Below, piece by piece: positions 1-53,937 of a stretch of DNA of 53,937 nucleotides. The notes beneath the pieces were generated by a model. That model was not told the DNA's origin, searched no databases, and saw only the letters and a program-made list of their open reading frames with translations. Both the position numbers and the translations under genes were made by a program. This DNA comes from Candidatus Scalinduaceae bacterium (GTDB lineage: Bacteria > Planctomycetota > Brocadiia > Brocadiales > Scalinduaceae), in contig JBHICG010000016.1 in the NCBI GenBank assembly GCA_046759445.1, positions 1 to 53,937 on the forward strand, written 5' to 3'. Every line of letters starts with the position of its first letter. Position 1 is the first letter of the stretch.

Positions 1-100
1 CAGAGAGTAGTTTTAGGCAGAATTTCCTATCGCTAAGCAAGGATTGATTTGTATTAGAACCGGATCGAAGATCAGGCCTGATCAGAAATGATGGATAGAA

Positions 101-652
101 TCATTTGCTGTCCTTTTCTTTACGGAATCCAATCCGGCCTTTTGGTTTTTCTGGTTGCTCCAATAACTTCTTTATAGCATCAAAGACAATCTTAAACTGA
201 TAATTATATTTTCTTTCCATAGCTTCAATCTTTTGTTTTAGTTCCTTGTGGGTTAAAATCATTTCTCTGAGTTTAGTAAACGTTCTCATGATTTGGATGT
301 TTACTTGTATGGCTCTTTCGCTATTAAGAACACTTGAAAGCATAGCTACACCTTGTTCTGTGAATGCCATAGGCTTATACCTAAGACCCATTTTATCACC
401 TTTGGAGGTCACAAATTGTGACCTCCAATTTTCAAACTCTTTTGTTGTTAACTCAAACATAAAATCATCAGGAAATCGTTTGGCATTACGTTTTACTGCC
501 TGCTTGAGGGCTTTAGTTTGAACCCCATAAAGCGCAGCCCTGATCGCAGATCAGACATAATCCTTATCAAGAATTACCTTTTTACCTCTGATAAGCAATA
601 TCTTACCTTCTATTGTTTCCTGTGGTATTAGACCGGGTTTTGATTTTTTCAT
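101..652 (-). pseudogene. ORF6N-domain DNA-binding protein, interrupted by an in-frame stop inside a small hairpin insertion
   Basis: ATG at 652 reads MKKSKPGLIPQETIEGKILLIRGKKVILDKD-YV*SAIR-AALYGVQTKALKQAVKRNAKRFPDDFMFELT, continuing in frame into ORF 101..460 (FTEQGVAMLSSVLNS...RIGF, ORF6N signature). TGA at 553-551. Confidence 0.85.
540..560. repeat. 21-bp mini-hairpin element CTGATC-GCA-GATCAG-ACATAA
   Basis: Identical copy at 796-816; related hairpins at about 63-85 and 777-791. Confidence 0.85.
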
Positions 653-848
653 ATTAACCTATTTATACAAGTGAAATCTGTCCAAAAAACAAATGTCTGT
701 CCTTGATAAATAAGATGTCCCTGTTTGAAAGACGGCTCTGATGGATTGAATCATTTGTCCATATATTTGGTTGCCTCTGACCATAGGTCAGGCCTCTGAT
801 CGCAGATCAGACATAAGCATAATTCCAATCAGATATTTGGAATTGCCT

Positions 849-888
849 TTAACGGTCGCTGTCCCTATTTTGTAGTCCCTATTTTGTA
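849..888. repeat. Orphan RAYT-type end motif with tandem microduplication
   Basis: TTAACGGTCGCTGTCCCTATTTTGTA-GTCCCTATTTTGTA. Near-identical core at 51381-51412, and similar to the GCTGTCCCTA ends of the RAYT at 53127..53795. Confidence 0.6.
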
Positions 889-916
889 AAAAATAACATT
901 TGACTCGATAATAAAA

Positions 917-1168
917 TCAGCATAAATATATGGCCTTCTTTTCTTCCCTAGTTTGTTTCATTTCACGTACCATTTGAAGAGTAAGAATAGCTAAAACTAC
1001 TGTTGCAATGGAACCTAAAAGAGGAATAAGAACTGCAAAATAATTCTTAACATTAAAAAACAAATTATATCTGACCAGTAATGCAATAAGGAAATACAGA
1101 AAACCCAAAATTAATAGTAAATAAATAATAGATTTTACTACCAAGTAGAACTTATCAGGAAGTCTCAT
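917..1168 (-). CDS. Small hypothetical membrane protein (2 TM), possibly 3'-truncated
   Basis: 83-aa ORF with two hydrophobic segments, 3 bp downstream of the nuclease gene. Confidence 0.55.
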   Translation of the reverse strand: MRLPDKFYLVVKSIIYLLLILGFLYFLIALLVRYNLFFNVKNYFAVLIPLLGSIATVVLAILTLQMVREMKQTREEKKAIYLC

Positions 1169-1171
1169 TTT

Positions 1172-2098
1172 TTACCACTCTTCAACTTTAAGTAAAAGTT
1201 CGTGGAGCCAAAATCTACCCTTAATTGCTTGATCTGACTCATCGGATCTATGGCGGTGCCTAAGACATAGTTTGAATGTTTCTATGACTGGTTTCTTTGA
1301 ATTTACAACAAATAACCTACTTTGAAAATGAAAAAGATGCTCATACAATTTTTCTGTATAAGGTGGTTTTCCCATCACAAAATTTATATTATGTTTTGGA
1401 ATTAATTCATTAATCCTCAAACAAATTTTTTTAAACAAGTTTTCTATAGAATTGATATCATCCGTTGAATCTACAAGTAATATTGTAATATACGATCTTA
1501 AAAACTCGTCTCTTTTCAAAAGACTAATTATTTCTTTCTCATCAATGTTAGAAGGTTTCTTGGCCTTGCATTCAACATATATTAAGTTATTTTCTGATCT
1601 AGCCAGAACATCGTAATCACCACCATTAGGCGCCTCTACTATATGGACACCCCAATCAGAAGTGCAATAAAATTCCCTCTTGAATATTTCTGAAATATAC
1701 CATTCGAAATTTTCTCCAAATTCGGCTTCTCTTTTTTTTAGTGATAAATTACCATCTTGGTTATTAATAATAGCTCTAATTTCAACCAACTCTTTTAATA
1801 AATTATCTATTTTATCAGTACTCCATTTATCATATAACTCCTCTTTAGTAAACTTTGGTTTACTTGTACATATTTTCTTTAAGATTACCCTATTAGATAC
1901 ATCGTTCATCAATTTATAAAGCCTGTATTCCTGCTCCTCTTCAAAGATATCAATGTTTAACAATAACTTTTTGGAAAGACCTGTCTTATTACTCTTAAAA
2001 GTATAACCTCTCCTAATTAATGTTTTTTCAATGCTTCTATCATCTTCTAATATTCGGTCAAGTATTCTTTCTTTTTCAAGACGTTGAGAAATCTTCAT
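1172..2098 (-). CDS. PD-(D/E)XK-superfamily nuclease with a probable N-terminal winged-helix region
   Basis: FGENFEWY...GGDYDVLARSENNLIYVECK gives the E...D-x-ExK restriction-endonuclease motif; lies directly after hsdS. Confidence 0.7.
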   Translation of the reverse strand: MKISQRLEKERILDRILEDDRSIEKTLIRRGYTFKSNKTGLSKKLLLNIDIFEEEQEYRLYKLMNDVSNRVILKKICTSKPKFTKEELYDKWSTDKIDNLLKELVEIRAIINNQDGNLSLKKREAEFGENFEWYISEIFKREFYCTSDWGVHIVEAPNGGDYDVLARSENNLIYVECKAKKPSNIDEKEIISLLKRDEFLRSYITILLVDSTDDINSIENLFKKICLRINELIPKHNINFVMGKPPYTEKLYEHLFHFQSRLFVVNSKKPVIETFKLCLRHRHRSDESDQAIKGRFWLHELLLKVEEW

Positions 2099-2123
2099 GG
2101 CTTTTAAATTACACCCTCTCTTC

Positions 2124-3305
2124 CTAACTTACCAATTCTCCCCTGAATGCTTTTTGCATGAGGGAGTTGAAGAGGTTGTTCAGTTCTTTTTCAGATTCGC
2201 GCTGTTTTTCTTTTAGTTTTTCTACTTTTTGGACAAGGTCGGCGAATTTTTGTTGCTCCTTTATTGGAGGAATAGGTATTTCAATTTTAGCGAATTCTTT
2301 TGAACGAATTCCTTTTGCAGTGCTGCCGGTAGTTCTTTTAAAAACTTCACTCTTGATTTTATTAGACATTAAACAATAGACTAAATAGTCAGACATAATA
2401 GATTTCTTATTACATTGAAGCGCTATAATTCTTTGGGCAAGAGCTATTTTCTCCTTAACATTAAGCTTTGCAACATTACCTATAGGAGCTTCTGTAGTAA
2501 AAAGGACATCTCCGTCTTTTGGAAACCCTCTAGTCATCCAAGCTTCATATACTTCTTCTGATATATATTCTTTTGGCTCTTTAGAAATGTATCCTTCTCT
2601 AATATTTTTTGCAGTAATTAAAGGAATGCCTTCTAATGACTTCTGAGGTGTCTTTCCTCTGTAATCGATAAAATTTACAGCATCGCCAATCGCTTTTTTA
2701 TGGCATTCCTTTTTGCCAGATATATAAATATCAAATATTTCCGAAAATGTAGCTTTGAGAAATTCGTCAGTAAGGCGGTTGGCTTCTTTGCGTTTTTCTC
2801 TGGCAGATTCAGCTTTTTCAAGGATAGAGGCGATTTTGCGTTGGATTTTTATAGGTGGAATGGGAACTTTAACATTCGACAAATTGGTAGCATTTACACC
2901 TGGTAAAGTAGTTCCTGATGTTCTTGCTCCTAATTGAGCAAAGAACATATTTGATTTCAAAAAGAAACCTGCATAAAAAGGAATCAATTCTTTTCCTGGA
3001 CGAAAACGAATTAAATATGATGCGAATACTGCCCTTGGAGGAGTTTTAACAACTACAGATACACCAACAGAACCAGCTCTTGAAATTAAAATATCACCAT
3101 CTTTAAGGCGATATCGTTCTTCATCGATTGGAGGTTCTGCACAAAAAGGAACAGATTTCCAACAAATATCCCCATTAGAAATATCAGTTGTCCGAACAAA
3201 AAGTGGTCCTTGTCCATCAGGTTTTGCACTCGTTGTATAGCCGTATTCTGGTTTCTCGCAAACCTCGCTTAATTTTTTCCATTTCCAATCAACTTTTTGT
3301 TTCAT
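2124..3305 (-). CDS. hsdS: Type I restriction-modification specificity subunit
   Basis: Two TRD + conserved-helix repeats (VPIPPIKIQRKIA; IPIPPIKEQQKFA...LMQKAFRGEL); overlaps the end of hsdM. Confidence 0.95.
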   Translation of the reverse strand: MKQKVDWKWKKLSEVCEKPEYGYTTSAKPDGQGPLFVRTTDISNGDICWKSVPFCAEPPIDEERYRLKDGDILISRAGSVGVSVVVKTPPRAVFASYLIRFRPGKELIPFYAGFFLKSNMFFAQLGARTSGTTLPGVNATNLSNVKVPIPPIKIQRKIASILEKAESAREKRKEANRLTDEFLKATFSEIFDIYISGKKECHKKAIGDAVNFIDYRGKTPQKSLEGIPLITAKNIREGYISKEPKEYISEEVYEAWMTRGFPKDGDVLFTTEAPIGNVAKLNVKEKIALAQRIIALQCNKKSIMSDYLVYCLMSNKIKSEVFKRTTGSTAKGIRSKEFAKIEIPIPPIKEQQKFADLVQKVEKLKEKQRESEKELNNLFNSLMQKAFRGELVS

Positions 3306-4806
3306 TTTTAATTCTCTTTACATCTTTAATGATTTCATCCTCTATTGCCAAAAGTTCTTTCATTATCACTTCTGGCTTTTCATACTCCATTTCTTCATAC
3401 TCTATTGGCTTGTAGCGAGAAATGGATAGATCATAGTTATTATTTTTTATCTCATTATAATCAACCCACAGCCATTTATCTCCTTTTTTGGGTTGTTTGT
3501 TCTTATCTCTGTTTTTCCATTTTTCAATAATATCAGGTATGTCGTTCTGTTCGATTTTTGTACGCTTGTCGTCAAGGGAGTAACCGTCTGCCTCCATATT
3601 ATAGAACCAGACATTATCTGTCTTTTCTCCCTTGGTAAATACAAGTACTGCTGTTGATACACCCGCATAAGGTTTAAATACACCCGAAGGCATAGAGATA
3701 ACGGCTTCAAGTCCGCAATTGTCTAAGATAAGTTTTCGCGCATCAATGTGCGCATTGCTTGAACCAAAGAGAACGCCATCAGGTACAATTACACCACATC
3801 TTCCGCCGGGGATCAGCATGTTTACAAAAAGGTTTATGAATAGTAATTCTGTCTTGGGTTTTTTGCTCGATCCTGTAACGGTTAAGTCTTCGGCAACATC
3901 GGTCTTATCAACATTCCCCTTAAAAGGAGGATTGGCAAGGACAATATCATAGAGGTTTCTTTCTTTAAATCCCTTGGAGAGTGTATCGGCGTATCGTATT
4001 TTTGGATTTGCAATACCGTGTAAGACCATATTCATGAGACCAATTCGAACCATGGTGGTGTCAAAGTCATAACCGAAGAAAGATTTCTCCCAAAGAAATT
4101 TCCAGTGTTTTTTGTCAACTATCCTATCCGCAGTTAGATTATGTGGAGCGCCGTCTTCATCGTACGTAATATTTTCCGGGTCGGTATTTTCTTTCAGGAT
4201 ATGATTAAAAGAGCCAATCAAGAAACCGCTTGTGCCGCAGGCAGGATCGCAAATCCTGTTGCCTAATTTCGGGTCGACAAGTTCAACAATCATCCTGATG
4301 ATATGGCGGGGAGTGCGGAATTGCCCGTTCTTGCCTGACTGAGATATTTCACTCAACAGGTATTCATAGATATCTCCCTGGAGGTCAATGCCTTTTGAGG
4401 AAAGGTTTATCTCATCAAGTATCTTTACTGCCTCCTGAATAAGTGATGGTTTGGGGATAAGAAAGACGGCGTCCTTCATAGACTCGGAATAAAAATTATT
4501 TTCACCACTTAATTCTTTTATAAAGGTAAATACAATATCACGGACATGATTTAACATGGTTTCAGCATCAAAGTGCATCCAGTGTGACCAACGGCAGGTT
4601 TCTTTACCTTTGAATATTGAAGTATATTTCTGCTTTCTTCTTTCTGACGCCTTTCTCTGCTGGTTGTCCATATCTTCGAGACGTTTCATAAAGATGAGGT
4701 ATGAAATTTGTTCGATTGCGGAAAGGGGATTGGACATACCTCCGGAGTAAAACATATCCCAGAGTTTATCGATCTTGCTTTTTATTTCTGGATAAGCATT
4801 AAGCAT
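3289..4806 (-). CDS. hsdM: Type I restriction-modification N6-adenine methyltransferase
   Basis: GQFRTPRHII, motif I DPACGTSGFL, motif IV NPPF, VPDGVLF. Confidence 0.97.
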   Translation of the reverse strand: MLNAYPEIKSKIDKLWDMFYSGGMSNPLSAIEQISYLIFMKRLEDMDNQQRKASERRKQKYTSIFKGKETCRWSHWMHFDAETMLNHVRDIVFTFIKELSGENNFYSESMKDAVFLIPKPSLIQEAVKILDEINLSSKGIDLQGDIYEYLLSEISQSGKNGQFRTPRHIIRMIVELVDPKLGNRICDPACGTSGFLIGSFNHILKENTDPENITYDEDGAPHNLTADRIVDKKHWKFLWEKSFFGYDFDTTMVRIGLMNMVLHGIANPKIRYADTLSKGFKERNLYDIVLANPPFKGNVDKTDVAEDLTVTGSSKKPKTELLFINLFVNMLIPGGRCGVIVPDGVLFGSSNAHIDARKLILDNCGLEAVISMPSGVFKPYAGVSTAVLVFTKGEKTDNVWFYNMEADGYSLDDKRTKIEQNDIPDIIEKWKNRDKNKQPKKGDKWLWVDYNEIKNNNYDLSISRYKPIEYEEMEYEKPEVIMKELLAIEDEIIKDVKRIKNETKS

Positions 4807-4896
4807 AGAATTTAGCTCCTAACGTCGCTAACTTCTTGATTTTGCTTTGCAAAATAACATTTACTAAAATCTCTATGAAATATTTTTATTTTTTGG

Positions 4897-5456
4897 GCCT
4901 CCCCTTTATCCCCTCCTTGCGAAGGAGGATCGAAAAACTTTCATTTTACGACCTCCCCTTTGTCCCCTCCTTGAGAAGGAGGGGATTTAGGGGTGGTCTT
5001 TATAATTATATCTTGTATAACACCTTCTATGTTCTTTAGAATATCATTATTTGTATATCTTAATACTTTAATCCCTAAGGCTTCTATTACCTTCTGTCTT
5101 TGACTATCAGAAATAATCCGAGAATTATAGTAATGAACTCCACCATCGATTTCGACTGCCAATTTCAGTTCAGGACAATAAAAATCAACTGTGTAATTAT
5201 TAATCCCATATTGCCTTCTAAATTTTAAACCATTAATTTGTTTGCCCTTTAATTTTGCCCAAAGGTATATTTCCGCTTTTGTCATATTCTTTCGTAAATG
5301 ACGCCTTCTCTTTGTATATTCTCTTTTATTGAATATCTCTGTCATATTTGAAAGTCCTTATCTTACCTCCCCGTTCCCCTCCTTTACAAGGAGGGGATAA
5401 AGAGGTGGTATAGAAATAACATCCTACCGACTTCCTCCTTCGCAAGGAGGGGAGAC
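4897..5456. repeat. Four CCCCTCCTT-N3-AAGGAGGGG palindromes bracketing the first DUF559 gene
   Basis: Hairpins at about 4910-4929, 4963-4985, 5375-5397 and 5432-5453. Confidence 0.85.
4941..5345 (-). CDS. DUF559 / Vsr-like endonuclease
   Basis: LRKNMTKAEIYLW...KFRRQY...VDFYCPELKLAVEIDGGVH...LRYTNNDI. The C-terminus PKSPPSQGGDKGEV is encoded by the palindrome. Confidence 0.9.
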   Translation of the reverse strand: MTEIFNKREYTKRRRHLRKNMTKAEIYLWAKLKGKQINGLKFRRQYGINNYTVDFYCPELKLAVEIDGGVHYYNSRIISDSQRQKVIEALGIKVLRYTNNDILKNIEGVIQDIIIKTTPKSPPSQGGDKGEVVK

Positions 5457-5624
5457 CATTTTGCTTACGGCGTTATAGCACCTGAATGTATGTAGTGATA
5501 AGCCCATCAAGATGGAGGAGGTTACGTATTATAGTTTGTTTCCACAAAATATCCTGAATGACCACATTAAAATACCTATCCCTGTAATATTGTACTTACT
5601 TTTACTTACTTTTCCGCACTTATT

Positions 5625-5745
5625 AAGTAGGTAATATAATTGTGATATTACCTACATTAAACATAATTATACCTACTTATTTGATGTCTGTCAAGTAGGT
5701 ATTATAGAATTAATATTACCCACTTTACAGTTCTATTACCTACTT
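5625..5745. repeat. Six copies of AAGTAGGTAAT(AT) in both orientations (candidate operator array)
   Basis: Copies at 5625-5637 (+), 5645-5655 (-), 5669-5678 (-), 5693-5702 (+), 5713-5725 (-), 5734-5745 (-). Confidence 0.8.
5666..5694 (-). promoter_or_regulatory. Perfect-consensus sigma-70 promoter pointing towards DUF559-hsdM-hsdS
   Basis: Minus strand TTGACA-gacatcaaataagtagg (17 nt)-TATAAT. Confidence 0.8.
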
Positions 5746-6783
5746 TTTTTTAGCCCATACAGCACCCCTTCCCATGCTCGTGGAATGGATTATGCCGGCA
5801 TCGCGAAGCTCTCTTAAAATCTTCCTTATCATGTCTCTGCTTACGTCAGGGCAAATCCTCTCTATGTCGCTTATAGAGAAAGGCTTAACAAAGGTTTTTA
5901 TAGCTGATTTAACCTGTTCTGTCTTATAGCCTTTTCCCTTAAAGCGACCTACCCTTGTCTCAAACTCTTTATATGCGGCAATAAGAGTCCCATGAAAATA
6001 ATCTAACCACGGGAAAATATCGTGCCTTCCTTCATGCCATTTTTTGGAGGAAACTGCTAATGCATCATAATAACTGGATTTTGAATCTTCTGTTATCTTC
6101 TCCAGGCTGATATATTTTCCAACCTTATATCCCACCTGATACAAGAGTAATAATGTTAAAAGCCTTGAAATTCTTCCATTGCCATCAATAAAGGGATGAA
6201 TACTTGAAAAATCAAACACAAAAAGAGGGATAAGGATAAGAGGGTCAAATGATTCTTTAATTAAATAAGTTTTATATAAAGAAATCAATCTCTTCATATA
6301 AGAAGGAGTATCTTTTGCCGGTACGGGTTTAAATCTGAGAATTTTTTTGCCGCCGGGCATTACGTCCACGATTTCGTTATCTATTTTCTTCCAGAAACCT
6401 GATTTTACAGTTGTGTACCGATAAAGCATGGAGTGAAATTGTAAAACAACGTTTTCTGATAAAGGAATATCTTCATGGGATTGGTGAATGAGGTTTAAGA
6501 CGTCTCTATAACCGGCAATCTCCTGTTCTGGTCTGTTGCGGGGTGTTGCATTTGCCTTAACAATCATCTCAATTCTTTTATGAGGCGCTTTAACTCCTTC
6601 TATCCTGTTTGAAGATTCCGTGCTCTGAACTATAGCGCTTTCAAGCAGTTTCTCGAGGACATCAGGTGATTGCTTGTTATATAATTCTTCCTTACCCTTA
6701 TATTCTCCAATGGCTCGTAGGTTTGATAATACTTCATGTGGAAACCTTAATTTATTTAAATATTTTTTCTCAAATGATTTCAT
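5740..6783 (-). CDS. Fic-domain protein (AMPylase) with C-terminal winged helix
   Basis: Canonical HPFIDGNGRISR; N-terminal inhibitory SNRIEG motif; C-terminal SISDIERICPDVSRDMIRKILRELRDAG. Confidence 0.93.
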   Translation of the reverse strand: MKSFEKKYLNKLRFPHEVLSNLRAIGEYKGKEELYNKQSPDVLEKLLESAIVQSTESSNRIEGVKAPHKRIEMIVKANATPRNRPEQEIAGYRDVLNLIHQSHEDIPLSENVVLQFHSMLYRYTTVKSGFWKKIDNEIVDVMPGGKKILRFKPVPAKDTPSYMKRLISLYKTYLIKESFDPLILIPLFVFDFSSIHPFIDGNGRISRLLTLLLLYQVGYKVGKYISLEKITEDSKSSYYDALAVSSKKWHEGRHDIFPWLDYFHGTLIAAYKEFETRVGRFKGKGYKTEQVKSAIKTFVKPFSISDIERICPDVSRDMIRKILRELRDAGIIHSTSMGRGAVWAKKK

Positions 6784-6855
6784 TGTGTTTCTTTGTGCAG
6801 ACCGTTGGAAATCCCCGTTAGGTAATTAAGGCTTGGACTTTCTCGTAAAAAATTC

Positions 6856-7416
6856 CACACACCTCTAATTCTCCTCTTGATAGAGGAGACTTGCTTATCT
6901 CCCATCTAAAAAGAGGGGATCAAGGGGGGTGTATTATCTTTTTTTCATGATCTTCAATAAACAATTGAATTGCCTGTAAAACTCCTTCCGGATTTTCCAT
7001 AACATCCTCATCTCTGAATCTCAATACCGTTATCCCAAATTTCTTTAACCTTTCTTGTTTCAATTCATCCTTTTCTACAATTTCTTCAAATGTGTGGGTA
7101 TAGCCGTCCAACTCAATAGCAAGTTTTAATTTATTACAGAAAAAATCTACGATAGAGTTATCAATTGGTTTTTGCCGATGAAAATCATACCCCATCATTT
7201 TCTTGCCTTTTAAGCATTGCCATAGTTTTATTTCTGATTTCGTACTATTATTTCTCAATTTTCGTGCAAGTTCTTTGAGTCTTGGATGGTAATTTATCTT
7301 CATGGTATTTTTTTTACACACCCCCTCACCCCTCTTTTTAGAGGGGAGAAATACAGATAACCCATCTTGGTAGAGGGAGAAAAACACCCCTTTTATCCCC
7401 TCTTTCTAGAGGGGAA
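6856..7416. repeat. Five CCCCTCT-N4/5-AGAGGGG palindromes bracketing the second DUF559 gene
   Basis: Hairpins at about 6870-6889, 6900-6919, 7329-7346, 7361-7378 and 7396-7415, most with ACACCCC or GGGGTGT flanks. Confidence 0.85.
6920..7303 (-). CDS. DUF559 / Vsr-like endonuclease
   Basis: Start moved to ATG 7303 (MKINYHPRLKELARKLRNNSTKSEIKLW...FHRQKPI...VDFFC...IELDG); the ORF-track extension upstream is palindrome-derived. Confidence 0.9.
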   Translation of the reverse strand: MKINYHPRLKELARKLRNNSTKSEIKLWQCLKGKKMMGYDFHRQKPIDNSIVDFFCNKLKLAIELDGYTHTFEEIVEKDELKQERLKKFGITVLRFRDEDVMENPEGVLQAIQLFIEDHEKKIIHPP

Positions 7417-7429
7417 AATATGCACCAAC

Positions 7430-10228
7430 TTATGCTGCAATCTTATTATAAATATCTATAATTTCCTGCAATTCTTCTTCTGAAAAGAGTCTTGTAGCTG
7501 CGTCTGCTCCGAACTGTGTAAATGGTGGTTCAAATAAATCTGTATATTCTATTTGCTTCTTTTGAGCAAATACATTTTTTACTGTCCTTAAAAATCTTAT
7601 TTGCTCTGCGGAAAGTGGGTTTTTATTATTTCTTTCTACAACATAAGTTTGAAAAGACTCATTAATTAATTCTTTAGCATCAGGAAATTTATACTTTCCC
7701 AATATACTCTTTAGAAACTGAATAAGTGTGCCGTACGGCTGTAGAAATGCTTTACGCAGATTGTCCTCACTTATATATAACTCAGGGCTATTGAGTGTAT
7801 CTTCCAGATCGGCTAGATCTTTATCCGTAATAGGGATATCATCCTTTATCTTCTGTAAAGCAGGGTGAGTTTCTGCCATATCCAAAACCTTCTTTTCAAT
7901 CTTTTCTATGTAGTTTGCCACATAATCACCTTCACCTTCCGGACCAAATTCAATCCATTTTCTTTCAACAACTAAGTCATCCAGGTCTAACGTTACCATT
8001 TCTCTGCCCTCGGGTAACTTGTACTTCATGATTTCAGTTAGATTATCCTTCATATACTCACACTTTTCATAATCAAGATCATACCAGAATTCTTCTGATA
8101 GAACTTTATTAATATGTTCTTCTTTTTCCTTAATTACACTTAAGTTTCTGGGAAGGCGTTTTATATCATCAATAATAGACTCTTTGATTCGTTTTATTTC
8201 CTCTTGATTGGTTTGCAACAGAGAAAGACCAAGTTTTTCCACCTTAAGCATAAACTGGGTTTGATAAAGATTAAGGTCACTTCTAAAACGCATAAGAGGG
8301 GCTATCTTTTTGTCCAAAAACTCTAATGATTTTTTATCAAGATCCTGCCAAACAGAATCAGAAAGTGCTTTGTCTATATTTCGTCTATTTTCTTTCACTG
8401 TAATGGAATTTCCAGGTAGGTTTTTTATATCATTAATGATTTCTGTCTTTACCTTTTCGAACCTTTGTAAATCTTTGTTTTCTTGAAAAAGCTTTAATTT
8501 GGCCAACCGTATCTTGAAAATTTTCACTGGAACAGCATCTTGCACTGGTGGGGCCTCTCCCTCCGGTTTCTCACCAAAGTATTCAAAGTTATTCCAATGG
8601 TCTATAATGAGGAATTTATCTTTGTAAGTACACCATGGTTTCCTGTTTGAGATGTCCTTTTCCAGAGTGCGTGTGCCACGGCCAATCATCTGCCAGAATT
8701 TAATCTTACTAAATACAGGTTTGGCAAAAACAAGATTGACAACCTCATGTATATCCACACCCGTATCTAACATATCCACAGATATGGCAATTCTTGGGAA
8801 GTTTTCATTTTTGAACTTATCTATGAGCTTCAGTGGTCTTTCCATCTTAGAATCTATAATTTCTACCAGACGTCCTTTATACTCAGGATATAATCTATTA
8901 AAAACCTCCCAAAGCCTTTTTGCGTGATTGTGTGAAATAGCGAAGATGATGGATTTACCTGGAAGGACTCCAGAATCGTCCTTAATACAAACATCCATAA
9001 ATTCCCTGGCCAGAGATTCATTAGTACCGATATTTGTAACTTTCTTCTCTAAATCTGTTCCTTCAAAATTTATATCTTCGAGAGTCAATCCTTCTTCAAC
9101 AAGTTTCTTTTGAATGCTTGGCGGCAATTCATTTCCCTTGATACCCTTTATCTGGAAATTTGTTTGAGCGGCGTATGGAGGTCTGAAATCAACTAAATGA
9201 TGTTCTTTGACTGCGCTATCATAAGCATAATTATAAGTAGGTACGTTTTCATCACAACCAAAGAATTTAAATGTATCTCTTTCGATATAGTCAGAGGGTG
9301 TTGCTGTAAGTCCGATTTGAATGGCGTGAAAATAACTTAATACGTCTCTCCATTTATTGTAAATTGAACGATGACACTCATCAGAGATTATAATGTCAAA
9401 GAAACCTGGAGATACTTTATGAAAACACTCCATCATTGTCTGTATCGTTGCAACAAAAAGGCGGGATGATGAATCTATTTCACCAGCTTTTATATAACTT
9501 CGTGATTCATTTGGAAGATGTTGTTTGAAACCATCACGATAAGCTTGGATTGCCAATGCCTCTCTATCTACTAAAAAAAGCACTTTTTGTACCCAACCTG
9601 CACGCATAAGGACATCAATTAAGGCCATAGCAGTTCTTGTCTTTCCTGTTCCTGTTGCCATAACTAAAAGAAATTTTCTTCTGTTTTTTATAAGACGATC
9701 AAAGACATGCTTTATTGCCTCTATCTGGTAATCTCTATCCACAATTGTAGGTTTTATGGTAACAGAATGCAGGTCTTTTCTAAATTCGTTCTGGTGTCGA
9801 ATGCGCTCCAGGTCATGTCTTGTAAAGAAATCGTGGATCATAGCTGGAGCATAACGCTGTCTATTCCAATACCACATTTCATATCCATTTGTAAGGAAGA
9901 TAAACGGATCAAATCCTGTTATTTTCTTTATACCATCTGCATAATCTTCAGCCTGTTGTTTACCTACCACTGGGTCACGGGATGTACGTTTTGCCTCTAT
10001 AACAGCTAGTGGATCTCCAGCCCTGTCAAGTAAAAGATAATCTGAAAACCCTGAAGGATTAAAATCTGGACGATTTTGAGCACTTGTAGGACGAGAAATA
10101 CCTGTTCCCGTTATTTCGAATTCTTCTATTACTTCCGAATGGTCATTTAAATGCCAGCCAGCTTTTTCCAGTAAGCCATCAATAATCTTTTTGCGAGTTT
10201 GATTTTCTGATAAATTTTCGTTTAACAT
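7430..10228 (-). CDS. hsdR: Type I restriction endonuclease subunit R (EcoEI/EcoAI-like C-terminus)
   Basis: Nuclease motif SDYLLLD...VIEAK, Walker A ATGTGKT, DECH, QMIGRGTR, C-terminal LFEPPFTQFG. Confidence 0.95.
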   Translation of the reverse strand: MLNENLSENQTRKKIIDGLLEKAGWHLNDHSEVIEEFEITGTGISRPTSAQNRPDFNPSGFSDYLLLDRAGDPLAVIEAKRTSRDPVVGKQQAEDYADGIKKITGFDPFIFLTNGYEMWYWNRQRYAPAMIHDFFTRHDLERIRHQNEFRKDLHSVTIKPTIVDRDYQIEAIKHVFDRLIKNRRKFLLVMATGTGKTRTAMALIDVLMRAGWVQKVLFLVDREALAIQAYRDGFKQHLPNESRSYIKAGEIDSSSRLFVATIQTMMECFHKVSPGFFDIIISDECHRSIYNKWRDVLSYFHAIQIGLTATPSDYIERDTFKFFGCDENVPTYNYAYDSAVKEHHLVDFRPPYAAQTNFQIKGIKGNELPPSIQKKLVEEGLTLEDINFEGTDLEKKVTNIGTNESLAREFMDVCIKDDSGVLPGKSIIFAISHNHAKRLWEVFNRLYPEYKGRLVEIIDSKMERPLKLIDKFKNENFPRIAISVDMLDTGVDIHEVVNLVFAKPVFSKIKFWQMIGRGTRTLEKDISNRKPWCTYKDKFLIIDHWNNFEYFGEKPEGEAPPVQDAVPVKIFKIRLAKLKLFQENKDLQRFEKVKTEIINDIKNLPGNSITVKENRRNIDKALSDSVWQDLDKKSLEFLDKKIAPLMRFRSDLNLYQTQFMLKVEKLGLSLLQTNQEEIKRIKESIIDDIKRLPRNLSVIKEKEEHINKVLSEEFWYDLDYEKCEYMKDNLTEIMKYKLPEGREMVTLDLDDLVVERKWIEFGPEGEGDYVANYIEKIEKKVLDMAETHPALQKIKDDIPITDKDLADLEDTLNSPELYISEDNLRKAFLQPYGTLIQFLKSILGKYKFPDAKELINESFQTYVVERNNKNPLSAEQIRFLRTVKNVFAQKKQIEYTDLFEPPFTQFGADAATRLFSEEELQEIIDIYNKIAA

Positions 10229-10233
10229 ATTAA

Positions 10234-10932
10234 TTAATATTTCTTAGTTACTCTCTTGTCAAAACTATAGAATTCCTCTTCTCCAAATATGATGTGGTCT
10301 AGGAGTTTAATATCCATAAATTTGCCTGCCTCTTTTAACGCCGAGGTAAAGGTCTCATCTTCTTTGCTCGGATTAGGCTCTCCAAAGGGATGATTATGAA
10401 TACAAATAATTCCAGAGGCAAAACTTTGCAAGGCTTTAGACATTATTTCTCTCACTATGGGATAAGACTCTGTGGGAGTCCCATGAGCTATCTCAACTAC
10501 TTCGATAATTCTATTTCTAGCGTCACATAAAATAGCCTTGAAAACTTCATTTTTAAGGCCTCCCATCCTTGATTTAAATAATTCAACCACTTCTTCGGTA
10601 AATTTAATTGTTTTTTTCTTCCCTTTTTCTTCCCGATTATTAAAACGCCTTGCAATCTCTATAGCTGCCTTTAGTTGTGCGATCTTGGCATTACCTAAAC
10701 CCTTAAAGTCCTTCCAATCTCTCATATCAGTATGACTCATGTTGTGGAAGGTTTTAAATTTTCGTAATATTCCTCTGGCCAGATCAATAGCACTTTGTCC
10801 CTTTATACCTGTTCTTAAAAGAATTGCTAACAACTCCGAATCACTTAATGTATGTTCACCATTCTTTAGCAATTTTTCTCTTGGCCTGTCTTCCTTTGGC
10901 CAGCCTTTTATAGATGTGTTATGCTTTTTCAT
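10234..10932 (-). CDS. radC: RadC-family protein (JAB/MPN domain)
   Basis: DRPREKL...LSDSELLAILLRTG; JAB motif HNHPFG...SKED...LLDHII. Confidence 0.93.
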   Translation of the reverse strand: MKKHNTSIKGWPKEDRPREKLLKNGEHTLSDSELLAILLRTGIKGQSAIDLARGILRKFKTFHNMSHTDMRDWKDFKGLGNAKIAQLKAAIEIARRFNNREEKGKKKTIKFTEEVVELFKSRMGGLKNEVFKAILCDARNRIIEVVEIAHGTPTESYPIVREIMSKALQSFASGIICIHNHPFGEPNPSKEDETFTSALKEAGKFMDIKLLDHIIFGEEEFYSFDKRVTKKY

Positions 10933-11186
10933 AGTGGGAATAATGGCAATCTTTTATTGATTTTTACTGGGTTTACCGTGGTGATGCAATTCATCAACAA
11001 TCAAAAATTTTACAGGTTTGCATGGTGAGTAGTAACTTGTTGCAAATATAAAAGTATATCCATCGATTGATGGAGTATGAGTCTTGCTTATGAAAGCGAG
11101 ACTTTAGTAGATTGTTGAAATTCTGAGGTTTATGATAGTGATGCTGTTTACTAAAATCAATAGGAAAAATGATGATTAAACCTATC

Positions 11187-11215
11187 TTGACAGGCTATTA
11201 CAGAAGTGATACTAT
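11187..11215 (+). promoter_or_regulatory. Sigma-70 promoter
   Basis: TTGACA-17 nt-TACTAT, upstream of an AGGAGG RBS and ATG 11252. Confidence 0.6.
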
Positions 11216-11251
11216 CCACATGCTTATCATTAAAGATAGGAGGATTATACT

Positions 11252-11326
11252 ATGATTAATGGTCAAGAAAGAAGAAAATATGGAAGAATAGAAAAACCTT
11301 TTATGGCAAGTTTCCGAATCAAATAA
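11252..11326 (+). pseudogene. N-terminal fragment of a PilZ-domain protein
   Basis: MINGQERRKYGRIEKPFMASFRIK* has the PilZ-type ERRxxxR start, a strong RBS and a promoter, then stops after 24 aa. Confidence 0.6.
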
Positions 11327-11432
11327 TATGAAGTTTTAGAGTAGAAAAATCAAATGGAAAAGAACTATTATTTGAAAATCATAAATCTATAATAATTTTA
11401 ATAAAACTTAACCAAAGGGGGATAGAAAAGAC

Positions 11433-11678
11433 ATGGATAGAATATATTCAAAATGTTTTTACGTGTTCACAATTGCAATAATTTCTCTTGGATTGCTTAA
11501 TATAGGATGTTCTTCCCAGTCGAAAAGAATTGCTACTCTAGAAGAAAAGGTCGAAAGACTAGAAAAAGAACGTTTAACCGGAGAGTCTACAATTAAAGGA
11601 CAAATAGACTCAGGTTATACAGATACAGGACAAACAGACTCAGATTCTACAAGTACAGGACAAACAGATAGATATTGA
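11433..11678 (+). CDS. Small lipoprotein with a coiled coil and C-terminal 10-aa repeats
   Basis: Lipobox LNIGC; 30-bp imperfect tandem repeat encoding GQ(I/T)DS...T. Confidence 0.65.
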   Translation: MDRIYSKCFYVFTIAIISLGLLNIGCSSQSKRIATLEEKVERLEKERLTGESTIKGQIDSGYTDTGQTDSDSTSTGQTDRY

Positions 11679-11738
11679 AACTACACTAAGTTTACAGAAT
11701 ATTGTAGCGACGACCCCTTTTCTTGCTTCTTAGAATCT

Positions 11739-11930
11739 TCATACGTTTTCTTTATCGACTTCTTCATATTCACTAACGTATTTACCTAACTGTTCTTTTG
11801 TAATTGCATTAATCTTAACAAGAATCTCTCCTATGCGTAAGTCTCTGTTATTTTTTTGAAATTCCAATGCATCATTTTTTGCTTCCAGTGTAATGTAATT
11901 GTTTTTAACAAAAAACTCACCTATTTTCAT
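11739..11930 (-). CDS. Small stand-alone MshEN-like (GspE N-terminal) protein
   Basis: Two repeats, KIGEFFVKNNYIT...ALEFQ and RIGEILVKINAITKEQL, resembling RLGxxLxxxxxIxxxQLxxxLxxQ. Confidence 0.6.
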   Translation of the reverse strand: MKIGEFFVKNNYITLEAKNDALEFQKNNRDLRIGEILVKINAITKEQLGKYVSEYEEVDKENV

Positions 11931-12099
11931 AAATCATTTCTCCCCATAATCTTCTCTTTTTCTCCCTTGCTTCCCTATATGCTCTTAAAAACCTATCTTG
12001 ATACTTTACGTTAGGCGGTATAGTCATAACACTGGCATAACCAGCCTTAACAATTTCTTCATTAAGCATCTTACCATTTGAAAGATATACATAGCCTAA
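11917..12099 (-). pseudogene. 3' remnant of a thermonuclease (SNase-family) gene
   Basis: LGYVYLSNGKMLNEEIVKAGYASVMTIPPNVKYQDRFLRAYREAREKKRRLWGE is the SNase C-terminal signature. It starts exactly at the attC crossover G|TTAGGC; the 5' half is absent. Confidence 0.85.
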
Positions 12100-12157
12100 C
12101 GTCCAAGCTCAGCGGCGCGGCTTGTCCTCGTCCGCTGCAGTGCCCTGGGCGTTCTCT
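12094..12157 (-). other. Integron attC site (R'' degenerate)
   Basis: Minus strand AGAGAAC...CTGCAGCGGACG...CGCCGCTGAGCTTGGAC-GTTAGGC: imperfect inverted repeat ending in GTTRRRY. Confidence 0.7.
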
Positions 12158-12438
12158 ACTTTGACTTCTCCTGTCTTGGTCTGTGACTCGGTCTTTTTTC
12201 CTGTGACAAACTGTTTTGCACCAACAAAGAACCCAAAGAACCCGCCGAAGTAAATGAGGATCCAAAGTAAGCTAACTGTTATCTTGATCAAACTCGCAAT
12301 TGTCCCCTTGCTGAGGACCCCGTCTATGAAATCGTCTAAACGGTAGTGTGCTTGAAACAGAAAAAGCACTACCGCGATCCCTATCCACACCAGGCAGAAC
12401 GTCATCGTACCCATCGCTTCTTTTCGTTCTTCTTTCAT
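12109..12438 (-). CDS. Integron cassette gene, hypothetical 2-TM membrane protein
   Basis: AAAGGAG RBS just after the attC crossover, ATG 12438; GC content looks higher than the flanks; stop codon lies inside the attC. Confidence 0.7.
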   Translation of the reverse strand: MKEERKEAMGTMTFCLVWIGIAVVLFLFQAHYRLDDFIDGVLSKGTIASLIKITVSLLWILIYFGGFFGFFVGAKQFVTGKKTESQTKTGEVKVENAQGTAADEDKPRR

Positions 12439-12453
12439 CTTTCGTCTCCTTTC

Positions 12454-12561
12454 TGCTAACGAAAAGGCTGAACTACGGCGGGGATAAAGGAGACTTGGTG
12501 AGTCTCTAAAAACAAAATAGCACACAGAGTGTACGCCGTTAGCTCCAGCCGCTTGTTATCT
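12454..12561 (-). other. Integron attC site
   Basis: Minus strand AGATAAC-AAGC-GGCTGGAGCTAACGGCG...CGCCGTAGTTCAGCC-TTTTC-GTTAGCA. The arms pair with two unpaired extra bases; it directly follows the vapC stop. Confidence 0.88.
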
Positions 12562-12563
12562 TA

Positions 12564-12929
12564 TTATTTCTTATCAAAACCCAAAGCAAGTTTTTTAGAT
12601 ATTTCATTAAGTTTTTTGTCAAGCGTCCAGATAGGGACTCTTGTCAATACTGCTGAAGCAAGCAAGTGGATGTCAATATATCCTAATCCTTTTCCCATCA
12701 ATCGATTATTCTCTATGAAAAGCAAAACTTCTTCATGTTCTGCTTGGATTGCCATAGGTAGCGTTTGAAGAAGTGAAAGTATCTCATATCTGTTCTTGAG
12801 ATGCCCACAAGCCAACTCGCCAACAATGAAAGGATGACAAATAACATAGCCATTATTCAATAAGTTTATGAGCTTGGCATTGCCTTCTCGAAAGTGGAAT
12901 ACCCACACTGATGTGTCAACAAGAAGCAT
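12564..12929 (-). CDS. vapC: PIN-domain toxin
   Basis: LVDTSVW...IVGELACG...IDIHLLASA...WTLDKKL. Confidence 0.93.
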   Translation of the reverse strand: MLLVDTSVWVFHFREGNAKLINLLNNGYVICHPFIVGELACGHLKNRYEILSLLQTLPMAIQAEHEEVLLFIENNRLMGKGLGYIDIHLLASAVLTRVPIWTLDKKLNEISKKLALGFDKK

Positions 12930-12930
12930 C

Positions 12931-13128
12931 TTATAGGTTTCCTGTTTTTCTCCTGGGTATCATCGTCAATTTCTTCTCAGTACCCCCCAATTTAGCAAGT
13001 CTCTTGCTACTCTCCATTGCAATCAGGGCTTCCAATCCCAATTTGACAAGAGCTGTTTTTTCCTTAACACCGGTCAATTTTGATGCCTTTTCAATCAACT
13101 TATCTTCTATATTTAATGTTGTTCTCAT
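12931..13128 (-). CDS. vapB: VapB-family antitoxin
   Basis: MRTTLNIEDKLIEKA...EKTALVKLGLEALIA; 65 aa, 1 bp upstream of vapC. Confidence 0.92.
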   Translation of the reverse strand: MRTTLNIEDKLIEKASKLTGVKEKTALVKLGLEALIAMESSKRLAKLGGTEKKLTMIPRRKTGNL

Positions 13129-13144
13129 AATTTATCACCTTATT

Positions 13145-13182
13145 ATATGCATGAGTATGTATTAATTATGCATATTTGTCAA
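13145..13182 (-). promoter_or_regulatory. vapBC promoter with inverted-repeat operator
   Basis: TTGACA-17 nt-CATACT, overlapped by ATATGCAT...ATGCATAT (13145-13152 / 13168-13175). Confidence 0.6.
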
Positions 13183-13200
13183 GAAGTTTTTCCTTGATTC

Positions 13201-13260
13201 AGATAACATTACTTTTATATTATTGTATTGATTAGTGCAGTTTTATACCTGGTTAGTCTT
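13201..13260 (-). other. attI-like integron attachment site / 5' boundary of the first cassette
   Basis: Minus strand ...ATAAAAGTAAT-G|TTATCT. GTTATCT is the exact complement of the AGATAAC R'' box of the same cassette's attC; no hairpin upstream. Confidence 0.55.
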
Positions 13261-13426
13261 TTGTCTATTAGTTTTTCAATACTTATCAGCAAAATGACTT
13301 AACAAATTATAGTTTTTTGCAATAAAAGAGTAAATATGTAACATTACATAACTTATTTTATAAGTAAATCTATTGTTATATAACGTAACTTCAACTAATA
13401 AGTGCAAAACTTAGTTTTGTAAGTTA

Positions 13427-14534
13427 CTACCGGGAGCATTAAATAGTTTACATTGAAGCATATTGAACATGCTTCTCTTTGAAATAATTTTTGACTATAT
13501 ATGGCTTACGCTGACGGTTTCTCAAATAGGATCGAACATTTTTAATGAGCTGGTCTCTGGAATAAGCTCTTTTTCTTCCAACGGCATTACTTTTAACATT
13601 CTGATTAAGGATTTCATCAGGATTTAGTTCTGGACTATATGCAGGTAGAAAGAAAACACGAATACGATTAGTATTTTTTTTTAGCCAATTTTTCAACTTA
13701 ACTGAACGATGAACAGGATGCCCATCTACAATCAAAAATATCTTACGCTTAATTTGTCTAAGCATACGCTTAAGAAAATCCCTGAATACTTCTACTCGAA
13801 ATGTGTCTTTAAAGACCATAAAATTGAGACGTCCTCTATTAGTAATGGCAGAGATCATGTTGCAAGAAAAACGTTGTCCTGTTCCGGGAATAACAGGTGT
13901 TTGGCCACGCCTTCCATAGGTACGACCAACAGTATGATCAGAACGCAGACCCATTTCATCTCCCCAGTAAATCTCGGCTTTCTCAAGCTTAGCTTGATCT
14001 CTAATCCTTGGATATTCTATTTTATGCCAATCTTTCACTTGTTCTGGCTTTTGTTCATAGGCCCTACGGAGAGGTTTTTGAGGAGAAAACCCCCATCGGG
14101 CCAAGTACCTTCCAACTGTCCAAATGGAAAGCTTTATTCCAAAACGTTTTTCTATCAACAAGGCAATAGACTCTCTTGTCCAAAGATAAAAAGGAAATTT
14201 CAGTTGTTCTGGAGTCTTATCTTGGATGGTCCTAACAATTTGAGCAGCCTGCCACGGAAGAAGGGCTCCACCTTTGGGGCGCCCTTGCTTTTTAGCTTTA
14301 AGAGATTTAGCACCATCTTCACGATATTTATTAATCCACTTACCCAATGCTTGACGTGTTATTCCAAATATTTTGGCAACCTCAACTTGAGATTTTCCAG
14401 CGATGACAGCTTTCACAGCTTTAATCCTTATCGCTTCTTGGGTACTTGGAGAAAGAGAACGGCCATCTTTTGTCTCCATTTAAGCAGTGTACCATAATTA
14501 CCAATAAATGCAAACTACTTATTGCTCTGATTAG
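13427..14534 (-). mobile_element. IS630-family insertion sequence
   Basis: Imperfect TIRs CTACCGGGAGCATTAAATAGTTTACA / CTAATCAGAGCAATAAGTAGTTTGCA, flanked by TA at 13425-13426 and 14535-14536. Confidence 0.9.
13448..14479 (-). CDS. IS630-family DDE transposase
   Basis: N-terminal HTH; WGDE, IVDGHPVH, LPAYSPELNPDE. Confidence 0.95.
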   Translation of the reverse strand: METKDGRSLSPSTQEAIRIKAVKAVIAGKSQVEVAKIFGITRQALGKWINKYREDGAKSLKAKKQGRPKGGALLPWQAAQIVRTIQDKTPEQLKFPFYLWTRESIALLIEKRFGIKLSIWTVGRYLARWGFSPQKPLRRAYEQKPEQVKDWHKIEYPRIRDQAKLEKAEIYWGDEMGLRSDHTVGRTYGRRGQTPVIPGTGQRFSCNMISAITNRGRLNFMVFKDTFRVEVFRDFLKRMLRQIKRKIFLIVDGHPVHRSVKLKNWLKKNTNRIRVFFLPAYSPELNPDEILNQNVKSNAVGRKRAYSRDQLIKNVRSYLRNRQRKPYIVKNYFKEKHVQYASM

Positions 14535-14614
14535 TAAAAGCCCAATCGGGTAACTAAATAGAACTAAATAATGACAACAGCACCCTTTATTATTGACAAG
14601 ATAAAGTAAAATGG

Positions 14615-16051
14615 TTATGTCCTTTCGGATGTCAAATATTTGTGCACCCCTTCTGCGGCCTGGCGACCCCTGAAAATAGCATCAACAACCAGGGTCGCCC
14701 CAAGTTCGGCATCACCGGCAACAAAAATACCAGGGAGACACGTCATCATATTATCATCTTTTTTTAAATTGCCTCTTTTGTCAAACTCAAGCTTCATGTC
14801 CATCAGAAGAGGGCCATGTTCGCAATGCTGAAAACCAATTGACAGAAATACCAGATCCGCCGGAATAATTTTTTCGGAATCTGGTTTTTCAGTGTAAGCG
14901 CCGCGTGAACCGTCCTTTGGCCTCGTCCACTCCAGTTCGGCCACCTTAATCCCGGTCAGACAACCCCTTTCGCCAATAAATGCTTTTGTCTGGTATTTCC
15001 AGAATCTATCACACCCTTCTTCCTGTGATGAGCTTGTTTTGAATGTTTTGGGCCATTCCGGCCAGGGATTGCAGAGCGGTCGTTCCTCAGGTGGAATATC
15101 CTGGTAATAGATATGTGTTACGCTGGCGGCTCCCTGCCGAATACTGGTTCCAATACAATCTGATCCCGTATCTCCTCCTCCAATGATGATGACATGCTTT
15201 CCCTTAGCCGTGATCACTTCATTTTCCGGAATGGTGTCGCCTGCAATTCTACGGTTTTGTTGAGCCAGGAAAGGCATAGCAAAATGGATTCCCTCCAACT
15301 CCCGCCCGGGTATTTCCAGATTCCTGGGAATTTGTGCGCCAACACAAATAACAACCGCATCAAAAGTCCGTGACAAATACATACCCGAAATGTCTGTTCC
15401 CACATTCACGCGGGTTTCAAAGACAACGCCTTCTTTGCACAACTGTTCCAGCCTTCTGTCAAGGACATGGCGGTCTAATTTATAATCTGGTATTCCATAT
15501 CGCAACATGCCTCCTATTCTATCTTCTTTTTCAAACACAATAACGTCGTGGCCTTTTCGAACTAATTGTTGTGCCGCTGCAAGTCCCGCAGGTCCCGAAC
15601 CTATGATGGCTACACGCTTGCCTGTCTTAATTACAGCAGGCTGTGGCTGGATCCAGGCTTCTTCCCATCCTCGTTCGACTAATTGCTTCTCAATCTGTCT
15701 GATTGAGACTGCTTCCCGGTTAATTGACAAGATACAGGACGGTTCACATGGAGCGGGACATACCCGTCCTGTAAATTCAGGGAAGTTGTTGGTTGAATGC
15801 AATAGCGCCAATGCCCGTTTCCAGTGGCCTCGATAAATCAGTTCGTTCCAATCCGGAATTCTGTTTTTAACGGGGCACCCGAAGGCATGGCATGTCGGAA
15901 CTCCACAATCCATACAACGACTTGCCTGTCCTTCCAATTCATCATAAGAAAGATTGCTTTCGAATTCATTAAAATCCTTTATACGTTCCTTGATCGGACG
16001 TTTGACGCCAGCCTGCCGGTCAGTCTCGAGAAATCCTGTCGGTTTACCCAC
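14615..16051 (-). CDS. gltD: Glutamate synthase small subunit
   Basis: MGKPTGF, RCMDCGVPTC..GCP, TNNFPEFTGRVCPAPCE, IGSGPAG, IGGGDTGSDC. Confidence 0.97.
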   Translation of the reverse strand: MGKPTGFLETDRQAGVKRPIKERIKDFNEFESNLSYDELEGQASRCMDCGVPTCHAFGCPVKNRIPDWNELIYRGHWKRALALLHSTNNFPEFTGRVCPAPCEPSCILSINREAVSIRQIEKQLVERGWEEAWIQPQPAVIKTGKRVAIIGSGPAGLAAAQQLVRKGHDVIVFEKEDRIGGMLRYGIPDYKLDRHVLDRRLEQLCKEGVVFETRVNVGTDISGMYLSRTFDAVVICVGAQIPRNLEIPGRELEGIHFAMPFLAQQNRRIAGDTIPENEVITAKGKHVIIIGGGDTGSDCIGTSIRQGAASVTHIYYQDIPPEERPLCNPWPEWPKTFKTSSSQEEGCDRFWKYQTKAFIGERGCLTGIKVAELEWTRPKDGSRGAYTEKPDSEKIIPADLVFLSIGFQHCEHGPLLMDMKLEFDKRGNLKKDDNMMTCLPGIFVAGDAELGATLVVDAIFRGRQAAEGVHKYLTSERT

Positions 16052-19000
16052 TAAATACCTCCTCTGTCACTAAAACCTGTTCATCGTCACGATGTTCTTC
16101 CTGGCGAATCCGTTCAAGTGATTGTTTATATTCCATTGGCATAACTTTTACGAATAATGGCAGACGGCTTTCCCAGTGATTAAGGATGTCTCTGGCTCTA
16201 GCGCTTTGAGTATATTTTAAATGTTTTTCCAGCAAAGTGTGAAGGGTATCTTTGTCCTCTTCTGTCCAGACACTCTCCAGATCGACCATATCCAGGTTAC
16301 ACCTCATCCCGAACCACTCGTGCTCATCGTAGACATAGGCGATTCCGCCGCTCATTCCGGCGCCAAAGTTGTTACCAGTCTGGCCAATAACCACCACCGT
16401 ACCCCCCGTCATGTACTCACATCCGTGATCACCAACGCCTTCAACGACTGCTGTTGCACCACTGTTCCTGACAGCAAACCGTTCTCCAACCATACCATGG
16501 AGGTATATTTCCCCTCCCGTAGCGCCATAGAGGATTACGTTACCTGCAATTATATTTTGATAAGGTCTGAATGTTGATTCCTGATATGGATTAACTATAA
16601 TTTTGCCCCCTGACATTCCCTTACCTACATAGTCGTTTGCGTCACCCTCAACGCGTATCGTTATGCCAGGAGCCAGGAAGGCGCCAAGACTTTGCCCGGC
16701 AGATCCTTTAAAATTCAACTGGATCGTATCTTCAGGAAGCCCTATCGACCCAAAACTCCGGGTAACTTCACTACTGAGCATAGTTCCCACCGTTCGATTA
16801 ACATTTCGAATTGGAATTTCAATTACGACTGGTTCCTTTTGAGTTAAAGCGCTTCCAGATAACTTTATCAATTCATTATCAAGCGAGCTGGATAATTCAT
16901 GATCCTGTTTCCGGACACAGCGCAATACTGTTTCATTATTGGTAGCAGGGTGTGTTAAAAGTGCACTGAAATCCAGATGCTTCGATTTCCAATGGTTTAT
17001 GGCCTTTCTAACTTCGATTTTATCAACACGACCCACCATTTCATCGACAGTTTTAAAGCCAAGCACTGCCATATATTCACGCATTTCCTGAGCAATAAAT
17101 CTAAAGAAGCGCTCTGTGAATTCGGCCTGTCCGCCAAAATTAGCACGTAAAACCGGATCTTGAGTTGCCACACCCACAGGGCAGGTATTCATGTGGCATT
17201 TTCTCATCAGGACACAGCCTAACGTGACCAGGACGGCAGTTCCAAACCCAAATTCTTCAGCGCCAAGCAGTGCCGCAATCACAAGATCTCGCCCTGTTTT
17301 CAATTGCCCATCCGTCTGCACAACAATTCTATCTCGAAGCCGATTGACCACCAGTGTTTGCTGAGTATCGGCCAGTCCAAGCTCCCAGGGTAAACCGGCA
17401 TGCATAATGCTGGACCATGGTGCAGCTCCAGTGCCTCCGTCAAAGCCACTGATTAAGACCAGATCGGCCTTGGCTTTGGCTACCCCTGCAGCGACGGTGC
17501 CGACACCGGCTGCTGAAACCAGCTTTACAGATACCTTGGCGTTAGAGTTGGCACAATGGAGGTCGTAAATTATCTGTTTTAAGTCTTCTATTGAATAAAT
17601 GTCATGATGGGGTGGAGGTGAAATCAGTGAAACCCCTGGAGTTGTATGCCGTACTCTTGCAATCTCAGCGCTCACCTTATGTCCGGGTAATTGTCCACCC
17701 TCTCCCGGCTTGGCGCCCTGGGCCATCTTGATTTGAATCTCTTCAGCACTAACCAGGTACTCGCTGGTTACCCCAAACCGGCCGGATGCAACCTGCTTGA
17801 TTTTGGATATTTTCCGATCCCCGTTTGGAAGCGTCTTAAACCGTTTAGGGTCTTCTCCGCCTTCGCCTGAATTACTTCGGCCACCAATTCGATTCATTGC
17901 AATAGCGATAGCTTCATGGGTTTCCCTGCTGATTGAGCCAAAAGACATTGCCGCTGTAACAAATCGCTTCATGATATTTTCGACTGGTTCGACTTCACTT
18001 ATTGGTATCTTGTCACACTCTTTAAATTCAAAAAGACCGCGTAATGTCGCTAGCTCTTTTGTCTGGTCATCAATCAGGTTTGTATATTCTTTGAAGATTT
18101 TATAGTCATTGTTTCGTGTTGCCTGCTGCAGCTTGTAGACAGACTCAGGAGTCCAGAGATGTTTTTCGCCGCCGTATCTTACAGAAAAATAGCCACCGAC
18201 ATCCAGGAGTTCATCAGGATTACCTATAGGAGGGAATGCATTACGGTGCCGCGCATAGACTTCCTGTGCTATTTCCTCCAGACCTATACCGCCTATACGA
18301 GAAGCAGTATCACAGAAGTATTCATCAATTACTGATTTCTCTATTCCAACAGCCTCAAAAATCTGAGAACCAAAGAAACTTCTGATAGTTGAAATACCCA
18401 TGCGGCTAAACGACTTCAAAAGCCCTTTCTTGATCGCAGAAATATAGGCGTCCATTGCATCTTCAGGATGTTTGTGATCTGCCAGCAGTTCCTGTTCTGC
18501 CAATTCTCTTACAGAGCTGAAGGCGACGTAGGGGCAAATTGCGGTAATTCCAAATGCAATCAAAAGAGAAAAGTGCATAACTTCTCTTGCCTCACCAGTT
18601 TCAATTATCAGTCCGCATTTATTCCGCAGACCCTTCTTGATTAAGTGGTGATACAGGCCTGAAACGGCAAGAAGAGATGGAATGGGACAACGGTCCTTAT
18701 CTATATACCTGTCAGTCATGACCAGGATATTAGCACCATCGGCAATATGTTTTTCAGCTTTTTCGAAAAGCGAGTCCATTGCTGATTTTAAAGCAGGACC
18801 TCCTCCTTGTGCTGGGAAAAGAATGTCGATTTTCCTGACCGTCAGATTCGGATGATTGGCATTGCGAATCCGCCACATATCTGTTGGTGTTAAGATAGGA
18901 TGAGACAGTTTAATCTGTTTGCAATGTTCAGGCGTTTCTTCAAGGAGTCCTCCTTTTCTCCCAATATAATTCATCAGTGACATCACCAGTTCTTCACGTA

Positions 19001-20636
19001 AAGGATCAATGGGAGGGTTGGTTACCTGTGCAAACAATTGCTTAAAATAATGAAATAACAGTTGAGGCTTGTTGGACAGCACCGCCAGTGCATTGTCATT
19101 CCCCATCGCGCCGATTGGCTCCTGCCCCCGGCTGGCCATATGCGAAATTATAACGTTGATATCCTCTTCAGTATACCCGAACGCATGTTGCTGGGTTCTT
19201 AACACTTTCAAATCAATTTCTGGAACCCTGGATGGGTTAAAAAGCCCACGGAGTTCAATCAGGTTTTCTTTCAACCAACGCCGATAAGGAGCCTGTCTCG
19301 ATATCTTGGCCTTGATTTCATTATCTGGGACAATTCGGTTTTGATCTAAATCGACCAGAAACATTTTTCCGGGTTGCAATCTGCCGCGTTGGCGTACTTC
19401 CCCTCCCGGGATATCAAGCACACCAGTCTCAGAGGCCATGACGATCATACCATCTTTGGTTACTGTATAACGCGCGGGCCTTAATCCGTTTCTGTCCAGC
19501 ATGGCCCCAATATACCGTCCGTCAGTAATGACAATCGCGGCAGGGCCATCCCATGGTTCCATAAAAGAAGCGTGATACTCATAAAACCCGCGTTTGTCTT
19601 CACTCATATAATATTTTTTTCCACAGGCTTCGGGAACCATCATCATGGCAGCATGTGCAAGCGACCTACCCGTGTTGATGATCAATTCAAAAACATTGTC
19701 AAAGATAGCCGAGTCACTGCCGAATTCATTTTGAATCACAGGCTTGATTTTTTCTATATCATCGCCAAAGAGTTCAGATTTTAAATTCTTCTCCCGGGCC
19801 TTCATCTGGTTGATGTTTCCCCGAATTGTATTGATTTCTCCATTATGCGCAAGACACCGGAAAGGTTGTGCCAAATTCCAGGTAGGAAAGGTGTTCGTGC
19901 TATAACGCTGATGGATAATGGCAAACGCTGATGTAAAACGCTGGTCGTTTAGATCAGGGAAGAATACAGGTAACTGGCTTCCAATCAATAATCCTTTGTA
20001 AACAATGGTCTTATGACTAAAGCTACAAATGTAAAACTGGCTAAAATCTTCTTTTGTCCATGAGTCGATTTCTTTTTCTATACATCGTCTGATGACGTAT
20101 AATTTTCTTTCAAAGTCTGCACCTTCAAGTGTGTCGCTTGTTACAAAAACCTGATGTACTGTGGGTTGTGTTAAACGGCTGAGTTCTCCCAGGGAATTGC
20201 CATTGCTGGGAACGTCTCTCCAGCCCAGCAGCGTGCAATTTTCAGCTTCAACTATTTCCCGTACCGCTTGCTTGCATTTTTCAATCTTTGTTTCTTCCTG
20301 AGGCAGGAAAAACATTCCTACTCCGTATTTTCCAGGATGCGGCAATTCCAGGCCCTGTTCGATGCATACTTGACGGAAAAAGTCATCCTGGATTTGCAGT
20401 AGAAGTCCGCCTCCGTCGCCTGTGAGTTTGTCACTTCCAATGGCGCCACGGTGTTCTAAATTAATTGAAACCTGTATAGCATTCTTGATGATCGTATGGG
20501 TAGGTGTACCGTCAATATTTGCCACAAAACCGACACCGCATGCATCGTGCTCATATTTCGGATCGTACAACCCGAATCGTTCGGGGTATCCCGCTAAATT
20601 GAACTTTTTAAAATTATTAATCTCAGGCATGTCCAC
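16044..20636 (-). CDS. gltB: Glutamate synthase large subunit
   Basis: HDACGVGF (catalytic Cys1), HQRYSTNT, AQVTNPPID, QGAKPGEGGQLPG, CVLMRKCHMNTCPVG. The start may be ATG 20630. Confidence 0.98.
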   Translation of the reverse strand: MDMPEINNFKKFNLAGYPERFGLYDPKYEHDACGVGFVANIDGTPTHTIIKNAIQVSINLEHRGAIGSDKLTGDGGGLLLQIQDDFFRQVCIEQGLELPHPGKYGVGMFFLPQEETKIEKCKQAVREIVEAENCTLLGWRDVPSNGNSLGELSRLTQPTVHQVFVTSDTLEGADFERKLYVIRRCIEKEIDSWTKEDFSQFYICSFSHKTIVYKGLLIGSQLPVFFPDLNDQRFTSAFAIIHQRYSTNTFPTWNLAQPFRCLAHNGEINTIRGNINQMKAREKNLKSELFGDDIEKIKPVIQNEFGSDSAIFDNVFELIINTGRSLAHAAMMMVPEACGKKYYMSEDKRGFYEYHASFMEPWDGPAAIVITDGRYIGAMLDRNGLRPARYTVTKDGMIVMASETGVLDIPGGEVRQRGRLQPGKMFLVDLDQNRIVPDNEIKAKISRQAPYRRWLKENLIELRGLFNPSRVPEIDLKVLRTQQHAFGYTEEDINVIISHMASRGQEPIGAMGNDNALAVLSNKPQLLFHYFKQLFAQVTNPPIDPLREELVMSLMNYIGRKGGLLEETPEHCKQIKLSHPILTPTDMWRIRNANHPNLTVRKIDILFPAQGGGPALKSAMDSLFEKAEKHIADGANILVMTDRYIDKDRCPIPSLLAVSGLYHHLIKKGLRNKCGLIIETGEAREVMHFSLLIAFGITAICPYVAFSSVRELAEQELLADHKHPEDAMDAYISAIKKGLLKSFSRMGISTIRSFFGSQIFEAVGIEKSVIDEYFCDTASRIGGIGLEEIAQEVYARHRNAFPPIGNPDELLDVGGYFSVRYGGEKHLWTPESVYKLQQATRNNDYKIFKEYTNLIDDQTKELATLRGLFEFKECDKIPISEVEPVENIMKRFVTAAMSFGSISRETHEAIAIAMNRIGGRSNSGEGGEDPKRFKTLPNGDRKISKIKQVASGRFGVTSEYLVSAEEIQIKMAQGAKPGEGGQLPGHKVSAEIARVRHTTPGVSLISPPPHHDIYSIEDLKQIIYDLHCANSNAKVSVKLVSAAGVGTVAAGVAKAKADLVLISGFDGGTGAAPWSSIMHAGLPWELGLADTQQTLVVNRLRDRIVVQTDGQLKTGRDLVIAALLGAEEFGFGTAVLVTLGCVLMRKCHMNTCPVGVATQDPVLRANFGGQAEFTERFFRFIAQEMREYMAVLGFKTVDEMVGRVDKIEVRKAINHWKSKHLDFSALLTHPATNNETVLRCVRKQDHELSSSLDNELIKLSGSALTQKEPVVIEIPIRNVNRTVGTMLSSEVTRSFGSIGLPEDTIQLNFKGSAGQSLGAFLAPGITIRVEGDANDYVGKGMSGGKIIVNPYQESTFRPYQNIIAGNVILYGATGGEIYLHGMVGERFAVRNSGATAVVEGVGDHGCEYMTGGTVVVIGQTGNNFGAGMSGGIAYVYDEHEWFGMRCNLDMVDLESVWTEEDKDTLHTLLEKHLKYTQSARARDILNHWESRLPLFVKVMPMEYKQSLERIRQEEHRDDEQVLVTEEVFSG

Positions 20637-20818
20637 TTTTGTTCCTTTTTTTCAAAGGTTTTTTAATGTGCGTGTTTATAATGTCTTTTGAGTACAAGGG
20701 GATTATTCAATAAAACAGGCCGTATGGAAACAACTCATATCTTCAACGGCTGATAAAAGTCCTTCCAGACGTAAAGCTTTTAATCTTCATCATTTTTAAA
20801 TTTTTACTCAAATATTAT

Positions 20819-21249
20819 ACCTAAATTTAGCAATTTTTTCTAGAATAAATGCAACCTCCCCTTTATCCCCTTCTTAATAATCAGGAGAAGATATTTGAGT
20901 AGGTGTGGTTTTTATAACACTCAATAAATGATATAAATTTATAAGTAGCTGCTGTATTAAATCCTCATGATCATCTGAGTCACAGCAAATTATGAAAACA
21001 TGTCCTGGAGAAAGTCAGGATTAGATTCCTTTTTGTTTGCCACGTGGGCAATACCATGGAAATGACAGAAAATACAACACATTAGTCATTGGCAATTCCT
21101 CATCAAGGAATTTGCTTAGGTGATTATGCCTGTCCTTCAGACAGGTAGGTAGAATCACACCACAACCCCAGCCCAATGGGCCTGATCTATTATTTTTCGA
21201 ATCAAAAAAATATAGCACTATTGAACTTAAAAAATAGCTTGGTTTAGGT
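20819..21249. mobile_element. MITE-like element, ACCTAAAT-type TIR family (431 bp)
   Basis: ACCTAAATTTAGCAATTTT ... AAAATAGCTTGGTTTAGGT, flanked by TAT on both sides. Confidence 0.65.
21070..21190. ncRNA. Candidate structured RNA motif, copy A (family unknown)
   Basis: Shares AAATACAA, GTCATTGGCAATTCC, TTGCTTAGGTGA and CCACAAC blocks and hairpins with 51133-51240. Confidence 0.4.
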
Positions 21250-21770
21250 TATAGTAATCTTTCCTGCTGCCAATCAAATTCAGGAAGTTAATTATATGAA
21301 CGGGTATATTACTATTAACCTTATCAAATGAAGAAGTAAAAGAGGAATTACAAGACGTTGTAATTGAAGAAGCGTCAAACTTTGCTTGGCGTACTAATGT
21401 TTAAGTATCATCTGGAAAAAAGTCTTGGGCAAGACTAAAAACTACCTAATTTTCTTTTCATTTTACTACAAACCGTCAGTTTAAAGAGTGAATAAATCAC
21501 GGGGCACAGACTCAGAAACCGTAAACCAGACAGCGTTCACAGGCTCAATCCATCTACTATGGAAGAGTTGATGCAAACGCTATCTGTATCGTGCGGCATA
21601 AACACGTTTAACTATCTGTGATTCTAGTCCTTTCAAATATCCGTACGAGTCTTGCGATACTCCCCAATTCACCAGCAAGCCAGCATTGCTTTTTCAATCT
21701 CGTTTCTACCCTTTCATAAAATAAGATAATTAGCATCTGAATTGAGCGATTTTGTATAAATGACTAAAAC

Positions 21771-22478
21771 CTAAATCCCGCTAGCCCTTTCTAACCCATC
21801 CCATAGCACAGTCCTGGCATCAAGAAAATCCATTGCGCCAAAACGTAGTATTTCCTGGTGATCTTCCGTTTGGGCAAAGGGGATCAAAGAATTTTTTATG
21901 CCTTCTGCATGTTCTACATCCAGTTCTATGTGGGCTGAAAAGAAAAGCACATCATCCTCACTCAAACCTGCCTTTCTACATCCCTCACGTATGTACGTAT
22001 ACATCTTTGGTACTATGTATTCTGTACCTGGTCCAAGACCTCCAAAAGCCTCTAAATAGTTGAGAAACCTGATATTCAGATATTTATCTACAAAAAGTTT
22101 AGTTTCTGGCAATGGTTTGATAGCATTCAACCCTTCAGGCGATGTATCAATCCCAACTGATCTTAAAAACATTCTGAATATTGCAGGATGTGTCAGTTCT
22201 GGGTCCATATCACGATTCTCTTCCTGGCGTCCACCATATTCTTCATGAAGATTTTTTATTAATGGCGCCCTTGATGCTTCATCTGGAGTAATAGCCACCA
22301 AAGCTGCCAGGTATCTGGAGAAATGACGTGAAAAGCAGTAATACTGCTCGGCAAACAGTTTAACATGATCTTTATTCACTTTTCCCGCTTCAAACTTCTT
22401 TAAATATGAATGGTTTAATGCAGGATGTTTTAAACAATCCTCTTGCAACTGATCTACAAATGCTTCTGCTGATGCCAT
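21771..22478 (-). CDS. Heme-oxygenase-like diiron protein (TenA/PqqC/CADD superfamily)
   Basis: HPALNH, EQYYCFSRHF, NLHEEYG...THPAIF, GTE, FFSAHIELDVEH metal-ligand pattern. Confidence 0.85.
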   Translation of the reverse strand: MASAEAFVDQLQEDCLKHPALNHSYLKKFEAGKVNKDHVKLFAEQYYCFSRHFSRYLAALVAITPDEASRAPLIKNLHEEYGGRQEENRDMDPELTHPAIFRMFLRSVGIDTSPEGLNAIKPLPETKLFVDKYLNIRFLNYLEAFGGLGPGTEYIVPKMYTYIREGCRKAGLSEDDVLFFSAHIELDVEHAEGIKNSLIPFAQTEDHQEILRFGAMDFLDARTVLWDGLERASGI

Positions 22479-22538
22479 AACTAACCCCTCCTAAAAAATG
22501 TAAAAAAAAATAAAAAACTGACATTGTTGCTTTAAAAT

Positions 22539-22554
22539 AGCAATATTCATACCA
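22539..22554 (-). promoter_or_regulatory. Sigma-54 (-24/-12) promoter
   Basis: Minus strand TGGTATGAATATTGCT (GG-N10-GC), about 60 bp upstream of ATG 22478. Confidence 0.65.
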
Positions 22555-22670
22555 AAAGCATTTATTTGCCAAACAAAATCAAAGCCCTCGCATATGTTGT
22601 GATTTTATCAAGCCTTATGACTTGATTTTAAAGCTTAAAAAGAATTTATGAATATTGTGGACACCACAAA

Positions 22671-22728
22671 AGCGAAAATATTTCGCTAGTTGCTATTTTC
22701 AAAAGAAATAACGGTGAAATATTTTCGG
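22671..22728. promoter_or_regulatory. Paired palindromic upstream activator sites
   Basis: AGCGAAAATATTTCGCT (22671-22687) and GTGAAATATTTTCGG (22714-22728), about 120-175 bp upstream of the sigma-54 box. Confidence 0.5.
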
Positions 22729-22903
22729 AACCAGTTATATAGTCAATCCGCTTTTTCGTGTTTTGTTGCAAAGATTAAAAAAGTGGAGACGTTCAAAATG
22801 GTAGTTGTGAGAATTTTCAGATACTTGAATGTAATATGAATTGTATAAGAACAAGGTTCTTGATTTTACCGCAACTTTTTCATTAATATTTGATTTCGTC
22901 AAT

Positions 22904-24202
22904 TCAAGAATTTAGGTAATCTTTTATTTTCTCTGAGATGGTCGTAAATATCCATTCGAATTTTCCTTCGTTAGTCTCTAACAGTGTTATCCTAAAGCCA
23001 TAGAAGTCACAGCTAAAGCCAGTTAATGGTACTACACATATTCCTGTAGCTCCTAGTAAGTAATATACAAATCTTTTATCAAGTTCAACATCTTGAACAA
23101 TATCTTCTATGTAATTTCTTATCTTATTGTTCTTAATTACCAATTTTTGTCTATCATTCAGAACACCATCCTTAAAACAGACCGTCATGTAAAATGTGCC
23201 ATTTGTTTTGTTTACGATTATGCCATCGGTTTTCTTTAATGTATCATAAGCATACTTGGATCTTCTTTCATATATCTTATTTCTCATGACATGATATTCT
23301 TTGTATCTCGGATCACACAATAATTTTGGTATAACCTTCTGAGGTAAAGTAGTCGAACATACTTCCAGCATCTTTGCATGAAGCACTGTATTAATGTATT
23401 TCCTGAAAATTGGATTTATGTCTTTGTTGTAAGTCTCTATCCATCCACATCTTGCTCCTGGCCATGGTAGTTCTTTGGAAATTCCCTTCATTGAAATACC
23501 ACACACATTATTTACAACATCACTTAATTGGATCGGAACGCTTCCATTATATATTATATTCATATACACTTCATCGCATATTACGAATAGTTCAAATTCT
23601 TCAGCAATCCTCACAAATTCTCCCATTATTTCTTTTGGATATACCGAACCTGCCGGGTTATTTGGATTGATTATTAAGATACCAGAAATATCCTGATTGC
23701 TCTTTACCTTATTACGCAGATCCTCTAAATCAGGAAACCACTTATTGCTGGGCTCCAATCTGTACATTAGATGATCTTCTCCTGCGTGTGCGGCTTCTGC
23801 TGATGAATGAGTGGAATAAGCGGGTGTTGGACCGATTACCCTTGTCTCTTTTCTTAAATAGTTATAGATTTTTGATATTGCATCACCAATACCGTTAAAG
23901 AAAATAATGTCTTCTTTTGTTATTTGTATCTTTTTTCGCTTATTACAAAGACCTGCCAAGAATTCTCTCGTCTCTTCCAACCCCTTTGTTGGACAATACG
24001 CAAAGGAGGAATCCTCATCTACAGCCTTTTTTATTACCTCCTTAATCCAGAGCGGTATTTTTTCGCCCTTATTAACAGGGTCTCCGATATTTTCCCAGCA
24101 AATATCCAATCCCGCATCACTTAACTTATCACCAACCGTTACTATCTCGCGTATCTCATACTTTAGTTCATGAGCTCCAACATGTACGATATTATTTCTC
24201 AT
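22904..24202 (-). CDS. PLP-dependent aminotransferase, class I/II
   Basis: NIGDP, INPNNPAG, DEVY, PLP lysine in ISKELPWPGARCGW. Confidence 0.9.
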   Translation of the reverse strand: MRNNIVHVGAHELKYEIREIVTVGDKLSDAGLDICWENIGDPVNKGEKIPLWIKEVIKKAVDEDSSFAYCPTKGLEETREFLAGLCNKRKKIQITKEDIIFFNGIGDAISKIYNYLRKETRVIGPTPAYSTHSSAEAAHAGEDHLMYRLEPSNKWFPDLEDLRNKVKSNQDISGILIINPNNPAGSVYPKEIMGEFVRIAEEFELFVICDEVYMNIIYNGSVPIQLSDVVNNVCGISMKGISKELPWPGARCGWIETYNKDINPIFRKYINTVLHAKMLEVCSTTLPQKVIPKLLCDPRYKEYHVMRNKIYERRSKYAYDTLKKTDGIIVNKTNGTFYMTVCFKDGVLNDRQKLVIKNNKIRNYIEDIVQDVELDKRFVYYLLGATGICVVPLTGFSCDFYGFRITLLETNEGKFEWIFTTISEKIKDYLNS

Positions 24203-24272
24203 AATATTTCCTTGTACTTAATAATTTGATTCGATAATTCTATAACCGCAATTTAAAAAGTAAATTCCACAA

Positions 24273-25649
24273 TCAAGACTTATTCCAGTTGATTCCGTTA
24301 TTCCATTCTTTAAGTTTGTACTCAATCTTTCGTGTTGAAATACCTAGAGTTCTAGCAACCTTAGACTTATTGCCATTGGAAGCTTGAAGTGTTTCAAGAA
24401 TAATCTTTTTCTCGGCTTCTTTCAAGGCAGTTCCAAATGGTATAGACAACATTATCTTTTTGCCTCTTCTCGTAAATAGATTTATATTTGATGGGAGATT
24501 TTCTGGTTCTATAAGCTTGTTTTTTGCCATAATCACAGATCTCTCAATTACATTTTCAAGCTCCCTGACATTGCCTGGCCAGTTATAATTATTCAATATT
24601 CTTATAGTTTGTGGAGTAAATCCTTTAATATTCTTCTTATTCTTTTTTGAATATTTTATGAGAAAAAAATCTGCCAATAAAGAAATATCGTCTTTCCTTT
24701 CCCTCAATGCTGGAAGTCTCAGGTTTATAACATTAAGCCTGTAATATAGATCCTGCCTAAACCTCCCTTCTTTTATTTCTTTTTCCAGGTCTTTGTTAGT
24801 TGCCGCAACAATTCTAACATCCGATTCAAGAGTCTTCTCTCCGCCTACTCTTTCGAAACTTCCAGTCTCAAGCACCCTTAATAACTTTATCTGAACATGT
24901 GGGCTCATTTCTCCAACTTCATCAAGGAATAGGGTACCTCCGTTAGCTAATTCAAACCTCCCACGCCTCTGGTTTATTGCCCCCGTAAAGGAACCTTTTT
25001 CATGTCCGAAAAGTTCACTTTCTAACACGCCTTCAGATAAAGAGGCACAATGGAGGGCAATAAATGGTTTATCCTTTCTATCACTATTATAATGGATTGC
25101 GTTTGCTATAAGTTCTTTACCTGTTCCAGTTTCACCATAGATTAATACAGTCGCAGCAGCAGGAGCAATCTCTGAGATTGTTTTGCAAATGATCTGCATT
25201 CCAGGTGTATTTCCTATAAGACTTGAAAAATTATACTTCTCGTCTAATTGTTGTCTCAGGTCCTTATTCTGCAATATGAGGAGTTGTTTTTCCCATATCC
25301 TGGTAAGTATCAATTCTAATTCGTCAATATTTATGGGTTTTGTTAAGTAATCTTCTGCTCCCTTTTTTACTGCATCTATAGCTGTTTGTATAGTACTATA
25401 TGCCGTTATCATCACGACGGCGGTATCAATGTCTCTCTTTTTTACATCTTCTATTACGGTAAAACCACTAATATCTGGTAAATTCATATCCGTTATTACT
25501 ACATCAAAGTGTTTCCTTTCAATTTCATTTAATGCCTCATAGCCCGTCAGAGCACAACTGGTATCATAACCATCCTGCAGAAGAATCTTTTTCAGGCCAT
25601 TAACTGTGTTCTTATCATCATCTACCAATAATATTCTTGGTCTTTTCAT
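24273..25649 (-). CDS. Sigma-54-dependent response regulator (NtrC/AtoC/ZraR family)
   Basis: Receiver domain (LVDDD...TDMNLP...KP), GETGTGKE, ESELFGHEKGSFTGA, WPGNVRELEN, Fis-type HTH. Confidence 0.96.
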   Translation of the reverse strand: MKRPRILLVDDDKNTVNGLKKILLQDGYDTSCALTGYEALNEIERKHFDVVITDMNLPDISGFTVIEDVKKRDIDTAVVMITAYSTIQTAIDAVKKGAEDYLTKPINIDELELILTRIWEKQLLILQNKDLRQQLDEKYNFSSLIGNTPGMQIICKTISEIAPAAATVLIYGETGTGKELIANAIHYNSDRKDKPFIALHCASLSEGVLESELFGHEKGSFTGAINQRRGRFELANGGTLFLDEVGEMSPHVQIKLLRVLETGSFERVGGEKTLESDVRIVAATNKDLEKEIKEGRFRQDLYYRLNVINLRLPALRERKDDISLLADFFLIKYSKKNKKNIKGFTPQTIRILNNYNWPGNVRELENVIERSVIMAKNKLIEPENLPSNINLFTRRGKKIMLSIPFGTALKEAEKKIILETLQASNGNKSKVARTLGISTRKIEYKLKEWNNGINWNKS

Positions 25650-25670
25650 AATTTTCTTAAAATGATATAC

Positions 25671-26759
25671 TTAATATAATGGTAAAGTAATTGTAAATTC
25701 TGTACCTTTTTTAAGGTTTCTAAATCTTACGCTGCCTCCGTGAGCTTGAACAATATTCTGCGTAACAGCCAAACCTACACCGGTTCCACCACTCTTAGTC
25801 GAATAAAATAGATTAAAAACATTATCATGTTCTTCCTCTGGTATTCCAGGTCCTGTATCACTTATAACTATTTTTACGTTATCATCCTTTTGTGTAACTT
25901 TTAAATCTATATTCCCTCCACCCGGCATAGCTTCTATAGCATTTATTATTATATTCAACAATGCCTGTTTCAGTTTATCCCTGTCTACTAAAATTTGCGA
26001 ACATCTTCCCTTTAACTTTAAACGTATGCTAATCCCATTCAAGTCTGCATGAGGATTAACAAGGTTCAGTAATTCTTCAACAATATTGCCAACATCTTCA
26101 TATTTACGATTTAAACCCCCTGATCTTGAAAATTCCAAGCAATCCGACATCAGTTTGTTTAATCTATTTATCTCTTCCTTAACCACTTTTACAACTTCAT
26201 ACAGTTCTTTTTTAGATTTTAATCCATCTTTGTTAATCTCTCTTTCTAACAATAACATTTGAATAGTAATGGCATTTAAAGGATTCTTAATCTCATGTGC
26301 CAGTTCATTACTAAACTGTCCCAGTGTAGATAGTGTCTTAATCTTTATAAACTCATCATTGAACATCTTTCTCTCAGTAATATCACGTATGACACCCACC
26401 ACATATTCTATCTCGCCTTTTTGATCCTTTATGGAAGAGTAATTAGTTATTACCCACTTTTCGCTTCCATCTTTTGTCTTGATAACATATTCGCGTGATA
26501 TCTTGGAACGCTTTCCCTTAAAAATCTCAAGGCCAGGACATAATGATAGAGACGATCCATCTGAACAATGGCATTTAAAAACATCAAGACAGTTATAATC
26601 GTTACTTATAATTTCCTCTTTTGAAATACCTCCTATTCTTTCACAGGCAGCATTAAAAACGATTATTTTCCTGTTCTTATCGAATACAAACACACCATCA
26701 TTCAGGTTTTGTAATGCAATTTCTTGTATATGCCTTTTATTTTTTATAACATCTGTCAT
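25671..26759 (-). CDS. Cytoplasmic PAS-domain histidine kinase
   Basis: PAS domain with CLDVFKCHCSDGSSLSLCP; H-box AHEIKNPL; N, G1 (DTGPG) and G2 (GTGVGL) boxes; no TM segment. Confidence 0.93.
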   Translation of the reverse strand: MTDVIKNKRHIQEIALQNLNDGVFVFDKNRKIIVFNAACERIGGISKEEIISNDYNCLDVFKCHCSDGSSLSLCPGLEIFKGKRSKISREYVIKTKDGSEKWVITNYSSIKDQKGEIEYVVGVIRDITERKMFNDEFIKIKTLSTLGQFSNELAHEIKNPLNAITIQMLLLEREINKDGLKSKKELYEVVKVVKEEINRLNKLMSDCLEFSRSGGLNRKYEDVGNIVEELLNLVNPHADLNGISIRLKLKGRCSQILVDRDKLKQALLNIIINAIEAMPGGGNIDLKVTQKDDNVKIVISDTGPGIPEEEHDNVFNLFYSTKSGGTGVGLAVTQNIVQAHGGSVRFRNLKKGTEFTITLPLY

Positions 26760-26847
26760 GTCTTAAGTTACATAAATACTTGTTTTGTTAATTTAAATGA
26801 TATTATGGTTTGTATTATTTGTCAAACAAATCAGCGTCCGTTCGTCA

Positions 26848-27849
26848 TTATTTTAATGGATTCTTACCAGATTTTATCAGCTCTACTACCTTTTTAACTC
26901 GTAAAATACGTTCAGTGCTTGCAGGATGACTGCGGAGAAAGCTTTTAGAACGGCTCTTGGGGATTTCAAGTGCGAATCGCTTCCAGAGTTCTACACCCGT
27001 TTCTATGTCGTAACCTGCACTGTGAGCATAAACGAGCCCCAGAAAATCTGCCTCTCTTTCATTTCCCCTGCTATATGGTGCGTATAGAGCCTGAGTTGTA
27101 AGGGGAGCAAAAGGTCCCGTCAGACCTCCCAATGCCCCACACAACGCGGCTATACTCATATTCTTGGGAAGGTGTTTTGAAATAATATGAGCTAACTCAT
27201 GCCCCACTATAACAGCCAACTCGTCATTATCCTTTACAAAGTGAACCATCCCTGTCGTAAACTGAATGCCCGTAAACTTAGCATAAGCATTAATCTTACC
27301 GGTTTGTTTAAGCGTAATCCTTACGTATGGTATCTTCTCTGGTTTTAGTTTAAAAGACAACTTGATGCCATCTCTTTCTATAATAATTATGGTGGGTTTG
27401 CCAGCCGTAAACACGACTTGGTTTTTATCATTAATCTCTTCGCCATCTATTTCTTTTATGAGGTCACCAGATTTGATACCTGCTGCCCCAGCTATACTAT
27501 TATCGGCTACCGCTATTACAACACAGCCTTCTTCAGTTTGAAGACTAAACAACTTAGCAATTTCCTCTGAATTATCCTCTATTAGAACTCCTATCACCGC
27601 TCTTGTTTTTAATGACCCTTCAGGTAACACACTGAGGATGTTTAATCCCACATTCCACGTTCTGATCCAGTCCTTGATATACATCTCTGTTGCAAGTGTC
27701 TCTATCTCTTCCTCTACTTTTTTCAGTTCTTCTTTGGATATTCGAGGACCGGTATTGGCACAACCATTAATAATAATTAAACAAAGAACCAACACCGTTG
27801 ATGTTACAATTCCAAAGTAATTAACTTTAGTTTGTTTATGCATATACAA
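26848..27849 (-). CDS. M48-family metallopeptidase lipoprotein with PDZ domain
   Basis: Lipobox INGC, PDZ (AGIKSGDLI), INAYA, GHELAH, EREAD, SHPASTER. Confidence 0.9.
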   Translation of the reverse strand: MYMHKQTKVNYFGIVTSTVLVLCLIIINGCANTGPRISKEELKKVEEEIETLATEMYIKDWIRTWNVGLNILSVLPEGSLKTRAVIGVLIEDNSEEIAKLFSLQTEEGCVVIAVADNSIAGAAGIKSGDLIKEIDGEEINDKNQVVFTAGKPTIIIIERDGIKLSFKLKPEKIPYVRITLKQTGKINAYAKFTGIQFTTGMVHFVKDNDELAVIVGHELAHIISKHLPKNMSIAALCGALGGLTGPFAPLTTQALYAPYSRGNEREADFLGLVYAHSAGYDIETGVELWKRFALEIPKSRSKSFLRSHPASTERILRVKKVVELIKSGKNPLK

Positions 27850-28230
27850 TATACCGGTGATTTGTTATTTTAAAAAATGTTTGGAGTAAATAAGTGAAGA
27901 ATACCATAAAAAAAGCCCATTGTCGAGCTTTGCAACAAGAAATGCTGAATCGGATATCTTATTCTTAGATTATCATGGCACTTACTATCTAAAAGAATTA
28001 AGTATTTTTGGACGTGTTCGTTACATTTGAAGTGACGGATATACTAAACTAGTTATTCGTTAGCAATTGCGTTTACCGTGTGCAATAAGATGACATCTGC
28101 TTTAGTAACCATGCCCATAAATATTATGACTATTCATCCTTGTTCACGGAAAGAGGTTTTTTGGAATTGTTTTTATAAGTGTAGAAACTATATTTTAATA
28201 GGTAGGTCCTAAATAATCATAATATGATTA

Positions 28231-30057
28231 TCATTCCACAGTAACACTCTTGGCCAGATTTCGTGGTTTATCAACATCATAGCCTTTCATAACTGACATA
28301 TGATAAGCCAATAATTGAAGTGGAACCACGGATAGAATTGGTGTTAATGCATCTATAGTTTCAGGAATATAAAAAACATGATCTACCCTTCCTGAAATTT
28401 CACTATCTCCCTCACTTGCTATTGCTACCACCTTGCCGCCACGTGTACGAATCTCCTCAATATTACTTAAGACCTTTGTATAAACCTTATCTTTAGTAGC
28501 AATAAAAACTACAGGCATATCTTTGTCTACTAGTGCAATAGGCCCGTGTTTCATTTCCGCAGCCGGATACCCCTCTGCATGTATGTACGTTATCTCTTTT
28601 AACTTTAGTGCACCTTCCAGAGCAACTGGATAGTTATAACCTCTCCCTAAATAAAGAAAATTTTTAGCACATTTATAGAGCCGTGCAATTTCTACAATTT
28701 GGTCTTCCTTATCAAGAATCTTTTGTATTTGTTCAGGAACATTTCTCAATTTATCTATTAAATTATGATTCAACATTTCTTTCTTATCCCTAAGCCGTGC
28801 CAGGAAAAGAGTTAAGAGGTACAAGGCAGTAATTTGAGATGTAAACGCCTTTGTTGAAGCTACACCTATTTCAGGTCCAGCATGAAGATAGATACCACAG
28901 TCTGCTTCTCTTGCAATACTACTACCAACCACGTTACAGATAGCAAGAACTGTTGCACCTTTCTTCTTAGCCTCACTGATTGCCGCTAAAGTATCCGCCG
29001 TTTCACCTGATTGACTTATTGCAATCAACATTGTTCCTTCTTCAATGACTGGATTTCTATACCTGAATTCTGAAGCATATTCAACCTCAACGGGTATTGC
29101 CAAACTATCCTCAATCATGTATTCTCCAATAAGCCCAGCATGCCAGGAAGTACCACAAGCTACTATTATAATACGCTTAATAGATCGGAGTACTTTCTCC
29201 TTGTCCTTTAAACCTCCCAAATGAACAAGATTTTTATCCTTTTCAAACCTGCCCAGCATTACATCACGCAAGCTTTGAGGTTGCTCATGTATTTCCTTAA
29301 GCATAAAATGTTCATAAACACCCTTTTCTATTTTATCAATATTCCACTGCACCTCATTTACCTTCTTCGATACCGGTGCATTATTAATATCTGTGATCAC
29401 CATGTTTCCCCTTGTCAAAACAGCAAGCTCATTATCATCCAAATAAACAACATTCTTGGTGTGTTTCAGTATAGCGGCAACATCAGAAGTAATAAAATAC
29501 TCTCTTTTACCAATACCTATAATTAATGGACTCCCTCGCCTTGCAGCAATTAACTTATCAGGTTCATCCAAGCTAGCAACAGCTAATCCGTAAGCACCCT
29601 CAACTTCTCTTAAAGCACATCTTACGGCATCTTCCAAGTTGTCGTTGAAATAACTTTCTATAAGGTGCGCAATCACCTCAGAATCTGTTTCACTTTTTAA
29701 TTTATGCCCCTCCTTCTCAAGTTTATCCCTTAGCTTGATATAGTTTTCAATAATCCCATTATGGACAACTGCAATCCTGCTTGAACAATCAACATGAGGA
29801 TGCGCATTTTCAATTGTCGGAGCTCCATGTGTGGCCCACCTGGTATGAACTATACCGACTGAGCTTCCATTTAATTTGCCTTTTATCTTTTTTTCTAATT
29901 CACATATTCTGCCAACAGATTTTTCACAAATTACCCCCTCATCTTCAATTACGGCTATTCCTGCCGAATCATAACCTCTGTACTCAAGTTTTTTTATCCC
30001 ATCAATAAGTACGGCCTTTGCTTCTTTTTTTCCAATATAACCAACAATGCCACACAT
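28231..30057 (-). CDS. glmS: Glutamine-fructose-6-phosphate transaminase
   Basis: MCGIVG start at ATG 30057; HTRWATHG, SQSGETADT, PRNLAKSVTVE. Confidence 0.98.
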   Translation of the reverse strand: MCGIVGYIGKKEAKAVLIDGIKKLEYRGYDSAGIAVIEDEGVICEKSVGRICELEKKIKGKLNGSSVGIVHTRWATHGAPTIENAHPHVDCSSRIAVVHNGIIENYIKLRDKLEKEGHKLKSETDSEVIAHLIESYFNDNLEDAVRCALREVEGAYGLAVASLDEPDKLIAARRGSPLIIGIGKREYFITSDVAAILKHTKNVVYLDDNELAVLTRGNMVITDINNAPVSKKVNEVQWNIDKIEKGVYEHFMLKEIHEQPQSLRDVMLGRFEKDKNLVHLGGLKDKEKVLRSIKRIIIVACGTSWHAGLIGEYMIEDSLAIPVEVEYASEFRYRNPVIEEGTMLIAISQSGETADTLAAISEAKKKGATVLAICNVVGSSIAREADCGIYLHAGPEIGVASTKAFTSQITALYLLTLFLARLRDKKEMLNHNLIDKLRNVPEQIQKILDKEDQIVEIARLYKCAKNFLYLGRGYNYPVALEGALKLKEITYIHAEGYPAAEMKHGPIALVDKDMPVVFIATKDKVYTKVLSNIEEIRTRGGKVVAIASEGDSEISGRVDHVFYIPETIDALTPILSVVPLQLLAYHMSVMKGYDVDKPRNLAKSVTVE

Positions 30058-30109
30058 ATTCCAAAACCTCAAATATTATTAGATAAAAAATAAATATATG
30101 ATCATTTAG

Positions 30110-30126
30110 AGCAAAAATTTTGCCCA
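30110..30126 (-). promoter_or_regulatory. Possible sigma-54 promoter of glmS
   Basis: Minus strand GGGCAAAATTTTTGCT (GG-N10-GC); palindrome ATGTTG-N8-CAACAT at about 30234-30253. Confidence 0.35.
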
Positions 30127-30367
30127 AAAAACACGACATTTTGCATACGAAAACAAATTTGACGTAAGCCTAGTTAATGCAAGAAGTTATTAATTCTAAC
30201 TAAAACAGTTTTTAGCCGCTTAAGAAAAATCATATGTTGACAAAAACCAACATTTATTTTTGTTATATTCTTAACACATTGAGATTATAGGAGATATAAA
30301 CATTCAACAAAATTCAACAATTTGTATATTTTATTGTGGTTTAGTTACAAAATTATGTGTTAAGAAA

Positions 30368-30517
30368 ACCTAAATTGAGCGATTTTGTAGCCGCAACCTT
30401 GAGGTTGCGCAACTTACGTGGATCCATCAAATGATGAGAAACGCAGGCGGTCAATCTTAAGATTGCCTTAAGCCAGCGGCTACAATATCATATAATATAA
30501 AATCGCTCAATTTAGGT
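30368..30517. mobile_element. MITE-like element (perfect 19-bp TIR) carrying a GTAG-type REP doublet
   Basis: ACCTAAATTGAGCGATTTT ... AAAATCGCTCAATTTAGGT, AAA on both flanks; contains GTAGCCGCAACCTTGAGGTTGCG ... GCGGCTAC. Confidence 0.85.
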
Positions 30518-30528
30518 AAAAATTTAAA

Positions 30529-31041
30529 TTATTCAAGCAAAAGCAGGCCAAAATATTTAACATACTCATTTCTATGTTCAAGAAAGTTTATTTCAAAACC
30601 ATTGTTGCGAACAGTTTTAAAGACATCAATGCCACATGCTTCCATAGATGGTCTTGCATCCTTTGGTTTAAGACAAGATTCATCAACGTCACATTCAACA
30701 CATAATGGACACGGACCTGCACTTAAGACAAAAGCCTTATAAAATCCTTCAAAATTCGCTTTGTGCTCAATACTGAGAAGCATTTCTTTAAATCCCTTCC
30801 CTGGAGGCTGACCTTCTATCAAAATGGCCATCTCATAACAATCTAGTAATTCATTGGTTTCCTTGTATGAAGGCGTAAATGGCGGGCAGGTCTTAAATTT
30901 ACCATACTTTGGACAACCATAACGGCATTTTAATTGAACCCAGGGCTCAACTACAACACTTTTTATAGAAATCATTCTCGAATCAGTTGCACCTAATTTA
31001 TTCGCTTCATTGAACAATAACTCTATTTTTTTTTTATTCAT
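30529..31041 (-). CDS. DUF2284-family Cys-rich (predicted metal-binding) protein
   Basis: CRYGCPKYG...CPP; AGPCPLCVEC...C...RPSMEACGIDV. Confidence 0.88.
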   Translation of the reverse strand: MNKKKIELLFNEANKLGATDSRMISIKSVVVEPWVQLKCRYGCPKYGKFKTCPPFTPSYKETNELLDCYEMAILIEGQPPGKGFKEMLLSIEHKANFEGFYKAFVLSAGPCPLCVECDVDESCLKPKDARPSMEACGIDVFKTVRNNGFEINFLEHRNEYVKYFGLLLLE

Positions 31042-31163
31042 AGCTATTACACAAACACCTACTTCAAGATAATATTTCTGTATTTACAAAATGTCAACAT
31101 GAAAGTTCAGTTTGACAGTATCATCTTCTTATGATAAATTAGCCATCGAGAGGTACCAGTACA

Positions 31164-32162
31164 ATGGAATTCACTCTAAATCAAATAAACGAAATCATTG
31201 GTGGCAGGCTACAAGGAAATGGCAACTTAATCATAACTGGTGTTTCTAGTATTGAAAACTCAAATACAGGCGATATAACCTTCATTAAGGATGAACAGTA
31301 TGTAAAAAGAATATCCAAAATAAATGCCTCTGCAGTCATCGTTCATAGGCCCATAAAGGATTCTAATAAGGAATTAATTATAGTAGACAACCCTTTTTTG
31401 GCATTTACAAAATTATTAAGTGTTATATCAGAGCAGAAACAACTACAACCACGTAATATACATTCAACAGCCGTAATTGCAAAAGACACTTCCCTTGGTA
31501 AAAATATATCAATAGGAGCAAATGTCGTAATTGGTGAAAAAACGAATATAGGCAATAATGTCACAGTATATCCTGGCGTCTTTATAGGGAAGGATTGTAA
31601 GATTGGTGATCATTCAACTATATATCCAAATGTAACAATCAGGGAAGAAGTCACAATAGGTAAGCGTGTAATAATTCATTCTGGCACAACTATTGGTGGA
31701 GACGGATTTGGATATCTTCAAATTGAACGTAAACACGTAAAGATCCCACAGATAGGAACCGTTGAAATTAGAGATGATGTTGAAATTGGTTCTAACGTAA
31801 CAATAGATCGCGCAACACTCGATAAAACTATCATTAGTACTGGCGTTAAAATAGATAACCATTCACACATAGCGCATAACGTGTTTATTGGAGAGGACAC
31901 CATGCTTATCGCCTATGCAAAAATCGCTGGAGGAGCAAAGATAGGTAAAAATGTAATGATTGCAGAGGATGTAGGCATAACGGATCACGCAGAAATTGGA
32001 GACAACAGTATAATTGGAGGCGGTTCTAATGTGTACAAAAGTCTCAAACCAGGCTCAATAGTTTGGGGTTCACCAGCAAAACCAATTAACTTAGAGAAAA
32101 AAATACAAGTATTAATCAAGAAACTTCCAGACATTTACAAGAAAACAAAAAACATCTCCTGA
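31164..32162 (+). CDS. lpxD: UDP-3-O-(3-hydroxyacyl)glucosamine N-acyltransferase
   Basis: Hexapeptide repeats; IGGDGFGY, KIPQIG, TIDRATL, KIDN...HN. Confidence 0.95.
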   Translation: MEFTLNQINEIIGGRLQGNGNLIITGVSSIENSNTGDITFIKDEQYVKRISKINASAVIVHRPIKDSNKELIIVDNPFLAFTKLLSVISEQKQLQPRNIHSTAVIAKDTSLGKNISIGANVVIGEKTNIGNNVTVYPGVFIGKDCKIGDHSTIYPNVTIREEVTIGKRVIIHSGTTIGGDGFGYLQIERKHVKIPQIGTVEIRDDVEIGSNVTIDRATLDKTIISTGVKIDNHSHIAHNVFIGEDTMLIAYAKIAGGAKIGKNVMIAEDVGITDHAEIGDNSIIGGGSNVYKSLKPGSIVWGSPAKPINLEKKIQVLIKKLPDIYKKTKNIS

Positions 32163-32167
32163 CAAAC

Positions 32168-33100
32168 CTACAAAAATACCTCAATTTTCGCTTCCTTAAT
32201 TAGACTCTTTACTAGGTGTGAGATTTCTATTTCTGAATACAAAATGTTGACCATCTCCTTTACCTCATCATAGCTAATTTCTTTACCTTCTTTCCTGTCA
32301 ATTACCTTTATAATATTATATCCAAATGGTGTTTTTAAAGGTTCACTTACCTCACCTACTTTCAGCGAAAACGCAGCTTTTGTAAATGACTCAACTACTG
32401 GACTTCTTCGTTCAAGGAAACCAATGTCACCACCTTTTTCGGAAGAAGGATGATCAGAATATTTTTTTGCAAGTTCGGCAAAATCAGCATTCTTGTCTAT
32501 TTGCTTTCTTATATTTTCAATCTTTTGTCTAGCTTTTTCAAGTTCAGTTTCTGTTTCCATTTTTCTTGTATCAACTAAAATGAGGCTCACTTTCACTTTC
32601 TCACCATTAAAAAAGCTCTTGTTTGCTTCAAAAAAGTCTTTCTTAACATCTTCATCAATATCTTTAAACAAATATTTCAACAAAACAAGTCTTTCCTTTA
32701 CTTCCTTTTCAAAACCTTTAATATTAGAACCCTGAGATTCCAATATTTCCTCAAATGTTGTTCCAGAATTGCTTGCATTAAGTCTATATTTTTCCACCAC
32801 GTTTTGTATTTCTTTATTACTTACCTCGATATCTAAACCCTCAATAAAACTTTTAAGTAATCTATTTTTTATTAATCGATCAAGTATTTGCATTTGAGTA
32901 GAGCGTGAGGTATCTTGGTTTAGATTTTTAAGAACATTCAATATAATATCAAGGTCTTTCCGAAGAATCTTTTCACCATTAACTACGGCAATAACATCTT
33001 CCTCTTTTTCAACCTCTACATTTTCGTTTGCTAAAATCAACCCTCTACAATGAAAAACAAATAAAGTACACAAAAGTATAATTAGAAACTTCTTAAGCAT
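32168..33100 (-). CDS. Parvulin-type peptidyl-prolyl isomerase (PrsA/SurA-like foldase)
   Basis: Signal peptide, AVVNGEKI, FAELAKKYSD..S.EKGGDIG, KTPFGYNII. The two usual parvulin His positions appear substituted (SLILV, GYNII). Confidence 0.9.
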   Translation of the reverse strand: MLKKFLIILLCTLFVFHCRGLILANENVEVEKEEDVIAVVNGEKILRKDLDIILNVLKNLNQDTSRSTQMQILDRLIKNRLLKSFIEGLDIEVSNKEIQNVVEKYRLNASNSGTTFEEILESQGSNIKGFEKEVKERLVLLKYLFKDIDEDVKKDFFEANKSFFNGEKVKVSLILVDTRKMETETELEKARQKIENIRKQIDKNADFAELAKKYSDHPSSEKGGDIGFLERRSPVVESFTKAAFSLKVGEVSEPLKTPFGYNIIKVIDRKEGKEISYDEVKEMVNILYSEIEISHLVKSLIKEAKIEVFL

Positions 33101-33112
33101 CTTTTCTCCTTT

Positions 33113-34111
33113 CTACTTTTTACATCCCATAATTAAGCCTGAATCTAAGCTCAATTTTATTTTCTTTATATTTTGGAATCCAGCCCTTTTTAGCCATTGT
33201 ATCATCTCTTCTCCTGTATAAGACGAACCTCCGTTTGTTCCAACCAACATATTCAGACTGAATAATGCGCCAAAAAGAGGTTTCGTTTTTGAAGAATCTA
33301 AAATAAATTCTTGGATAAAGACTATACCTCTTTTTTTTAAAGAATCACAGCATTTTTTTAATATTATCAGATTTTCGCTAGCTTTATAAATATGCAGTAG
33401 GTTTGATATAAAAACAATATCATATAGTTCTTTACCAATATCATCCTTAAGACAATCTCCTGCCTGTGTCATAACACGTTTTTTCAATCCAGATTTTCCA
33501 ATATACTCCTTGGCTATTTCAATAACGTCAGGAAGATCAAAGACAACAGCCTTCATCTCGGGATTATCTTCTACGAACCTCACTGCATACGTGCCTTGTC
33601 CTCCACCAAGGTCTAAAAGATTATGGTAATTCTCAAATTTTACTTTTTTACATATTTCCTCAACTTGTACAATACCAATATTATGCATAGCCTTGATAAA
33701 TTCCCTTAATCGAAGTTCATCCACTTTTTCTCCCGCATCATCATAAGCGGTAGGTCTGCCCGTTTTGACTGCAACACTTAACCTTGACCAATAATCCCAT
33801 AAATTATGAAAATGATGTATCCTGTCACCCTGGTACAGAGGCATATCCTTTACTAAATATCTATTGGACAATTTTGTATTCTTGTAAACGCCCCCAATCT
33901 TCCTTAAAAGATTAAGAGAAACAAGTACATTTAGAATCATTTCTGTTGCCCGGCGGTTGGTCTTAAGCCTTATTGAAACAGTCTTGCAGCTTTTACCCCT
34001 GCCTTTGAGTAAAGTAAATAAATCCATCTCAACCGCAACAAAAAGAACCTGCGCCTTCCAGTAGCTATAGCTTAATTCATTAAGATATTGAATATCGTTA
34101 TAGTCATTCAT
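33113..34111 (-). CDS. SAM-dependent O-methyltransferase with dimerisation domain (BzaC-like by context)
   Basis: N-terminal AVEMDLF wHTH, LDLGGGQG, FDLPDV, SNLLH, LNMLVGT; likely start ATG 34111. Confidence 0.88.
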   Translation of the reverse strand: MNDYNDIQYLNELSYSYWKAQVLFVAVEMDLFTLLKGRGKSCKTVSIRLKTNRRATEMILNVLVSLNLLRKIGGVYKNTKLSNRYLVKDMPLYQGDRIHHFHNLWDYWSRLSVAVKTGRPTAYDDAGEKVDELRLREFIKAMHNIGIVQVEEICKKVKFENYHNLLDLGGGQGTYAVRFVEDNPEMKAVVFDLPDVIEIAKEYIGKSGLKKRVMTQAGDCLKDDIGKELYDIVFISNLLHIYKASENLIILKKCCDSLKKRGIVFIQEFILDSSKTKPLFGALFSLNMLVGTNGGSSYTGEEMIQWLKRAGFQNIKKIKLSLDSGLIMGCKK

Positions 34112-34131
34112 ATAGTTTGAGAGAGACACAT

Positions 34132-34150
34132 CCAATACTGTTCGGCACGA
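34132..34150. repeat. 19-bp sequence CCAATACTGTTCGGCACGA, probable element end
   Basis: Identical at 53882-53900. Confidence 0.75.
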
Positions 34151-34254
34151 AAAACGTGTGCTCTCAAGAAGACATCATTTTAGTAGTTTTAGCAGGGTTT
34201 TAGGATGTCATTCTGATCGACCGAAGGGAGAGAAGAATCTAATTGTATAGGTAC

Positions 34255-34995
34255 AATAAAGGGGACAGGCTACTTTTTAACATATTTTCCCTTCTTCTTT
34301 CTCGGCCTTCCCCGTGGTCTTATAGAAGATTCCAATCCAAGTTCTCTACTAATCTGTTTTTGCCACTTACAATTTCCATAGGGTGATTGACGATTAACAC
34401 TCTGACGAAATTTCTCTAACTCCTTTTCTGTAACTGATTCATCTACATATCTATCCCATCCATCTGGTAACTCTAAGGAAACTTCATCTACTAATAATCG
34501 TGGCCGTTTACCTATTATCTCTCCATGGGATGACCATGGCCAATCCTCTGCCGACTTTACCAATCCAGCTCTTACTGGATTTCCTTCAACATATCTTAAC
34601 ACCATTAATAAATGAATATCTCCTGTATAATAAAGCTTTTAAATCGCCCCTGCCATACATGACCACTAGTTCCATAATATCTATGATAGCGTCTAACACG
34701 GCTTGTCATCAACCATTGCATCCATTTACTCAAATCTCCAGCTTGAGCAGGCATTAAAATTACGTGAAAATGATTCGGCATTAAACAATAGGCAAGTAAC
34801 TTTAGAGAATATTGCTTTTTTGCCTCTTTCATTAAACCAAAAAACGCTTCATAATCTTTATCTTCATGAAAGACACTCTGCTTGCCGTTCCCACGATTTA
34901 ACACGTGATACACAAGACCGTCAGATAAACCTCTCGGAATTCTTGGCATCTTTAGCACCTTTACCAGCAAAAAGTAGCCTGTTGTCCTCTTTATT
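34255..34995 (-). mobile_element. RAYT element with inverted ends
   Basis: Left end AATAAAGGGGACAGGCTACTTTTT; right end AAAAAGTAGCCTGT(TGT)CCTCTTTATT. Confidence 0.8.
34270..34949 (-). pseudogene. REP-associated tyrosine transposase (Y1 HUH), frameshifted
   Basis: MPRIPRG...YHVLNRGN...YCLMPNHFH...HVWQGRFKS, then a 1-bp deletion near 34620; the second frame continues DIHLLMVLRYVEGNPVRAG...WSS. Confidence 0.88.
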
Positions 34996-36639
34996 TTCAA
35001 AGGAAGACAAAGCCCTCTCGAAATGTTCGATTAGTTTCTCATTTATATTCTTAGATAACGAATCGTCTTCATCATAAAAACATGAATTTTGTTCTCTTTT
35101 AAAATCTCTATCTTTCGACAAACCTTCTAATACTTCAAGACAAAAAGACCTTATACTTTCTGCAAAATCAGCAACTCTCTCATCTTTAAAATTACAAATA
35201 TACTCATAATTTAGCCTAGACACTGATTTAGCAAGGCTTTTCCTCTTCTGATAATCAGGCGTACCTTTGAATATCGTTTGTCTATGATGTAAGAGATGTG
35301 CGGTAACGCTCGGCACCCTTAACATCTTCATCTCCTTAAGAAACTCATAATTACCTCTCACATCTTCCAAAGTAGAATATGGCTCAAACATGATGAAACC
35401 ATAATTCGGCTCTATGCCATACTTCCTTAGTATATTTATTGCCTTTTTATTATCCTCAACAGTTGTAAACTTCTTGAATCTATTCAGAGAACTATTGTTT
35501 CCACTTTCAATTCCCAGAAAAACATCATTAAGTCCCGCCTCAACAAGTTTGCCAATCGATGCGTCTTCTATATCGTTAACCCTGCATTCAATTCCGAAAT
35601 TTATCTTTAAGTCTTTGCCCTTAATCAAACGTGCTATCTCACACGCACGTTCTTTGCCTTTCTTACCAGGTCCAAAAAAATTAGCATCTGCAAAATAAAA
35701 ATATCTTTCTCCATAATCTTCACAAAGATAATAAAGTTCATCAACAATATTTTCAGGACTTCTCCCACGCCAATATGATGTTTCTCCATAAAATTGATCA
35801 AGATAACAAAATGTACATTCTCCATAACACCCCCTGCTTGCAAGTATATAAGTGGCAATACCCTTTTGTTTTAATAGCTTAAAGTCATGACGATAAGGGA
35901 ATGGAAGTTCATCAAGTTTTGAAATGGGCTTTCTCGGTTTGTTCTGTATTACGTCAGTTTTAAGGACATCTTCTTCTATCTTACTATTGAGAATACCATG
36001 TTTTTCTAATGAATATTTCTCTATCTCCCCCTCTAATACACGCGAACAAATCCCCTTTAATCCCCCCTCCCCCCCTTTAGTAAAGGGGGGATGCATGGAG
36101 GATTTTACAAAGGCGGAAAGAGGTAGATTAGTATTACTATGAGAGGTCTTGAATGCAAGACCATCAATTGTGTATAAAGTAGAAGTATCTTTTTTGTTTA
36201 TTACTGCTTTTGCAAGCTTAAGGAACGTAATCTCTGGTTCTCCTACTGTAATAGAATCAACAAAAGGATATTTTGATAAAATCTCTCTAAATGCAAACGT
36301 AGGAAAATGCCCGTAAAGATTTGTGTGAACATTAACACAATTTCTACGTATGTTCAGGAGCATTTTAAATATGTCCTCAGTATCTTCCCAGAGATACACA
36401 AGATGAACGCCTAACACATTAAAGCTTTTCTCTTTTAGCTCCTGTACGGTTTTATGAAAAGACCATTCATAAAGATTTGCATCAACAATTTCTACATCAA
36501 GATTTTTCGACTTAAGTACAGAAGCAATGTAATCTGTCATTAGGCATGACGAGAGTGGAGTGTTCACGACATCCTGAAGCTTTTTAGGGTTTATGTGCCT
36601 CGGGTGTTCTAGTAAAATGATTCTGGTGTTGTTTTTCAT
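34921..36639 (-). CDS. Cobalamin-binding radical SAM protein (BzaD/BzaE-like by context)
   Basis: N-terminal B12-binding-like domain (GHFPTF, GEPE), SRGCYGECTFC, DANFF, GIESG. Has an in-frame palindrome insert and a RAYT-derived C-terminal tail. Confidence 0.85.
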   Translation of the reverse strand: MKNNTRIILLEHPRHINPKKLQDVVNTPLSSCLMTDYIASVLKSKNLDVEIVDANLYEWSFHKTVQELKEKSFNVLGVHLVYLWEDTEDIFKMLLNIRRNCVNVHTNLYGHFPTFAFREILSKYPFVDSITVGEPEITFLKLAKAVINKKDTSTLYTIDGLAFKTSHSNTNLPLSAFVKSSMHPPFTKGGEGGLKGICSRVLEGEIEKYSLEKHGILNSKIEEDVLKTDVIQNKPRKPISKLDELPFPYRHDFKLLKQKGIATYILASRGCYGECTFCYLDQFYGETSYWRGRSPENIVDELYYLCEDYGERYFYFADANFFGPGKKGKERACEIARLIKGKDLKINFGIECRVNDIEDASIGKLVEAGLNDVFLGIESGNNSSLNRFKKFTTVEDNKKAINILRKYGIEPNYGFIMFEPYSTLEDVRGNYEFLKEMKMLRVPSVTAHLLHHRQTIFKGTPDYQKRKSLAKSVSRLNYEYICNFKDERVADFAESIRSFCLEVLEGLSKDRDFKREQNSCFYDEDDSLSKNINEKLIEHFERALSSFENKEDNRLLFAGKGAKDAKNSERFI

Positions 36640-36726
36640 ATATGTTATTTATAAACGTCATGTAAAATATGTTTAATACTTGTTCCTGATAGGTTCAGGA
36701 ATTACCAGATTAAAAGTACTATTTCG

Positions 36727-38055
36727 TCACAACGCCGTTAAAACACTCTTTTTTCTACTATCCTTTAGATCATCCTCGTAGTATTCTCTCACTCCCTTTA
36801 AGGAACAAACACTGCCACACATTGTACATGTATCATCTTCTAGAGGTGGTCTGCCTTTCCTTATCTGCTGCGCCTTATCAGATGTTATTGCCGTTTCATA
36901 TTGCGTTTTCCAGTCCAAATCTCTTCTTGCAATACCCATCTTCAAGTCCTGATTTTTTACCCTGCCGTCAAGCTTTACCATATCACCAACATGTACGGCA
37001 ATCCTGGCAGCCATAACACCCTCTCTAACATCGTCTGGTGTGGGAAGCGCAAGATGTTCTGGTGGTGTAACATAACAAATAAAATCTGCGCCATATCTGG
37101 AGGACAAGGCGGCACCAATAGCAGCCGTAATATGGTCATAACCGGGAGCAACATCAGTCGTAATAGGACCGAGCATATAAAATGGAGCATTATTACTCAA
37201 CCTCTTCTGTATAATAACGTTTGCCTCTATTTCATCTATTGGTATATGCCCTGGGCCTTCGACAATTATTTGAACACCTTTCTTTTGGGCATATTCGGCA
37301 ATCTCCGAGTTGATAATCAATTCCTGAATCTGTGCTCTATCGGTACTGTCATGTACTGCTCCAGCTCTCAATCCATTACCAAGGCTTAGGATCACATCAT
37401 ATTTCTTCATAATATCTATAAGTCTGTCAATCTGATCGTATAATGGATTTTCCTTTTTATTGTGATTCATCCATGCCGTTAAAAAAGATCCACCTCTACT
37501 TACAAGACCACCAAATCTATATCCCTGTTTTTTCAAACGTTCTAAAGTAATCATATTAATCCCACAATGTATTGCCATAAAGCCGATTCCATCCTCTGCC
37601 TGTTTCTCTATAACATCAAACAGAAAATCAGCTTCCATGTGAACTACAGAACCATTCTTATGAATGGTTTCCATTGCAGCCTGGTAAAGGGGCACAGTCC
37701 CAACTGTTAAATTAGTAGCTTCTAGAACCCTTTTCCTGACTTTATCCAAATCACCTCCAGTCGAAAGTTCCATCAATGTATCTGCACCATATTTTTCTGC
37801 AACCTGTGCCTTTTCAACTTCCATTTCAACGTTAATAATATCCGGTGAAGTTCCAATACTCGCATTTACCTTTGTCCTGAGACCCTTTCCAATACCAACA
37901 ACTCTAGATTTTCTTTGAGGGTTACCATATATTACAATTTGGCATTTAGCAATACCTTCACGAATAAATTCAGGGCTAACATCATCGTACTTTGCAGCCT
38001 CTTTCATTTCCTGCGTAATCTCTCCATCCCTTGCTCTATCAAGTTGTGTCTTCAT
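36727..38055 (-). CDS. thiC: ThiC-family radical SAM enzyme; signatures favour a BzaF/BzaB-type hydroxybenzimidazole synthase (the symbol given is the family-level label)
   Basis: EGPGH, GYDHIT, CYVTPPEHL, CTMCGSVC. Has KVNASIG, MELS and SLGNGLRAGA where canonical ThiC has KVNANIG, MDLS and SLGDGLRPG. Confidence 0.85.
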   Translation of the reverse strand: MKTQLDRARDGEITQEMKEAAKYDDVSPEFIREGIAKCQIVIYGNPQRKSRVVGIGKGLRTKVNASIGTSPDIINVEMEVEKAQVAEKYGADTLMELSTGGDLDKVRKRVLEATNLTVGTVPLYQAAMETIHKNGSVVHMEADFLFDVIEKQAEDGIGFMAIHCGINMITLERLKKQGYRFGGLVSRGGSFLTAWMNHNKKENPLYDQIDRLIDIMKKYDVILSLGNGLRAGAVHDSTDRAQIQELIINSEIAEYAQKKGVQIIVEGPGHIPIDEIEANVIIQKRLSNNAPFYMLGPITTDVAPGYDHITAAIGAALSSRYGADFICYVTPPEHLALPTPDDVREGVMAARIAVHVGDMVKLDGRVKNQDLKMGIARRDLDWKTQYETAITSDKAQQIRKGRPPLEDDTCTMCGSVCSLKGVREYYEDDLKDSRKKSVLTAL

Positions 38056-38163
38056 TATTTCTTCCCCTTTCCAATTTATACAAAATCGCTATTACAATGC
38101 TGAAATTCTAGGATAATGATCATTAATTGTCAAAAAATATTTGATTTTTATGTCTTTGGGTTT

Positions 38164-38739
38164 TCATTTATTGCCGTCTTTTAGTTTCTTCCACCACTCA
38201 TTAGGATCAGAGCATTCTATTACTGACAATAGTCTTTTTGCTAATTTACTCCTTAACGTGCCTTTCGCCCTTTTAAGCCAATCTATTGCTGCATCATACC
38301 CCTGGATTTGGTACTCCCTCGCCTGCATTGCACATTCTAGGATGTCAGCATCCCTGGCCACTATACTCTCTCTACTTTCTTGATTAGAAAACTCTTTCAA
38401 TGTGTTTTCTATTTCCCTTCTCTCAGGATTTTTTAAAGACATTAACTGCTCTTTTGATGCTTTAGCCTCTGCCTCTGCAATATTTACATATTTTTGTGCT
38501 ATCTTGTGTAAGTCGTTTATCCTGGCTTCATGTATGTCATGAAATAGACACATCATTATTACCTTTAATGTATCCAGGTCTTCTGATTTTGCTAAAAAAT
38601 ATCCTATTATCGCACATCGAAACGAATGCTCTGCAACACTCTCAGGTGTCGAATTTCCAAGTAACCACCATCCGCTCCTGCTTACGTTTTTTAAGTAACC
38701 TACCTCAAAGAGAAAATGTATTAGTTTTCGAATGATCAT
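38164..38739 (-). CDS. HD-domain phosphohydrolase (YfbR/HDDC2-like)
   Basis: RSGW...ESVAEHSFR...HDIHE...DAD.LE. Confidence 0.9.
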   Translation of the reverse strand: MIIRKLIHFLFEVGYLKNVSRSGWWLLGNSTPESVAEHSFRCAIIGYFLAKSEDLDTLKVIMMCLFHDIHEARINDLHKIAQKYVNIAEAEAKASKEQLMSLKNPERREIENTLKEFSNQESRESIVARDADILECAMQAREYQIQGYDAAIDWLKRAKGTLRSKLAKRLLSVIECSDPNEWWKKLKDGNK

Positions 38740-39784
38740 GGGGTCAGCCCTTGAATATTGACATTATTTTTGTTGCTTCTCTTTCCCATTGATTTAATAA
38801 ATCCTTATTCTTCTCCAACTTATTTATAACCCTTTTATATTGATGTGTAACTCCTGAAGGACTTAAATCTCCTATCATTTTTGATGTTTCTTTGTTTAAG
38901 GCCAATGTGTATTCCTTCGCCAGATATATAAACATGTCCCGTCCGTGCTTAACCTCTGAAATCATCTTTCCCCTTTTCCCTAGTTCCTTTAATTTGTGGT
39001 AATCACATACCCTATTATATAGTTCACTTAAATCCAACTTGTTGTAAAATATTCTTTTTGATATTACTTGATCAAGGTTTTTTTCTTTTCTTACTACCTC
39101 AATAACTTTGCTGACAAATCCCTTACTGCCAAGTATAGCTTGTCCCACTATATTATCTGTAGGATATTTTGATGGATTTTCTATGTTACTATCTATAAAC
39201 TCTTTATATCTCTTTTGTGACGTCTCAAAGGTTCTCCCATATTCTTGCAAAAGCCAACCCACATTAAGCCATTCAGGAATCTTACTTTGCCCAATGTAAA
39301 ATCTATAGCTACTCCAGTTATACTCTTCAGGAAACTTCACTCTCTTTGCCCTCACTGGATTTAGATGTATATACCTGCTGAGATCTAATAAGTATTTTTC
39401 TCTCTCTACACACAATGATTTATACCTACCTGCAAATACATGACCTATCCATTTCCTGCATCTCCTGAGATAACTTCCATAGCTTGAACCTACAAAGTGC
39501 ATAAAACTAGTAAGTTTACCTTTTGGTATTGACATAAGCAAATGATAGTGATTGTCCATTATGCAATAAGCATAAAGTTCTATTTGATGTCTATCCACTC
39601 CTTTCTCAAGAGTTTTCACGAAATATGCTTTATCCCCATCTTCGAGAAATATGTGTTCACTTTTATTTCCCCTCGATAAAATATGATAAACAGCTCCCTC
39701 ATATTGTATTCTTAATGGTCTTGCCATATTGGCTTATCTTATACATTCAAATCTTACATTTGTCAATATTCAAGGGCTGACCCC
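38740..39784 (-). mobile_element. RAYT element with perfect 24-bp terminal inverted repeats
   Basis: GGGGTCAGCCCTTGAATATTGACA (38740-38763) and its exact complement (39761-39784). Confidence 0.92.
38744..39727 (-). CDS. REP-associated tyrosine transposase, long form with C-terminal HTH
   Basis: MARPLR...YHILSRGN...YCIMDNHYH...GHVFAGRYKS...YIHLNPVRA...WSS, plus a C-terminal extension of about 100 aa. Confidence 0.93.
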   Translation of the reverse strand: MARPLRIQYEGAVYHILSRGNKSEHIFLEDGDKAYFVKTLEKGVDRHQIELYAYCIMDNHYHLLMSIPKGKLTSFMHFVGSSYGSYLRRCRKWIGHVFAGRYKSLCVEREKYLLDLSRYIHLNPVRAKRVKFPEEYNWSSYRFYIGQSKIPEWLNVGWLLQEYGRTFETSQKRYKEFIDSNIENPSKYPTDNIVGQAILGSKGFVSKVIEVVRKEKNLDQVISKRIFYNKLDLSELYNRVCDYHKLKELGKRGKMISEVKHGRDMFIYLAKEYTLALNKETSKMIGDLSPSGVTHQYKRVINKLEKNKDLLNQWEREATKIMSIFKG

Positions 39785-39901
39785 TTTTTATATTTGACAA
39801 ATCAGTTTTACATTATAAACTAATTCACTTACAGTAGATATGTAACAATTTCTTCTAACTTCCATATAGTCACAATAACATTATCCTAAGGAAATAACAT
39901 A

Positions 39902-40894
39902 ATGCATTTTCCAAAATATCGTCCCCGCAGATTAAGAAGCAATGAACTTCTACGTTCGCTCATTCGTGAAACACATTTATCAGTAAAAGACCTGATTATG
40001 CCATTGTTTGTTTGTCCCGGAAACGGCATTAAAAAAAAAGAAATATCTTCAATGCCCGGAAATTATCAGTTTACGGTAGATACATTGGTAGAAGAGGTTA
40101 AGGAGATAGCAAACCTTGGGATACCTGGCGTAATCTTATTTGGTATTCCTGAAACAAAAGATGAGTTAGGTTCCGAAGCATATGCTGATGACGGCATAAT
40201 ACAAAAGGCTATCAGGGCAATTAAGGATAACGTTTCTAATATACTGGTTATCACTGATGTCTGCATGTGTGAATATACTGATCATGGACATTGCGGTTAT
40301 ATAAAGAAGGATGAAAAAACAGGCGAGCATTACATAGATAATGATGAGACACTTAAACTTCTATCCAAAGAAGCCCTCTCACACGTAAAATCTGGCGCTG
40401 ATATAGTTGCTCCAAGTGATATGATGGATGGCCGTGTGAGTACAATCAGAAAGATTCTCGATGAAAATGATTATGAGAATATCCCCATAATGTCTTATGC
40501 GGCTAAGTATGCTTCTGCGTTTTATGGCCCATTCAGGGATGCCGCTGAATCACCACCCGGCTTTGGAGATAGGAGGTCGTACCAGATGGATACACCAAAT
40601 GCTGAAGAAGCTATTCGAGAGGTATCTCTTGATATAGAAGAAGGAGCCGATATCGTAATAGTAAAACCAGCGCTTCCGTATCTTGACATAATTAGACTCA
40701 TAAAAGATAAATTTGGATACCCCGTAGCCGCTTACAACGTTAGCGGTGAATTTTCCATGATAAAAGCCGCCCACGAAAAAGGATGGCTGGATGAAAAGAC
40801 TGTTGCTATGGAAATACTTACAGGAATCAAGAGGGCGGGTGCAGACATTATACTCACATACTGGGCAAAAGATGCTGTGCGCTGGCTACAGTAA
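39902..40894 (+). CDS. hemB: Porphobilinogen synthase
   Basis: [44 protein letters not shown]. Confidence 0.98.
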
Positions 40895-41000
40895 GACTTA
40901 AATTTAGTATTCTTCTTGTCCTAACTGGCACTGGCGAGTCTAAACAAAACCACATCAAACATTCTAAAATTGGCTTTCCGCAGTAGAGGCTAATTTATCC

Positions 41001-41630
41001 TTACTTTGAAAAAACCTTGGTTTCTGTTCCCTCGATAATCCTCTTTATATTTGTGATATGCCTTAAAATTATTAGTATGGCTGCTGTTATGGAAATGGTT
41101 GTAAGATATATTCCGTTACCAAATGGATCATTTTCAAATCCGATTATGCCCCCTACAAAGGCCAGGGTACCCATTATCGAACCTGCAGAAACATAGCGAG
41201 AAACTAACATTGTTATAACCCAAACGCACAATGCCATAGCAACTGGCACTGGAGACAACCATAAAAAAACGCCCACACTGGTAGCAACAGCTTTACCACC
41301 CTTAAATTTTAGATAGAGTGGAAATACATGGCCAAATATTGCACATGCTCCACAAAGAACCACTAATAGACTATCAGACGTCGTTGGAAATTTTATATCG
41401 CTGACAAAAACAGGTATTAGAAAGACAACCATAAATCCTTTAATTAGGTCTAAAACAAATATCAAAATTCCGTACTTTCGTCCGAGTATCCTACTGACAT
41501 TTGTTGCGCCAATATTACCGCTTCCATGCTCACGAATATCTATCCCCTTTGTGATAGCTATTATGTAACCAAATGGAATACTTCCGATAAGGTATGAAAT
41601 TACAAGCCCAAAAATGTATGATAATAACAT
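41001..41630 (-). CDS. plsY: Glycerol-3-phosphate acyltransferase
   Basis: YLIGSIPFG, GSGNIGATN, GHVFP..KFKGGKAVAT, RHITNI. Confidence 0.96.
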   Translation of the reverse strand: MLLSYIFGLVISYLIGSIPFGYIIAITKGIDIREHGSGNIGATNVSRILGRKYGILIFVLDLIKGFMVVFLIPVFVSDIKFPTTSDSLLVVLCGACAIFGHVFPLYLKFKGGKAVATSVGVFLWLSPVPVAMALCVWVITMLVSRYVSAGSIMGTLAFVGGIIGFENDPFGNGIYLTTISITAAILIILRHITNIKRIIEGTETKVFSK

Positions 41631-41814
41631 GTTTCAGAATCCCCCTTTGGAAAAGGGGGAAATTTGTTTATTTGGGGGTCTGACCCCTTGTTATACTTCT
41701 AACTTCTTGCCTTTTGCATCTTGCTTCTGCTGGTTCAATCATGTTGATTGAGTGCTATTCGTAAGAATAGCCTTAAATATTTCGGTTCAGACTACAAGCC
41801 TGAACCAGCCGAAA

Positions 41815-41945
41815 GAGATGCTAAAAATAAATTCAGCATGACAACTAAGTCCCATTCTGTCGTTCCGAACCAAGTTTTGAAACGTCATCCTGAACCCTGT
41901 GCTGAACTCGTTTCAGTATCGTTTCAGGATCTCAGATTTCAGCAC
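41815..41945. repeat. Nested TGTC/CGTC-type palindromic repeats
   Basis: GATGCTAAAAATAAATTCAGCATGAC; CGTCATCC[TGAAC CCTGTGC(TGAACTCGTTTCAG)TATC GTTTCAG]GATCTC. Confidence 0.75.
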
Positions 41946-42020
41946 AAGGTTAAGGGTATCATTTATATTTTGTGCAACAAGCTCTTAAATATTAAAATAT
42001 GAAACATGATAGCCACACTT

Positions 42021-42947
42021 TTATTTTAACGGACTCGTCACAAGCCACCAGAATCTATGAAGCTTGTGAGGTGTCCGGTAATTCTTAAAACAGAATTTCA
42101 GAAACTCTTTTTTACCACCAGAAAAATATCGGTCAGGTTTATAACTTGATTTAACATATTCTCTCAAAAACCTCACTTTATCTGTTTTAGTTATTGGAAA
42201 TTGATATGACTCGTGCAAGCCCTCTCTACCAGAAATATTCTTTCTAAACTTCTCCAAAGATCTGTCCAAACGCATTATATTCTTCATTCTCCTGTGAAGG
42301 CTAATTACCTCATATTGTTTTGATTTGTCCAAATCTATAATATATACGCTAAATAAACCTTTATCTGTAGGCTGGATAAGAATATTTTTTAGATGCAAAT
42401 CCGCATGGTAAATCCCTGCGTCATGCATGTCTTTTATTGCCTTTGATACCTTACTAATAATTTGTTTTTTTTGTGATAAGAGACGGTTGTTGTTAGAATG
42501 TAAAAGTAATTCCATTAAATCGACGGCATTTGTTATCTCTTTTGAAACTAACTTGCATTTATATATTGGCCCGACAACCTTATTCTTAACAAATGCTATT
42601 ATTTCTGTAGTAAGTATGCCATTTTTACGCGCTGCCTCACATATTGATAATTCCCTTAAAGGACGTAATCTTTGCCATAAAAGATTCCTTGATACCTTTC
42701 CAAGCAACCCACCATGCCAATAGTCTCTTATCACCAGACTTTCATTTTTAAAACTACTTAATAAAAGACTCTTACAAATTGACCTTCCATAATAAACTGT
42801 CTTTTCTTCATTTGAATTCTTAAACAAATTAAAGAACTTGTTTATGTCTTGCTCTGGCAAGTTATCTTCAACTTCTTTTTTGATATATAAAGTTGTTTTT
42901 CCATTGTTCAAGGTGGAAAAATAATCTGGTAATTTTGGCTTTCTCAC
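42021..42947 (-). CDS. Lipopolysaccharide (Kdo/heptose) kinase family protein
   Basis: RDYWHGG, MHDAGIYHADLHLKNIL, IIDLD. Confidence 0.85.
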   Translation of the reverse strand: MRKPKLPDYFSTLNNGKTTLYIKKEVEDNLPEQDINKFFNLFKNSNEEKTVYYGRSICKSLLLSSFKNESLVIRDYWHGGLLGKVSRNLLWQRLRPLRELSICEAARKNGILTTEIIAFVKNKVVGPIYKCKLVSKEITNAVDLMELLLHSNNNRLLSQKKQIISKVSKAIKDMHDAGIYHADLHLKNILIQPTDKGLFSVYIIDLDKSKQYEVISLHRRMKNIMRLDRSLEKFRKNISGREGLHESYQFPITKTDKVRFLREYVKSSYKPDRYFSGGKKEFLKFCFKNYRTPHKLHRFWWLVTSPLK

Positions 42948-42999
42948 TGCATTAGTACCTTAACAACTTTTTTTGACCATTTATGGCAAAATAACAACA

Positions 43000-43295
43000 A
43001 ACGCAAGGCTAAAGCCTCGCCCTACATTCCTGTCTGGGCAAGCACAGCAGATAGGTTTTTCCAACTCGTTCAAGTTAAGCTGTCTTTGGCAGCGACTTTC
43101 ATGCTCCCCTCTAAAAAGAGGGGCTGGGGGGGGTGTATAGCCCTTCTTATGGAAGGGACGGCATATCTACACACCCTTACCTGTCGGCAGACAGGCCTTA
43201 ATCCCCCCACTGCTTTCTTGCTTCATCCCTGTTCTTGCTTTCGCAAGAAAGCACAGGGAGAACAGCAAGAAGTGGGGGGAAACTATGATTGAAAT
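43000..43295. repeat. Cluster of GTAG-type half-REP and CCCCTCT/GGGG palindromes with nested insertions
   Basis: GCAAGGCTAAAGCCTCGCCCTAC; CCCCTCTAAAAAGAGGGG; CCTGTCGGCAGACAGG; TCCCCCCAC...GTGGGGGGA enclosing nested TTCTTGC hairpins. Confidence 0.75.
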
Positions 43296-43322
43296 TCCTA
43301 AGCCTAAATTGAGTTAAATAGA

Positions 43323-43521
43323 ACCTAAATTTAGCGATTTTGTTGCAATATCCTCATGAGGCATTGAAAATATTATGTTCTTCTATAAATATTATCTTCA
43401 CCTGTTAAGTGAAGAAATTCGTCATTCCCGCAGTCTGTTGAGCGGGAATCTAGCCCTTCTGTTTTATGGATTCCCGTTTCACGGGAATGACAACATAACT
43501 TTAGAATCGCTCAAATTAGGT
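43323..43521. mobile_element. MITE-like element (ACCTAAAT TIR) carrying a CGTC-type REP doublet
   Basis: ACCTAAATTTAGCGATTTT ... AGAATCGCTCAAATTAGGT, AGA on both flanks; contains CGTCATTCCCG...CGGGAATCT and GGATTCCCG...CGGGAATGAC. Confidence 0.8.
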
Positions 43522-43541
43522 AGAAGATTTGTTCAGAAAAA

Positions 43542-44507
43542 TTATATCTGATAATCAATTACATATTTTTCTACCTTATCTTTGTGCTTGAATATCAGAT
43601 AAGGCGAATCGAACGTTACAGTCGTATATGGTGGGACAGATCGAGTCAACCAGACATTTCCTCCTATCACGGAACCCTTTTCAATTACTGTTTTTCCACC
43701 AAGGATAGTTGCTCCAGCGTAAATGGTAACATCATCCTCAACTGTAGGATGTCTTTTCCTGTTCTCTTTCCTGATTCTATCAACGTTAGACAAACTAAGG
43801 GCCCCTAGTGTAACATGCTGATAGATTTTTACATTTTTCCCGATTACGGACGTACTTCCAATGACCACACCGGTTCCATGATCAATGAAAAATCCAGAAC
43901 CAATTGTTGCACCTGGATGAATGTCTATTCCTGTCTTTTCATGAATTGTCTCACTCATCATCCTTGGTATGAGAGGCACTCCTTGCATTTCCAGATAATT
44001 CGCGAGACGATACACCAATATAGCTTGAACGGAAGGATAACTAAGCACAATCTCATAGAAACTGGTTGCAGCAGGGTCTCCTTTATATGCTGCCCGTATA
44101 TCCTGATTCACTACCTCTCTAATCTTAGGAATGTTTTCAAGTAAGCAAAATCCAATTTCCGCTGCATCATCCCAGCAATCACCTTCCGAACGAATACAAA
44201 CAACTCCATCCTTGCACTCGTGTCTTAAACTCTTTTGCATTAAGTTAGTCAAACATTCCAGGACGGTAGAACATTGCGCCAGAAGATATGCCTCCAAATG
44301 ATTCTTATTACTAGTTGCTTCTTCATAAAAACCCGGAAACATGATTGTTGATAATAACTTTACCAGTTTAATAACCTCCTTTTTTGATGGGAGATTTGGT
44401 TCTTCCAGATGATTAATGCCACCCAGTTTCTCGTAAGAATCCCTAATCGCTTTAGTGATCTGATTCAAACGAGCTCCGTCTGCCTTACCGTTTTTGGAAT
44501 TATACAT
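43542..44507 (-). CDS. cysE: Serine O-acetyltransferase
   Basis: GDPAA, GIDIHPGATIG, FIDHGTGVVIG, KRHPT; overlaps cysK. Confidence 0.93.
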   Translation of the reverse strand: MYNSKNGKADGARLNQITKAIRDSYEKLGGINHLEEPNLPSKKEVIKLVKLLSTIMFPGFYEEATSNKNHLEAYLLAQCSTVLECLTNLMQKSLRHECKDGVVCIRSEGDCWDDAAEIGFCLLENIPKIREVVNQDIRAAYKGDPAATSFYEIVLSYPSVQAILVYRLANYLEMQGVPLIPRMMSETIHEKTGIDIHPGATIGSGFFIDHGTGVVIGSTSVIGKNVKIYQHVTLGALSLSNVDRIRKENRKRHPTVEDDVTIYAGATILGGKTVIEKGSVIGGNVWLTRSVPPYTTVTFDSPYLIFKHKDKVEKYVIDYQI

Positions 44508-45441
44508 TTTCTGTTTTTTCCATTATCTTAAATAAATCAGTAGAGATATATCGTTCTCCTGTGTCTGGCAATACTACCAGAATATTCTTGTCTGGCCCTG
44601 CCTCTTTGGCAACTTGAAGTGCAATATGCATATTTGCTCCTGAAGAAATACCACAAAAAATTCCTTCTTCCTTTGCAAGGCGTCTTGCCATGCTAAATGC
44701 TTCGTCACTGGAAACCTGACGAACATCATCAACTACATCCTTATTGTAAATACCAGGTATAAATCCAGCGCCAATACCCTGAATCTTGTGAGGTCCAGGC
44801 GATCCTCCGGAAAGGACAGGTGACTCTACCGGCTCTACGGCTATATTTTTTATGTCTTTAAAATTGTTTTTCAAAACCTCACCTGCCCCGGTGATGGTGC
44901 CACCCGTTCCAATACCAACTACGAAATAATGAAGTTCTTTTCCCTTGAAATCTTCCGTTATTTCACGACCAGTTGTTTCTCGATGTATCTGTGGATTAGC
45001 AGGGTTGTCAAATTGTTGGGGCTGGAAATATCCCTTTTCCTTGACAAGCTCTTCTGCCTTTTCAATGGCGCCTTTCATACCTTTTGGCCCCTCGGTTAAG
45101 ATAATCTCAGCTCCATAATATCTAAGAAGTGCGCGCCTTTCAAGACTCATGGTCTCGGGCATTGTAAAAACTGTCTTGTAGCCTTTTACGGCAGCAACCA
45201 TTGCCAGTGCAATTCCCGTATTTCCTGAGGTAGGTTCCACTATTGTATCCCCAGGTTTTAACACACCTTTCTTTTCCGCATCCAGTATCATTGATAAACC
45301 TATACGATCTTTAACGCTGCTAGCAGGATTAAACATTTCCAACTTCCCATAAATATTTGCGCATTCTTCGTCAGGTATCTTGTTTATCCCTATAACAGGC
45401 GTTCTCCCAATAGTCTCAAGGATGTCATTATAAATGGGCAT
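44500..45441 (-). CDS. cysK: Cysteine synthase A
   Basis: NPASSVKDRIG, EPTSGNTG, GTGGT, HKIQGIGAG, PDTGERYIS. Confidence 0.97.
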   Translation of the reverse strand: MPIYNDILETIGRTPVIGINKIPDEECANIYGKLEMFNPASSVKDRIGLSMILDAEKKGVLKPGDTIVEPTSGNTGIALAMVAAVKGYKTVFTMPETMSLERRALLRYYGAEIILTEGPKGMKGAIEKAEELVKEKGYFQPQQFDNPANPQIHRETTGREITEDFKGKELHYFVVGIGTGGTITGAGEVLKNNFKDIKNIAVEPVESPVLSGGSPGPHKIQGIGAGFIPGIYNKDVVDDVRQVSSDEAFSMARRLAKEEGIFCGISSGANMHIALQVAKEAGPDKNILVVLPDTGERYISTDLFKIMEKTENV

Positions 45442-45647
45442 CTCACGTCCTCCTTATTAAATTAATTGCCTTATTCTAAGCAAACCAGAATAGTAAAAAA
45501 TAAAGTAAATAATAGCTTTGGCCTATCCTGTATCAGTTTTCATTTTGAATTATATTATAATTTTTCATACTAAATAAACAAATAATTTTTTACGTTTACT
45601 ATATTTTCATTAGTTACGATATTGTGGCTAAATTTAATCATTTATTT

Positions 45648-46394
45648 CTAACCCTCCTCCTCCTCTATAAGACCCTGTGTTTTGACGAGTAAATCAACAA
45701 TGATCTTAGATTCATGGTGTGTGAACCAGTCTTTCTTGAGTGTCTGCCTGGCAAGCTTGCGCATAATATTTACGCACTTTTTCCAATCTCTTCTGGATTT
45801 TCGCTCTAAAAGTATCCTACCCGGTTCATGACATATTATGCATTTAGCTACAATTGCCTTCGCTGCAAAGTCTTCTCGCATTATCTTTCCTCTTTCAGTT
45901 AGGTAATCTATAAGGATAGGGATGTCTTCCTCAAGGAACAAATCTGGATCGTTATCACGCATCCTTAATACGGTCTCCTCCCATTCTTCCTTTGTTTTAT
46001 CCTTTTCAAGTATCCGCCGGGATACAGGATGACAATTTGTGCATCTATCGATAAAAAGTAATTGTGCATACTTATATTTTTTCTTTTTAGGGATTGTCAC
46101 TATAACATCCTTTCTTGTCCCGAGTATCTCATCTACTATCTGTCTACCTTCCTCAGGAGTAATCCACAACGGACTCTTCCTCATCATTCGCATCACACAA
46201 ATTCGCCATTCATCATCTGTCTTAGGATCAGCAAATACACGTTCAAGGGTATAACATTTTGAACATTTAGCCTGGTGTAGGTATTGCCATCTTTGGTACG
46301 GAAAAGTTTTTTCTGTTTCCTGTGTCTGTCCATAAGCTTGGGAATATAATAAATATATCATGAACACAATTCCAGGTATAAAAAATCTTCTCAT
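45648..46394 (-). CDS. Exported c-type cytochrome with three repeated domains (2 CxxCH + 1 CxxCY)
   Basis: AGGAG RBS, ATG 46394, signal peptide; CSKCY, CTNCH and CIICH, each followed by a K(T/S)xxxW...V..M helix. Confidence 0.85.
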   Translation of the reverse strand: MRRFFIPGIVFMIYLLYSQAYGQTQETEKTFPYQRWQYLHQAKCSKCYTLERVFADPKTDDEWRICVMRMMRKSPLWITPEEGRQIVDEILGTRKDVIVTIPKKKKYKYAQLLFIDRCTNCHPVSRRILEKDKTKEEWEETVLRMRDNDPDLFLEEDIPILIDYLTERGKIMREDFAAKAIVAKCIICHEPGRILLERKSRRDWKKCVNIMRKLARQTLKKDWFTHHESKIIVDLLVKTQGLIEEEEG

Positions 46395-46706
46395 AAAGAT
46401 TCTCCTTTCTTGGATAAAACATTTTAACATGTAACACGAAAATAATCTCTTGAATCACACGAAAAGGCTCGCATGCCATTTGTCGAGCATAAAGTCAATC
46501 TCACTTAGGACAATTCAGATAATTGTCCGGAATCCATTTTTCATGTTTCATGGTATCATTAATGTACGTGGGAGTTTGTAGCACGTATATATAATATCCT
46601 GGTTATAAGACATAATAATCTTATAACTTTTCTCAATAGACATAATATCACTTTTATAATAAAATACTTAAATTCGCAATAATTTTTATAATTCACGTTA
46701 GCATGA

Positions 46707-48107
46707 ATGGAACAAATAACTAATAACATAATAATACAAACAAATGTATTTGAAGAGCTATGTGATAACCTCGGCAGGGAAAACGTATTTGATAATATTG
46801 AAGAAAGAGTATGTTATTCCTTTGATGCTACAAAAGAAAGAGCCCTGCCAGATTTAGTAATAAGGCCTCATACAACAAAACAAGTATCAACTACTGTATC
46901 GATTGCTAATAAATATAAAATCCCAATCTGCCCTAGAGGAGCTGGAACAGGTCTCTCAGGCGGCGCCGTACCCATAAAAGGTGGTATTGTCCTGGATCTG
47001 AAGAACATGAACAGGATAATTGACATAAATCCAAAGGATTTAACAATAACCGTAGAACCCGGGGTTGTTACGAGGGATTTGCAGAATGAGGTATCTAAGT
47101 TCAGGCTTTTTTATCCACCGGAACCAGGAAGCGCTGAATTCTCAACTATTGGTGGAAATGTGGCAGAGTGTACGGGTGGGATGACGGGCATGAAATATGG
47201 TGTTACGCGGGACTACGTTCTTGCTCTAGAAATCGTACTACCTGATGGCTCTATCATAAATACAGGACGTAAAACACTCAGAAGCGTTGCAGGATATGAC
47301 TTAACCAGGTTTTTTGTTGGATCTGAAGGAACGATAGGTGTATTTACGAAGATAACACTTAAATTGTTACCATCACCCGAAAAGGTAGGTACATTAATGT
47401 CTTATTTTAAAACTCTAGATGACGCACTGAATACCGCAGACTCAATTCAAATAAAAAATAATTTTTTGCCTCGCTCATTAGAATTTGTAGACAAAACAGG
47501 CATTGACGCAGTTAGAGAATTTTCAAAAGAAGAGATTCCGGAAGGGGTAGAGGCACTTTTACTTATTGATGTAGACGGGAATGAGAAAAATGTAGCAAGT
47601 GACATTTCAAAGATAGAAGTTCTTTGTAAGGAAAATAAGGCATTTAAGACTTTAGTTGCAAAAACAGATGATGAAAGAAAGATATTATGGGAGACTAGAA
47701 GATCCATTTCCCCGTCCCTCTTTAAGATTGCTTCAATGAAATTCAACGATGATATCTGTGTGCCGAGAAGTAAGATTAGAGAAGTATTAAAAATAGTTTA
47801 TGAACTCAGTAAGACATATTCAATACAGGTGGCTGCATTCGGACATATCGGCGAGGGACATATACACCTTAATTTAATTTATGATGAAGGGAAAGCTGTT
47901 GATTTTTCTATCCGCAACTTGATATCTCAGATATTGAAAGAAGTGGTTTCTATTGGTGGTACTATCACGTCAGAGCATGGTGTGGGTGATACTAAATCTG
48001 AATTTATAGGATTAGAGCTTTCGCCTCATGAAATTGAAATAATGAAAGAGTTAAAGAAGATGTTCGACCCCAAAGGTATTATGAACCCGGGAAAGATTTT
48101 TGTTTAA
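46707..48107 (+). CDS. FAD-linked oxidase, GlcD/D-lactate dehydrogenase family (divergent paralog)
   Basis: RGAGTGLSGG, TIGGNVAE, GSEGT, EHGVG, DPKGIMNPGK. Confidence 0.9.
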   Translation: MEQITNNIIIQTNVFEELCDNLGRENVFDNIEERVCYSFDATKERALPDLVIRPHTTKQVSTTVSIANKYKIPICPRGAGTGLSGGAVPIKGGIVLDLKNMNRIIDINPKDLTITVEPGVVTRDLQNEVSKFRLFYPPEPGSAEFSTIGGNVAECTGGMTGMKYGVTRDYVLALEIVLPDGSIINTGRKTLRSVAGYDLTRFFVGSEGTIGVFTKITLKLLPSPEKVGTLMSYFKTLDDALNTADSIQIKNNFLPRSLEFVDKTGIDAVREFSKEEIPEGVEALLLIDVDGNEKNVASDISKIEVLCKENKAFKTLVAKTDDERKILWETRRSISPSLFKIASMKFNDDICVPRSKIREVLKIVYELSKTYSIQVAAFGHIGEGHIHLNLIYDEGKAVDFSIRNLISQILKEVVSIGGTITSEHGVGDTKSEFIGLELSPHEIEIMKELKKMFDPKGIMNPGKIFV

Positions 48108-48159
48108 AAAAATGAGTGTACTATCTTTTTGCCTTTTTATTTTGTAAAATAAGCGAATA

Positions 48160-49572
48160 ATGAAACTTTTTAAAAAAACCAAAAAAGAAGAAACAAAAGA
48201 AACAAAGGCACTTAATGAGCTGATCAGGGTTTTGGGAAAAGAAAATGTGCTATCTGCGATTGAGGATAGGATATGCTATTCTTTTGATAGTACAAAGCAA
48301 AAGGCACTCCCGGATATCGTGATAAGACCAGACGACACATCTGATATTTCTAATACATTAAAAATTGCAAATAAATATGAAATACCTATATATGCAAGGG
48401 GAGCCGGCACCGGGCTTTCCGGTGGTGCCGTGCCACTTATGGGTGGGATTGTTTTTGATTTAAAGAAGATGAACAAAATAATTGAAATCTGTCCTGAGGA
48501 TTTTGTAGCGACGGTTGAGCCGGGTGTAGTTACAAAACATTTCCAGGATGAAGTTGAAAAAGTTGGACTTTTCTACCCGCCGGATCCTTCAAGCGCTGCC
48601 TTTTCAACTATTGGAGGCAATGTCGCTGAATGTGCGGGAGGGATAACGGGACTGAAATATGGAGTGACGAGAGATTATGTACTCGCCTTAGAGGTAGTTT
48701 TACCCGATGGTTCTGTAATCAACACAGGGAGAAAGACTCTAAGGAGTGTTACTGGATATGACCTGACGAGGCTTTTTATTGGTTCTGAAGGAACATTAGG
48801 AATTTTTACCAAGATAACCGTAAAGCTTATTCCCAAGCCTGAGAAGGTTGATACCCTGGCCGCTTTTTTCAGTGATAGAGACGATGCTATTGATGCAGCC
48901 GATTTGATTATAGATAATAATATCTTACCGCGTACGTTAGAGTTTATGGATCAGATGAGTATAAATGCAGTACGTGGATATGGTGAAGTAACTATTGATG
49001 AAGACGTAAAAGCATTATTATTAATTGATATTGATGGGACCGAGGAAAGTATTAGTCATGAATTGCCTGTAGCTGAGAAAGCCTGTAAAGAAAAAAAGGC
49101 ATTTAGAACTAAAGTGGCGGAAACATCAAAGGAGAGAGATGCCCTTTGGGCTGTTAGGCGTGTAATTTCTCCAGCATTATATAATGTTGCTACCCATAAA
49201 ATAAATGAAGATATTTGTGTGCCGAGAAGTAAGATAAAGGAAATGTTACAGAAGGTTGATCAGATAAATGAACACCATACAATTTATATCGCAAATTTTG
49301 GACACATCGGTGACGGTAATATACACGTAAACATAATGTATAAAGATGACCCCGGTCAAGAAGAGCTTGCAGAAAGCATTGTAAATAAAATTATGCAAGA
49401 AGTGATAGCATCTGGGGGGACAATCTCAGGTGAGCACGGAATAGGAAATAAAAAATCTCAATTTCTGGAATTAGAAATTTCGCCCCAGGAATTTGCAATT
49501 ATGAAAAATCTTAAACATTTTTTTGACCCTAAAGGAATCATGAACCCTGGCAAGATGTTTCCATCTGATTAG
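48160..49572 (+). CDS. glcD: FAD-linked oxidase, glycolate oxidase subunit GlcD-like
   Basis: PPDPSS, TIGGNVAECAGG, HIGDGNIH, TISGEHGIG, NPGK. Confidence 0.85.
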   Translation: MKLFKKTKKEETKETKALNELIRVLGKENVLSAIEDRICYSFDSTKQKALPDIVIRPDDTSDISNTLKIANKYEIPIYARGAGTGLSGGAVPLMGGIVFDLKKMNKIIEICPEDFVATVEPGVVTKHFQDEVEKVGLFYPPDPSSAAFSTIGGNVAECAGGITGLKYGVTRDYVLALEVVLPDGSVINTGRKTLRSVTGYDLTRLFIGSEGTLGIFTKITVKLIPKPEKVDTLAAFFSDRDDAIDAADLIIDNNILPRTLEFMDQMSINAVRGYGEVTIDEDVKALLLIDIDGTEESISHELPVAEKACKEKKAFRTKVAETSKERDALWAVRRVISPALYNVATHKINEDICVPRSKIKEMLQKVDQINEHHTIYIANFGHIGDGNIHVNIMYKDDPGQEELAESIVNKIMQEVIASGGTISGEHGIGNKKSQFLELEISPQEFAIMKNLKHFFDPKGIMNPGKMFPSD

Positions 49573-49639
49573 GCCCTTAAGACTGTTTGCTTTGAAGGAT
49601 TTGAGAATATTTCGAGACATGTTAATTCATGAATCTTAA

Positions 49640-49982
49640 CAGGATATCCGATAATTGTGAAAACGCCATTTTGTCATCTCTTAATCCTGTACTGAACCAG
49701 GTCCTGAATATATTTCAGGATCTCAGATTTCAGTATTATTTCAGAATCTTTAAATTTAAGAGGTTTAAGGGAGTGTGAGATTCCGAATCAACAGACTGTG
49801 TCATAATAGAGAAAACACATAATACGTCATTCTGAACTTGTTTCAGAATCTAATGATTTCAATAACTTAGCAACCTAAGAGATCCCGACCCCCTCAGCTT
49901 GCTAGCGCAAGCTAGCAGAGGGGGCGGGATGACAATTGTGACACAGTCTCCAAGTTCGGAATGACAATTCTCGGACAGTCTG
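49640..49982. mobile_element. Nested MITE composite (outer TIR with TTAA flanks, inner CAGACTGTGTCA MITE, REP palindromes)
   Basis: Outer CAGGATATCCGATAATTGT / ACAATTCTCGGACAGTCTG with TTAA on each side. Inner element 49792-49950 (CAGACTGTGTCATAAT / ATTGTGACACAGTCTC) with CAA duplicated. Confidence 0.75.
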
Positions 49983-50030
49983 TTAACATTTGGCTTGCAT
50001 CAGAATTTTTATATAAAACACTTTATTCTT

Positions 50031-50148
50031 ACCTAAATTGAGTGATTTTCCCCTCCCCTGGCCCCTTCCATCAGGTGAGAGATATTTTTCAGTTTCCCTC
50101 CCCATCGATGGGGGAGGTTTAGGGTGGGGGTAATTTCACTCAATAGGT
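50031..50148. mobile_element. MITE-like element (ACCTAAAT TIR) carrying CCCTCCCC-type palindromes
   Basis: ACCTAAATTGAGTGATTTT ... AATTTCACTCAATAGGT; contains CCTCCCCATCGATGGGGGAGG. No clean TSD. Confidence 0.65.
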
Positions 50149-50274
50149 GACTTATTATTTTTATGATAATTCTAATGATTAAAAGCTGTTAAATATATTT
50201 TAATTCAATAAATTAAGTTATCAAGCAAGGTAAAACTTTTTTACAAAATATCTTTAGAAAGGAAAGGGTGACAT

Positions 50275-51093
50275 ATGAAAATTATTGTCACAGGGGTTTT
50301 ATTTGCAACCCTAATTTGTAGCAATTCTTTTGCAGGAGTGATTATCACTACAGAGAATAGAGGATTAGAAGGAACACCACCTGAGATAACGACAAGCAAG
50401 ATTTACATTGAAGGCAAAAAGATGAGAATAGATACAAATGCGTCGCAAACAATGTCCGGCCACTCTATGATCTACAGAGGAGACCTTAACCTTATCTGGA
50501 ACATTGATGAGGACAGAAAGAAGTACATTGAGATGGATAAAAATACAGTAGATGCCATGGGATCACAAATAAGTCAGGCAATGAAACAAATGCAGGAGAG
50601 TATGGCACAAATGCCGCCAGAACAGCGCAAAATGATGGAAAGCATGATGAAAGGAACTATGCCTCAAATGCAGCCAAAAAAGGCTACGACCATGATAGAA
50701 AACACCGGGAAAAAAGACAAAATCAACGGTTATAGCTGCACATGGTACGATGTCTTACTTAATGGAGAAAAAGTCCGTGAAATGTGTGTCAGTAATTTAA
50801 GTGAGATAGGTATTAAGAAGGAAACACTTAATGTCTTCAAGGATATGTCAAGATTCTTTAGCGGAATCACTGAGGCAATGAAATCAAGTCCCATGTCACA
50901 AATGAACGAAAACCCTTTCAGTGAGTTTGAGAAACTGGAGGGTTATCCTATCATTGTAAGGCGTTATAAAGGATCAACCGTTATAGAAGAATCATCCTTT
51001 AAGTCTATTGAACACAAGAAAATTAATAAAACGTTCTTTGAAATCCCCAGCGGTTACACGAAACAAGGATTTGGCATGGGAATGGGACGTTAG
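50275..51093 (+). CDS. Exported protein, DUF4412-like
   Basis: Signal peptide, KKMRID, Met/Gln-rich helix (MPPEQRKMME), TGKKDKINGYSC, FEIPSGY. Confidence 0.75.
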   Translation: MKIIVTGVLFATLICSNSFAGVIITTENRGLEGTPPEITTSKIYIEGKKMRIDTNASQTMSGHSMIYRGDLNLIWNIDEDRKKYIEMDKNTVDAMGSQISQAMKQMQESMAQMPPEQRKMMESMMKGTMPQMQPKKATTMIENTGKKDKINGYSCTWYDVLLNGEKVREMCVSNLSEIGIKKETLNVFKDMSRFFSGITEAMKSSPMSQMNENPFSEFEKLEGYPIIVRRYKGSTVIEESSFKSIEHKKINKTFFEIPSGYTKQGFGMGMGR

Positions 51094-51132
51094 TAAATGA
51101 TCTCCTTACTTAGTTTCTGTTGCGGGAAGCTT

Positions 51133-51240
51133 AAATACAAAAAGATGTCATTGGCAATTCCGCAACAGAAGAATTGCTTAGGTGAAAATATAGTGTTTCC
51201 ACAACAGATACTACTTACACACATTGGGTTTCAATGACGC
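51133..51240. ncRNA. Candidate structured RNA motif, copy B (family unknown)
   Basis: Closing stem GTCATTG (51147) / CAATGAC (51232); hairpin GCAATTC/GAATTGC; homologous to 21070-21190. Confidence 0.4.
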
Positions 51241-51568
51241 TCTTATAAGTAAACAACTATATCCTGTACCGAAGCATGGAGAGAGCAGGAGCAATTGTCT
51301 CAATAGATTAATATTCCGCCCCTCTTTTGTTTCCGCCTGTTCCACATCGTAGGTAGGATGATTGTTAATCCCCACTTTTTTTAACGGTCGCTGTTCCTAG
51401 TTTCCTAGTTTCCGCTCGATTATTTTAAACCAGAGCAAAAATTGTTTTTGATTTTTTGACATCTTTTGCTAATAAAAAAGGTAACACTTACTTTGTGCGC
51501 ATGTGTGGTTAAATGCGCCCTACCCTCCTATGTGTCCAACCTGTTGTTGGCTTGCACTGTTTACACGT

Positions 51569-51886
51569 TTACGATGTCCCACCGCACCGAAACTCTCGAC
51601 TGAGAAGATGCACAGTAAACATACACGCAGCGATATCCAATGGAAGGACTAGCGTTATTAATATCTGAGAAAAAATTTCGCCCAGATCCCAGGAAACTGC
51701 AAAAGCCCAGCAACCTGTAACGGCGATAGTTATCGGATAAGTAATGATGATTGCCAGGAATGTGAACAGGATCGGACGGCGTAGAGTTTGCCATATGAGA
51801 AAAGTGTAGAGAGGTACACCCACGAGTGGCCAGAAGTACAACAACACAAAGATGTAACTTACCACAATCGCTTCACCGGGAATCAT
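51569..51886 (-). CDS. Hypothetical membrane protein (cassette-like)
   Basis: GAGGTG RBS, three hydrophobic segments, followed by a half attC-like site. Confidence 0.6.
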   Translation of the reverse strand: MIPGEAIVVSYIFVLLYFWPLVGVPLYTFLIWQTLRRPILFTFLAIIITYPITIAVTGCWAFAVSWDLGEIFSQILITLVLPLDIAACMFTVHLLSREFRCGGTS

Positions 51887-51951
51887 ATCTTCACCTCATA
51901 TTTTTCCCTATACGATATAACGCTTATTTGCTAAGCTTTTTTCTTTCTCGT

Positions 51952-52266
51952 CTAAATACTTTTGGTTCTTTGCTTTGAGTCCTCTGCTTCCTCAGCCCCA
52001 CCAATAAACACAAAAACCAGATATACTATGCATGGCAACAAAAGAATAAGTAAAACCTCTTTCCACAGGCTACGCTCCTCGGCATGTCCATTTGCTATCC
52101 AACTAATGTAACAACCACAAATAAATGCAACAACTGCTAAAGTATGGATATATTTTGGTACCCAACACTTCCTTTTAAACCAACGAGCAAAATAAAAAAT
52201 ACCAATTAAAATTAAAGCGATGCAACCAAAAAGATCGTACCAATCAAACGTAGATTTAATATCCAT
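51952..52266 (-). CDS. Hypothetical 3-TM membrane protein (cassette-like)
   Basis: 104-aa hydrophobic ORF between two attC-like remnants. Confidence 0.65.
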   Translation of the reverse strand: MDIKSTFDWYDLFGCIALILIGIFYFARWFKRKCWVPKYIHTLAVVAFICGCYISWIANGHAEERSLWKEVLLILLLPCIVYLVFVFIGGAEEAEDSKQRTKSI

Positions 52267-52278
52267 TCAATATCAGAA

Positions 52279-52362
52279 GCTTAACGAAATTAGCGGTCGA
52301 AGATGTCGCCACGAATTGGCGATTTAGGCCGCTGTATTGAGTCGCTAGAAGGTTTTATTACA
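52279..52362 (-). other. Degenerate attC-like site
   Basis: Minus strand ...CAGCGG..TCGCCA-ATTCG-TGGCGA..CCGCTAATTTC-GTTAAGC. Confidence 0.5.
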
Positions 52363-52731
52363 AATTTTTTTTATTATTTCGAGAGCCCTTTCTTTAGTAA
52401 ATAAACCATTGACTTCTGGATCAGACATTTCAAAGATAAAATCTAATAAATAATTATTTTCTATATATATTTTCTCACTTAACTGCATTGCATCGCTGAT
52501 ATACGAAATTTCCGACACAGATAAATCTTCATTAATATAATCATCACAGATTTTTGAAATATCTTCTTTGTCAATACTGAGCTCGTCATCCTCAACCACA
52601 TCAATGGGAATGGACGATCCCTTCTTCTTAGCAAGCTTTTCATAATGCTTGATCTCATCTTTAATTGAAGTTTTAAATTCACTAATCGCCAAATTACATC
52701 TTAAATATTTCTTCAGTTTTGATAATTTCAT
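52345..52731 (-). CDS. Hypothetical acidic protein
   Basis: 128-aa ORF co-oriented with its neighbours; no motif recognised. Confidence 0.65.
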   Translation of the reverse strand: MKLSKLKKYLRCNLAISEFKTSIKDEIKHYEKLAKKKGSSIPIDVVEDDELSIDKEDISKICDDYINEDLSVSEISYISDAMQLSEKIYIENNYLLDFIFEMSDPEVNGLFTKERALEIIKKICNKTF

Positions 52732-52821
52732 TTTAATTTCTATTCTACATCATTCGGCAATCCCTTTTTCATCTAGGACGAATCGTGCTCGTGTTCTCCT
52801 CTGCTTTTCAACTCGTGTTAA

Positions 52822-53088
52822 TTACAGTAATGGTCTCCATTTAGTATCCTTTTCATCACCAGCGCATGGCTTTCTAACGCAAGAAACACATCTTCTCTCA
52901 CAAGCACCAAACTTAATATAGTTTCGCTGTGCTTCTCTCAGTGACGGATCATTTGCCCCACCTTTGTAATCCGGATTATCAAACTGAACAGCATCGTCTT
53001 CCCAAAAACATATTTCGCATATTTCGAATGTCCCAGGAGGCTTTTCTGATAGACTTTTATATCCACAGCAAGGACATGTGTATTTCAT
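52822..53088 (-). CDS. CPCC-family cysteine-rich protein
   Basis: MKYTCPCCGY...FEICEICFWEDD...GGAN..SLREAQRN. Confidence 0.9.
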   Translation of the reverse strand: MKYTCPCCGYKSLSEKPPGTFEICEICFWEDDAVQFDNPDYKGGANDPSLREAQRNYIKFGACERRCVSCVRKPCAGDEKDTKWRPLL

Positions 53089-53091
53089 ATC

Positions 53092-53883
53092 GGGTACTAG
53101 ATACTAGCATACTAGTGCAACAGCGCCTATTTATTAGTTTTGCGTGGCCTTCCCCATGGTAGTGCCCTTAATCTTCTTCCAAATAACCTTTCAAACTTTT
53201 TCATAAATCTATCATCACCACATGGTCTTCCCGTCATCGAACACTTCCTTATGTTTCTTATGATTTGCTCATCTTCTTTTTCTCTTAAATACTCCAACCA
53301 ATCCTCTATCTCTTTTTCCAAATAACAATCTTGAGATAAAACAGAATCTTTCTCCCTGTTTACATGACTTCTTGCACTCGACCATTTATACCTTTGTGGT
53401 TTTCTTACTATACCAGCTCGGACAGGATTATTTTCTACATATCGAACTGCTGCATATAAATGTCTTTCATCAAGGATGCAGGAGTAAAATCTACCCTGCC
53501 ATAAATGACCGCTTGCGTTTTTCCTCCGATTAATATATTGAGCGTATCTCATATGAAGCATATTAAAAGTGCGGGGGAGAGAATCTTCCTTTTTTGGCAC
53601 ACAGACAAAGTGAACATGATTAGCCATAAGGCAGTAAGCCCATATATCCAAAGAGTATTTTTTACTGTAATCCTTTAGCCATTCAAGGTATTGAACATAG
53701 TCGTCATCTTCCTCAAATACCGGCTGCCCGTAATTACCCCTTTGGGTGACATGATGTGGATATCCTTTTGCTACAACTCTTGCTATTCGTGGCATGCAAG
53801 AAATCTACAATACAAGATGCTTTATGTCAATCATAAAATAGGCGCTGTCCCTAGTTTCCTAATCATAAAATAGGCGCTGTCCC
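53092..53883. mobile_element. RAYT element with AAATAGGCGCTGT inverted ends and tandem stutters
   Basis: Left end ACAGCGCCTATTT with CTAGTA-like unit x3 outside it; right end AATCATAAAATAGGCGCTGTCCC present twice (53829-53851, 53861-53883). Confidence 0.75.
53127..53795 (-). CDS. REP-associated tyrosine transposase (Y1 HUH)
   Basis: MPRIAR...HHVTQRGN...YCLMANHVH...GHLWQGRFYS...YVENNPVRAG...WSS...GRPRK. Confidence 0.95.
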   Translation of the reverse strand: MPRIARVVAKGYPHHVTQRGNYGQPVFEEDDDYVQYLEWLKDYSKKYSLDIWAYCLMANHVHFVCVPKKEDSLPRTFNMLHMRYAQYINRRKNASGHLWQGRFYSCILDERHLYAAVRYVENNPVRAGIVRKPQRYKWSSARSHVNREKDSVLSQDCYLEKEIEDWLEYLREKEDEQIIRNIRKCSMTGRPCGDDRFMKKFERLFGRRLRALPWGRPRKTNK

Positions 53884-53937
53884 AATACTGTTCGGCACGA
53901 TAATTTCTAGAATCGAAATATGATATTTATCATACCC

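Follow-up and report, generated by a model that had tools for sequence, protein, structure and literature searches.

Why should two small genes of one domain family, set within a single restriction-modification operon, each lie among palindromes of its own kind? The DUF559 domain is widespread among bacteria and its function is unknown; in E. coli a single gene, ycjD, bears it. The window, 53,937 nt of DNA from a Candidatus Scalinduaceae bacterium, holds two such genes between hsdM (3289-4806, minus strand) and hsdR (7430-10228, minus strand). A preliminary analysis of the letters alone (the sequence-only reading) had proposed that each nuclease recognises and spreads its own palindromes, in the manner of REP/RAYT systems run by a different enzyme.

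Two nuclease genes and the hairpins around them

DUF559 #1 (clade B; 4941..5345, minus strand; 134 aa) and DUF559 #2 (clade C; 6920..7303, minus strand; 127 aa from the ATG at 7303) are separated by a Fic gene (5740-6783, minus strand). Against a PF04480 cut-off of 20.6 bits they score 110 (E 6.9e-32) and 109 (E 1.3e-31), and they match the NCBIfam DUF559 model at E 1e-19 and 9e-18, under its equivalog cut-off. The open reading frame of the second gene spans 6920-7387 (minus strand); the ATG at 7303 is its likely start, and a start at the GTG at 7387 would add 28 repeat-encoded residues. A profile search matched neither gene to the Y1 transposase families, and PADLOC gave weak matches only, to a type II methyl-directed restriction enzyme and DpdF for DUF559 #1 and to a homing endonuclease model (E 8e-5) for DUF559 #2.

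What kind of enzyme might these genes encode? DUF559 #1 matches PDB 3hrl in sequence (E 1.5e-17), and its AlphaFold2 model (pLDDT 86.3) matches the folds of 3hrl (E 2.8e-6), 3r3p (E 7.8e-5) and 1vsr (E 0.017). The nearest solved folds are 3hrl, a DUF559 protein, and the homing endonuclease I-Bth0305I (3r3p), at TM 0.68-0.75, with Vsr more distant; as far as the model can tell, the closest characterised fold is thus that of a Vsr-like (EDxHD) homing endonuclease. Residues D45, E56 and H62 are invariant and D58 is at least 90% conserved across 12 diverse copies. By its modelled structure, DUF559 #1 has a Vsr-type fold; with DUF559 #2 it belongs to the Vsr-like branch of the PD-(D/E)XK superfamily, and we predict that both are nucleases. 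Where synonymous change is unsaturated, dN/dS is 0.04-0.26, indicating purifying selection.

Each gene is framed by its own set of hairpins. Family 1 surrounds DUF559 #1: a complete two-sided triplex-hairpin unit with a perfect 10-bp stem (4963-4985) lies at the 3' end of the cassette (4950..4998), where it supplies the last ~17 codons of the gene and folds as DNA at -19.1 kcal/mol (z -6.3), and another with a perfect 10-bp stem (5375-5397) lies at the 5' end (5363..5409), 35 nt of it showing 86% complementarity to 4951-4985. Both of these units carry the mirror block described below on both sides. Further out are a partial unit with a pyrimidine outer block and a 7-bp-stem hairpin at 4912-4928 (4898..4931), and a hairpin with a 7-bp core at 5434-5450 (5433..5453), which is 100% complementary over 21 nt to 4909-4929. 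The two hairpins per side that the sequence-only reading had described for this gene are therefore present.

That reading had also listed five CCCCTCT-type hairpins at DUF559 #2; there are five, of which one has a variant stem and two are imperfect. The 3' end of cassette 2 carries a unit at 6897..6931 (plus strand), with one mismatch in its hairpin (6900-6918) and 95% complementarity to 7329-7349, whose third block (6923-6931) supplies the last ~4 codons of the gene; both C-termini are repeat-encoded, as the sequence-only reading had noted. At the 5' end (7316..7346, minus strand) a gene-adjoining third block (7316-7324) precedes a perfect hairpin (7329-7346), followed at 7358..7415 (minus strand) by a degenerate hairpin (7361-7378) and a further family-2 unit (7384-7415, with a perfect hairpin at 7396-7415). 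The variant unit (6860..6889, minus strand) has a perfect stem, TCTCCTCT, at 6870-6889 and its own matching third block, mirrored at 8/8 positions. The reported 'ACACCCC flanks' exist, but they are part of the unit, being its third block read on the other strand.

Counting only Watson-Crick pairs, the window units fold at -4.9 to -19.1 kcal/mol (z -2.1 to -6.3), and the sole Rfam match, to a miRNA, was at the level of chance (27.6 bits, with a gathering score of 200). In the source genome (3.62 Mb, 37% GC), where a hairpin was counted if its homopyrimidine stem was at least 6 long, 14 of 85 homopyrimidine hairpins are no more than 150 bp from one of the six DUF559 loci, against 0.09 expected (binomial 5e-27), and every one of the six loci has at least one; the possibility that the palindromes are no commoner near DUF559 than elsewhere did not hold. 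Reversed hairpin patterns gave 0 matches in all 41 genomes that we compared. Both DUF559 genes of the window are bracketed by homopyrimidine-stem hairpins, far beyond chance.

Could the hairpins serve only the expression of the DUF559 genes or the operon, for instance as terminators, attenuators or stabilisers of RNA? They do sit at gene ends, and the one at 6870-6889 fits a terminator-like pattern, but a single terminator-like site compares with 2.2 in shuffles, and a mirrored third block would have no role in an RNA hairpin. Units also lie in frame within open reading frames (10 of 38 third-block-bearing orphans), and earlier work cited in the available part of PMC4666352 found PIT elements to have neither promoter nor terminator activity. 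We give this reading very little credence. A sigma-70-type consensus promoter matching at 12/12 positions (5666..5694, minus strand) is directed at cassette 1 and hsdM, and in relatives without cassette 1 it stands 55 nt from the hsdM start. Relatives of both cassettes are covered by contigs of an RNA library, a coverage that does not prove transcription.

A triplex-type repeat and the cassette built from it

To our knowledge, BoxC/PIT/TM repeats have been known since the 1990s without a function, an origin or a partner gene. In the repeats described here, a loop joins a pyrimidine arm to a purine arm, and beyond a short gap stands a G/T(A) block that is the mirror of the purine arm. Under the rule tested for this third block (G opposite G; A or T opposite A), a mirrored block of at least 6 nt occurs on at least one side of 51 of the 85 hairpins, against 1.6% per side for random flanks. 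Because the third block mirrors the purine arm, the window units can be classed, as judged from sequence, as variants of the BoxC/PIT/TM intrastrand-triplex repeats, not as TM(ECO) proper. The sequence-only reading had missed that the palindromes belong to a known class (Holder et al. 2015, PMC4666352). Its members, BoxC/PIT/TM(ECO), have the same build according to the available text of that paper, with 3-7 nt of loop between pyrimidine and purine arms and a G-rich mirror block after a short gap, and are likewise dispersed, often as inverted pairs. The differences are that stems here are 6-10 nt long and more A/T-rich, in at least five families; that many units have a mirror block on both sides; and that some lie inside genes, whereas the same text reports K-12 copies as always intergenic. 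The E. coli TM consensus (CCCTCNCCC ... GGGNGAGGG ... GGGNGAGGG) is not matched by the window's two families, which have other stems; a family on contig C2 (CCCTCTCCCC with GGGTGAGGGG) is a near-match and is alone in coming close.

How general is the arrangement? The comparison set comprised 44 DUF559 loci from the 41 related genomes, kin of one order; loci L023-L030 and L048 stayed outside it, as did 21 PF04480 rows that were weak or partial. At the 44 loci the order is hairpin and third block, gene, third block and hairpin, with inverted ends, in a cassette of about 0.45-0.6 kb. Mirroring of 80% or more of the hairpin's own purine arm occurs in the gene-side flank at 64 of 78 gene-proximal hairpins and in the outer flank at 9 of 78. 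A swap of third blocks against foreign arms did not discriminate: among 78 cases the own arm won 26, tied 29 and lost 23, since a short G-rich arm will match any run of G. Seven clade-B cassettes, from at least four different gene contexts, show likeness only between the left hairpin's outer edge and a point just beyond the right hairpin, and their alignment showed no shared direct repeat outside the hairpins. Clade-A cassettes have different stems at their two ends, each with its own mirrored third block. With its inverted ends, common borders and mirrored gene-side blocks, the cassette behaves as the single gene-plus-repeat module that had been proposed.

The repeat type follows the protein. 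Twelve stem labels require 12 changes on the tree of the 44 loci (the minimum is 11), against 23-30 in 500 shuffles, so palindrome type tracks DUF559 clade, in line with the private palindrome families proposed by the sequence-only reading, although co-descent of a gene with its flanks could by itself produce such a match. Within clade B, where synonymous differences are 35-85% per site, the same 10-bp stem is kept in 12 of 14 gene-proximal hairpins while the loops vary. The source genome has six DUF559 loci and five repeat families, each clade with its own family, and in 5/5 families the cassette ends match orphan repeats of that genome.

In what setting do the cassettes lie? The upstream neighbour is co-directional at 36 of 38 intergenic loci, six further loci lie in frame within hsdR or hsdM, and of 30 loci scored, 25 have an open reading frame that enters or crosses the repeat on the right. 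PF04480 matches are patchy, found in 30 of 41 genomes with up to nine, partly broken, in one genome. A host-serving enzyme, either a Vsr-like repair or structure-specific nuclease that deals with lesions or stalled forks at triplex-forming repeats or an accessory of restriction-modification, would suit the 11 of 44 loci in or beside restriction-modification genes and the long duration of purifying selection. Caulobacter VsrA, of the same fold superfamily and with a DUF559 domain, damages DNA in vivo; in cells that lack a cytosine methylase it sets off an SOS response, and it has been proposed to act as a mismatch nuclease (Matthey et al. 2026, PMC12907096, in its accessible part). Vsr and VsrA differ, however, in acting at T:G mismatches tied to cytosine methylation, and they are single housekeeping-type genes for which that part of the paper reports no flanking repeats. 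No cytosine methylase adjoins the cassette DUF559 copies, the methylases beside them being of N6-adenine or N6/N4 type; broken extra copies, patchy presence and in-frame sites in unrelated genes form the pattern of a selfish element, and the same operon works in relatives that lack either cassette. We consider a host-serving role quite improbable.

Insertion, turnover and repeats without a nuclease

Did the two cassettes arrive together? In metagenome contigs from three studies, only 55 nt separate 4806 from 5666, and cassette 1 is missing; contigs of run X5, which lack cassette 2, pass from 6782 to 7431 and from 6795 to 7434. The cassette 2 joints have short sides (30-33 nt) on contigs at 85% likeness or more. 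One related operon, that of G005, is without cassette 1 and retains only a remnant of cassette 2, shortened by deletion between two TTATCCC words. Since cassette 1 is missing from the operon of relatives, and in some of them cassette 2 is missing too or reduced to a remnant, the two represent separate insertions. This agrees with the two landings in the hsdR-hsdM interval envisaged by the sequence-only reading, which had suggested searching relatives for empty junctions; joints were found for the site of each cassette. Elsewhere, hsdR of G028 is empty where six relatives' hsdR carries a cassette, and the flanks of relatives' cassettes adjoin one another in the source genome on C25 (about 773-803), C5 (48345-48463) and C48 (9238-9437). 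Neither an exact empty site at base resolution nor a target duplication was found, as the intergenic spacers of relatives are too diverged.

The copies themselves are old. The source genome's two clade-A copies differ at about half of synonymous sites, the copy on C45 is syntenic with that of G001, and accordingly no recent movement was seen. Decay is evident too, with in-frame stops in 5 of 44 DUF559 copies and a broken copy on contig C58.

Repeats also occur far from any nuclease. The sequence-only reading had noted orphan relatives at five places in the window; four can be assigned to families, and the repeat at 20855 is only a decayed family-1-like unit. An orphan of the CCCCCTTT family (36051..36100, minus strand; hairpin 36070-36090) lies in frame within an open reading frame at 34921-36639, whose product, named from its sequence, is a putative B12-binding radical-SAM-like protein, and a second hairpin of this family, without a third block, is at 41640-41660. 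The orphan assigned earlier to family 2 proved to be so: its hairpin (43106-43123) opens a gene-less doublet (43106..43190, plus strand) that continues with a third block, a small inner hairpin and a complementary third block. The units at 50048..50135 (plus strand; hairpin 50097-50117) belong to the family that flanks clade-A DUF559 genes on contigs C25 and C45. Orphan copies greatly exceed DUF559 genes in number. Gene-less family-2 doublets are not merely empty cassettes, since they have a spacer of their own and, in G030, the opposite polarity, with third blocks outside. Further contig joints, 6933 to 7329 and 6934 to 7311, represent gene-less doublets, with sides of 20-29 nt and a source that is possibly orphan doublets elsewhere.

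In REP/RAYT systems, a single-copy enzyme gene stands between inverted cognate palindromes, which are also dispersed as singlets and doublets in families that track the enzyme clade; the enzyme is an HUH Y1 tyrosine transposase, and the repeat populations are reported to depend on the resident enzyme gene. By analogy, the DUF559 nuclease would multiply its own repeat family in trans, with orphans and doublets as non-autonomous products and the cassette as the autonomous element. The likeness is real: inverted cognate repeats stand on both sides of the gene, singlets and doublets are scattered elsewhere, the family is clade-specific, and a clade-D gene is present in 5 of 8 CCCCCTTT-rich genomes (at least 13 copies) and in 0 of 33 genomes with four copies or fewer. 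Yet repeat abundance needs no resident nuclease, since four DUF559-free assemblies hold 9-135 perfect copies: G030 has 135 family-C hairpins, G032 has 40 of family D and 11 of family C, and G008 and G016 have 10 and 9 of family B, and in all four (93-98% complete) PF04480 found no DUF559 and neither did a local profile, even at E<=1. In the source genome, moreover, the most abundant family (20 exact-pattern copies) has only a broken gene. The repeats differ from REPs in their triplex-type third block, the cassettes can lie in frame inside genes, and the enzyme is of Vsr fold (PF04480) rather than an HUH Y1 transposase; as a matter of general knowledge, a hydrolytic Vsr-fold nuclease, unlike HUH enzymes, has no known route to joining DNA. 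Of the REP/RAYT features, the layout and the tracking of enzyme clade by repeat family are present here; a Y1 transposase and a repeat population that depends on the resident enzyme are not. We judge a RAYT-like mechanism unlikely.

If repeats thrive without the gene, might the gene be a passenger? Under this alternative, other means move or maintain the repeats, a trapped DUF559 gene rides along, and the match of clade to family reflects shared descent only. In its favour, the cassettes are old and often syntenic, and no mobility genes are reported near E. coli TM repeats in the accessible part of Holder et al. (PMC4666352). Against it, purifying selection on the gene is strong and has preserved the catalytic residues, the cassette ends match orphans of the source genome for each of its five families, and 44/44 loci carry the same kind of small nuclease, with a predicted homing-endonuclease-like fold. 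Passive carriage is, in our view, distinctly unlikely.

A proposed homing cassette and its neighbours among known systems

The explanation that we favour, at somewhat less than even confidence, is a selfish nuclease cassette of the homing type, resident in the repeat that its enzyme would recognise. Each DUF559 gene would be the cargo of a small selfish element whose ends are inverted copies of one BoxC/TM-type family, each end a homopyrimidine-homopurine hairpin with a gene-side G/T(A) block; because that block mirrors the purine arm, an intrastrand triplex could fold from a single strand. The cargo would be a Vsr-fold nuclease of homing-endonuclease type, without a promoter of its own and often without its own stop codon, expressed through an upstream host gene or in frame inside one. 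The nuclease may read both the sequence and the fold of its own repeat family, and may nick or cut copies that lack the gene, whereupon host recombinational repair would copy the gene in from an occupied copy, the repeat providing the homology as in homing. The repeats would be the older layer, persisting and multiplying without the nuclease, and their occurrence without the gene in related genomes fits a role as target rather than product. Long-lasting purifying selection at fixed sites is unexpected for a pure homing element, and counts against this explanation.

Known homing systems offer both parallels and contrasts. Free-standing small nuclease genes inside other genes are described for the Vsr-like endonucleases of 'fractured gene' loci (Dassa et al. 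2009, PMC2677866, available text), and filled and empty alleles of one site are seen here (4806 to 5666, 6782 to 7431, G005 and the hsdR of G028). The window copies are instead intergenic within an operon, not in an intron, intein or split host gene; their flanks are a dispersed repeat family rather than a unique host target; and the Dassa endonucleases, in that same text, bear extra DNA-binding modules that are absent from the cassette DUF559 proteins. MITEs and mobile insertion cassettes resemble these elements in their short length (about 0.45-0.6 kb), terminal inverted repeats, gene-less miniatures and many intergenic sites, but the ends of the cassettes are themselves palindromes with a triplex-type block, and no target-site duplication was seen. 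We know of no transposase family for ends of this type.

A specific pairing of DUF559 with the repeats gives both a testable role, and would explain the frequent odd in-frame insertions in restriction-modification genes as well as the repeat-encoded tails and fused open reading frames of DUF559 annotations. It would also set an element made of a nuclease and a structured repeat beside REP/RAYT and the classical homing endonucleases, and nucleases that read a folded DNA triplex would be new structure-specific reagents.

More broadly, and as a conjecture that we hold only tentatively and on balance doubt, DUF559 nucleases may be the missing partner enzymes of BoxC/PIT/TM repeats, each clade reading the sequence and folded triplex-hairpin of its own family, in a widespread selfish element that uses a hydrolytic Vsr-fold nuclease and not a transposase. 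Such an element could live within genes, hsdR for example, by in-frame read-through, and would offer an explanation for the instability of the genome that has been reported near TM repeats. Our literature search found no paper linking DUF559 with BoxC/PIT/TM repeats, and the available text of PMC4666352 names no partner gene, has 0 occurrences of 'nuclease' and reports that no transposase or integrase remnants were found. E. coli K-12 was our sole comparison for other phyla, outside the 41 genomes; there, TM number 9 (Table 1 of PMC4666352, in its accessible part) lies 168 nt from the DUF559 gene ycjD.

DUF559 genes and their private repeat families

DUF559 (PF04480) nuclease genes and private families of hairpin repeats form gene-plus-repeat modules, as our analysis confirmed. 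The source assembly (3.62 Mb, 37% GC, 145 contigs, the window being contig C16) contains six DUF559 loci, one of them disrupted by a frameshift and a TAA, and hairpins adjoin every one. Across the whole genome we counted 85 homopyrimidine hairpins (stem of 6 or more), of which 14 are found no more than 150 bp from a DUF559 locus against 0.09 expected, in line with the association reported in an earlier sequence-only reading. Five repeat families accompany the six genes, and orphan units of each family, away from any DUF559 gene, occur elsewhere in the genome. The frameshifted gene and its repeats (locus L065, source genome contig C58, 3408-3846) sit between the genes for the flavoprotein and iron-sulfur subunits of succinate dehydrogenase/fumarate reductase; their family is the genome's most abundant, with 20 exact-pattern copies.

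A PF04480 search of 41 related genomes of one order gave matches in 30 (66 rows); 44 strong loci were analyzed, with 21 weak or partial rows left out. Their layout is nearly universal: hairpin, third block (a G/T(A) block mirroring the purine arm), gene, complementary third block, hairpin, so the ends are inverted and the third blocks face the gene. Mirroring of at least 80% of the hairpin's own arm was seen in the gene-side flank of 64 of 78 gene-proximal hairpins and in the outer flank of 9 of 78.

A protein tree of the 39 stop-free copies resolves into well-supported clades, on which the stem label (12 kinds) changes 12 times, where the minimum is 11 and 500 shuffles gave 23-30. Repeat family thus tracks DUF559 clade among these related genomes. 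The same match would also arise if the gene were inherited jointly with its flanks, the sampled genomes being kin. The seven cassettes of the DUF559 #1 clade (clade B) lie among at least four sets of neighbor genes, and they resemble one another only between the left hairpin's outer edge and a point slightly past the right hairpin. These seven members have CCCCTCCTT-family ends, 2 of the 14 proximal hairpins being variant or imperfect; the four members of the DUF559 #2 clade (clade C), one a pseudogene, have CCCCTCT ends. One clade has unlike stems at its two ends, each with its own mirrored block.

Anatomy of the repeat unit and its copies inside genes

Every hairpin previously reported at the two window genes was found in the sequence: at DUF559 #1, inner hairpins with 10-bp stems (4963-4985, 5375-5397) and outer ones with 7-bp cores (4912-4928, 5434-5450), and at DUF559 #2, five hairpins (6870-6889, 6900-6918, 7329-7346, 7361-7378, 7396-7415). 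The "ACACCCC flanks" ascribed to family 2, the repeats of DUF559 #2, also exist, but rather than being separate flanks they are the third block read on the opposite strand. In a unit, a loop of 3-7 nt separates an arm made only of pyrimidines from its complement made only of purines; after a few bases comes the third block, which is the purine arm written backwards with G opposite G and T or A opposite A. A third block of at least 6 nt is present on at least one side of 51 of the 85 hairpins (random flanks, 1.6% per side). The mirror rule is true within each family: the A/T positions of the third block follow those of A in the arm, and the variant stem at 6870-6889 is paired with its own matching third block. 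DNA folding of the window units, covering the hairpin part only, gave -4.9 to -19.1 kcal/mol (z -2.1 to -6.3).

Judged by sequence, the window units are constructed like the BoxC/PIT/TM "intrastrand triplex" repeats: the consensus and Table 1 of Holder et al. 2015 (PMC4666352) display the identical three-block order, and stable triplex formation in vitro is reported there for the E. coli unit.

In-frame readthrough inside restriction-modification genes occurs at six of the 44 loci, five in a type I hsdR just ahead of helicase motif I (one now split into two ORFs) and the remaining one in an hsdM. The hsdR spot is occupied in six relatives by two different DUF559 clades, and the ortholog in G028, another related genome, is uninterrupted. 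Altogether 11 of 44 loci lie in or beside restriction-modification systems, including the window's two and three beside N6/N4 methylases. Of the 38 orphans in the source genome that have a third block, 10 are located within ORFs at least 150 aa long. Stop codons are impossible in pure purine or pure pyrimidine arms, which fits units living inside genes. One such ORF in the window, B12-binding radical-SAM-like (34921-36639, minus strand), has an in-frame unit at about 36051-36100, around residues HPPFTKGGEGGLKG. Another case, the hsdR of the related genome G027 (L005), holds a DUF559 cassette plus two lone in-frame units, around SPLPLGEVGRG and PSPLHPSPSGRGNAGEG, both missing from the G018 ortholog.

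Two separate insertions in the hsdM-hsdR interval

The window's operon runs on the minus strand through hsdR (7430-10228), DUF559 #2 (6920-7303, or to 7387 if an upstream GTG is the start), a Fic gene (5740-6783; SoFic defence model of PADLOC, E 1.6e-38), DUF559 #1 (4941-5345), hsdM (3289-4806) and hsdS (2124-3305). Both DUF559 genes match PF04480 at E about 1e-31. Cassette 2 (DUF559 #2 with its repeats) lies after the hsdR stop and before the Fic start; a perfect consensus promoter ahead of hsdM at 5694-5666 (minus strand) places cassette 1 within the hsdM leader, between promoter and start codon. Both cassettes point in the direction of the operon, and in the wider sample the upstream neighbor is co-directional at 36 of 38 intergenic loci. 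The observation that each gene's C-terminus is encoded by its repeat generalizes, since 25 of the 30 loci scored have an ORF that enters or crosses the right-hand repeat.

Did the two modules arrive together? G005, of the same family and a different genus, has a matching operon (nucleotide identity 89% for hsdM, 87-92% for Fic, 93% for hsdR). There the hsdM-Fic interval is 428 bp of unrelated sequence lacking cassette 1, and cassette 2 is a remnant, the equivalent of window positions about 7045-7390 having been deleted between two TTATCCC words. Among Logan metagenome contigs (likeness at least 85%; 4 of 12 listed runs), three runs, each of a different study, lead from 4806 to 5666 across 55 other letters, without cassette 1. 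Contigs of one run lack cassette 2, passing from 6782 to 7431 across 11 letters and also from 6795 to 7434, weaker evidence as the sides span only 30-33 nt. Cassette-free joints of this operon thus exist, and the two modules entered separately, as had been proposed.

The G005 hsdM leader (G005:C54, between hsdM and Fic; L049/L054) holds, at the position of cassette 1 in the window, another dispersed hairpin repeat, of GGGAATGACA / TGTCATTCCC words, also seen in other intergenic spacers (L003; L001; source genome C48, about 12540-13050). The Fic gene within this type I restriction-modification operon is kept in the G005 copy. The hsdM promoter has a copy of a near-palindrome of 31-35 nt on either side (5625-5659, 5693-5727) and several short TACCTAC words nearby, and 5594-5760 looks like an operator-controlled promoter for the methylase and specificity genes. 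Directly downstream of hsdS is a 308-aa ORF (1172-2098, minus strand) without a Pfam match, and an ORF6N-domain fragment (101-460, minus strand) lies at the window's start.

The nuclease and the spread of the repeats

Within clades, dN/dS is 0.04-0.26 (pairs with unsaturated synonymous change). Clade B copies differ at 35-85% per synonymous site, and an identical 10-bp stem is kept in 12 of their 14 gene-proximal hairpins, the loops being variable. In-frame stops occur in 5 of 44 copies. Across 12 diverse copies, D45, E56 and H62 never vary and D58 hardly does. The AlphaFold2 model of DUF559 #1 (pLDDT 86.3) has 3hrl, a functionally uncharacterized DUF559 protein, as its nearest fold; next comes the homing endonuclease I-Bth0305I (3r3p; TM 0.68-0.75, 24% identity), with hydroxymethylcytosine-specific restriction enzymes and Vsr more distant. 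Vsr-like homing endonucleases are treated by Dassa et al. 2009 (PMC2677866), and a Caulobacter DUF559-domain protein is reported to cause DNA damage in vivo (Matthey et al. 2026, PMC12907096).

Does the nuclease make the repeats, or exploit them? Exact-stem counts of three families in the 41 genomes show that gene-bearing genomes nearly always have extra copies of the gene's own family; for the CCCCCTTT family, the clade-D gene occurs in 5 of 8 repeat-rich genomes versus 0 of 33 poor ones. Repeats also persist without a resident nuclease, because four repeat-bearing assemblies, 93-98% complete, gave no PF04480 match and none with a local-copy profile at E<=1: G030 (135 family-C hairpins), G032 (40 family-D and 11 family-C), G008 (10 family-B) and G016 (9 family-B). 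Recent gene loss or an assembly gap may account for these absences; on the counts, the repeats apparently multiply without a resident nuclease, which we read as favoring a gene homing into repeats over a nuclease making them. Of the REP/RAYT-like interpretation, the gene-repeat modules, private families and separate landings stand, but gene-less genomes holding 9-135 repeats count against it. We prefer, at a shade under an even chance, to read the module as a putative homing-type selfish nuclease cassette resident in its cognate triplex-type repeat. The family-C copies of G030 (L058, G030:C24 21400-23500) are doublets of about 115 nt with third blocks outside and an extra small hairpin.

We found no paper linking DUF559 to BoxC/PIT/TM-type repeats in the literature searched, which did not cover subscription journals. 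Holder et al. 2015 (PMC4666352) state that transposase/integrase remnants were never found near TM sites, and "nuclease" and "endonuclease" are absent from their main text. In E. coli K-12, number 9 of the TM sites in their Table 1 is found 168 nt downstream of the DUF559 gene ycjD, whose end overlaps a degenerate unit. Between that unit and TM number 9 is a second partial copy of the last ~50 nt of ycjD (L057, NC_000913.3 1351040-1351840), a duplication suggesting that the end of the cassette was once rearranged. Milman et al. 2023 (PMC9881135) list "DUF559 domain-containing protein" as enriched among predicted targets of programmed inversion (odds ratio 14.3), an enrichment that flanking inverted repeats would explain.
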